NCBI GenBank assembly: GCA_031581405.1
Contig: JAVLBD010000001.1
Span: forward strand, 1 to 35,736
Direction of reading: 5' to 3'
Length of the DNA stretch: 35,736 nt
Source: Dehalococcoidia bacterium
GTDB taxonomy: Bacteria; Chloroflexota; Dehalococcoidia; E44-bin15
Part shown: positions 1-35,736 of the stretch, piece by piece
How positions within the stretch are numbered: position 1 is the first letter of the stretch
Layout of the letters: each line of letters begins with the position of its first letter
Position numbers and translations under genes: made by a program
Notes under the pieces: generated by a model
The model's input: only the letters and a program-made list of their open reading frames with translations
Databases searched by the model: none
What the model was told of the DNA's origin: nothing

Positions 1-116
1 AGGCAGCAGAAAAGCCCAAGGCAGCAGAAAAGCCCAAGGCAGCAGAAAAGCCCAAGGCAGCAGAAAAGCCCAAGGCAAAGAAAAAGGCTGATTCAGTAGT
101 AGATGAGGAGAATTAG
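1..116 (+). CDS. rpsC: 3' end of a CDS entering from upstream; most likely the C-terminal tail of ribosomal protein uS3
   Basis: Frame 3 is open from position 3 and reads (AAEKPK)x4-AKKKADSVVDEEN, with TAG at 114-116. It lies 30 nt upstream of rplP, the conserved rpsC-rplP-rpmC order. The identity is positional inference, because only a low-complexity tail is visible. Confidence 0.55.
   Translation, partial: AAEKPKAAEKPKAAEKPKAAEKPKAKKKADSVVDEEN
3..74 (+). repeat. Perfect 18-bp tandem repeat (gcagcagaaaagcccaag) x4, in frame, encoding AAEKPK; a fifth copy is cut by the window edge
   Basis: Units at 3-20, 21-38, 39-56 and 57-74 are identical. Positions 1-2 (ag) match the end of a preceding unit. 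Confidence 0.95.
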
Positions 117-145
117 GAACAGCGCGCTGATTAAGAGGTAATATC

Positions 146-580
146 GTGTTACAGCCGAGTAGAGTAAAGTATCGAAAACATCATCGCGGTCGTCGCCGGG
201 GAGTGGCTCAGGCAGGCAATACGCTGTTATTTGGCGAGTTTGGGCTTCAAGCCCAGGGGGCTTGCTGGCTCACATCAAGGCAGATCGAAGCGGCTCGGCG
301 TGCTATTATTCGACATGTGAGGCGTGGTGGAAAGGTTTGGATCCGTGTCTTTCCCGATAAACCGGTAACCTCAAAACCAGCAGAGACGCGCATGGGTAAG
401 GGAAAGGGAGCGGTGGACCATTGGGTTTGTGTAACCAAACCGGGAAGGATTATCTTCGAGATCGCTGGAGTAAGTGAGGAGGCGGCACGTGAATCTATGC
501 GACTGGCTTCCCATAAGCTTCCCATACCAACCAAATTCTTATGTCGGGATACAGAGACCCATTACAGGGAGGATTCATAA
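146..580 (+). CDS. rplP: 50S ribosomal protein uL16
   Basis: GTG start with an AAGAGG SD upstream. The N-terminus [16 protein letters not shown] and the ...RMGKGKG... motif are typical of uL16. Operon position fits. Confidence 0.97.
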
Positions 581-781
581 TTGAGAGTCCAAGAGATTCG
601 CACCTTTGGTTCGATGGAGCTTGAAAACAAGCTTAACGAGTCGTATCGTGAGCTGTTTAATCTTCGATTTCGCCTCTCGACCAGACAACTGGTGAATTAT
701 CACGAGATCGGCAAAGTGAGAAAGAGGATTGCCCGGATAAAGACCGTCATGAGGGAAATAGAACTCTCCACAGAGGAGTAA
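581..781 (+). CDS. rpmC: 50S ribosomal protein uL29
   Basis: TTG start directly after the rplP TAA, with an AGGGAGG SD about 9 nt upstream. The 66-aa product (ELRxxSxxELxxKLxELxxELFNLRF pattern) is uL29-like. Confidence 0.92.
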
Positions 782-782
782 T

Positions 783-1058
783 ATGGTTACGTTAGCTAAA
801 GAGGATAACAAAAGAAAAACAAGGGTGGGTCGTGTTGTCAGTGACAAGATGGATAAGACTGTGGTGGTGGCGGTAGAATTCTCCAGGCCTCATCGGTTAT
901 ATAAAAAGCGTGTAAGGCGCATCAGTAAATTCAAGGCCCACGATGAGCAAAATACCTGTCATATCGGGGATGTAGTGCGGATAGAGGAAACGCGCCCACT
1001 TTCCAAGGATAAACGATGGAAAGTGATGGATATATTATCTAAAGGTGAATTAAAATGA
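783..1058 (+). CDS. rpsQ: 30S ribosomal protein uS17
   Basis: 91 aa with ...[14 protein letters not shown]...HRLYKK...KFKAHDE...[17 protein letters not shown], the classic uS17 pattern. Confidence 0.95.
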
Positions 1059-1423
1059 TTCAGCACATGAGCAGGGTGAGGGTAGCTGATAACACCGGGG
1101 CCAAGAGCATCATGTGCATAAATGTTCCCGGTGGAACTGGAAAGAGATATGCTCGTGTTGGTGATATTATTGTAGCCTCTGTTAAGGAGGCGACGCCGGG
1201 AGGAGTGGTAAAAAGAGGTGAAATAGTGAAGGCTGTAATCGTGCGTACAGCAAAACCCTATCGGCGGCGTGATGGGTCATATATCAAATTCGATGATAAC
1301 GCTGCGGTAATCCTTACCGATAAGAATAATCCTAAAGGAACGCGAATCTTCGGTCCGGTGGCCCATGAGTTAAGGCGAAAGAATTTCATGAAGATACTCT
1401 CTCTGGCTCCAGAGGTGCTATAA
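1055..1423 (+). CDS. rplN: 50S ribosomal protein uL14
   Basis: [17 protein letters not shown]... 122 aa. The ATGA overlap with the rpsQ stop indicates translational coupling. Confidence 0.97.
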
Positions 1424-1434
1424 GGTGCTCTAAG

Positions 1435-1746
1435 ATGAAGATAAAAAAAGATGACATAGTAGTCGTTATTGCCGGTAAAGACAAAGGGAAGAAGGGGAAG
1501 GTGCGTCAATCCCTGCATGGTGAGCAGTGTGTAATGGTAGAGGGTGTTAATATAGTAAAGCGCCACACCAAGCCACGAGGAACAGTAAGACAAGCAGGTA
1601 TCATTGAGCGAGAGGCCCCGATTAACATTTCTAACGTAATGCTTCAGTGTCCTAAATGTAATCGTCCTGCGCGTCTCAGCTCTCGAATTATGGAGGATGG
1701 CAGGAAGGCAAGAGTGTGCTGCCAATGCCACGAGGTAATAAGTTAA
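1435..1746 (+). CDS. rplX: 50S ribosomal protein uL24, Zn-ribbon (CxxC...CxxC) form
   Basis: [23 protein letters not shown]... is a KOW motif. The C-terminus carries CPKC...CCQC, as in Thermus-type uL24. Confidence 0.95.
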
Positions 1747-2303
1747 TGTCGCGATTGAAGGAAAAGTATCAAGAAGAAGTCATCCCTACTATGATGAGAG
1801 ATTACGGCTATAAGAGTGTGATGCAGGTACCTCGCCTGAAGAAAGTTGTTGTTAATATTGGCATGGGGGAGGCAACACAACAAGCCAATATCATAGAGGC
1901 AGCGGAGCGTGACCTGGCTAGCATAACAGGGCAACATCCGGTGATCACTAGGGCGAAGCGACCTATCGCCGGTTTTAAATTACGCAAGGGAATGCCTATC
2001 GGAATTATGGTAACACTGCGCGGAGATCGGATGTATGATTTCTTCGATAAGCTGGTGAGTATTTCCTTGTCACGCCTTCGAGATTTTCAGGGTATATCAA
2101 GAAACTCATTCGATGGCCGAGGTAATTATACGCTGGGACTGAAGGAGCAGATAATATTCCCTGAGATCGAATATGATAAGGTAGACAAGGTACGAGGAAT
2201 GGAGATTTCAGTCGTTACTACGGCTCGTAACAATGATGAAGGCAGAAGGTTTCTCGAACTCATGGGAATGCCGTTCTCACGAGAATCAAGAGCTGATGAA
2301 TAA
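1746..2303 (+). CDS. rplE: 50S ribosomal protein uL5
   Basis: [14 protein letters not shown]...[18 protein letters not shown] is the canonical uL5 N-terminus. I chose the ATG at 1746, which overlaps the rplX TAA, over the ORF-track start at 1716. Confidence 0.94.
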
Positions 2304-2373
2304 TTAGGGGGGTATCGATCAAGCAGCTATGTTCTCTTCGGAGAATGGCAATAAAAGTGAAAAGAGTGAAAGA

Positions 2374-2559
2374 ATGGCGAAGGTATCTAGTATTGTAAAA
2401 GCGCAACGAGTACCAAAGTATAAAGTGCAGAAAAGGAATCGCTGTAGCCTTTGTGGCAGGCCACGAGCCTATATCCGTCAGTTTGGGCTGTGCCGCATAT
2501 GCTTCAGGGAGCTCGCTCTACAGGGACAAATCCCGGGGGTGAGGAAGTCTAGCTGGTAA
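2374..2559 (+). CDS. rpsZ: 30S ribosomal protein uS14, type Z (zinc-binding, 61 aa)
   Basis: [61 protein letters not shown] is the typical 61-aa CxxC...CxxC type-Z S14. The internal ATG at 2374 is preferred over 2329. Confidence 0.93.
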
Positions 2560-2570
2560 GAGGTGAAGCG

Positions 2571-2963
2571 ATGGTAACCGATCCAATTGCCGATATGCTA
2601 ACCAGAATAAGAAATGCTGTTCTGGCTAGGCACGAATTTACCCTCGTACCTTCCTCAAGAATGAAGCTCTCTATTGCTAAAATTCTCAAGGAGGAAGGCT
2701 TCATCAGGGATTACGAGGTTTTAAAAGGCCAGCCACAAAGGGTAATTAAGATATATCTCAAATATGCGGAGAAGGAACCTGTGATCTCCGGGCTTAAGCG
2801 AATATCCAAGCCCGGGTTAAGGATATATGTTCAGCGGAAAGAGATTCCGAGGGTATACGGGGGAACCGGTATAGCTATTATCTCCACCCCAAAAGGGGTG
2901 ATGATAGGCCAGCAGGCATGGCGCCAGGGATTAGGTGGCGAAATGCTTTGCTATGTTTGGTAA
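2571..2963 (+). CDS. rpsH: 30S ribosomal protein uS8
   Basis: [16 protein letters not shown]... is the hallmark uS8 N-terminus; 130 aa. Confidence 0.96.
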
Positions 2964-2974
2964 CGGAGGAGTTA

Positions 2975-3526
2975 ATGTCTCGTATTGGAAAGATGCCTAT
3001 TCCATTACCTCCACAGGTTGAGGTTGACATAAAGGGAAACACGGTACGGGTAAAGGGTCCCAATGGGGAACTTTTACGCTCGTTTGACCCGGCGATGGAT
3101 ATTACATTAAATGAAGGTGTGCTTACTGTATCTCGACATAGCGATAACCGGATTCACCGCTCGCTTCACGGGCTGACGCGAAGCCTTCTAGCCAATATGG
3201 TGGAGGGGGTGAGTAAGGGGTTTCAGAAGAATCTGGAAATTGTTGGTGTCGGATATCGCGCCCAAAAAGTCGGGGAGAAAGTAGTGCTTCAGGTGGGCTA
3301 TTCACAGCATGTAGAGATTATCACTCCTGTCGGGGTATCTGTTGTCGTTCCGGAGGCGCAACGGATAAGCGTTCAGGGTATTGATAAGCAAATGGTAGGG
3401 GATGTAGCAGCGAAAATTCGTGCTGTAAGACCTCCAGATCACTATAAAGGCAAGGGAATAAGATATGCCGGTGAGAAGGTTCGTATCAAGCCGGGTAAAT
3501 CAGGGAAGGTTGGAGCCAAGAGGTAA
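2975..3526 (+). CDS. rplF: 50S ribosomal protein uL6
   Basis: [33 protein letters not shown] is the canonical uL6 start, with a GGAGG SD upstream of the ATG at 2975. The ORF-track start at 2918 overlaps rpsH and is rejected. Confidence 0.95.
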
Positions 3527-3891
3527 TGCGCAGAAAAGACACCAAAACAACCAGACAAAGATTACATGCCCGGGTGAGAAGGAAGGTTTCAGGCACGGCG
3601 GAACGCCCACGACTATGTGTTTATCGTAGCCTGAACCATATTTATGCCCAGGTGGTAGACGATAACCTGGATTGCACTATAATCTCAGCGTCGACTCTAG
3701 AGCCAGGTGTGAGGTCTGAGGTGAAGGGGGAGAAGAAAGTGGCAGCTGCAGCGCTTATAGGGAAAATGGTAGCCAGTCGGGCAATAGAGAGGGGAATAGT
3801 AGGGGTGGTGTTTGACAGAGGCGGATACAAGTATCACGGTCGAGTAAAAGCTTTGGCAGAGGCTGCCAGAGAGGGAGGCTTGGTTTTTTAG
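3526..3891 (+). CDS. rplR: 50S ribosomal protein uL18
   Basis: Contains ...[18 protein letters not shown]...[25 protein letters not shown]. The ATG overlaps the rplF TAA. Confidence 0.95.
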
Positions 3892-4398
3892 ATGGAGGGT
3901 ATCGATTATAACGAGTTAACCCTGAACGAGAAACTTGTTGACATTAGGCGTGTAGCCAAAGTGGTAAAAGGAGGCAGGCGTTTCAGTTTCACTGCTCTGG
4001 TGGTCGTCGGCGATGGTCATGGGCGTGTGGGTGCTGGATTGGGGAGAGCCAAGGAGATACCAGAAGCTATTAGAAAGGGAGGAGCTATCGCCCGCAAGCA
4101 ACTGGTAAGCGTGGCAATGAAAGATGGCACCATACCTTATAAGTTTGTCGCTAAATCGGGGGCTGCGAAGGTGCTACTAAAGCCAGCAGCGCCAGGCACA
4201 GGGTTGATTGCTGGTGGTGGGGTACGCGTGGTATTAGAGCTTGCCGGTATTACTGATATCCTCACTAAAAGCCAAGGGACCGATAATAAAATAAACGTAG
4301 TGCGAGCGACCATACTGGGATTAAGTCAGATAAGGGATCCTCAGCAAATTTTAGCCAGGCGGAAGTCAAAGCCTCTAGGGGAGGAAACCATTGGATAA
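3892..4398 (+). CDS. rpsE: 30S ribosomal protein uS5
   Basis: Contains ...[46 protein letters not shown]...; 168 aa. Confidence 0.96.
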
Positions 4399-4582
4399 GC
4401 TGATAGTCACCTGGGTTAGAAGCGGCATTGGTCACCCTCAGGATCAGAAGCGAACGCTTCAGGCCTTGGGATTTCGTCGACTAAACCAGACTGTTGAGCA
4501 TAATGATTCGCCATCCATTCGAGGCATGATTATGAAGGTAAAGCATCTAGTAACCGTGGAGGAGAACGGTGAAACAGCATGA
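4391..4582 (+). CDS. rpmD: 50S ribosomal protein uL30
   Basis: TTG start. [37 protein letters not shown] matches the uL30 pattern (ITxxRSxIGxxxxxxxTLxxLGL). Confidence 0.9.
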
Positions 4583-5039
4583 ACTAGCCCCATCAATAGG
4601 GGCAAAGCATAAACGAAAGCGAATAGGACGGGGACTTGGAAGCGGTCATGGCAGGACTGCGGGAAAAGGTTCCAAAGGGCAGTTAGCGCGTGCTGGGCGT
4701 CATATTCGTCCTGGTTTTGAGGGTGGCCAAAACCCTTTGATCAAACGCTTGCCTGAGAAGCGGGGCTTCACCAATATCTTCAGAGTAGAGTATGACACCA
4801 TCAATATTACAGTCCTTAATCGATTTGAGGCGGATAGCGAGGTAACACCACAGCGGTTTGTGGATGAGGGGCTGGTAAAATCCTTGAAGAAACCGATAAA
4901 GATTCTAGGCAATGGTGAACTCCTAAAACCCCTTACGGTGAGTGCGCATAAATTTACGCAAACGGCAAGGAGTAAAATCGAGGCAGCCGGGGGAATAGTA
5001 GAGGAAATCAATAGTGAGTCAGGAACGAAGAGACACTAG
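4569..5039 (+). CDS. rplO: 50S ribosomal protein uL15
   Basis: GTG start. [38 protein letters not shown] is typical of uL15. Confidence 0.94.
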
Positions 5040-6360
5040 ACCTAAATTACTTCAGGCGATGATCGACGCCTTTGGTCAGGTTGACCTGAGGAAGAAGATA
5101 CTGATCACCCTGGGTATTCTGGTCATTTTCCGGTTCGTTGCCCACGTCCCTGTACCCGGTGCGGATCTTGAGGCTATGCGCGACTTCCTTTCAGGTGGCA
5201 GTAGTGCAGGATCACTGGTGGGGATGTTGGATCTCTTTAGCGGCGGGGCGATGAGGAATATGAGTATAGCTGCTCTAGGGGTTTATCCGTACATAACTGC
5301 ACTTATTCTCATGCAGCTACTAGTACCCATAATCCCTCGTCTTCAGGCGATTGCACGGGAAGGTGATGCTGGGAGGGCGAGAATTAACCAATACACCCAC
5401 TGGCTAACCGTGCCCTTGGCGGTGCTACAGGGTTACGCCCAGATGATATTGCTACAGAGTCAGGGCATCTTCCCACCCGGTAGTATCGGTCTATCTGGTG
5501 ATGCACTACTTCCAACTGTTACGATGATATTGGCGATGACCGTAGGGACGATGTTCCTTGTATGGCTTGGGGAATTGATTACCGAGTATGGTATCGGTAA
5601 TGGTGTGTCGCTGATAATTTTTGCCGGCATCGTCAGTACCCTGCCAGTGATGATACAGCAAGGCTATCTGGCCCAAGGGGCCGGGGACCTGTGGGGGTTA
5701 GCCATTTTCATCGCTCTGGCGCTGGCTATTCTAGTTACAATAGTTATCTTTACAGAGGCTCATCGACGCATTCCGGTGCAGTATGCCAAGAGCCTGTATC
5801 GCGGTGGTAAAATGTATCGGCAATCCGGTGGGACACATATACCAATTAGGGTAAACTCGGCGGGAATGATCCCAGTGATCTTCGCTATGGCGATGCTGAT
5901 CTTCCCTGGGGTCGTTGCTAGCTATTTCGCGGCTCCAGCTGGTAGTGATCCTAATTTTGCTAACACTATCCAGAATCTGTTCCAATCGGGCAGCGGGTTT
6001 TACTGGGCAATGTACTTTTTCATGGTGTTGGGTTTTACATTCTTCTATGCCATGATAGTCTTTCAACAACAAAATTTGGGGGAGACCTTGCAGAGGCAGG
6101 GAGCTTTCGTGCCCGGAATTCGTCCTGGCAAGACTACGCAGCAATACCTAAACCGGGTCATTACGAGGATAACTTGGGGTGGCGCATTGTTCCTGGCTTT
6201 TGTAGCTATCTCGCCATTCCTTGTTCAGAATATTACTGGCGTGGCAGTTCTGACATTACCGGCAATCGGTATGCTTATTGTGGTCGGAGTGGCGCTGGAT
6301 ACGATGAGGCAACTGGAGGCTCAACTAATGATGCGCCGCTATGAAGGTTTTCTCAAGTAG
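5014..6360 (+). CDS. secY: Preprotein translocase subunit SecY
   Basis: 448-aa polytopic membrane protein in the conserved position after rplO, with ...RFVAHVPVPG..., ...GVYPYITA.I..QLL... and ...GNGVSLIIFAGIV.... The exact start (GTG at 5014 versus a downstream ATG) is uncertain. Confidence 0.94.
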   Translation: MSQERRDTRPKLLQAMIDAFGQVDLRKKILITLGILVIFRFVAHVPVPGADLEAMRDFLSGGSSAGSLVGMLDLFSGGAMRNMSIAALGVYPYITALILMQLLVPIIPRLQAIAREGDAGRARINQYTHWLTVPLAVLQGYAQMILLQSQGIFPPGSIGLSGDALLPTVTMILAMTVGTMFLVWLGELITEYGIGNGVSLIIFAGIVSTLPVMIQQGYLAQGAGDLWGLAIFIALALAILVTIVIFTEAHRRIPVQYAKSLYRGGKMYRQSGGTHIPIRVNSAGMIPVIFAMAMLIFPGVVASYFAAPAGSDPNFANTIQNLFQSGSGFYWAMYFFMVLGFTFFYAMIVFQQQNLGETLQRQGAFVPGIRPGKTTQQYLNRVITRITWGGALFLAFVAISPFLVQNITGVAVLTLPAIGMLIVVGVALDTMRQLEAQLMMRRYEGFLK

Positions 6361-6372
6361 GGAGGGTTTTGT

Positions 6373-7014
6373 ATGCGTTCTGTACTTCTAGGTGCACCGG
6401 GCTCGGGGAAGGGGACTCAAGCAGGAATAATTTCTAAGAGGCTGGGCTTTTCTCATATCGCGTCCGGCGATCTATTTCGGGAAGCAGCAAGCAGGGGGGA
6501 TGATGTGGGGAATCAAGCGAAATCTTACATGGAGAAAGGGCTTCTGGTTCCTGATGAGATAACAATCCGGATGATACTGGAGCGCATCGCTGCTCCGGAC
6601 TGCGCCAAAGGATTTATCCTCGATGGCTTCCCCAGAACGCTGGAGCAGGCAAAGGCCCTGGATACAGCGATGGCAGAAAAGGGCGAAGCTATTGATCTGG
6701 TATTGTATATCAAGGTTGGCACCGAGGAATTGGTTAGGCGCTTGAGCGGCCGATTTATCTGTCGAAGCTGCCAGACACCATATCATATAGTTTTCTCACC
6801 GTCGAAAGTAGAGGGTAAGTGTGACAAGTGCGACGGCGAGCTTTATCAGCGAGCTGATGACGTACCAGATACGGTAAGAAAACGAATTGATGTCTACTTG
6901 GATAAGACGGCACCGCTCATTAATTACTATTCTGAAGCGGGTAAGTTGATTGAAATCAATGGAGAAGGGGAGATCAGCGAAATCGGCGAAAGCCTTATCA
7001 AAGCCTTATCGTAA
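6373..7014 (+). CDS. adk: Adenylate kinase with Cys4 zinc LID
   Basis: P-loop GAPGSGKGTQ and a LID domain with CRSC...CDKC; 213 aa. Confidence 0.96.
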   Translation: MRSVLLGAPGSGKGTQAGIISKRLGFSHIASGDLFREAASRGDDVGNQAKSYMEKGLLVPDEITIRMILERIAAPDCAKGFILDGFPRTLEQAKALDTAMAEKGEAIDLVLYIKVGTEELVRRLSGRFICRSCQTPYHIVFSPSKVEGKCDKCDGELYQRADDVPDTVRKRIDVYLDKTAPLINYYSEAGKLIEINGEGEISEIGESLIKALS

Positions 7015-7021
7015 GAAAGAA

Positions 7022-7774
7022 ATGGGAATAGTCGTTAAATCGCCACAGGAGATAGAGATTATGCGACAGGCGGGGAGGATTGTGGCTGCTATCCTGGATG
7101 TATTGAAGAAAAGGATTCAGCCTGGTATTATCACTCAGGAATTGGATACTATAACGGTTCACGAATTAAGCCGACATGGTGCTGAATCATCATTCAAAGG
7201 CTACCGGGGCTTCCCCTCCCATTTGTGTGTATCCGTTAATGAGGAACTCGTCCATGGTATCCCAGGAAAGCGTATGCTTAAAGATGGAGATATTGTTTCT
7301 TTGGATGTAGGTGCAGTGTTTAACGGCTTTCATAGCGATGCTGCAATCACTGTGGGAGTGGGTACTATCAGCGGCCAGGCTGAGGCTCTTCTGGAGGCAA
7401 CCGATGGTGCTTTGAACGCAGGGATAGCGAGCGCTCGATGCGGTGCTCATTTGGGAGATGTTTCAGCGGCGATACAATCATTTGCGGAATCGCTAGGGTT
7501 CTCTGTAGTGCGGGAATATGTAGGTCATGGCATAGGCCACCAGATGCACGAAGACCCTCAAATACCAAATTTCGGTTCTGCGGGACAAGGACCGATTCTT
7601 CGAAAAGGGATGGCGTTGGCCTTAGAACCTATGGTTAATGCTGGAGATTGGCCTACCAAAGTGGCAAACGATGGGTGGACAGTCACTACCGCTGACGGCA
7701 GCCTCTGCGCACATTTCGAAGATACTATTGCAATAAGCGATGGTGAGGCTGAGATACTCACCAGGATTCGTTAA
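7022..7774 (+). CDS. map: Methionine aminopeptidase, type I
   Basis: MGIVVKSPQEIEIMRQAGRIVA..., plus the metal-ligand motifs D..DVGA, HGIGHQMHEDP and LEPM. The ATG at 7022 is preferred to the 6950 ORF start, which overlaps adk. Confidence 0.95.
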   Translation: MGIVVKSPQEIEIMRQAGRIVAAILDVLKKRIQPGIITQELDTITVHELSRHGAESSFKGYRGFPSHLCVSVNEELVHGIPGKRMLKDGDIVSLDVGAVFNGFHSDAAITVGVGTISGQAEALLEATDGALNAGIASARCGAHLGDVSAAIQSFAESLGFSVVREYVGHGIGHQMHEDPQIPNFGSAGQGPILRKGMALALEPMVNAGDWPTKVANDGWTVTTADGSLCAHFEDTIAISDGEAEILTRIR

Positions 7775-7783
7775 GCGTAGGAT

Positions 7784-8002
7784 ATGTCAAAAAAGGAAGC
7801 TATAGAGGTCGAGGGAAAGGTGATTGAGCCTCTCCCCAACACGATGTTTCGTGTTGAACTGGCCAACGGGCACAAGGTACTTGCACATATTTCAGGGAAG
7901 ATGAGGATACATTATATTAAGATCCTTCCAGGCGATAAGGTATTAGTGGAACTTTCCCCCTATGACCTAACCAGAGGTAGGATAACTTATCGTTTTAGAT
8001 AG
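7784..8002 (+). CDS. infA: Translation initiation factor IF-1
   Basis: [41 protein letters not shown]...; 72-aa S1-like fold. Confidence 0.97.
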
Positions 8003-8029
8003 ATTTATGTACGACATTAGGAGCTAAAT

Positions 8030-8143
8030 ATGAAGGTTCAGGCTTCAGTTAAGCGGCGATGTGATAAATGTAAGGTGGTGAAGCGCAGGGGTGTGGTTAG
8101 GGTAATCTGTGAGAATCCCAGACATAAGCAACGGCAGGGTTAG
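8030..8143 (+). CDS. rpmJ: 50S ribosomal protein bL36 (zinc form), below the ORF-track size cut-off
   Basis: Hand translation gives [37 protein letters not shown], with a GGAG SD upstream. It sits in the conserved infA-rpmJ-rpsM position. Confidence 0.93.
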
Positions 8144-8203
8144 TACGTCTTGCGGTTGTAGTAGAAGTTAAGAAAAGAGGGGCGAAACGAAAAGGACGGA
8201 ACG

Positions 8204-8587
8204 ATGGCAAGGATAGCAGGCGTAGACCTCCCCAAGAACAAACGTGTCGAGATTGGATTATGCGCCATATATGGAATTGGACGACACACAAGCCAGAAAA
8301 TATTGGTGCAAACTGGAATCGACCCTGATACGAAGGTTAGTGATCTCAGTGAAGGGGAGGTGAGCCAGATTAGGGAAGCTATCGATCATGAATATGAGGT
8401 AGAAGGGGAACTAAGGCGTAAGGTCAATCTCAATATTAAGAGACTCATCGAGATCGGTAGCTATCGTGGTATCAGGCATCGCCGTGGGTTGCCTGTTCAT
8501 GGGCAGCGCACTAAAACCAATGCTCGGTCTAGAAAAGGTACCCGCAAAACTGTTGCGGGGCGCCGCCGATCCATAACAAGGAAGTAA
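8204..8587 (+). CDS. rpsM: 30S ribosomal protein uS13
   Basis: [26 protein letters not shown]... is the canonical uS13 N-terminus. Confidence 0.96.
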
Positions 8588-8596
8588 AGAAGGGCT

Positions 8597-8992
8597 ATGG
8601 CAGATAAGAAGAAAGTAACACGAATAAAAAAAAGAGAAAGAAAGGCCGTTCAAAAAGGGCGTGCCTATATCCAATCCACGTTCAATAATACCGTCATCAC
8701 CCTTACAGATGTCTCGGGCAATGCCATTGCCTGGGGGAGTTCAGGTACCGCTGGTTTTAAAGGATCGCGTAAGGGAACCCCCTATGCGGCGCAGCTTGCT
8801 GCAGAACAGACTGCAAGGAAAGGGATGGAGCATGGACTAAGGCAGGTTGAGGTCTATGTGAAGGGGCCGGGGAGCGGGCGTGAAGCGGCTATCCGTTCTC
8901 TACAATCAGCGGGACTCACAGTCACGGGAATCAGGGATGTAACTCCTATTCCTCACAACGGCTGCCGTCCGAGAAAGCGAAGGAGGGTATGA
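8597..8992 (+). CDS. rpsK: 30S ribosomal protein uS11
   Basis: Contains ...[46 protein letters not shown].... Confidence 0.96.
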
Positions 8993-9062
8993 GTAGAACA
9001 TTCATGGTGATGGCTACGCGATGGCCTTTGATCACATCGGTGAGAAAGAGTGAGGTTGTAAA

Positions 9063-9689
9063 TTGGCTCGCTATATAGGACCGGCCTGTCGGCTTTGCCG
9101 GCGGCAGAGTGAGAAACTTATGTTAAAAGGGGAGCGGTGCACCGGTAGAAAGTGCGCTGTAGATCAACGTAGTCTACCCCCAGGGCGGGGGCGACCCCAG
9201 CGCCGGAAAATATCTGATCGCGCTCTCCAACTAAGGGAGAAACAGAAGGCGAGACATACCTATGGAGTGATGGAAAGGCAGTTTCGCAAGCATTTTGCTG
9301 AGGCTGGGAAGAGACCCGGGCTCACCGGCGAAAACATGCTCCAGATTTTGGAGATGAGGCTCGATAACGTGGTCTTTCGACTTGGCTTTGCCGATTCTAG
9401 AAGACAAGCTCGACAAATAGTATGCCATGGGCATATTAATTTGAATGGGCGCAAAACGGATATACCCTCATGCATAGTTAAGGTAGGTGATGTAATAGCG
9501 TGGCAGGAAAGGGGTACCAGAACGAAATACTATGAGATAATGACTGAACAGATCCCGGGTAAGATAGTTCCTGAGTGGCTTAGCCTGGATAATGACAAGC
9601 TCTCAGGTCGCGTTATGGCACCCCCTAACCGCAATGAAATCGATCATAAGATAGATGAGAAGGTAATCGTTGAGTATTATTCGCGATAA
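9063..9689 (+). CDS. rpsD: 30S ribosomal protein uS4 (Cys-containing N-terminal Zn-type motif)
   Basis: TTG start. MARYIGPACRLCRRQSEKLMLKGERCTGRKC... followed by an S4 RNA-binding domain. Confidence 0.95.
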   Translation: MARYIGPACRLCRRQSEKLMLKGERCTGRKCAVDQRSLPPGRGRPQRRKISDRALQLREKQKARHTYGVMERQFRKHFAEAGKRPGLTGENMLQILEMRLDNVVFRLGFADSRRQARQIVCHGHINLNGRKTDIPSCIVKVGDVIAWQERGTRTKYYEIMTEQIPGKIVPEWLSLDNDKLSGRVMAPPNRNEIDHKIDEKVIVEYYSR

Positions 9690-9707
9690 TTTATTGGAGG
9701 TAGCCAC

Positions 9708-10751
9708 TTGTCTGAAGTCGTGATACCCCAAATAGAATGTGCGGCAATATCTGGTAAATATGGCCAATTCGTCACCGAGCCTCTTGAGAGGGGATCTGGA
9801 ATTACTATGGGCAATGCCCTGCGACGAACGCTCCTCAGCTCCCTTAAAGGTGCTGCGGTAACTTGGGTCAAGATTGAGGGAGTGCTGCATGAGTTTTCCA
9901 CTGTACCTTATATGAGGGAGGATGTAATAGATTTTCTCCTGAATATCAAGGCAATTAGGCTTCGCCCTCTCACATCCAGTGAAGGTAAACTCACACTGAG
10001 AGCTGAAGGCGAGTGTAGTGTTTTAGCCGGTGACCTCGATATCTCAGCCGAGTTCGAGGTGATGAATCCAGAGCACCACTTGGCCCTCTTGGATTCCCCC
10101 GACGCCAAGTTGTTCGTGGAGTTCAATGTAGAACAGGATAAGGGATATCGACCTGCAAGCCAGGGTTATAGGTCTGGTGAGCAGACAGAAGGACAACCCC
10201 TCGGGGTGATTCCCCTCGATGCTGTCTTTACACCAGTACGTAAGGTTAACTATAGTATCGAGAACATCAACGTGGGGCAACTCAGCTACGAGAGGCTTAT
10301 TCTGGATGTGTGGACTGACGGCACAATATCACCAGTTGAAGCAGTGAGTCAGAGCGCTCATCTGTTAATGGATCAATTCCAGCTTTTTTATGAGCTCGCA
10401 AGACTCCCGTTGAGGGTAGGGGAAAAACAGCCTCGACTGCCCATACCTTTGGAGCAGTACAATATGCCCATTGAGGAGCTTGGTCTTTCTGTGCGCACAG
10501 CGAACTGCTTAAAGAGATCTGGGGTTACCAAAGTGGGAGAGCTGTTTGAAAAGACCGATAGAGAATTGCTTAATATAAAGAATTTTGGACAGAGGACACT
10601 TGATGAGGTGAATGAGCAGCTAAGGGAGAGGGGGTTTGTTTCTGAGGAGGATGAGAAAGACGATGTGGGACAGGTGGAAGGTGAACCAGCCCTGGATGCT
10701 GAGATTGATGAGGGGGATTACGATGAAAATGGACCAGCGGAGGATTCTTAA
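9708..10751 (+). CDS. rpoA: DNA-directed RNA polymerase alpha subunit, with an acidic C-terminal tail
   Basis: TTG start. Has the GNALRRTLLSS motif, a CTD helix-hairpin-helix (LGLSVRTANCLKRSGVTKVGEL) and about 45 aa of D/E-rich tail. Confidence 0.95.
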   Translation: MSEVVIPQIECAAISGKYGQFVTEPLERGSGITMGNALRRTLLSSLKGAAVTWVKIEGVLHEFSTVPYMREDVIDFLLNIKAIRLRPLTSSEGKLTLRAEGECSVLAGDLDISAEFEVMNPEHHLALLDSPDAKLFVEFNVEQDKGYRPASQGYRSGEQTEGQPLGVIPLDAVFTPVRKVNYSIENINVGQLSYERLILDVWTDGTISPVEAVSQSAHLLMDQFQLFYELARLPLRVGEKQPRLPIPLEQYNMPIEELGLSVRTANCLKRSGVTKVGELFEKTDRELLNIKNFGQRTLDEVNEQLRERGFVSEEDEKDDVGQVEGEPALDAEIDEGDYDENGPAEDS

Positions 10752-10754
10752 TCA

Positions 10755-11108
10755 ATGAGACACCATATTGCTGGTCGGACGTTATCCAGGCCGACAGGTC
10801 ACCGGGTTGCGATGTATCGGAACCTGGTTACTGATCTCTTAAGATATGGAAAGATCGTGACCACTGAAGCCAAAGCCAAAGAGGTCCAGGGCATGGTGGA
10901 TAAGATGATAACCCTGGGTAAGGGCGGAACTCTACATAACCGCCGCCAGGCGCTCGCTTTTATAACCGATTTAAAAGTAGTAGAGAAGGTGTTTAATGAA
11001 ATTGCCCCTAGATATGCCCAGCGCCCTGGAGGCTATTCTAGGATAATAAAACTGGGGCCTCGCCTAGGCGATAACGCGTCCATGGTGCGGCTGGAATTGG
11101 TGGAGTAA
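10755..11108 (+). CDS. rplQ: 50S ribosomal protein bL17
   Basis: [43 protein letters not shown]... is canonical bL17. Confidence 0.95.
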
Positions 11109-11110
11109 CA

Positions 11111-11857
11111 ATGAAGATCGCCCTCATTGTTGAATATGAAGGCACCAGATATCATGGATTTCAGATTCAGACAAGGGAGCCCACCATTCAGGGCGAGCTT
11201 GAGCGTGTACTGATGGTAGTTACTGGTGAGGAGATTCGCATTTCATATGCTGGCCGCACGGACCAGGGAGTGCATGCTAAAGGGCAGGTGGTTGCCTTTA
11301 GAACGGATTCACCGCTTCCTCCGAAAACCATCGCACGGGCGCTGAACCACTACCTGCCGGATGATATTTCGGTTAGGGATGCTTTTTCGGTAGACGATGA
11401 TTTCGATCCCAGGAGAGATGCTTTAAGCAGGGAGTATTGCTACTATATCTGGAATAGCTCCACATATTCTCCACTCATGCGGCGGACTAGTTATTTTGTA
11501 CCCAGGACCCTGGAGATTGAAGCCATGAACGAGGCATGCCAGGCCATAGTGGGCACACATGATTTCGCTCCCTTTGCCACTTCGCTTGGCGGTAGAAAGA
11601 ATACAGTGCGTACCGTTTACCGGGCGATGGTGGATAGAGAGGGCGATTTAGTGAGCTGCCATGTGCAGGCCAATTCCTTCTTAACACATCAGGTACGGCG
11701 TACCATGGGATCCTTAGTAAAAGTAGGAGTGGGAAAGAGTAACGTGACAGACTTTAAAGATATTTTATGGTCAAAAGAGCCTGCTATAGCGGGGCCAACG
11801 CTGCCGGGACATGGGCTGTGTTTATTAAATGTTAATTACCCTGGTGGGCTGCAATGA
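11111..11857 (+). CDS. truA: tRNA pseudouridine(38-40) synthase
   Basis: MKIALIVEYEGTRYHGFQIQ... and the catalytic-Asp motif GRTDQGVHA; 248 aa. Confidence 0.93.
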   Translation: MKIALIVEYEGTRYHGFQIQTREPTIQGELERVLMVVTGEEIRISYAGRTDQGVHAKGQVVAFRTDSPLPPKTIARALNHYLPDDISVRDAFSVDDDFDPRRDALSREYCYYIWNSSTYSPLMRRTSYFVPRTLEIEAMNEACQAIVGTHDFAPFATSLGGRKNTVRTVYRAMVDREGDLVSCHVQANSFLTHQVRRTMGSLVKVGVGKSNVTDFKDILWSKEPAIAGPTLPGHGLCLLNVNYPGGLQ

Positions 11858-12318
11858 AAACCTATAGCACTAAATTCGCAGACCTCGCGCCACAATGGCA
11901 TGTTTTCGATGCCTCGGGAAAGACCCTGGGTCGGCTGGCATCTGAGATAGCCATATTACTCTTGGGTAAACATAAGCCTATATATACCTATCACCTTAAC
12001 ACAGGAGACTACGTTATTGTGGTAAATGCAGCAAAGGTTAGAGTGACAGGTAAAAAGGCACAGCAGAAAATGTACTATCGTCATTCCAATTATCCCGGCG
12101 GGCTTAAGAGCACCACCTTTGCCAGAATGATGGAGACTTACCCCACAAGAGTGATCGAATCTGCGGTGAAGGGAATGCTGCCCCACAATCGGCAGGGACG
12201 TGCTATGATGAAGAGACTCAAGGTCTATCAGGGAGATACGCATCCCCATCAGGCTCAGGTTAAGAAGCCCGATGAAGTGGATGGTCAAAGTGCAGGAAGT
12301 ACGGAGAAGGGGGCGTAG
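11854..12318 (+). CDS. rplM: 50S ribosomal protein uL13
   Basis: Contains ...WHVFDASGKTLGRLASEIAILLLGKHKPIYT.H...GDYVIVVNA.K...; ATGA overlap with truA. Confidence 0.95.
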   Translation: MKTYSTKFADLAPQWHVFDASGKTLGRLASEIAILLLGKHKPIYTYHLNTGDYVIVVNAAKVRVTGKKAQQKMYYRHSNYPGGLKSTTFARMMETYPTRVIESAVKGMLPHNRQGRAMMKRLKVYQGDTHPHQAQVKKPDEVDGQSAGSTEKGA

Positions 12319-12714
12319 TTGAACGAGAAAGGCTACTTATATGCCACAGGCAGAAGGAAGAACGCCGTAGCTCGGGTTAGGCTGTTTCCGGGAGCAGGTG
12401 CAATTGTGGTTAATGGACAGCCTTATGAGCAAGTAATATTTCAAGAAAGGTTTAGGAAGGTTATCCTTGAACCGCTGGTGGTGACCGATAACGTTGAGAA
12501 GTTCAGTATTAGTGTTAAGGTAAGCGGTGGTGGCTACGCCGGGCAAGCTGGTGCTATTCGACATGGGATTGCCCGTGCCCTGGTAGTGTCTGACAAAAAA
12601 CTGATTCCTCTACTTCGCACTTATGGCCTACTTACCCGTGACCCTCGAGTGAAGGAACGAAAGAAGCCTGGCCTGGTCCGTGCCCGCAAAGCAAAGCAAT
12701 ATACCAAGAGATAA
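12319..12714 (+). CDS. rpsI: 30S ribosomal protein uS9
   Basis: TTG start directly after the rplM TAG. Contains ...YATGRRKNAVARVRLFPGAG.IVVNG... and ends ...ARKAKQYTKR. Confidence 0.95.
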   Translation: MNEKGYLYATGRRKNAVARVRLFPGAGAIVVNGQPYEQVIFQERFRKVILEPLVVTDNVEKFSISVKVSGGGYAGQAGAIRHGIARALVVSDKKLIPLLRTYGLLTRDPRVKERKKPGLVRARKAKQYTKR

Positions 12715-12718
12715 AATA

Positions 12719-13918
12719 TCAGCCACTCCTTGGCAACCCAAGCCCTCTCTCGGCAATTATATTGCGCAGTATCTCCGAGGTACCTGCTGCTATGAGCATA
12801 CCAACTGAGTTCATATAAGTATCCGCCATCATCCCCTGGAGGGGAGCCCATTTAGAGCCGAGCCATAGCTGCCCATAGAGCCCCATTATTTGCGTTCCCA
12901 CATCAGTCATTCGCTGAAGGGTTTCAGAGGCGAATACCTTAATCATAGGAGCTTCATAGCCAGGTAGTTCACCTTTTGTCTGCTGCCAAACAATACGATA
13001 GCCTATCACGCGGGCAATCTCGACCTCAATGGCCAGATCTGCCAGTTTCTGTCTAATGGAGGGATTTTTGCTCAGAGGAAGTCCATTTACTATGGTTTCC
13101 TTGGCAAACCCTACCAACTTATCGATGAGTCGTTGGGCGGCTGCAGCAAACACAACGCCCATGGTTCTCTCGAAACCCATGGCAATCATAATATAATACC
13201 AGCCGCGGTTCTCCTCTCCTATCAAGTTCCTTTTTGGGACGTGCACATTGTCGAAGAATACCTCGTTGAAAAAGAGATGACCGGCCATGTTTAACAGGGG
13301 GCGTACAGTGATTCCCGGTGTCTTCATATCGACAAGGAGGAGGCTGATGCCATGGTGCTTCTTGGGGGCATCGGGATCGGTCTTGACCAGCATCCAGCCC
13401 CAATCGGCAATATGAGCCGCGCTGGTCCATACCTTCTGCCCATTGATGATATATTCGTCTCCCTGTAGTACAGCACGGCACGTCACATTAGACATGTCCG
13501 ATCCAGCCCCTGGCTCGCTATACATGGTGCACCACCATCTCTCCCCCGCGGCGAGTGGCGGAAGGTGTTCCCTCTTTTGCTCCTCATTACCCAGTATGAG
13601 AAGGGTTGGGCCAACCCACGTTATCCCGCCAACGCCCATGTCGATGCCTGGGACCTGGTGATAAGTTGCCTCCTCCTTAAAGATCATGTGCTCAATTGGA
13701 GAAGCCTCTAGCCCGCCATACTCTTTGGGCCAGTTCATGGCTAGCCATTTCTTGTCCCCTAGCTTCTTCGCTACCTGCTTGGTAAATTCAAAGTTCTGGG
13801 GATCAAAATCAGCCTCCAGCGTTCCCCAATCCCTCGGCGTCGGTGGTAGCTCCTCCTTTATAAATCGTTGCACTTCCTGGCGAAAGGCTTCTTCCTCTGG
13901 GGTGAATTTAAAATCCAT
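12719..13918 (-). CDS. Acyl-CoA dehydrogenase family protein
   Basis: 399 aa with an MDFKFTPEEEAFRQEV... N-terminus and the C-terminal ...AAGTSEILRNIIAERGLGLPRS typical of ACADs. Substrate is unknown. Confidence 0.9.
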   Translation of the reverse strand: MDFKFTPEEEAFRQEVQRFIKEELPPTPRDWGTLEADFDPQNFEFTKQVAKKLGDKKWLAMNWPKEYGGLEASPIEHMIFKEEATYHQVPGIDMGVGGITWVGPTLLILGNEEQKREHLPPLAAGERWWCTMYSEPGAGSDMSNVTCRAVLQGDEYIINGQKVWTSAAHIADWGWMLVKTDPDAPKKHHGISLLLVDMKTPGITVRPLLNMAGHLFFNEVFFDNVHVPKRNLIGEENRGWYYIMIAMGFERTMGVVFAAAAQRLIDKLVGFAKETIVNGLPLSKNPSIRQKLADLAIEVEIARVIGYRIVWQQTKGELPGYEAPMIKVFASETLQRMTDVGTQIMGLYGQLWLGSKWAPLQGMMADTYMNSVGMLIAAGTSEILRNIIAERGLGLPRSG

Positions 13919-13954
13919 ACCTATGCCCCTTTCTACACAAATATCTGTGTTTTT

Positions 13955-15025
13955 TCAATAAGTGTCGGCCTCAGCGAGTCTTCCCTTCAGATAATCGATG
14001 GCTGTTACGGGGGATGGGTCAACATCATTCAACAGGGCTACGTAGTAGCTAACATAATCACCAAGAATGACCGCGCTCATCATCTGGCTCAAGGGGCTCT
14101 TGCCCTTGACCTCCAAAAATTCATAAGTTACCCCGGCCTCTTTAAGAAGTTCGCCGGTGGCCTCAATTCGTGATAGTATACGCGGAAAAAGGGAAGAAGA
14201 ATATAGCATGACCACAAAGGTCTTATGATTAAGCCATGAGGGGAATCTATATCCAACTACTGCATTATGATTCAACTCGGGAAAGTATTCAGCGAAAGCC
14301 CAGACCTTACTACACTCATTGAGTTGGGTCTTCCAGCGGTAGGCAACCTTAGAGAGTGTGCCCGCCCCATATATAACTACCAAATGCCCCCAAAGCCTGG
14401 TTGCTAGCTGCTTAGCCTGATTATCCTGGAGCGAGGCACCCTTGTCAAATTCATTCGATAACTTCTCAAGAGCCGTTATCGTTTCATTTACTTCATGCTC
14501 CTCGAGATCTATAAAACCTAGTTTTCGGAAAATAGCCAGGAGCGAAAAAAAGCTGTACCCCAAGGCGGCGCGTGGCTCCGCATCATAGTGGAAGGTATAT
14601 ACAGGAATGCCTTTCTCCGCACAGAGGGCCTGCAACCTTCCCCCGGTAGTAATGGCCAGTTTCTTTGCGGGTGTTAGGAGCGCCTGGGAGAAGGCGGAGA
14701 GGGTTTCCTCTGTGTTACCAGAATAGCTTGAGGCGATGACTAAGGTCTTCTCATCAACAGATTGTGGTAAATGATAATCACGATTAACCAGAACTGAAAT
14801 ATTACTTTTCTCTAAGGTCATTGTTTGTACTAGATCGCCACCGATAGCGGATCCCCCCATCCCCATGATTATCACCTTATCTACGTTGCAATAATCGGAG
14901 GGCAGCGATATATCGAGTGCAAGCTGCCACGCCTTTTTACATTGTTGCGGCAATTCACCAATGCGGCCTATCATATTCGAGGGATCAAACTTGTTATAGA
15001 CTTCTGCGGTATCCAAACTCGACAT
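13955..15025 (-). CDS. Bifunctional phosphoglucose/phosphomannose isomerase (SIS-domain PGI/PMI family)
   Basis: SIS motifs IIMGMGGSAIGGDL and SSYSGNTEET. The size of about 356 aa and the neighbouring PMM/NDP-sugar genes also fit. Confidence 0.8.
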   Translation of the reverse strand: MSSLDTAEVYNKFDPSNMIGRIGELPQQCKKAWQLALDISLPSDYCNVDKVIIMGMGGSAIGGDLVQTMTLEKSNISVLVNRDYHLPQSVDEKTLVIASSYSGNTEETLSAFSQALLTPAKKLAITTGGRLQALCAEKGIPVYTFHYDAEPRAALGYSFFSLLAIFRKLGFIDLEEHEVNETITALEKLSNEFDKGASLQDNQAKQLATRLWGHLVVIYGAGTLSKVAYRWKTQLNECSKVWAFAEYFPELNHNAVVGYRFPSWLNHKTFVVMLYSSSLFPRILSRIEATGELLKEAGVTYEFLEVKGKSPLSQMMSAVILGDYVSYYVALLNDVDPSPVTAIDYLKGRLAEADTY

Positions 15026-15028
15026 AAT

Positions 15029-16471
15029 CTAAATACCTGCCATTTCTCTTCCCGCTTCGAGAAATCCATCAACTCGGGCAATGCTGTCGCTCTCGGCATA
15101 GACGCGAAGGATAGGTTCAGTTCCAGAAAAGCGTATTAACAGCCAGTTTCGATCGGCTAGCAGGAAGCGGAAGCCATCGCTTGTCTCGATCCCGGTGACT
15201 GCAGTGTTCTTAATATGGCTAGGCCTGCTCATATTAAGACGATCGGCGATTACCTCTCTTTTACTAGCTGGGAACTCGATGTCAATGCGCTTGTAATAGT
15301 GGGGGCCTACCTTACTATATAGGTATTCCAACAGTTGAGACGGGCTTTTTTGTTTCCTGACCATCAGGTCAAGAAAGAGGAGGCCGGAGAGAATGCCATC
15401 ACGTTCCGGTATATGGCCGCGGTAGGCAAAGCCGCCGCTCTCTTCACCTCCGATCAGAGCATCCTCGGCAAGCATCTTTGGGGCTACGTATTTGAAGCCC
15501 ACGGGAGTTTCATAGACCGGTACCTCATAAAGCTCTCCCAATCGATAGAGCATGCTTGTCTGTGTTATCGTCTTTACTATCGCGCCGCGTTTTTCGCAAA
15601 CCTCCAAAAGATAGAGGGCAAGTAAAGTAAAGACCTGAAGGGTAGTAAGAAATTCACCCCGCTCATCCATGATGCCGATACGGTCGGCGTCACCATCTGT
15701 AGCTAGACCTACGCTGGCACCATCTTCTTTCACACTCACGGAAAGCTCACCTAAGTTTGAGGCTATAGGTTCGGGTTGTAGTCCAGGGAATAACGGATTT
15801 CTCTCGCCATGTATCTCCGTAACCTGTGTAGTACCCCCGCTTAGGATGCTACGTAAATATCCTATCCCTGCCCCATACATCGAGTCCACTATTACCTTGA
15901 GGCCACTGTGGCGCAGCCTTTCCAGATCAACCAACTCTCCTATATGCTGCATGTATGTAGGGGAAGGGTCGAACTTCGTAACTATTCCCTCCTTTAAAGC
16001 CTGATCCAGTGGCATCTGCTTAACAATGCCGCCAGCCTGAATACGAGAGATATGACTCTCCAGCTCTGTGATAACCTCTGGAGAAGCGCTGCTGGCATTC
16101 TCCAGCTTGTACTTGAAGCCATTCCAGGATGCCGCGTTGTGGCTGGCAGTAATGACAATCGCGCCACCGGCCTGCTGCACCAGGATAGCATAGCTAATTA
16201 TCGGTATAGGGGTGGCCTGTTGGCAAAGGTAAACCCTGATCCCGTTAGCGGCGACTACCTCGGCAGCAGCTGCAGCAAAGTCCTCAGAGGCAAACCTGGT
16301 ATCATAGCCCACGACCAGGCCCCTATGAGCAAGCCCAGCACCGGTAAGGTAATCGGCTGCACTCTGGGCACATATCCTCACGTTTTCGAAGGTGAAATCA
16401 TCGGCGATGATTCCCCGCCAGCCATCGGTACCAAATTTAATAGGAGCGGTCAATTTAAACTCTTTCTCCAT
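15029..16471 (-). CDS. Phosphomannomutase/phosphoglucomutase (alpha-D-phosphohexomutase)
   Basis: Active-site Ser loop TASHNAASWNGFK, Mg loop GLATDGDADR and sugar loop GGEESGG. Confidence 0.9.
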   Translation of the reverse strand: MEKEFKLTAPIKFGTDGWRGIIADDFTFENVRICAQSAADYLTGAGLAHRGLVVGYDTRFASEDFAAAAAEVVAANGIRVYLCQQATPIPIISYAILVQQAGGAIVITASHNAASWNGFKYKLENASSASPEVITELESHISRIQAGGIVKQMPLDQALKEGIVTKFDPSPTYMQHIGELVDLERLRHSGLKVIVDSMYGAGIGYLRSILSGGTTQVTEIHGERNPLFPGLQPEPIASNLGELSVSVKEDGASVGLATDGDADRIGIMDERGEFLTTLQVFTLLALYLLEVCEKRGAIVKTITQTSMLYRLGELYEVPVYETPVGFKYVAPKMLAEDALIGGEESGGFAYRGHIPERDGILSGLLFLDLMVRKQKSPSQLLEYLYSKVGPHYYKRIDIEFPASKREVIADRLNMSRPSHIKNTAVTGIETSDGFRFLLADRNWLLIRFSGTEPILRVYAESDSIARVDGFLEAGREMAGI

Positions 16472-16575
16472 ACTATTCTAGCAGAACATCTGGAGTATTT
16501 TCCCCATTATCGCTACCCTATTGCGAATATTATGAATGTCTTCCCCAAGACCTCTCATGGTTGGACCAAAGGGCG

Positions 16576-17667
16576 TCAAGGGTTTTCGTCTGGCCAAACC
16601 TTTATGCCCTGTTCCAGTATTTGATCGCTCCCCACGACAACGTTACTACCCAATACGCAGCCTTCCATACACTGAGTTCGTTCCCCAATGACGACATTTT
16701 CACCGATTACACAATTCCTAATCGATACCTTCCGGCCAAGTTGAGCATTTTGCCAAACTACTGACCCATCAACAAGGCTGTCAGATTCAATTATACAATT
16801 GTGCCCAATGATTGAGGGACCCTTGATATGCGCCATGGAACCAATAACGCAGTTTCTGCCGATTATTACTGTTCCTTCAAGCTGGGCCTGTGTGTGGATA
16901 TTACAGCCCTTTTCGAGCCATATCCCCTCGCCAGTGGGTTTGCCAGGGAATACCCTGGCTATTCGTCCTTCGAGCAAATCATGATGAAGCATAAGGTATT
17001 TCTCGGGGGTACCAATGTCGATCCAATAGGCATCGGATTGGAAGCCGTAAACCGGGTCGCCCCTCTTCAGCAGACGAGGAAAGAGACCATGCTCAAAGCT
17101 GAAGTTCAATCCATTGGGGATGTGGCTCAGCACCTCAGGTGCAATAATATACGCGCCTGCATTGATCATATTGGTAGTCACTGCATCACGATGTGGTTTC
17201 TCAATAAATCGCTGCACCCTGCCCTCTGCACTTGTCTCAACAACACCATAGATAGTTGGATCCTCTACCGGGGTTAGGGCAATTGTAACCTTTGCCCCAC
17301 TGTTGTGGTGAAATTCCATCATCGCCGTGAGGTCTATATCAGTGTATGTATCACCGTTAAAGACATAGAAGGTCTCATCAAGACATTCCGCAACATTTTT
17401 TACTGCTCCTGCGGTTCCCAGGGGGGTATCTTCCAGCGCGTAGGTTAGCTTTACTCCAAAGTTGCTGCCATCGCCAAAATGTAGCCGGGTGCGATCCGGG
17501 AGGTAACAGAGGGTCAGGATGATATCATCGATGCCATGCCCCTTCAGGTATTCGATCATATGTTCAAGGAATGGCCTGTTGGCAATAGGTACCATGGACT
17601 TGGGCGTATTCAGAGTAAGGGGGCGCAGCCTCGTTCCCTCACCACCAACCAAAAGAACCGCCTTCAC
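16576..17667 (-). CDS. Sugar-1-phosphate nucleotidyltransferase with C-terminal left-handed beta-helix (mannose-1-P guanylyltransferase-like)
   Basis: N-terminal LLVGGEGTRLRPLTLNTPK signature, with hexapeptide-repeat-like I/V-G-x-x-x-x periodicity in the C-terminal third. Sugar and nucleotide specificity are inferred from neighbours only. Confidence 0.85.
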   Translation of the reverse strand: MKAVLLVGGEGTRLRPLTLNTPKSMVPIANRPFLEHMIEYLKGHGIDDIILTLCYLPDRTRLHFGDGSNFGVKLTYALEDTPLGTAGAVKNVAECLDETFYVFNGDTYTDIDLTAMMEFHHNSGAKVTIALTPVEDPTIYGVVETSAEGRVQRFIEKPHRDAVTTNMINAGAYIIAPEVLSHIPNGLNFSFEHGLFPRLLKRGDPVYGFQSDAYWIDIGTPEKYLMLHHDLLEGRIARVFPGKPTGEGIWLEKGCNIHTQAQLEGTVIIGRNCVIGSMAHIKGPSIIGHNCIIESDSLVDGSVVWQNAQLGRKVSIRNCVIGENVVIGERTQCMEGCVLGSNVVVGSDQILEQGIKVWPDENP

Positions 17668-17756
17668 TTTTTAAACCCTTCCGCCTATGCTACCATGGTC
17701 TGGCTTTATTCATACAGTACTCAGTTGTGAGGCCCGCATTAAATTTGGATTCGCCT

Positions 17757-18962
17757 TTATAGGCCAGCCTCAGACCTGAGTAGAGCCGCCTTATCGGTCT
17801 TCTCCCATGGAACATCGATATCGGTGCGACCGAAATGGCCGTAGCTAGCGGTTTGTTTGTAAATGGGGCGTCGTAACTTTAAATGATCGATGATCGCACC
17901 GGGGCGAAGGTCAAAATGCTTATTGATCAGGCCAACAATAACATCATCGGCAACGTGACCGGTGCCAAAAGTCTCTATAGCGATAGAAATGGGATGAGCC
18001 ACTCCAATTGCATAAGAGACCTGGATTTCAAGCCGATCGGCGACCCCCGCTGCTACAAGGTTCTTGGCCACATACCTCGCCGCATAGGCTGCAGAACGGT
18101 CCACCTTTGTGGGATCCTTGCCCGAGAAACAGCCTCCACCGTGCCTGGCGATGCCGCCATATGTATCTACCAGTATCTTACGCCCCGTGAGACCACAATC
18201 ACCCATGGGGCCACCAACAACGAAGCGTCCCGTAGCATTTACATAATACTTCGTATTTTTATCAAGCAAGGACGACGGAATTACCGGCTTGATAACATGT
18301 TCAAGAATATCGTTCTTTATTGTTTCGTGGCTGGTATTGGGATGGTGCTGAGCAGCAATAATGACAGTATCGACGCGTTGAGGAACGCCCTTGGAATACT
18401 CTACGGTTACCTGTGATTTACCATCGGGGCGCAGGTAGTGAAGGGTGCCGTCCTTCCTAACTTCTGCAAGACGCTTGCATAGCTTGTGTGCCAGGGAGAT
18501 AGTGATGGGCATAAACTCGGGCGTTTCGTTGCAGGCAAATCCCACCATCATCCCTTGATCGCCAGCACCAACGGTCTCATAATCGTTATCACCTTTACCG
18601 CTCTTAATCTCAAGCGACTTGTCTACTCCTAAAGCGATGTCCTTCGACTGCTCTTTGATTGAGACCATTACGCCACAGGTATCACAGTCAAATCCGTATT
18701 TAGCACGGGTATAGCCTATTTCTCTCAACACCTGGCGCACCACATCCTGCATCTCCACATAGCAGTCGGTAGTTATCTCTCCCATAACAACGACCAGCCC
18801 GGTGGTCGCTACGGTTTCGCAGGCCACCCTGGCCATAGGATCCTGGGCCAGGATTGTGTCGAGTATAGTATCTGAGATAATATCACATAGTTTATCGGGG
18901 TGGCCTTCTGTCACCGATTCAGAGGTGATAAATTGAGATGGTGCGCTCATAAAAGTTGTCAT
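17757..18962 (-). CDS. metK: S-adenosylmethionine synthetase
   Basis: Motifs [23 protein letters not shown] and [16 protein letters not shown]; 401 aa. Confidence 0.97.
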
Positions 18963-18979
18963 TTCTGTCTCCTTTTTAT

Positions 18980-21150
<2,171 letters not shown>

Positions 21151-21206
21151 CCAGTTGCCCCGTTCACTCTGCTTTGTCCTCTATTCTTATCCTCTGTGCA
21201 TTCAAA

Positions 21207-21737
21207 TCAAATACCATTTGTTGGAGAGCTGAGCCAATCAAGTACTTGCCTTAGAACCTCACTGTGATTAGCCCTGGTCACTGTGCTGATAACCACATTG
21301 GGGTGCTGCTTAATCTCATCTGCCCATGGGTGGGAGGACCGCATGATAGTACCCAGAATCCTCTTTTCGCCATTTATTGCATCTGAGACCGCCAGTTGAA
21401 AACTGGGGGAAAATAGCTCCATCTTTCCGATCTCATCGATGACGATAAGATCACGCTCCCGAGTCGCTTCTCTGAGTGCCCCAACCCCTACTCTATCCAG
21501 ACCTTCGATATCAACGCCATATTTGCTGATACGATAGGGACTTATAATATCGATGTGAGCTAGAATCGCACTATAACCTTCCAGTGTTACAATCCTGAAG
21601 CCCTGCCTAACCCCACCCTCTCTAATTTCTTCGGTGAAAAATCCCCCAGCAGCTACCTGAGCCTTTTCCAAAGCTCGTTTAATAATAGTGGTTTTACCAA
21701 CTCCGGGACCACCGGTGAGAAGATAGGCCTTCCTCAT
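21207..21737 (-). CDS. THEP1/NTPCR-like nucleoside-triphosphatase (P-loop NTPase_1 family)
   Basis: 176 aa with Walker A GGPGVGKTT and Walker B LIVIDEIGKMEL. Size and layout resemble the Aquifex THEP1 family. Confidence 0.8.
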   Translation of the reverse strand: MRKAYLLTGGPGVGKTTIIKRALEKAQVAAGGFFTEEIREGGVRQGFRIVTLEGYSAILAHIDIISPYRISKYGVDIEGLDRVGVGALREATRERDLIVIDEIGKMELFSPSFQLAVSDAINGEKRILGTIMRSSHPWADEIKQHPNVVISTVTRANHSEVLRQVLDWLSSPTNGI

Positions 21738-21823
21738 GCACTTTTCTCGACCCTCCTCTTCTCCTTCATCTTTTTCATTTTCTTGCGGTGTTTCATCGTT
21801 GCAACTCTTTTAGTCTTATTCAT
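21734..21823 (-). CDS. Untracked 29-codon, extremely basic miniprotein (MNKTKRVATMKHRKKMKKMKEKRRVEKSA); reminiscent of bS22/AURKAIP1-type mini ribosomal proteins
   Basis: Hand translation of the - strand. ATG at 21823 is preceded by AAAGGGGGG. Its TGA (21734-21736) overlaps the NTPase ATG (21735-21737) as ATGA. 15 of the 29 residues are K/R/H. Confidence 0.45.
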   Translation of the reverse strand: MNKTKRVATMKHRKKMKKMKEKRRVEKSA

Positions 21824-21909
21824 ATCCCCCCTTTTGCCCTGAAATCAACATTTTAGCTTCACTATCGGTAACCCTAAATTATCTCTGTCAACAGCATTTG
21901 CTCATATAT

Positions 21910-22131
21910 TCATACCGTTATACTGAAAACCTCCACAAACCGAGCGATGGAGCGGTCGTATGTTTTTTCGACCTCAGGTGGAAAAAGACATCCCGGTAGC
22001 TCACCGAGCCTGTTGTGATATACTATGCAGTCGCAGCATTTCCCCTTTCTCTCACAGGGCTCATATGTGCACGTACATCTGCTCTTATTAGCAGTAACGT
22101 TGCATTCCAATTTATCAGATTTCTTTAACAT
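21910..22131 (-). CDS. Small Cys-rich protein (8 Cys; C-x10-CTCTYEPC-x5-CCDC-x14-C) of unknown function
   Basis: 73-aa ORF whose ATG lies 17 nt inside the 3' end of the MetE-like gene. The CxC..C....CCxC pattern suggests a metal or Fe-S site. I recall similar uncharacterised 'cytosolic Cys-rich' proteins in anaerobes, but this is unverified. Confidence 0.7.
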
Positions 22132-23104
22132 GCCGCTTTCTAAATTCTGTGGAAACCCCGGCCAGGAGCTCCAAAGCCCATTCTGCCGCCTCCTCCGAGA
22201 GCGAATCCAGGCCGCACGATGGGGTAAGCAAACACCGCTCTTTCATAAGGCTGAGACTGACACCTTTTCGATTGAGGGCCCCAAATCCGTCTTCTAGGCG
22301 GTCAAGAAGGCTGTTTACCGTTTCACCCTGCAGGTCTTGTGCATCATGAGCTACAATGCCCCAGGCAATTACGCCACCACGATCAAGGAATGCCTTCACC
22401 TTATCAGGGTAAAGGGCAATAGTGTACCCATAATTATAGGCATCGAAGTTCAGAATGTCGAGGGATGTGGAAAGTAACATCGACCAATCGGTGTTGCCGC
22501 AGCAGTGAACCCCTTTGAGCCCGCTGATACCGGAAAAAACTTCTTCTAAAAGGCTTGTTATCTTATCCGATGAGATAGAGACAAAAGCGGAGCCAATAGA
22601 GGCCATATATGGTTCATCAACGAAGATGATTGTATTAGGGGAAATAGTCTTAATCTCCCGCTCCTGCCAGGCTGCTTTTAAATGAAGGTGTTTGGCCATA
22701 GCATCAGCAAGGGTATCGTTATAGAGGAGTGGGCGACGGTTCTCATCGGTCACTGCTAATCCCCAGGTAACCGGACCTGTAATTTGACCCTTAACGGCAA
22801 AGGGTGAACCGTGCTTCCTTTCGAGAAATGCGTGAAGGCCTGCGGCATGGTCAGAGTTTATCGCATATTTCTCGATCTTATCTTCGAGATAGGAGGAATA
22901 TAGCTTTTCAAGGGGCTTATCCAGATCTTTAGAGCTATCAACATAAATGCGTTCACTTTCTATGACAACGCCAGGGAATCCATCGCTGAACTGGGCGTAC
23001 ATATTCTCCAAAAAAGAGCGCCTAGTAAGTTGTGGCCAGGCGGGGATCTCAGGTAAGAACTTATCTACCAGTGAGCATGCCTCTTTGGGGTCGGTATGAG
23101 GCAT
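22115..23104 (-). CDS. Stand-alone MetE C-terminal-barrel-like protein: candidate folate-independent ('core') methionine synthase
   Basis: 329 aa with IIFVDEPYM (DEP), KGVHCCGN (H-x-C) and LTPSCGL (xCGL). These match the Zn/homocysteine-site motifs of cobalamin-independent methionine synthase. There is no N-terminal folate barrel. The gene is embedded among SAM-cycle genes. Confidence 0.72.
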
Positions 23105-23174
23105 ACTTCCTATTATAGTAGCCAGTCCGCTGAGTTCAAATCGGGGCAGTTCGTCGCACCTCTCTAAGAAGTAA
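23105..23174 (-). promoter_or_regulatory. Candidate cis-regulatory leader RNA upstream of the MetE-like gene (SAM-I-like core fragment; helix sequestering the SD)
   Basis: The - strand reads UACUUCUUAGAGAGGUGCGACGAACUGCCCCGAUUUGAAC...AUAGGAAGUA-UG. UACUUC pairs with GAAGUA, which covers the AGGAAG SD. The AGAGAGGUG..GA..ACUG.CCCGAU..GAA string resembles the SAM-I J1/2-P2 core, but P2b pairing and the GCAACC element are not evident. Confidence 0.25.
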
Positions 23175-23234
23175 CCTTACATAGCTTTGCGGTTTACCTG
23201 GTTAACATTACGGGAGCCATTTGTGGGGTTACTT

Positions 23235-24101
23235 CTATGTTACATACTTTCCAATTAAAAGTTCCAGGTCTTCTTTTATCCGCACAGGGATCTTCTCTGG
23301 AGCTGTGATAATGGCATTCTGAAGCGCTTCAGCACAGCCACATTCCCGCTTCTCCGGTATACGTGCCGCCACAAGCCCAATAATTTTCTTTGCCTTATCG
23401 GCATTGAGCATCAGGTTGGCAAGCGCCATGTTGATGGTTACCGATTCTTCGGTTTCATGCCAGGTATCGTAGTCTGTTATACAGGCAAGCGTAGCATAGC
23501 ATATCTCTGCTTCTCTTGCCAGCTTTGCTTCTGGCAGTGCGGTCATTCCGATAATGCTTGCACCCCAGGAGCGATACAGGTTCGATTCCGCTTTGGTTGA
23601 GAAAAGCGGACCCTCCATCGCGATATATGTCCCTTCCTGGTGAACATTAGCTCCAACATCGAGTGCTGCATGATAAAGTATATCACTGAGTGTCGGGCAG
23701 AATGGCTCGGCGAAACTGACATGGGCAACCAGCCCCCCATCGAAGAAGCTGTTTACACGGCTCTTGGTACGGTCGATGATCTGATCTGGTACAACGAGAT
23801 CAAGAGGGTGGATACCCTCTTTCAGGCTTCCTACTGCACTGACAGAGATTATCCACTCCACGCCAAGCGCCTTTAAAGCATAGATATTGGCCCGTGATGG
23901 AATCTCGGTGGGGCTGATAGTGTGACCCCTGCCATGTCGTGGTAAAAAGGCAATGCTTCTACCATCCAACTCGCCAGTAATAATCGCATCGCTTGGCTCA
24001 CCGAAGGGAGTGTTTGGCCTCACTTCCTCGACATTGGTCATCCCCGCTATCTCGTAGAGGCCGCTTCCCCCAATAACCCCTATTTTTACGGCAGTATTCA
24101 A
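23235..24101 (-). CDS. mtnP: S-methyl-5'-thioadenosine phosphorylase
   Basis: IGVIGGSGLY N-terminus, ...FLPRHGRGH... and ...IGMT..PEA.LAREAE.CYA. are typical of MTAP/PNP family 2. Confidence 0.9.
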   Translation of the reverse strand: MNTAVKIGVIGGSGLYEIAGMTNVEEVRPNTPFGEPSDAIITGELDGRSIAFLPRHGRGHTISPTEIPSRANIYALKALGVEWIISVSAVGSLKEGIHPLDLVVPDQIIDRTKSRVNSFFDGGLVAHVSFAEPFCPTLSDILYHAALDVGANVHQEGTYIAMEGPLFSTKAESNLYRSWGASIIGMTALPEAKLAREAEICYATLACITDYDTWHETEESVTINMALANLMLNADKAKKIIGLVAARIPEKRECGCAEALQNAIITAPEKIPVRIKEDLELLIGKYVT

Positions 24102-24173
24102 GCACTTCCGCCTTTCTCTTCAGTATACTTAGTAAATATGCTGCAACTGTCCAGTGTCTGATAAATATAACTT

Positions 24174-25190
24174 CTATAACCTATCTTTGTAGGGCTCCCT
24201 GATTACGCCTCGCTCAGTAATTATAGCAGATATGTAGCGATGAGGGGTGATATCGAAGGCGGGATTTGCTACATTCACTCCTGCCGGGGCGATAGGAACC
24301 CCCCTTATATGGGTAACCTCTTCTGGACTTCGCTCCTCAATGGGGATCTCATTCCCTGATTCCAGTGAGTAGTCTATAGTACTTATCGGGGCAGCGACAT
24401 AGAAAGGGACGCCATTTTCCATTGCGAGAACTGCCAAATTATAGGTACCAATCTTGTTGGCAACATCGCCATTTGAGGCAATCCGGTCAGCACCTAAGAT
24501 AACGCAATCTATCACTCCTCTAGATAGAAAATGACCCGTCATCGTATCCGTGATTAGAGTAAAGGGGATGTTATATTTCAACAGCTCCCACGCGGTGAGG
24601 CGCGCTCCCTGGAGAAGAGGACGTGTTTCGCTGGGGAATACGTGGATTTTTTTGCCGCTATCCCATGCTGTGCGGATGACTCCCAGCGCGGAGCCGTATC
24701 CTGCTGCCAGTGCCCCGGTGTTACAATGTGTCATTATATTGAAACCATCTTTTATCAACTCTGCACCATAAGAGCTAAGTTTTCGCTCCGCCGCATCGTC
24801 TTCGGCATCCAACTTTTGAGCCTCGGCAAGTAGCGTTGCCTTTATTTCGTCCACGCTCTCGCCAGCTTCGGCTACTTTGTTCATCCTTTCCAGGGCCCAG
24901 AATAGGTTGACTGCGGTCGGTCTTGTAGCAGCCAGCGTCTCGGAAATAGGGCTAAGTTTAGCTAAAAATTCCTTTTTCGAAGTAGCCTCGATCTCCCGAG
25001 CCCCTAATGCCATTCCATATGCAGCAGTGATTCCTATAGCAGGGGCACCTCGAATCCTCATATCCTTAATCGCGGACGCCACCTCGCGATAGTCTGAAAG
25101 TTGTAGATAAACCTCCTCCCATGGAAGCTTGGTCTGATCGATCATCACAACCTTGCCCGCGATCCATTCTATAGCTTTAAATGCACTCAT
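24174..25190 (-). CDS. mtnA: S-methyl-5-thioribose-1-phosphate isomerase (eIF-2B-like family)
   Basis: [21 protein letters not shown]..., GAPAIG and [18 protein letters not shown]. The ATG at 25190, with a GAGAGG SD, is preferred over the upstream in-frame ATG at 25265. Confidence 0.9.
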
Positions 25191-25601
25191 TTTAAACCTC
25201 TCATCTACTCCTCTATTAATTGATTCTCCTTTTTCACCATTGCTGGTGTAGTATATGCCTTCCACATGGAATCTCTCCTGTATCGCGGTCAGGATCTGCT
25301 GGGTCTATTTATCGTCCTCGCAATCGACTGGTTTGATAACTGCTACCAGCCGCAATAACACAGCAGTTGCGGTGATGCTTCTTTTCGGGGAGGCCCATAC
25401 AAGGTCCATTAGGTTCAAAGAAGAAACGTAGGAGTCATTGATCATTACGAAAAGGGGGGCTTAGAAGAGTAACTGCAGCCGCAGGTGCCCTTTACCCCGG
25501 TATCTTCCATGTGTACTCTACAACCTCATACCATAGTCAGCATCTATGTTTCATCTCACTTTAGGAGCTCTAATTGAATGTTAACCAACCCCTTATCCGA
25601 C

Positions 25602-26114
25602 CTAATATTTAATCAGGGATATGATCGGATAATCTTTCAACCTGTGCCTTGCGTTGAGGAATGTCAGTTCAATGAGAAAAGCGATGCCAATAATATGCCC
25701 GCCAAGTTCCTCTACAAGTTCGATTGTAGCTGATACTGTCCCACCTGTTGCCAGGAGATCGTCTATTACTAGCACCTTCTGGCCAGGCACGATGGCGTCC
25801 TTATGCATATGGAGAGTATCAACCCCATACTCAAGGGAATACTCAGCACTGATGCATTCAGTGGGAAGTTTCAGTGGCTTTCGCACTGGAACAAAGGCAG
25901 CACCCAGATTGTATGCCAGGGGAGCGCCAAGAATGAATCCTCTTGCTTCTGCAGCGACGACAACCTCAACTTCCTTATCACGATAGCTTTCAGTTAAGAG
26001 ATCGATTAAGTATCTGAAGGCTGCGGCGTCTTGAAGTAAAGGGGTAATATCCTTGAAAACGATTCCTTTCTTGGGGAAGTCTGGTACATCACGGATCCTT
26101 CCTTCTAGATTCAT
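25602..26114 (-). CDS. apt: Adenine phosphoribosyltransferase
   Basis: ...IRDVPDFPKKGIVFKDITPLL... and the PRPP loop VLVIDDLLATGGT. The ATG at 26114 has a GGAGAG SD 7 nt upstream, so the TTG at 26129 in the ORF track is rejected. Confidence 0.93.
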   Translation of the reverse strand: MNLEGRIRDVPDFPKKGIVFKDITPLLQDAAAFRYLIDLLTESYRDKEVEVVVAAEARGFILGAPLAYNLGAAFVPVRKPLKLPTECISAEYSLEYGVDTLHMHKDAIVPGQKVLVIDDLLATGGTVSATIELVEELGGHIIGIAFLIELTFLNARHRLKDYPIISLIKY

Positions 26115-26144
26115 TGTTACACTCTCCAATCTAGCGTTTCGCTA

Positions 26145-26663
26145 TCAACTACAACCATCCACACAATAAAGATCGGGCAGATTGCGAAACCGCTCGTCGT
26201 AGTCCAGACCATAGCCTACCACAAACCTGTTGGGGATGGTTAAACCTAGGTAATCGATGGGGACGGGGATTATTCTTCGTGAGGGCTTATCGAAGAGGGT
26301 GCATAGTTTCAATGAGGATACCCTCTTTTTTCTTAGATAATCCAGGAAATAGCCCATAGTGAGACCCGTATCCACGATGTCCTCGATAATCAGGACGTCC
26401 CTCCCTTTCAACGGGGTACGCAGCCCCTGTACTACCGTGATCTTGGCCGAGCTTACCCTTGACGAGCCATAGCTTGAGAGGCGGACGAAGTCTATCTCCA
26501 CGGGTATTTCCAGTAGGCGGATGATATCAGCCATGAAAACGAAGGAGCCCTTGAGAATGCCCAAGAGAAGGGGATATTTCCCCTGATAGTCTCTGCTGAT
26601 CTCTTGGGCCAGCCTGGCGACCTGTTTCTCTATTTCCTCTTTGGTAATCAGAATTTCAACCAC
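26145..26663 (-). CDS. hpt: Hypoxanthine(-guanine) phosphoribosyltransferase
   Basis: GTG start, ...LLGILKGSFVFMADI... and the PRPP loop VLIIEDIVDTGLT; 172 aa. Confidence 0.92.
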   Translation of the reverse strand: MVEILITKEEIEKQVARLAQEISRDYQGKYPLLLGILKGSFVFMADIIRLLEIPVEIDFVRLSSYGSSRVSSAKITVVQGLRTPLKGRDVLIIEDIVDTGLTMGYFLDYLRKKRVSSLKLCTLFDKPSRRIIPVPIDYLGLTIPNRFVVGYGLDYDERFRNLPDLYCVDGCS

Positions 26664-26772
26664 GTTATAACTTCATCATTGTGATTATTGGAATACACAC
26701 TTATGCGCCAATTATATTTATAGCCCTTAAATTTGTCTAGCTGTTGTTATAGGCAGCCAGCGCTCGACATAA

Positions 26773-27549
26773 TTACAGCCTTGGAATTATGGCTATATGA
26801 GGTGACCTGGTAATGGGGTGCTGTGTTACGTGAACCGAGGTGGCGAAAACATTCTCAATGGTTTCAGCAGTTAGCAATGTTTCGGGGTTGCCGTCAGTGA
26901 AGATGCGGCCTTCCTTGAGGAGAATTAATCTATCAAAGTAAATGGCAGCCAGATTGAGGTCGTGTATCGCTGCGATGACCGTAACCCCCTGTTCGCCGTT
27001 AAGGCGTTTGACGAGATCAAGGATCTCCACCTGATGATTGATATCCAGGTGTGCCGTAGGTTCGTCCAAGAGAAGTACTTTGGGTTCTTGAGCTAGCGCC
27101 ATGGCGAGGATTGCCTTCTGACGCTCCCCACCGCTCAGTTCATTGAAGAACCGATCCTTCAATGGTGCCAGCCCGATGAGCTCGATGGCCTGTTCGACCA
27201 CGCGACGATCTTGCTCCCCCTCATCGGAGAAGAGACTAAGGAAGGGGGTTCTTCCCAGGAGCACCACCTCCCTCAGGTTAAAGGCAAAAGGCATGCTGAA
27301 CTGCTGAGGTACCACGGCGACACACTGTGCAACCTGCTTCCTTTTCATCCTGCCTAGTATTGAGCCGTTCAAATGAATATCACCGGCTGTGGGTCGCAGC
27401 ACACCGCTCAAGAGCTTGATTAGAGTGGTCTTCCCCGAACCATTGGGTCCCAGGAGAGCTACCATCTCGCCTTCCTGTACTAATAGGTCGATATTGTGTA
27501 ACACGGGGGTCTTACCGTATGAGAAGTAGACCTGATTAATGTTAATCAT
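26773..27549 (-). CDS. ABC transporter ATP-binding protein, BtuD/FecE type
   Basis: Walker A GPNGSGKTT, signature LSGGERQ and Walker B LLLDEPTAHLD. The start overlaps the permease stop. Confidence 0.93.
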   Translation of the reverse strand: MININQVYFSYGKTPVLHNIDLLVQEGEMVALLGPNGSGKTTLIKLLSGVLRPTAGDIHLNGSILGRMKRKQVAQCVAVVPQQFSMPFAFNLREVVLLGRTPFLSLFSDEGEQDRRVVEQAIELIGLAPLKDRFFNELSGGERQKAILAMALAQEPKVLLLDEPTAHLDINHQVEILDLVKRLNGEQGVTVIAAIHDLNLAAIYFDRLILLKEGRIFTDGNPETLLTAETIENVFATSVHVTQHPITRSPHIAIIPRL

Positions 27550-28604
27550 TAAAAGGCGTATTCCCTTCTGTGTCGTCTCAACAGGTAGATGAAGAATGGG
27601 GCACCGATAATGGCGGTGATAACCCCTAGCGGGATCTCTCTCGGGGCAAGCAAAGTGCGGGCAAGTAGGTCAGCGAGGACGATGAAGGCAGCGCCAGTAA
27701 GTGCTGATGCAGGCAACAGGAGACGGTGGTCAGCTCCCAGTACCAATCTTACCGCATGGGGAACCACCAGCCCGACGAAGCCAACCAGCCCACTCAAAGA
27801 AACGGCCGCTGCTGTTAGCAAGGAGCCCAGGCTAAGAACGAGAAGCTTTTCCCTCTCAACATTAATACCCAGGTATGCAGCACCTTCCTCGCCTAAGGAG
27901 AGTGCATTAAGGCGAGAGGCAAGGAAGCGAGCAGCGACAATCCCCCCAATTATAAGAGGGGCGATGATGATTATCTGGTTCCACCCGGTTACCGAGATAC
28001 TTCCCATAAGGAAAGAAAATACGTTCTCAAGAAGCCCCGGTGTGCCACTTAAGGCCACCATGAAGAAAATGACCGCCGTCAACATAGCGCTTATGGCAAA
28101 CCCTGCAAGCAGCATGCTAACTATTGGTGTTTTGCCTCCCACTCTGGCCAGGTTATACACCAGGAGAACAGCGCCCAACGCCCCGAAAAAAGCGGCGATG
28201 GGTACAAGCCCAAAGCTGAGGAAGACAATGCTTATTGGGAGCATCAGGGCAATGGTTGCGCCAAAGGCAGCACCTGCTGAAGTACCTATTATATAAGGGT
28301 CCGCCATGGGGTTCCGCAGCATCCCCTGGAAAAGCACCCCCGCTGATGCTAACGCGGCTCCAACCAGTGCCGAGGCAATGACTCGGGGAAGCCTGATCTG
28401 GAACAGGATGGTCTCCGCGCTGGGTGGCCAAGTAGGTGAGAAATGGGAAAGCCCCGTCTTATTTAGGGTCATCTTTAGTATACTTAGCGTAGAGATATGC
28501 ACCGCCCCGATAGAAACGGCAACGAGCATGCATAGCAGCAGTATTGCACCCAGTGCTACCAGGATAAGCAGCCGGCGATTTCGCTTCAGTCTAGTGGGCA
28601 ACAA
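27549..28604 (-). CDS. FecCD/BtuC-family ABC permease
   Basis: 351-aa polytopic membrane protein with ...RLPRV..A.LVGAALA.AG...Q...RNP.ADP...G.S.GA... typical of the FecCD family. Confidence 0.92.
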   Translation of the reverse strand: MLPTRLKRNRRLLILVALGAILLLCMLVAVSIGAVHISTLSILKMTLNKTGLSHFSPTWPPSAETILFQIRLPRVIASALVGAALASAGVLFQGMLRNPMADPYIIGTSAGAAFGATIALMLPISIVFLSFGLVPIAAFFGALGAVLLVYNLARVGGKTPIVSMLLAGFAISAMLTAVIFFMVALSGTPGLLENVFSFLMGSISVTGWNQIIIIAPLIIGGIVAARFLASRLNALSLGEEGAAYLGINVEREKLLVLSLGSLLTAAAVSLSGLVGFVGLVVPHAVRLVLGADHRLLLPASALTGAAFIVLADLLARTLLAPREIPLGVITAIIGAPFFIYLLRRHRREYAF

Positions 28605-28695
28605 TAATCCCCCTCATCGCATATATGGTCAACTGGCGTTATGGACTTTAAGCACCATCGACATCGGACTATTATAGCGAGTACTCAAGTTACCT

Positions 28696-29979
28696 TTACT
28701 CGAATAGTTCTGGGTGGATAATCTTGGCCATCTCCTCAAGACCATCAAAGATGCGGGGGCCTGGACGGGAGATAAGGTCCACGTTTATAGGATATATCGA
28801 TACATTCTGAACAGCTCTCAATGTGCCCCAGCCCTCGCGTGCTACTACATCATCAGGCGATACCCAGGGGTAATCGCCAAGAATGATCATGTCGGGATCA
28901 CGGGTAATGAGCTCCTCTATAGAAAACTCAGTCCAACCATCAACTGCGCTCGCAATGTTCTCGCCGGCTGCCAGGGTGATGAGAATGTCGACGAATGTAC
29001 CGCTGCCTGCGGTCCATGGCAGAGCTTGGTTGGAAGCGTCTAGCTCATAGAAGACTGTGGGCGTTGTATTGGCGGAAGCGGTTATTGTACAGGTGGAGAC
29101 CATATGAGCTTCCATTTCGTCGATGAGTTCCTCTGCCTCGTTCTCTTTGCCGGTAATCTCGCCCGCTAGCTCGATATCCTCCAAAATATCTGCAATATCA
29201 TGTGGTTGAAGTATAACGACAGGTATCCTCAGGCCCTCAAGATCATAGACGTAGTCCGGAACTGTCTCTCCTACAGCGAAAGCTATGTCGGGATTCAGAC
29301 TAACGATGGTCTCCAGGTTAAAACTCGGCCAGGGAGCACCGACCCTTTGTATTTCGCCAGCATCAATTTTAGCTAGCAGCTCTTCAGGATAATCACAGAA
29401 GTCGGTTACCCCCACGATCTTATCACCCAGACCGAGGGCAAACAGAATCTCAGTGTTGCTCGGTGACAAGGAAACAATCCGCTGGGGAATCTCCGATACG
29501 GTTACTGTCCTATCGAGGTCATCAGTTATCGTTATTGGCCCCGGCGCTGCGGAAACAGTCATGTAGCAACTTCTTGTAGCTGTCCCTGCTATCCCATCGG
29601 CAGCGGTAGCACTAACAATGAAATTCCCTGTTACAGTTGGTGCTATCCAGGTAACTATACTACCCAATCCTGAAATCGTTCCACCGGTAGCTGACCAGGT
29701 ATAGGTAAGGGTGTCGTCATCAGGATCGCTAGCTATGCAGGTTATGACAGAAGTTCCTACCGGATGTACACTTGAGGGAGAGGCCTTAAGACTGGTAATC
29801 TCTGGTTGACTGTTGGGTAGCGGTGTCGGTGTTGGTGTAGGAGTAGGTGTCGGTATGGGCGTCGACGTGGGTAACGATGTCGGTGTTGGAGTAGGGGTTG
29901 ACGCCGGTGTAGTGGTGCAGGCTGTCATTAGAGTAAGCGCTACGACCAATGAAAATAAAATCATAGCTAGACTTCTCAT
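28696..29979 (-). CDS. Lipoprotein: BtuF/FecB-type periplasmic-binding domain fused to an N-terminal Thr/Pro linker and an Ig/PKD-like domain
   Basis: GGAGGA SD. Signal peptide plus lipobox-like LMTAC. A TP-rich stretch of about 35 aa. A segment with ASDPDDDTLTYTWSATGG (PKD-like DPDxDxLTYxW). The C-terminal ~290 aa carry RIVSLSPSNTEILFALGLGDKIVGVT, typical of class III SBPs. Confidence 0.88.
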   Translation of the reverse strand: MRSLAMILFSLVVALTLMTACTTTPASTPTPTPTSLPTSTPIPTPTPTPTPTPLPNSQPEITSLKASPSSVHPVGTSVITCIASDPDDDTLTYTWSATGGTISGLGSIVTWIAPTVTGNFIVSATAADGIAGTATRSCYMTVSAAPGPITITDDLDRTVTVSEIPQRIVSLSPSNTEILFALGLGDKIVGVTDFCDYPEELLAKIDAGEIQRVGAPWPSFNLETIVSLNPDIAFAVGETVPDYVYDLEGLRIPVVILQPHDIADILEDIELAGEITGKENEAEELIDEMEAHMVSTCTITASANTTPTVFYELDASNQALPWTAGSGTFVDILITLAAGENIASAVDGWTEFSIEELITRDPDMIILGDYPWVSPDDVVAREGWGTLRAVQNVSIYPINVDLISRPGPRIFDGLEEMAKIIHPELFE

Positions 29980-30032
29980 TGAATCCTCCTCGTATTTTAC
30001 GTGTAATTTAATTGTACAAGTGCATAATGCAT

Positions 30033-30065
30033 AAAAAATCCCCTCGCTCTGCAGAACGAGGGGAT
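30033..30065 (-). terminator. Intrinsic terminator forming the expression platform of the cobalamin riboswitch
   Basis: The - strand reads UCCCCUCG-uucugcaga-GCGAGGGGA followed by UUUUUUAU, about 50 nt upstream of the SBP ATG. Confidence 0.7.
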
Positions 30066-30067
30066 AC

Positions 30068-30240
30068 CCACGCTATCTTAGCATGCTTCCCACCCCCTTT
30101 TATCCGCGGAGGTAACAGGAAATCCGGAGGCTGGCGTTCTGACTTCCCTGAATAAGCTCAGGGTAACAGCAGGCGGTACTGCGCCGGATTCTCACCGGCT
30201 TGCCGCCCCTTTAAGCCCTTGCTCGCGCTTGGGCACCTCT
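30068..30240 (-). promoter_or_regulatory. Cobalamin (B12) riboswitch aptamer
   Basis: The - strand contains GGUGCC...UUAAAGGGG...GCCGGUGAGAAUCCGGCGCAGUACCGCCUGCUGU...GGGAAGUCAGAACGCCAGCC. This matches the conserved CCGGUGAnAAUCCGG..GCAG.CCCCGCCACUGU core and the AGUCAG...GCC B12-box region. It sits upstream of a BtuFCD-type operon. Confidence 0.85.
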
Positions 30241-30268
30241 GGGTCTGTTATTCAGTTTTACGACAATA

Positions 30269-30297
30269 AATATATCATAAGCCCGGCTAAAGGTCAA
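30269..30297 (-). promoter_or_regulatory. Sigma-70-like promoter for the riboswitch/btuFCD transcript
   Basis: On the - strand: TTGACC (30297-30292), a 17-nt spacer, then TATATT (30274-30269), about 30 nt upstream of the aptamer. Confidence 0.5.
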
Positions 30298-30309
30298 CAA
30301 TCATCTGTC

Positions 30310-30338
30310 TTGACACCACTCGCGCTCATGGTTATCAT
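30310..30338 (+). promoter_or_regulatory. Sigma-70-like promoter for the divergent crotonase operon
   Basis: TTGACA (30310-30315), a 17-nt spacer, then TATCAT (30333-30338), 33 nt upstream of the GTG at 30371. Confidence 0.5.
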
Positions 30339-30370
30339 CGATAAGAGACTTTTTAACTGGACGGTTAACC

Positions 30371-31114
30371 GTGCATTATCAAACAATTATCTACGAAAAG
30401 AAGGGGCAGGTCTGCCATATTACACTCAATCGCCCTCGGGTCGGGAACGCGATAGACACCCGGATGGCCGATGAACTGGCTGATGTCTGTCAGGCGATTC
30501 AGCGTGATGAGAAGATTAGGGTTGTGATCCTCAAGGGTGCAGGAGATGTTTTTTCTATAGGCAGTGATCCAGAGGAACGGGACGCGAAATGCGATGTTTC
30601 TGGGGTTATCGCTAGATTGGAACCTGTAACCATCGTTGCCATTGATGGCGTTGCTATGGGCGAGGGGTTGGAACTGGCACTCGCCTGCGATATACGGATC
30701 GCCTCAGACAGGGCAAGCTTCTGTCTTCCCCATACCGCTCATGGTCTGATCCCCAGCGGTGGCGGGACACAACGGTTACCGCGCCTGGTGGGCAAGGGAA
30801 AAGCCCTGGAGATGATCCTCACCGCTGAACCCATTGATGCCGAGGAGGCTTTAAACATTGGTTTGGTAAGCAAGGTTGTCTCTCCCGCTAAGCTTTTTTC
30901 AATTGTGGAGGAATGGGCAGAAAGAATAACCACGCAGGCCCCTATCGCCTTAAGGTATGCAAAGGAGGCGGTAAATAAGGGGATGGATATCTCCCTAGAC
31001 CAGGGATTGCGGCTTGAGGCTGACCTATATTTCCTGATTCAAACCACTGAGGACAGGATGGAAGGGATCAAGGCTTTTAAAGAAAAAAGGCCGCCACGGT
31101 TTAAGGGGGAATAG
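30371..31114 (+). CDS. Crotonase-superfamily protein (divergent enoyl-CoA hydratase/isomerase)
   Basis: MHYQTIIYEKKGQVCHITLNRP..., ...GEGLELALACDIRIA... and ...GGGTQRLPRLVG.... The second catalytic Glu position reads LPHTAHG instead of LPE..LG. Confidence 0.87.
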   Translation: MHYQTIIYEKKGQVCHITLNRPRVGNAIDTRMADELADVCQAIQRDEKIRVVILKGAGDVFSIGSDPEERDAKCDVSGVIARLEPVTIVAIDGVAMGEGLELALACDIRIASDRASFCLPHTAHGLIPSGGGTQRLPRLVGKGKALEMILTAEPIDAEEALNIGLVSKVVSPAKLFSIVEEWAERITTQAPIALRYAKEAVNKGMDISLDQGLRLEADLYFLIQTTEDRMEGIKAFKEKRPPRFKGE

Positions 31115-31117
31115 AAG

Positions 31118-31621
31118 ATTAAGCTTAAGCTGGATCTGCATACACATTGTTGTGAGGCTACCCTCTTTAGAGAACCCAATGAAGATATAGTTGCAAGGAT
31201 AATTGCCCAGATAAAGGTCAGAGGACTGGACGGTATCGCTATCACCGAGCATTGGGACAAGGAATATGGATTCAAGGTAAAGGATATTGTCGAGCGGTCA
31301 TTTAATAGCGAAGTGCTCATCATTCCTGGACAGGAAATCGATATTAGGTGGCATCAGGAAGTAGAGCTTTATCTGCCTAACGGAGCCACCTTTCGCTTTC
31401 TCGCTCACCCTGGCTATCCCACAATTTCCAATGCAATAGAGAACATTCAGGGCATTGAGATAGAGAATGCACTTCACTTCATCGATAAAGAGAGGGTAAT
31501 GGCGCTCGCGGAGGAATACGACCTGCTTCTACTGAGCAATAGCGATGCTCATTCCATAGACACTATTGGTCGGTACTACACTGAGATCGACATTGAGGAA
31601 CTCATCGCCCGTGCCCGGTAG
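31118..31621 (+). CDS. PHP-domain metal-dependent phosphoesterase; 5' end set at a non-canonical ATT (the true start is uncertain)
   Basis: The frame is open from the TAG at 31112-31114 and reads KIKLKLDLHTHCCEAT...GIAITEHWD...FLAHPGY...LLLSNSDAHS, i.e. PHP motifs DLHTH, TEH, H and SDAH. No ATG, GTG or TTG occurs in frame before 31313. An AAGGGGGA SD lies at 31102-31109. Confidence 0.7.
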   Translation: MKLKLDLHTHCCEATLFREPNEDIVARIIAQIKVRGLDGIAITEHWDKEYGFKVKDIVERSFNSEVLIIPGQEIDIRWHQEVELYLPNGATFRFLAHPGYPTISNAIENIQGIEIENALHFIDKERVMALAEEYDLLLLSNSDAHSIDTIGRYYTEIDIEELIARAR

Positions 31622-31632
31622 CGGCCTTATAT

Positions 31633-31670
31633 ATATCAACAGGTAACACAACTGTAGATTCGGTTGATAT
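31633..31670. repeat. 8-bp perfect inverted repeat ATATCAAC-N22-GTTGATAT in the PHP/crotonase intergenic region
   Basis: Read directly from the sequence. It could be a weak terminator stem or an operator. Confidence 0.6.
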
Positions 31671-31741
31671 TAATTGACATAATAATTTAGGCGCTCACGT
31701 TCCCCCTGACGTTTTTACGAAGATTGTGGTAAAATAACGGC

Positions 31742-32509
31742 GTGCGCAATTTTGATACCATTCTCTATGAGAAAAAGGACGGCATCGCATATATTACCCT
31801 AAATCGCCCTGAGGTGCTAAACAGCTATAATGTTCAGATGCGTGACGATTTATATCAGGTGCTTACTGCTATCAGAGATGACGCCGATGTGATGGTCGCC
31901 ATTTTCAAAGGGGCTGGGGAGCGGGCCTTTTGTGTAGGTGCCGACCTTACCGAGTTCGGAACAACACCATCGCCGATAATAGCCCGCCAGGTTAGGTGGG
32001 AGCGCGATGTATGGGGCCTCTTTTCAAGAATAAAGCAACCTCTCATTGCAGCGCTTCACGGCTATGTATTCGGTTCTGGTGTAGAGATAGCGCTATTCTG
32101 CGATATCCGGATGGCATCCGAGGACACTATATTCAGCCTTCCCGAGGTATCACTGGGCATGATTCCGGCAGCAGGAGGCACCCAGACATTGCCACGACTA
32201 ATAGGTAATGGCAAGGCTTTACAATTGCTTCTTACCGGCGACCGCATCGATGCTCAGGACGCCTATCGCATTGGGCTGGTGAACATGGTAGTGAATCGCG
32301 AGGAACTCCATTCTACTGCCGATCTTACGGCACGGAAGATACTATCTTGCAACACCATTGCCATACGGTATGCCAAGGAGGCGATTACGAGAGGACTCGA
32401 TCTCACACTGGAGGATGGGCTGGCTTTGGAGAGAAGGCTCGCTCATATTCTGAAAAAAGACCTGGTTAGAAAAGATGCCTCTCATTCCATAACAGGTGCA
32501 GCTGCTTGA
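31742..32509 (+). CDS. Enoyl-CoA hydratase/isomerase (canonical crotonase)
   Basis: GTG start. MRNFDTILYEKKDGIAYITLNRPEVLN..., KGAGERAFCVGADL, GSGVEIALFCD and LPEVSLGMIPAAGGTQ. Both catalytic Glu residues are present. Confidence 0.9.
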   Translation: MRNFDTILYEKKDGIAYITLNRPEVLNSYNVQMRDDLYQVLTAIRDDADVMVAIFKGAGERAFCVGADLTEFGTTPSPIIARQVRWERDVWGLFSRIKQPLIAALHGYVFGSGVEIALFCDIRMASEDTIFSLPEVSLGMIPAAGGTQTLPRLIGNGKALQLLLTGDRIDAQDAYRIGLVNMVVNREELHSTADLTARKILSCNTIAIRYAKEAITRGLDLTLEDGLALERRLAHILKKDLVRKDASHSITGAAA

Positions 32510-32535
32510 ATGTGGTGTAGCTTAGAAGGATTCGT

Positions 32536-33309
32536 GTGACAAAGGAAACACAGGAACTTATAGAGGAAGCGATAAATCTAGTCCTTGATGCCCAGAAAAT
32601 TGTGGTATTCACTGGGACAGGTCTGAGCACAGATTCAGGTAGGTCTGGCGCTACAAGCTCACACAATTCCCCGGCGACTTCCAAAGAATCTGCTTTTCCA
32701 ACCTTTGTAGGTAATCCCACAACGAGGAGAAAAAGCTGGCAGACATGGAACATGTTCCGCATGATAGAGCTGGCGCAGCCGAACCCTGCTCACTACGCTA
32801 TCACCGAGCTCTATACAATGGGTAAGCTGGATTGCGTGATTACCCAGAACGTGGATGGACTGCATCAGAAGGCAGGCATACCAGATGAGAAGGTCATTGA
32901 GCTTCACGGGTCACTTCGGCGGTTGAAGTGCGTTAATTGCGATAGGCGATACCCTATTATAGAGGTCGCCAAGAGGCTGGGAGATGGTGAAGAGAAATCT
33001 CTATGTAGTGAGTGCGGTGGGTTGTTGAAAGCGGCAACAGTCTCGTTCGGGGAACAGCCGCCAACTGAAGAGATAGAAGAGGCGGAGCAACACTCGCGGA
33101 ATTGCGACCTGTTCATGTTATTAGGCTCTTCCTTAATGGTATATCCCGCAGCCTATATGCCTATCTATGCTAAAGAGGCTGGGGCAAAGCTGATAATCAT
33201 AAATGTGGGTGCCGCCTCTATGGATAAGAGTGCTGATGTACTAATCGATATGGACGTGGGGAAGGTATTGCTAAGGGTTATCGAGGGTGTTAAAAACAGG
33301 CTCGCTTAA
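32536..33309 (+). CDS. Sir2-family NAD-dependent protein deacylase (CobB-like) with an aberrant NAD-loop region
   Basis: FTGTGLSTDSG, ITQNVDGLH, IELHG and a Zn ribbon (CVNC...CSEC) are present, along with LGSSLMVYPA and IINVG. The near-universal GIPDFR that should follow ...SG is replaced by RSGATSSHNSPATS. Confidence 0.8.
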   Translation: MTKETQELIEEAINLVLDAQKIVVFTGTGLSTDSGRSGATSSHNSPATSKESAFPTFVGNPTTRRKSWQTWNMFRMIELAQPNPAHYAITELYTMGKLDCVITQNVDGLHQKAGIPDEKVIELHGSLRRLKCVNCDRRYPIIEVAKRLGDGEEKSLCSECGGLLKAATVSFGEQPPTEEIEEAEQHSRNCDLFMLLGSSLMVYPAAYMPIYAKEAGAKLIIINVGAASMDKSADVLIDMDVGKVLLRVIEGVKNRLA

Positions 33310-33380
33310 TAACAGTAACCGGACGTGCATAGCGGGTAGTAGTTTTTCCATCTTTCGAGATATTATTAAAGGAGGTTAGA

Positions 33381-34940
33381 TTGAACACCACGGAATTCCT
33401 TACTATCGCTTCTGCTGTATGCCCTGATCGGACGGCGATTATATTTGAGGGGAAGAGATTCAGCTTCAATGAATTAAGTGACCGGGCTAATAGGTTAGCT
33501 AATGCCTTGTCTGGTCTGGGAATAAAAAAGGGCGATCGGGTAGCCATCCTACAGGTCAATTGTAATCAATACGTAGAGTCCTACTATGGAATAGCAAAAA
33601 GTGGCGTCATCTTCGTACCGCTGAACTTTAGGGCGAAGAAAGATGAGCTCATCCATATGCTCAATCACTCAGAGACAAATACCCTCCTGGTAGGTGAGCG
33701 CTATGTCGATATGGTCAACGATATGCGTCCTGATCTGCCCCTGGTGAAGCACTACATATCGACAGATGGAAAGCGGGAGGGCATGCTTGATTATGAGGAG
33801 TTGCTTGCTACTGCGTCGGTTGAGGAATTCATCGCCGAGATCGGTGATGAAGATATCACGATTCTGATGTACACCGCTGGGACAACTGGATTGCCTAAGG
33901 GAGTACCCCTACCCCACAACAGCTTCAGTGTCTATATGCTGCAGAATGTGAACCCCGTGGACCCAGAGGTTGAAGAGACTAACCTCTTGACCATGCCGCT
34001 CTATCATGTAGCGGGAATACAGGCGATGCTGGCAGCGACCTATGGTGGCCGCTCCCTGGCGATGATGCGGCAATTTGAGGTCAATGAGTGGTTGGAAACG
34101 GTACAGCGGGAGAAGGCTAATAGAGCGATGCTCGTACCCACTATGCTGAAGCGGGTCATTGACCACCCGGATTTCGCGAAGTACGACCTTTCCAGCCTGC
34201 GGGTGATTACGTATGGGGCGGCCCCTATGCCCTTTGAGGTGATCAAGAAGGCCATCGAGCTTTTTCCTGGGATGAACTTTATTAATGCCTTTGGTCAGAC
34301 GGAGACCGCCTCTACCATCACAACTCTTGGGCCTCAAGACCATGTTATCGAGGGAACCGAGAAAGAAAAGGACAAGAAGCTGAAGAGGCTTACGTCATCC
34401 ATTGGCCGGCCCATGCCAGATGTGGAGATGAAAATTATCGATGAGGCGGGCAATGACGTACCCGCAGGGGAGGCTGGTGAGATTGTAGCCCGTGGACCGA
34501 GGTTGATGGGTGGATACTGGAAAGATGCCGAGAAGACGGCGAAAACGATGACCAAAGATGGATGGCTACGCACTGGAGACATGGGCTATATGGACGAGGA
34601 TGGATACTTTTTCCTCGCTGGTCGCGGCGATGATATGATTATTAGGGGTGGGGAGAATATATCGCCTGAAGAGGTGGAGAATGCGCTCTATGCTCACCCA
34701 GCCGTTGAAGAGGTGGCGGTGATCGGAGTTACCGATCCGGAATGGGGCCAGGAGCCCAGGGCGGTCGTAGCGCTCAAGAAGGGAGAAACTGCCACATCCG
34801 AAGAGCTTATGGAATTCTGTCGGGAGCGGCTAGCCAGCTTCAAACGACCCCGATCCGTGGTATTTATCGATGCCCTTCCCCGTACCAGCACGGGAAAGAT
34901 ATTGAAACGCGTACTCCGCGAGCAATATGGGCAGCCTTAG
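33381..34940 (+). CDS. AMP-forming acyl-CoA synthetase/ligase (ANL superfamily)
   Basis: TTG start. AMP motif MYTAGTTGLPKGV, then YGQTE, TGDMGYMDEDGYFFLAGRGDDMI and the A10 motif PRTSTGKILKR. Confidence 0.92.
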   Translation: MNTTEFLTIASAVCPDRTAIIFEGKRFSFNELSDRANRLANALSGLGIKKGDRVAILQVNCNQYVESYYGIAKSGVIFVPLNFRAKKDELIHMLNHSETNTLLVGERYVDMVNDMRPDLPLVKHYISTDGKREGMLDYEELLATASVEEFIAEIGDEDITILMYTAGTTGLPKGVPLPHNSFSVYMLQNVNPVDPEVEETNLLTMPLYHVAGIQAMLAATYGGRSLAMMRQFEVNEWLETVQREKANRAMLVPTMLKRVIDHPDFAKYDLSSLRVITYGAAPMPFEVIKKAIELFPGMNFINAFGQTETASTITTLGPQDHVIEGTEKEKDKKLKRLTSSIGRPMPDVEMKIIDEAGNDVPAGEAGEIVARGPRLMGGYWKDAEKTAKTMTKDGWLRTGDMGYMDEDGYFFLAGRGDDMIIRGGENISPEEVENALYAHPAVEEVAVIGVTDPEWGQEPRAVVALKKGETATSEELMEFCRERLASFKRPRSVVFIDALPRTSTGKILKRVLREQYGQP

Positions 34941-34981
34941 CGATGCTCCTTGAATAATCATGGGGCAAAAAGGAGTCGGAA

Positions 34982-35683
34982 ATGTCCGGATCAGTCAAGT
35001 GGTTATCACACGCTTGTTTTAAGATTACCTCAGCCAAGGGAAGGATAATTTATATCGACCCCTTCTTCGTGGACAACCCCCTGCGCCCAGTCAGCCTGGA
35101 CGACGTAAAAGTAGCGAACATCGTTCTTATAACCCATGACCACCCGGATCACGTTGGAGATGCTGTGGATATTGCAGAGAATACGGGAGCCACTGTAGTA
35201 GCTCAGCCGGAAACGGTGGGAAGGATGATGTCAGATCTGGGTCTCTCGGTTGAGAGAGTAGTAAACTTTGGTACGGGAATAAATATTGGGGCAACTGTGT
35301 TAATTGACGGCATTACGATAACGATGACACAGGCCTGCCATTCCTCTCAAACGGCGAGTAACTCCGGGTTCATCGTTAAACTGGATGATGGTTACACTAT
35401 ATATCATGCTGGCGATACTGGCATCTTTGCCACTATGAAGATACTCGGCGAGCTATACCCATTGGATCTGGCATTACTTCCTATAGGGGGTGCCTTCACT
35501 ATGGACTCGGTTCAGGCAGCGAGGGCTCTCACCCTACTCAATCCCAAAAAGGCGATCCCGATGCACTATAAAACCTGGCCTCTTCTGGAACAGAGCGCCG
35601 ACACATTTGTTGAGTTAGCGAAGAAAGAGGCACCCGGTGTGGAGATAGTCGTACTTGAGCCAGGACAGGAGATCGCTATATAG
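34982..35683 (+). CDS. Metallo-beta-lactamase-fold hydrolase (UPF0173-like)
   Basis: ITHDHPDHVGD (HxHxDH) with downstream His/Asp ligands (YHAGDTG, IPMHY); 233 aa. Confidence 0.88.
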   Translation: MSGSVKWLSHACFKITSAKGRIIYIDPFFVDNPLRPVSLDDVKVANIVLITHDHPDHVGDAVDIAENTGATVVAQPETVGRMMSDLGLSVERVVNFGTGINIGATVLIDGITITMTQACHSSQTASNSGFIVKLDDGYTIYHAGDTGIFATMKILGELYPLDLALLPIGGAFTMDSVQAARALTLLNPKKAIPMHYKTWPLLEQSADTFVELAKKEAPGVEIVVLEPGQEIAI

Positions 35684-35736
35684 TTAACCACTGTTACAAA
35701 ACAGAGACCGTTAAAAAAGAGGTGCAGGATACTTCC

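What the first reader, a model, noticed from the sequence alone, without database searches (positions are those of the whole stretch)
21734..21823. Untracked 29-codon hyper-basic ORF coupled by an ATGA overlap to the THEP1-like NTPase
Seen in sequence: on the - strand, the ATG at 21823 is preceded by AAAGGGGGG. It encodes MNKTKRVATMKHRKKMKKMKEKRRVEKSA (15/29 K/R/H, no acidic cluster until the end). Its TGA overlaps the NTPase ATG as ATGA, a classic translational-coupling arrangement. The ORF is below the ORF-track cut-off. Established knowledge: tiny Lys/Arg-rich proteins with a ...K-H-R-K... core include the ~33-aa ribosomal protein bS22 (AURKAIP1/COX24-like) of actinobacteria and Bacteroidetes. 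Inference: this could be a bS22-like ribosome-associated peptide or an RNA-binding cofactor of the NTPase. I know of no described link between THEP1/NTPCR-family NTPases and such a peptide.
Basis: partly seen in the sequence, partly recalled or inferred. Interest (0 to 1): 0.6.

Follow-up and report, generated by a model that had tools for sequence, protein, structure and literature searches.

The report
Conserved tiny basic protein before THEP1
The 29-codon frame is a real gene from a large, unnamed family of tiny, very basic helical proteins found across the phylum Chloroflexota; it resembles ribosomal protein bS22 but is not bS22, and in Dehalococcoidia it is translated together with the THEP1 NTPase, an enzyme of unknown function.

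Summary
A 29-codon ORF lies at 21734-21823 on the minus strand. It has a G-rich ribosome-binding site and an ATGA stop/start overlap with a THEP1/NTPase_1 gene.

It is a real gene. The same frame sits upstream of the NTPase in 21 of 26 related loci. pN/pS is 0.25, against 1.43 and 0.82 in the other frames. The family (MNK[RT]KRVAxxKH[RL]) occurs in 133 of 401 Chloroflexota genomes sampled, nearly always as a single copy. It has no Pfam or NCBIfam model. AlphaFold2 predicts one helix.

It is not canonical bS22. PF08213 does not match it, and 84 of 401 Chloroflexota genomes carry a true bS22. Thirty genomes carry both. One of them, G270, has bS22 between rplW and rplB and the small ORF beside the NTPase.

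All 35 family members tested still align to bS22 in one gapless register, better than shuffled copies do (median z 2.1). A distant paralogue or a convergent RNA-binding helix is therefore plausible.

Adjacency to the NTPase is confined to Dehalococcoidia. In the window's own family the two genes are also lost together.

My best guess is an accessory RNA- or ribosome-binding peptide. Its function has not been tested.

This scan met the same family before on other DNA (e1-1163035, e1-1474413).

The parts
21734..21823 (-). Small ORF of 29 aa plus stop, MNKTKRVATMKHRKKMKKMKEKRRVEKSA. It belongs to the Chloroflexota 'MNK[RT]KRVAxxKH[RL]' family.
   Evidence: The family profile scores it at E 5.8e-14 in the six-frame search. 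pN/pS is 0.25.
21826..21834 (-). Shine-Dalgarno-like AAAGGGGGG, two bases upstream of the ATG.
   Evidence: Read. Purine-rich or GAGG-type sequences sit at the same place in relatives. Its function as a ribosome-binding site is inferred.
21734..21737 (-). ATGA overlap. The NTPase start ATG is at 21737-21735 and the small-ORF stop TGA is at 21736-21734.
   Evidence: The same overlap occurs in 13 of 19 family- and order-level loci that keep the ORF. The other six have an 8-14 nt spacer between the stop and the NTPase start. Translational coupling is inferred, not measured.
21751..21758 (-). GAGGAGGG inside codons 22-25 of the small ORF. It lies 13 nt before the NTPase ATG and could serve as a distant, weak ribosome-binding site for the NTPase.
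   Evidence: Read. The spacing is longer than is usual for a Shine-Dalgarno site, which fits dependence on re-initiation. This is inference.
21207..21737 (-). THEP1-type NTPase of 176 aa. It has a Walker A motif GGPGVGKT and a Walker B-like VIDEIG.
   Evidence: PF03266 at E 1.3e-47 and NF010248 at 168.9 bits, above the cut-off of 156.
21910..22131 (-). Upstream neighbour: a 73-aa Cys-rich DUF6485 protein. It is context only and is separated from the small ORF by an 86-nt spacer.
   Evidence: PF20095 at E 1.1e-7. It is not the upstream neighbour in most relatives.

Best explanation
Shown:
- This is a real protein-coding gene for a 29-residue peptide, more than half of it K/R/H, predicted to form one helix.
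- It belongs to a large, unnamed family restricted, as far as these searches show, to Chloroflexota. The family has a conserved N-terminal core, M-N-K-[RT]-K-R-V-A-x-x-K-H-[RL]-x-K-x-K-K, and a variable tail of 0 to about 130 residues.
- It is distinct from canonical bS22, and it is dispensable in some close relatives.
- In Dehalococcoidia it lies directly upstream of the THEP1 NTPase, usually with an ATGA overlap.

Inferred:
- The peptide is made from its own strong ribosome-binding site. Ribosomes that terminate at TGA re-initiate at the overlapping ATG, so the NTPase is produced in step with it.
- The peptide most likely acts as a polycationic helix that inserts into structured RNA. The likeliest target is the ribosome, either as a distant paralogue of bS22 or as a functional analogue of bS22, eL41 or mS38.
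- The NTPase, which has itself been proposed to act on nucleic acids, may work on the same RNA or RNP.
For: Gene reality:
- The frame is conserved in 21 of 26 NTPase loci.
- Codon-position entropy is 0.68 / 0.71 / 1.38. K11 and H12 are invariant although both codons are in use for each.
- pN/pS is 0.25, against 1.43 and 0.82 in the other frames.

Family size and spread:
- 58 loci were found in Dehalococcoidia, Ktedonobacteria and Chloroflexia genomes.
- 476 clusters at 90% identity match the family profile, with no Pfam domain, and every name given by a source is 'hypothetical protein'.
- 190 representatives at 50% identity match, and in most the motif starts at residue 1.
- 133 of 401 genomes in the phylum sample carry it, one copy each.

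Structure:
- AlphaFold2 predicts one helix over residues 3-31, with pLDDT 95-97 for the first 20 residues.
- Conserved residues lie all round the helix (conservation moment 0.08). That fits a peptide enclosed by RNA better than one docking by a single face.

bS22-like residue order:
- All 35 members align to a bS22 HMM in one gapless register (offset +5). Median z against shuffles is 2.08, and 21 of 35 reach p<0.05. The window peptide scores 19.7 bits, z 2.77, p 0.015.
- In the reverse direction, Dehalococcoidia bS22 against the family HMM gives z 3.3 and 3.0.

Precedent:
- The pocket formed by 16S helices h2, h27, h44 and h45 is filled by unrelated-looking tiny basic helices in different lineages, and these are often unannotated (PMC10618245).

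Link to THEP1:
- The ATGA overlap is present in 13 of 19 loci.
- 35 of the 39 genomes with a strong NTPase match also have the peptide, against 133 of 401 overall.
- In the window's own family, the peptide is present in 16 of 24 genomes, and all 16 also have the NTPase. The 4 genomes without the NTPase also lack the peptide.
Against: - There is no direct evidence of expression, RNA binding or ribosome association.
- The gene never lies beside ribosomal-protein genes in the contexts examined. Canonical bS22 in the same class sits in the S10 operon.
- Four genomes of the same family, 96-97% complete, have no intact copy and no bS22 either. The protein is therefore not essential.
- The similarity to bS22 is weak. 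hhalign gives 18.7% probability, PF08213 does not match, and Msm, Fjo and Bbu bS22 against the family HMM give p = 0.075, 0.55 and 0.31.
- Shuffling is a lenient null model for basic helices, and the 35 tests are not independent because the sequences are related.
- Long forms with K/A/P-rich tails would fit DNA or nucleoid binding equally well.
Confidence: 0.5

Rival explanations
1. The peptide is a dedicated partner of the THEP1 NTPase. It would act as an activator, an adaptor or a substrate-mimicking tail, and it is made in fixed proportion through the ATGA overlap.
For: - Adjacency is seen in about 15 of 19 Dehalococcoidia genomes that have both genes.
- The ATGA overlap is conserved.
- In the window's own family the peptide is never found without the NTPase, and four genomes lack both.
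- 35 of 39 genomes with a strong NTPase match carry the peptide.
Against: - 98 of the 133 peptide-bearing genomes have no strong NTPase match.
- In Ktedonobacteria and other classes both genes can be present but lie on different contigs or more than 100 kb apart.
- Some Dehalococcoidia keep the peptide in the same methionine/SAM cluster, followed by a different gene (L029, L033, L048, L059, L078, L092, L101).
- Four NTPase-bearing relatives have lost the peptide.
- The co-occurrence counts are inflated by shared ancestry.
- Joint loss of two adjacent genes can result from a single deletion.
Confidence: 0.2
2. The peptide is a general nucleic-acid-binding polycation, for example a nucleoid-associated or DNA-compacting protein, and is not ribosomal.
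For: - Long forms of 92-206 aa carry Lys/Ala/Pro-rich, histone-H1-like tails (L024, L025, L037, L039, L055, L092, L101, P0253).
- The gene is dispensable and patchily distributed.
- It has no ribosomal gene context.
Against: - The invariant, position-specific core (N2, K3, V7, A8, K11, H12) is more than a generic polycation would need.
- The residue order resembles bS22 in a fixed register.
Confidence: 0.2
3. It is the genome's orthologous bS22 ribosomal protein (PF08213).
For: - Size, charge and helical prediction fit.
- The gapless alignment KRKRVAxxKHRK / RRKKMAKHKHRK is better than shuffles.
- No PF08213 gene was found in the window's genome or in 24 genomes of its family.
Against: - PF08213 does not match any of 16 members at E<=10, while real bS22 scores 43-46 bits.
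- A profile of the small ORF and 15 relatives (A2) finds no bS22 or mS38 chain in the PDB.
- The wider family profile (A4) finds only its own family among the hits inspected, in a search of 1.8 billion representatives.
- 30 genomes carry both genes, close to the 28 expected if they were independent.
- In G270, bS22 lies between rplW and rplB and the small ORF lies by the NTPase.
Confidence: 0.05
4. It is a leader ORF whose translation matters only for switching on the NTPase, and the peptide itself has no function.
For: - The ATGA overlap is present.
- The NTPase's own Shine-Dalgarno-like site is poorly spaced, 13 nt from its ATG.
Against: - There is strong purifying selection on the amino-acid sequence.
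- The same protein is conserved in at least three other gene contexts and in classes where no NTPase follows it.
Confidence: 0.03

Closest known systems
Ribosomal protein bS22 (Pfam PF08213 COX24_C/DUF1713; M. smegmatis 33 aa; Chloroflexota copies such as MGSVIKKRRKKMAKHKHRKLLKKTRWQRKHG)
   Same: - It is about 30 aa, more than 50% K/R/H, and a single helix.
- It shares the order basic run, [V/M], A, x, x, K, H, R, K, x, x, K, K ... R, R in one gapless register.
- It is often missed or unnamed in annotation.
   Different: - It lacks the N-terminal GSVIKK and the C-terminal RWQRR.
- It is not matched by PF08213.
- It coexists with true bS22 in 30 genomes.
- It is never in the S10 operon.
- Its tail varies from 0 to about 130 residues.
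- A place in the ribosome has not been shown.
bS22 of Bacteroidota and Borrelia (F. johnsoniae MPSGKKRKRHKVATHKRKKRARANRHKKKK; B. burgdorferi bb0822), eL41 and mS38
   Same: - They are tiny basic helices that fill the pocket of 16S h2/h27/h44/h45 in different lineages, with little sequence similarity to one another (PMC10618245).
- The core K-V-A-T-x-K is shared with the window peptide (K-R-V-A-T-M-K).
   Different: The similarity is not significant: z 1.75, p 0.054 for the window peptide. The same test also fails for the accepted pair of M. smegmatis bS22 against Fjo+Bbu bS22 (p 0.39), so it has little power.
The same unnamed Chloroflexota small-protein family, noted earlier in this scan (e1-1163035: 39-aa ORF upstream of THEP1; e1-1474413: 32-codon ORF between acetyl-CoA synthetase subunit genes)
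   Same: Those notes describe a basic micro-protein family restricted to Chloroflexota, often upstream of THEP1, with bS22 as the closest known protein.
   Different: They concern other genomes. I did not compare their sequences directly, because my look-up by sequence returned nothing.
THEP1 / NTPCR (COG1618, PF03266), for the downstream gene
   Same: It is full length, with Walker A and Walker B motifs, and scores above the NCBIfam equivalog cut-off.
   Different: No small basic partner is described for the Aquifex, archaeal or human enzymes. The structure paper notes only a neighbouring tRNA methyltransferase in four archaea.

Membership tests
bS22 (PF08213 / DUF1713 / AURKAIP1-COX24 C-terminal) | Match to the family HMM above its curated cut-off of 23 bits | tested here: not met
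   No match at E<=10 for the window peptide or for 15 relatives. There was none in the six-frame search of the window's own genome. Controls: M. smegmatis bS22 scores 46.2 bits and a Dehalococcoidia bS22 scores 43.4 bits.
bS22 (PF08213 / DUF1713 / AURKAIP1-COX24 C-terminal) | About 30-33 aa, highly basic, helical | tested here: met
   29 aa, with 15 K/R/H. AlphaFold2 predicts a helix over residues 3-31 with pLDDT 95-97.
bS22 (PF08213 / DUF1713 / AURKAIP1-COX24 C-terminal) | Sequence similarity beyond what composition gives | tested here: inconclusive
   hhalign gives 18.7% probability. Shuffle tests give z 2.77 for the window peptide and a median of 2.08 over 35 members, all in one register. 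M. smegmatis, F. johnsoniae and B. burgdorferi bS22 against the family HMM give p 0.075, 0.55 and 0.31. The control shows the test has low power.
bS22 (PF08213 / DUF1713 / AURKAIP1-COX24 C-terminal) | It is the genome's sole occupant of that role, so it should be mutually exclusive with a canonical copy | tested here: not met
   30 of 401 genomes carry both genes, against 28 expected under independence. G270 has bS22 between rplW and rplB and also has the small ORF by the NTPase.
bS22 (PF08213 / DUF1713 / AURKAIP1-COX24 C-terminal) | Physically located in the 30S pocket formed by h2, h27, h44 and h45 | not testable with these tools
   This needs a ribosome structure or ribosome proteomics from a Chloroflexota carrier.
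Unnamed Chloroflexota 'MNK[RT]KRVAxxKH[RL]' small-protein family | The N-terminal core motif starts at residue 1, and the sequence matches the family profile | tested here: met
   MNKTKRVATMKHRK. The profile E-value is 5.8e-14. Family alignments are A2 and A3.
Unnamed Chloroflexota 'MNK[RT]KRVAxxKH[RL]' small-protein family | Single copy per genome and under purifying selection | tested here: met
   There is one match per genome in the 133 positive genomes of the phylum sample. One relative, G038, has two matches. pN/pS is 0.25-0.30.
THEP1 / NTPase_1 (downstream gene) | Full-length match above the curated cut-offs, with P-loop motifs | tested here: met
   PF03266 scores 162.2 bits and NF010248 scores 168.9 bits against a cut-off of 156. 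GGPGVGKT and VIDEIG were read.
Translationally coupled gene pair | Overlapping stop and start on the same strand, conserved among orthologues | tested here: met
   ATGA at 21737-21734. The same overlap is in 13 of 19 related loci, and the rest have a spacer of 8-14 nt.
Translationally coupled gene pair | Downstream translation depends on upstream translation | not testable with these tools
   This needs reporter fusions with a premature stop placed in the small ORF.

The most novel reading that the evidence does not exclude
The peptide anchors in rRNA, in or near the bS22/eL41 pocket, and recruits or regulates the co-translated THEP1 NTPase. That would make THEP1/NTPCR a ribosome- or rRNA-directed NTPase and would give this orphan enzyme, which is conserved up to humans, its first functional context.
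Probability: 0.1. Interest if true: 0.8.

Novelty: new variant of a known kind. Interest (0 to 1): 0.55.

Why it matters
- Tiny basic proteins are routinely missed by annotation. Several turned out to be ribosomal components only when structures were solved, such as bS22 and bL38 in Borrelia.
- This family is present in about a third of the Chloroflexota genomes sampled. It has no name, no model and no known function.
- It coexists with true bS22 while resembling it. That points to a second, lineage-specific RNA-embedded peptide, or to a paralogue that could mark a specialised ribosome.
- Its operon link with THEP1 in Dehalococcoidia is one of the few genomic clues to the role of the THEP1/NTPCR family, whose function is still unknown.
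- A profile model of this family would allow these genes to be annotated in thousands of genomes and MAGs.

Tried and rejected
- Pfam and NCBIfam scans of the peptide and of 16 relatives gave nothing.
- A profile search of PDB sequences gave only a designed repeat protein, by chance.
- I tested whether the distribution complements canonical bS22. It does not: the counts are 30 genomes with both, 103 with the peptide only, 55 with bS22 only and 213 with neither (hand-counted).
- The promoter and terminator scan of 20100-23300 gave no more sites than shuffled sequence, and none was specific to the small ORF.
- The leader-ORF-only reading was rejected on selection and context.
- A paper search for bS22 plus Chloroflexi found nothing relevant.
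I re-ran it with a 43-aa family member placed first.
- My first alignment, A1, was cut one codon off on the plus-strand loci. I replaced it with A2.
I therefore could not look for transcript evidence. I also could not inspect the rplW-rplB spacer of the window's own genome to confirm that bS22 is truly missing there, rather than unassembled.

Full report
**1. Observation**

On the minus strand, ATG at 21823-21821 opens a 29-codon frame, MNKTKRVATMKHRKKMKKMKEKRRVEKSA. It ends with TGA at 21736-21734. The peptide has 10 K, 4 R, 1 H and only 2 E.

AAAGGGGGG lies at 21834-21826, two bases before the ATG. The next gene starts with ATG at 21737-21735, so the two genes share ATGA. That gene (21207-21737) is a full-length THEP1-type NTPase. 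It matches PF03266 at E 1.3e-47 and NCBIfam NF010248 at 168.9 bits, above the cut-off of 156.

**2. It is a real gene**

I found orthologous NTPase genes in 26 of 41 related genomes and read the DNA upstream of each.
- In 21 of 26 loci the same frame is open and encodes MNKRKRVAxLKHRK..KK.KEKRR.
- In 13 loci the ATGA overlap is kept. In six loci the stop lies 8-14 nt before the NTPase start.
- Because this set was found through the NTPase alone, it is not biased toward the peptide. In it, pN/pS is 0.25 in the ORF frame, against 1.43 and 0.82 in the shifted frames.
- Across 72 distinct sequences, third codon positions carry twice the entropy of first and second positions. Invariant residues such as K11 and H12 use both of their codons.
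- Two species of one genus (L009, L012) carry a decayed copy with a shared in-frame TAA. One locus (L010) has no copy at all.

**3. It belongs to a large, unnamed, phylum-wide family**

- A scan with the pattern MNK[RT]KRVA found 58 loci in Dehalococcoidia, Ktedonobacteria (including the cultured Ktedonospora formicarum) and Chloroflexia genomes.
- A profile search of 5.8 billion proteins gave 476 clusters at E<=0.01. None has a Pfam domain, and every name given by a source is 'hypothetical protein'.
- An exhaustive HMMER search of 1.84 billion representatives gave 190 at E<=0.001. In most, the motif starts at residue 1, and all 19 sequences I inspected belong to the family.
- In an even sample of 401 Chloroflexota genomes, 133 carry it (82 of 212 genera), one copy each.
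- The N-terminal ~25 residues are conserved. The tail varies, from nothing to about 130 residues of Lys/Ala/Pro-rich sequence.
- AlphaFold2 predicts a single helix over residues 3-31, with pLDDT 95-97 over the first 20 residues.
- Conserved residues are spread all round that helix.

**4. Relation to bS22**

Formal membership fails.
- PF08213 scores M. smegmatis bS22 at 46 bits. It matches none of 16 family members at E<=10.
- The family profile finds no bS22 or mS38 chain in the PDB.
- PF08213 finds nothing in the window's own genome.

The decisive point is that Chloroflexota do have canonical bS22.
- 84 of 401 genomes have a PF08213 match above the cut-off, at other loci.
- 30 genomes have both genes, close to the 28 expected if the two were independent.
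- In G270, bS22 (MGSVIKKRRKKMAKHKHRKLLKKTRWQRKHG, 43.4 bits) lies between rplW and rplB. In the same genome the small ORF lies beside the NTPase.
- So the small ORF is not the bS22 orthologue.

The resemblance is still more than composition alone.
- Against an HMM built from eight Chloroflexota bS22 sequences plus the M. smegmatis one, all 35 family members align without gaps in the same register. Family residue i pairs with bS22 residue i+5.
- In that register, V7-A8 pairs with M12-A13, K11-H12-R13 with K16-H17-R18, and K17-K18 with K22-K23.
- Median z against composition-preserving shuffles is 2.08, and 21 of 35 reach p<0.05. The window peptide gives z 2.77, p 0.015.
- The reverse test gives z 3.3 and 3.0 for two Dehalococcoidia bS22 sequences.
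- bS22 from M. smegmatis, F. johnsoniae and B. burgdorferi is not significant against the family HMM (p 0.075, 0.55, 0.31).
- The same test also fails for the accepted pair of M. smegmatis bS22 against the Fjo+Bbu HMM (p 0.39). Sequence statistics therefore have little power in this class of protein.
- I read this as a possible distant paralogue, or as convergence on the same kind of RNA-embedded helix. It is not proof of either.
- Sharma et al. 2023 (PMC10618245) show that the pocket of 16S h2/h27/h44/h45 is filled by dissimilar tiny basic helices (bS22, mS38, eL41) in different lineages. They predict that more will be found.

**5. Relation to the NTPase**

- In the phylum sample, 39 genomes have a strong NTPase_1 match (E<1e-35), and 35 of them have the peptide.
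- Adjacency is confined to the window's own class, in about 15 of 19 genomes with both genes.
- In Ktedonobacteria and other classes the two genes lie on different contigs or more than 100 kb apart.
- Some Dehalococcoidia keep the peptide at the same spot of the methionine/SAM-cycle cluster, after the core-MetE-like gene, but it is followed by a different P-loop or kinase gene or by ahcY.
- In Ktedonobacteria the conserved context is a MiaB-like gene, a TPR gene, the peptide and then a gene of about 540 aa. These neighbours were recognised by eye only and were not scanned.
- In the window's own family (24 genomes), the NTPase is present in 20 and the peptide in 16, always beside the NTPase.
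- The four genomes without the NTPase also lack the peptide. Four genomes with the NTPase lack an intact peptide anywhere.
- None of the 24 has canonical bS22.
- So the peptide is dispensable. Within this family it is gained and lost with the NTPase, but at the phylum level it is an independent gene.
- The THEP1 structure paper proposed a DNA/RNA-directed role for that enzyme on electrostatic grounds (PMC1079890). That is compatible with a shared RNA target but does not show one.

**6. Mechanism**

Shown:
- The gene, its family and its predicted helix.
- The overlap with the NTPase start.
- Its distinction from canonical bS22.

Inferred:
- The peptide is translated from its own G-rich ribosome-binding site.
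- Terminating ribosomes re-initiate at the overlapping ATG. The only Shine-Dalgarno-like sequence for the NTPase, GAGGAGGG at 21758-21751, lies 13 nt upstream of its ATG, which is farther than usual.
- The peptide binds structured RNA, most likely in the ribosome, as an accessory component.

I give this reading 0.5. A dedicated NTPase partner gets 0.2, a general nucleic-acid-binding polycation 0.2, true bS22 0.05, and a leader ORF without peptide function 0.03.

**7. Novelty and limits**

- No public model or name covers this family, and my paper searches found no description of it.
- Earlier notes of this scan describe the same family in other genomes (e1-1163035, e1-1474413). Another note describes canonical bS22 in the Dehalococcoidia S10 operon (e1-3522692). 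I confirmed that last point independently on G270.
- The counts of genomes with both genes were read by hand.
- Related genomes are not independent observations.

Noticed in passing
L104 (G270:C7) 1494-1590; also L103-L114: Canonical bS22 genes (PF08213, 28-48 bits) occur in 84 of 401 Chloroflexota genomes sampled. Some appear to start at non-ATG codons. In G270 the gene sits between rplW and rplB in the S10 operon, which is an unusual place for bS22.
   Followed up: partly
L009 and L012 (genus g8), just upstream of the NTPase start: Both species carry a recognisable remnant of the small ORF with a shared in-frame TAA (MIKRRRVAQ*KPREKMKK) and an H-to-P change at the invariant His. No intact copy exists elsewhere in these genomes, which are 96-97% complete. 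This looks like an old pseudogene kept in place.
   Followed up: partly
L024, L025, L037, L039, L040, L055, L065, L092, L101; P0253, P0184: Long forms of the family (92-206 aa) join the conserved N-terminal core to Lys/Ala/Pro/Glu-rich, histone-H1-like tails. In Dehalogenimonas-like genomes only this long form is seen. The two long forms scanned, L024 and L025, have no Pfam match.
   Followed up: partly
window 19000-25300 (minus strand) and L029, L033, L048, L059, L078, L092, L101: In Dehalococcoidia the small ORF keeps a fixed place in a methionine-salvage/SAM-cycle cluster (mtnA, MTA phosphorylase, core-MetE-like gene, small ORF, then a variable P-loop or kinase gene, ahcY, metK). This holds even where the THEP1 gene is absent. 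Earlier scan notes e1-3693829 and e1-3693830 cover the cluster itself.
   Followed up: partly
L042, L043, L045, L064, L084, L089, L096, L100: In Ktedonobacteria the small ORF has a different conserved context: a MiaB-like methylthiotransferase gene, a ~270-aa TPR-like gene, the small ORF, and a ~540-aa gene whose product begins ...SSASVRNILTLL... (possibly a PucR-type regulator). These neighbours were recognised by eye only and were not scanned.
   Followed up: no
window 22115-23104 (minus strand): The 329-aa MetE-like protein has no Pfam match at E<=10 and only a weak NCBIfam methionine-synthase match (38.6 bits against a cut-off of 258).
   Followed up: no
L097, L098, L099: In some members from other classes the motif begins at L or V (LNKRK..., VNKRK...). 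This implies TTG, CTG or GTG start codons, and the longer ATG-started frames listed by ORF callers there are probably wrong.
   Followed up: no

Follow-up and report, generated by a model that had tools for sequence, protein, structure and literature searches.

A MesB-type methionine synthase in a SAM-cycle operon of a Dehalococcoidia bacterium and its DUF6485 neighbour

A stretch of 35,736 nucleotides from a Dehalococcoidia bacterium (the window) was analyzed, and its large ORF was found to be a clear, ordinary member of the known MesB/core-MetE family of folate-independent methionine synthases. According to the reading we preferred, with a probability of about 0.75, MesB acts as methionine synthase in a SAM-cycle operon, and the cysteine-rich DUF6485 protein encoded behind it is a context-independent miniprotein of anaerobes which would be facultative for MesB at most. 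Both ORFs were confirmed to be real, since both belong to large conserved families and neither arose by chance. The features of the gene pair were as follows.

22115..23149, minus strand: mesB, methionine synthase of the core-MetE type; the CTG start gives 344 aa (phmmer, identity, ligands, AF2 model)
22115..23104, minus strand: called form of the same ORF, 329 aa from ATG 23104, deposited as MDR9458550.1
23157..23164, minus strand: Shine-Dalgarno-like GAGAGGTG, with a 7-nt spacer to the CTG of mesB, read from the sequence
21910..22131, minus strand: gene of the DUF6485 miniprotein (called start ATG 22131, 73 aa; family-conserved start TTG 22110, 66 aa)

Identity, fold and start codon of MesB

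The Zn/homocysteine-site motifs that the initial annotation had claimed for the 329-aa ORF were all read on the minus strand, as VDEP, VHCCGN and TPSCGL. MesB is defined by a phmmer score of at least 173 bits to DET0516 (Price et al. 2021, PMC7857596). Against DET0516 (Q3Z939, P0396) the 344-aa form of the window protein scored 359.6 bits, and 347.1 bits was obtained with the 329-aa form. The protein was 50% identical to D. mccartyi WP_011928886.1 in a gap-free alignment, and H215, C217, D236 and C312 aligned without gaps to the same residues of the D. mccartyi enzyme, at the positions numbered in the publication on CbdbA481 (PMC7005905 section 5). These four residues were invariant across 84 sequences and correspond to the Zn-ligand set of MesB, H, C, D (or E), C, which is absent from the non-enzymatic Chloroflexales homologues. 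As for the homocysteine site (Ser15 and Asp177/178), D178 was invariant in the MesB alignment, and S15 is present in the window protein only with the CTG start. Thus the window protein shares with D. mccartyi MesB (CbdbA481; DET0516 = Q3Z939) a barrel of 343-344 aa, the Zn-ligand positions, S15 and D178, and differs from it in Tyr69 for Trp69, in the probable CTG start, and in Gln122, which is found throughout its large clade where the D. mccartyi enzyme has His122. Published work describes the family as common to all Dehalococcoidia (PMC7005905, PMC7857596), and His122, the proposed corrinoid lower ligand, was described as conserved in all of them (Deobald et al. 2020, PMC7005905). The D. mccartyi locus used here (L082) was found by an exact-match metagenome scan with primer A481_fw; the second match of this primer (L081) had no MesB or DUF6485 profile match and was discarded as probably a chance 20-mer.

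The AF2 model of MesB reached a pLDDT of 92.7. Its top Foldseek matches were MetE entries, and E values from 2e-9 to 8e-6 were obtained for MetE, 3rpd and 1ypx. It aligned to half of MetE (TM 0.6 normalised to the length of the query, 0.3 to that of the target) and also to the single-barrel 3rpd and 1ypx. Together with the ligand alignment, this bore out the claim of a single barrel of 344 aa that has an intact Zn/homocysteine site and lacks the folate-binding barrel. UroD and MtaA-type matches were weaker, at E 1e-5 or above and below all MetE entries, so that both the Foldseek ranking and the phmmer score placed the protein on the MetE side. Its placement as a short relative of MetE was therefore upheld, but the family is not a new one, being the published MesB/core-MetE family. 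The Pfam scan of MesB gave no match at E ≤0.1, Meth_synt_2 and URO-D included; Pfam was also silent on the D. mccartyi reference enzyme, so that the lack of a match characterises the family as a whole and does not point to divergence. A PDB sequence search with MesB found nothing.

Two other families were considered and rejected. Canonical MetE (TIGR01371; Meth_synt_1 + Meth_synt_2) has the same catalytic barrel fold and Zn-thiolate activation of homocysteine (T. maritima 1xpg, C. albicans 4l5z; Foldseek E 2e-9), whereas the window protein has one barrel without the N-terminal folate barrel, about 14% identity, no Meth_synt_2 match, Asp instead of Glu as third Zn ligand, and a score of only 38.8 bits to NF002119, whose cutoff is 258. 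The UroD/MtaA-type enzymes (M. mazei 4ay7) are distantly related TIM-barrel Zn methyltransferases using methyl groups of corrinoid proteins; no URO-D profile was matched, and UroD and 4ay7 (E 1.5e-5, versus 2e-9 for MetE) ranked below every MetE in Foldseek.

The enzyme consists of one MetE-type (beta/alpha)8 barrel, in which Zn, held by H215, C217, D236 and C312, would activate homocysteine, and S15 and D178 would help to bind the substrate. The homocysteine thiolate would then take its methyl group from a methyl-corrinoid and not from methyl-folate. The characterised CbdbA481 uses methylcobalamin as donor, not methyl-THF (PMC7005905), and the donor in vivo is presumably a corrinoid protein such as CoFeSP. 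No CoFeSP genes were found in the 35.7-kb window.

Almost all relatives have the start of the enzyme 13 codons ahead of a conserved 'GS' motif, with an ATG, GTG or TTG at the homologous codon. The codon at this position in the window is CTG (23149..23147), 15 codons upstream of ATG 23104, and the peptide between the two, PRFELSGLATIIGS, is conserved. CTG initiation is rare in bacteria. The sequence suggested that the true start of mesB is probably this CTG, giving 344 aa instead of 329; because of this start, 15 N-terminal residues are probably missing from the deposited MDR9458550.1, among them the homocysteine-binding Ser15, and the 329-aa form would be expected to have reduced activity.

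The DUF6485 miniprotein and the surrounding operon

The eight cysteines attributed to the 73-aa ORF were all present (C10, C19, C21, C26, C32, C33, C35 and C48). The reported 17-nt overlap with mesB held for the called ATG, but the start shared across the family, 'M-E-C' two codons ahead of the first Cys, corresponds in the window to TTG 22110..22108, 4 nt past the mesB stop, and the overlap may thus stem from longest-ORF calling. The protein belongs to Pfam PF20095 (DUF6485) by its profile score, 32.6-33 bits against a gathering cutoff of 24, and by its Cys/His pattern, in which the eight cysteines and H39 are conserved. In length and pattern it is typical of the family, and nothing sets it apart. 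The profile search yielded 469 representatives, of which the best 150 were all 50-132 aa long and included no fusions or larger architectures. The AF2 model had a pLDDT of 86.6; it had no Foldseek match in the PDB at E ≤0.001, a PDB sequence search found nothing, and a permissive Pfam scan revealed no similarity to metallothionein, CXC or ferredoxin families. The protein is labelled 'cytosolic protein' in NCBI and UniProt, and literature searches for DUF6485, cbdbA480 and DET0515 returned no mention and no published function. Judging from the residue pattern, the most likely role of the eight Cys and one His is to bind a metal cluster, either Zn-thiolate or Fe-S. Sets of nine Cys/His ligands occur in the Zn3 clusters of CXC and pre-SET domains, and the 'C-x-C…E-P-C' stretch presumably resembles the CxCEPC motif of the cyanobacterial metallothionein SmtA.

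The genes around the pair were assigned as follows.

21734..21823, minus strand: conserved, very basic 29-codon ORF (MNKTKRVATMKHRKKMKKMKEKRRVEKSA), whose stop overlaps the ATG of the NTPase gene
21207..21737, minus strand: THEP1-type NTPase (PF03266)
20230..21150, minus strand: PfkB-family kinase (Pfam PfkB)
18980..20242, minus strand: ahcY, S-adenosylhomocysteine hydrolase (Pfam AdoHcyase and AdoHcyase_NAD)
17757..18962, minus strand: metK, SAM synthetase (Pfam S-AdoMet_synt N, M and C domains)
23235..24101, minus strand: mtnP, MTA phosphorylase (TIGR01694, 319.5 bits against a cutoff of 274.85)
24174..25265, minus strand: mtnA, MTR-1-P isomerase (TIGR00512, 435.7 bits)
25602..26129 and 26145..26663, minus strand: two phosphoribosyltransferase genes (Pfam Pribosyltran)
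26773..27549, 27549..28604 and 28696..29979, minus strand: BtuFCD-like importer, namely ATPase (ABC_tran), FecCD permease (FecCD) and periplasmic binding protein (Peripla_BP_2)
30038..30065, minus strand: terminator-like hairpin and T-run of the riboswitch (terminator scan; whole element 30038..30255)
30112..30255, minus strand: cobalamin riboswitch aptamer (RF00174, 46.2 bits, E 1.1e-08, gathering score 31.5)

The resulting order, mtnA-mtnP-mesB-DUF6485-(basic mini-ORF)-NTPase-kinase-ahcY-metK, agrees with the synteny of metK, ahcY, mtnP and mtnA around mesB in D. mccartyi, and mtnA-mtnP-mesB-DUF6485 … ahcY is common to both. The genes after DUF6485 differ, being those of the NTPase and the PfkB kinase in the window and that of a 531-aa APH/AAA_33 kinase in D. 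mccartyi. From the operon context the PfkB-family kinase would be the adenosine kinase of the SAM cycle, and the phosphoribosyltransferase pair would serve purine/adenine salvage. The real start of mtnA is probably the internal ATG 25190, which would give 338 aa as called in the related assembly L087. The basic 29-codon ORF is conserved with synonymous change in L087 and L088, similar basic peptides follow DUF6485 in 9 of 46 MesB-linked loci, and NCBIfam and Pfam scans of the peptide gave no match.

The methionine/SAM-cycle operon thus lies downstream of what appears to be a B12-riboswitch-controlled corrinoid importer. The importer and the riboswitch noted previously were both present on the same strand, but they lie 3.6-6.8 kb (genes) and about 7 kb (riboswitch) upstream of mesB, not 5.6 kb. 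Between the importer and the phosphoribosyltransferase genes, a promoter-like site (11/12) at 26739..26711(-) hints at the start of a separate transcript; the promoter scan as a whole was at chance level (18 found, 16.3 expected), as was the terminator scan (10 found, 11.0 expected).

Linkage of DUF6485 with mesB

The neighbourhood of the small ORF was conserved inside the group, and mesB was absent from it in every other lineage sampled. In 36 of the 42 DUF6485 loci from Dehalococcoidia/Chloroflexota, mesB was directly upstream on the same strand. These 36 were also the only ones adjoined by mesB among all 80 DUF6485-anchored loci, and the gap from mesB to the conserved DUF6485 start was 25 nt or less in 25 of them. 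Seen from the other side, DUF6485 was present in 6 of 8 mesB-anchored lineages. D. mccartyi itself carries the pair with an ATGA overlap, and MesB and DUF6485 have consecutive accessions in many D. mccartyi genomes. Even at a MesB identity of 50% the adjacency persists, with varying genes behind the pair (NTPase, aldo-keto reductase, PfkB, APH/AAA_33 kinase), which exceeds what simple inertia predicts. Downstream of DUF6485, the gene met most often in Dehalococcoidia loci was that of the THEP1-type NTPase, and mtnP stood immediately upstream of mesB in most loci. No mention of the mesB-DUF6485 adjacency was found in the literature. These results suggested that in Dehalococcoidia the gene of this stand-alone miniprotein of about 66 aa is co-transcribed and tightly coupled with mesB.

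The distribution of DUF6485 was not that of an obligate accessory such as MesX. In three assemblies (L087, L088 and L089) whose MesB is 96-97% identical to that of the window and whose operon is otherwise nearly identical, the DUF6485 gene after mesB had been removed by a clean deletion of about 198 bp; a second copy might be located elsewhere in these genomes. It was also absent after mesB in L085. Conversely, 43 of the 80 DUF6485 loci had no MesB within the available flank. These 43 shared no neighbour, their 143 neighbour proteins falling into 128 Pfam families, and the 38 loci from other lineages likewise had neither MesB nor any common neighbour. Outside Dehalococcoidia the adjacent genes encoded IDI-2-type FMN_dh, DUF2207, glycine cleavage proteins, flavin reductase, pseudouridine synthases and ArsR, and in some Dehalococcoidaceae (L008, L022) DUF6485 was beside NTPase and kinase genes but not mesB. 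The protein is 60-80% identical across bacterial and archaeal phyla whatever the context. MesB-linked and unlinked copies were equally similar (mean identity 0.72, 0.73 and 0.70) with no discriminating column, and the copy in the window had 75-77% identity with the proteins from Moorella and from an archaeon of the Thermoplasmata, and 60% with that of D. mccartyi.

Possible roles of DUF6485 and comparison with MesX

The initial annotation had suggested a dedicated partner of the synthase. Such a partner would act in Dehalococcoidia in corrinoid-protein docking or relay, as a reductive activator, or in Zn/Fe-S delivery, comparable to MesX for MesD. The class-wide linkage at short or overlapping distances, extending to D. 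mccartyi, agreed with this idea, as did the retention of the pair beside varying downstream genes and the acknowledged gap in the donor pathway, for which Deobald et al. allow 'a yet unidentified participant' in methyl donation to MesB in vivo (PMC7005905). However, MesB was missing from the 38 loci elsewhere, the copies were indistinguishable, with that of the window even nearer to Moorella and Thermoplasmata than to D. mccartyi, and the gene was deleted in close relatives and absent in L085; the idea was therefore weakly supported. Moreover, purified core-MetE needed no added DUF6485 to turn over methylcobalamin in vitro, at a kcat of about 60 per s (PMC7005905). We consider a dedicated partner rather unlikely. 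The precedent itself differs in kind: MesD/MesX (DUF1852) of aerobic bacteria also has a core synthase gene beside that of a small protein, but MesX is genetically required (Price et al. 2021, PMC7857596), and DUF6485, which in Pfam matches only PF20095 and occurs in anaerobes, is not homologous to DUF1852. It is unlikely, too, that DUF6485 is the 'yet unidentified participant' in a looser sense, as a metal-cluster miniprotein that aids MesB in Dehalococcoidia and serves other metalloenzymes elsewhere. Its aid might lie in bridging to methylated CoFeSP, in maintaining a competent corrinoid or Zn site, or in supplying Zn, and it would be dispensable under some conditions, which would account for the deletions.

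At the other extreme, DUF6485 could have nothing to do with methionine synthesis, being a miniprotein with a housekeeping role in strict anaerobes, in metal binding or redox, whose gene came to lie in the inherited SAM-cycle operon of Dehalococcoidia by chance. The heterogeneous neighbours outside the class, the even conservation across phyla, the repeated loss next to mesB and the copies kept in L008 and L022 without mesB fit this tentative but quite conceivable explanation; a class-wide place right after mesB at translational-coupling distances is hard to explain without a benefit of co-expression. It overlaps with our preferred reading and differs from it only in denying MesB any accessory benefit. 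The enzyme itself might be questioned as well, as a MesB-like paralogue of 344 aa acting on another thiol or methyl substrate, for example in MTA salvage, and not as methionine synthase in vivo. Such a paralogue would suit the nearby mtnA, the place of mtnP directly upstream and Gln122 at the position of His122, and for remote MesB-like proteins Price et al. 2021 (PMC7857596) allow other functions. It is very improbable given a score far above the family threshold, Zn/homocysteine residues that are all intact, unlike in the Chloroflexales homologues, and the same mtnA-mtnP-mesB order around the biochemically characterised D. mccartyi enzyme.

Given the deletion in near-identical relatives, DUF6485 is probably not an obligatory partner of MesB. 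In the preferred reading, a methionine synthase of the SAM cycle followed by a context-independent miniprotein, DUF6485 would be a facultative accessory at most, and MesB would not need it as a subunit, methyl relay or activator.

Overall, the enzyme of the window is a known one beside a puzzling neighbour of modest interest. The MesB enzyme adds nothing new, its family being already characterised, but Gln122 in a large clade bears on the proposed 'His-on' mechanism. The DUF6485 protein encoded directly after mesB is a cheap and concrete candidate for the methyl-donor pathway in vivo, and the natural deletion variants are ready-made controls.

The methionine synthase and its operon

The initial annotation had described a single-barrel MetE-like ORF overlapped by a Cys-rich miniprotein, and both were recovered as called: the large ORF (22115..23104, minus strand) encoded 329 aa from ATG with the motifs VDEP, VHCCGN and TPSCGL all present, the small ORF (21910..22131, minus strand) encoded 73 aa with eight cysteines, and the two overlapped by 17 nt. 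Both families are large and conserved, that of the enzyme with over 6,400 database clusters and that of the miniprotein with 762. The window is an NCBI contig from the MAG of a Dehalococcoidia bacterium, in which the enzyme is deposited in its 329-aa form as MDR9458550.1, 'methionine synthase'. The large ORF (mesB, here from its proposed start) and the small ORF (DUF6485, Pfam PF20095) lay among the following features.

Features of the mesB region in the window
30112..30255, minus: cobalamin riboswitch (terminator-like hairpin, 30038..30065)
26773..29979, minus: BtuF/FecCD/ABC-ATPase importer
25602..26663, minus: two phosphoribosyltransferases
24174..25265, minus: mtnA
23235..24101, minus: mtnP
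22115..23149, minus: mesB
21910..22131, minus: DUF6485
21734..21823, minus: 29-codon basic ORF
21207..21737, minus: THEP1-type NTPase (PF03266)
20230..21150, minus: PfkB kinase
18980..20242, minus: ahcY
17757..18962, minus: metK

The region is a methionine/SAM-cycle operon whose arrangement was shared by the D. mccartyi locus, and the same gene order led Deobald et al. to cbdbA481 (PMC7005905). The riboswitch aptamer was followed by a 12-bp hairpin with a T-run at a distance of 59 nt from the BtuF-like start (30038..30255, minus strand), and looks like an ordinary transcription-termination type for the importer. One promoter-like site (11/12), at 26739..26711 (minus), separated the importer from the salvage/mesB genes; the promoter and terminator scans as such stayed at chance level and were uninformative on whether the riboswitch transcript reaches mesB. 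The mtnA ORF is listed at 363 aa from a GTG, probably an overestimate, judging from the syntenic relative L087, in which 338 aa were called, equivalent to an internal ATG at 25190.

The window MesB gave no Pfam match and reached no more than 38.6-38.8 bits against the NCBIfam model of an archaeal 'methionine synthase' (cutoff 258); the D. mccartyi reference enzyme gave the same outcome, so the weak result is a property of the MesB family. This family, named core-MetE (Deobald 2020, PMC7005905) or MesB (Price 2021, PMC7857596), comprises single-barrel, folate-independent methionine synthases that use methylcobalamin and are said to occur in all Dehalococcoidia (PMC7005905, PMC7857596). The D. 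mccartyi locus was obtained by searching metagenome contigs with the sequence of the published cloning primer, and its enzyme was WP_011928886.1, whose 90% cluster includes DET0516 (Q3Z939). The 20-nt cbdbA481 primer had one other exact match, in locus L081 (2302..2321), which showed no MesB or DUF6485 profile match; in so large a collection this 20-mer probably arose by chance.

The window MesB was 50% identical to WP_011928886.1 over 332 gap-free residues and scored 359.6 bits (phmmer) against DET0516, compared with a published family threshold of 173. The AF2 model (pLDDT 92.7) best matched MetE catalytic barrels (E 2e-9), as well as the single-barrel structures 3rpd and 1ypx, whereas UroD and the M. 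mazei methyltransferase 4ay7 matched more weakly (E >=1e-5), which upheld the earlier assignment to the MetE type rather than the UroD/MtaA type. The Zn ligands H215, C217, D236 and C312 aligned exactly with those published for CbdbA481 of D. mccartyi. The window enzyme is an ordinary MesB, a further member of a known family. One difference was notable: Deobald et al. suggested that His122, part of an 'HxxG' motif 'conserved among all Dehalococcoidia', serves as lower ligand of the corrinoid (PMC7005905). In the window, codon 122 of the 344-aa MesB (22784..22786, minus strand) encoded Gln, as in at least 90% of 84 aligned relatives; His was present in D. mccartyi and in a small number of relatives (P0011, P0017).

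Start sites of mesB and DUF6485

In-frame coding sequence, preceded by a stop codon, was present 5' of the annotated mesB ATG. Homologues of 343-347 aa began with MPRFELSGL.TAVGS-MPH, and the codon 13 positions before the conserved 'GS' was ATG, GTG or TTG in most fetched MesB genes and CTG in both L003, a relative, and the window, where it (23149..23147) was preceded by GAGAGGTG with a 7-nt spacer. The homologue N-termini, together with this CTG and its spacing, suggested that MesB is most likely 344 aa long; in this numbering, S15, D178, H215, C217, D236 and C312 were invariant.

The family-wide start of DUF6485 was 'M-E-C', two codons 5' of the first Cys, which in the window corresponded to TTG 22110..22108, 4 nt past the mesB stop; the upstream ATG would add seven non-conserved residues. 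Whichever start is used, the gene is tightly coupled to mesB.

The DUF6485 miniprotein and its linkage to mesB

The small ORF matched Pfam DUF6485 with 32.6 bits (cutoff 24), and C10, C19, C21, C26, C32, C33, C35, H39 and C48 were invariant or nearly so in a family whose members are 60-80% identical between phyla of bacteria and archaea. When 1.84 billion representatives were searched exhaustively with a profile, 469 relatives were obtained, the best 150 of which were all 50-132 aa long and included no fusions. A confident four-helix AF2 model was obtained (pLDDT 86.6), neither its sequence nor its fold was matched in the PDB, and no mention of the family was found in the literature search. 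Gene callers can overlook DUF6485 when it begins with GTG or TTG within a few nt of the mesB stop, as at L093 (4037..4234), where no gene was called despite a profile score of 137 bits. The exact 73-aa window sequence was likewise absent from the protein collection, so annotation-based family counts will be too low.

One genome per GTDB species was scanned, giving at least 583 DUF6485 loci, and the best 80 were analysed. In 36 of them mesB lay directly upstream on the same strand, and in one more 2.8 kb away, all labelled Dehalococcoidia or Chloroflexota. The distance from the mesB stop to the conserved start was at most 25 nt, or an overlap, in 25/36; the D. mccartyi pair overlapped by ATGA and had consecutive accessions in many genomes (AAW40227/AAW40228 in strain 195). 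Viewed from mesB, DUF6485 was directly downstream in six of eight lineages, once skipped by the gene caller owing to a GTG start, and the pair was kept while the following gene changed. The THEP1-type NTPase (21207..21737, minus) was the gene that most often followed DUF6485 in Dehalococcoidia, and with the PfkB kinase it remained beside DUF6485 in Dehalococcoidaceae loci without mesB at that site (L008, L022).

Directly after DUF6485, a conserved, extremely basic mini-ORF of 27-35 aa (MNK[RKT]KRVA..KHRK..KK.K.KRR…) was observed, often overlapping the DUF6485 stop or the NTPase start (window 21734..21823, minus; L087 11084..11173; L093 about 4231..4320; L002, L006, L018, L038, L053 and L090/L091). 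It occurred in 9/46 MesB-linked versus 0/43 unlinked loci and had no family match; it may resemble very small, basic ribosomal proteins such as those of the bS22 type.

Role of DUF6485

Of the proposal of a dedicated metal/Fe-S partner, the conserved pairing in Dehalococcoidia was confirmed (36/80 loci, and also D. mccartyi), whereas the dedication was only weakly supported. In 43 of the 80 loci no MesB was found within the available flank (17 Anaerolineae, 5 Moorella/Neomoorella, 4 WOR-3, 5 Dehalococcoidia, the rest from Desulfofundulus, Atribacterota, Thermoplasmata, Bathyarchaeota and others), and no common neighbour theme emerged there, 143 neighbouring proteins falling into 128 Pfam families. 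A few contexts were seen, too scarce and too restricted to single lineages for interpretation: glycine-cleavage genes (GDC-P, GCV_H), another one-carbon context, in WOR-3 (L026, L044, L068), and a flavin reductase with ArsR-type regulators in Moorella. Linked and unlinked copies were equally alike (mean identity 0.72, 0.73 and 0.70), no discriminating column was found in the sequence comparison, and the window copy shared 75-77% identity with its counterparts in Moorella and a Thermoplasmata archaeon versus 60% with that of D. mccartyi.

The gene was also lost beside mesB. In L085, mtnA-mtnP-mesB was followed directly by a thiolase gene, and in three independent assemblies (L087, L088, L089) DUF6485 was absent although MesB was 96-97% identical to that of the window. 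In all three, the mesB operon was otherwise almost the same as in the window. Alignment of the junction in L087/L088, which are fully syntenic with the window, showed a clean deletion of about 198 bp with near-identical flanks (L087 10990..11084 versus window 21910..22110), leaving only the first nine codons, while L090/L091 of the same narrow clade retained the gene; both variants coexist in one 90%-identity MesB cluster. Such naturally occurring deletions reduce the prior probability of an essential role. In vitro, purified core-MetE reached about 60 turnovers per second on methylcobalamin with no such protein added (PMC7005905).

DUF6485 is thus most likely a miniprotein with a metal cluster, whose role in anaerobes does not depend on its gene context. 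In Dehalococcoidia it is co-expressed with mesB and serves at most as a facultative accessory. A direct partnership with MesB was considered improbable (about 0.15-0.2). That DUF6485 is functionally unrelated to methionine synthesis, as its unlinked loci and deletions would allow in spite of the conserved pairing, was given a considerable chance, somewhat short of even; the remaining probability goes to some less specific advantage for the methyl cycle, for instance the supply of metal.

The enzyme belongs to a known family. For its pairing with DUF6485, no paper mentioning the two together was found, even for the model organism. Since the methyl-donor route in vivo has an acknowledged gap, the pairing offers an inexpensive lead there.
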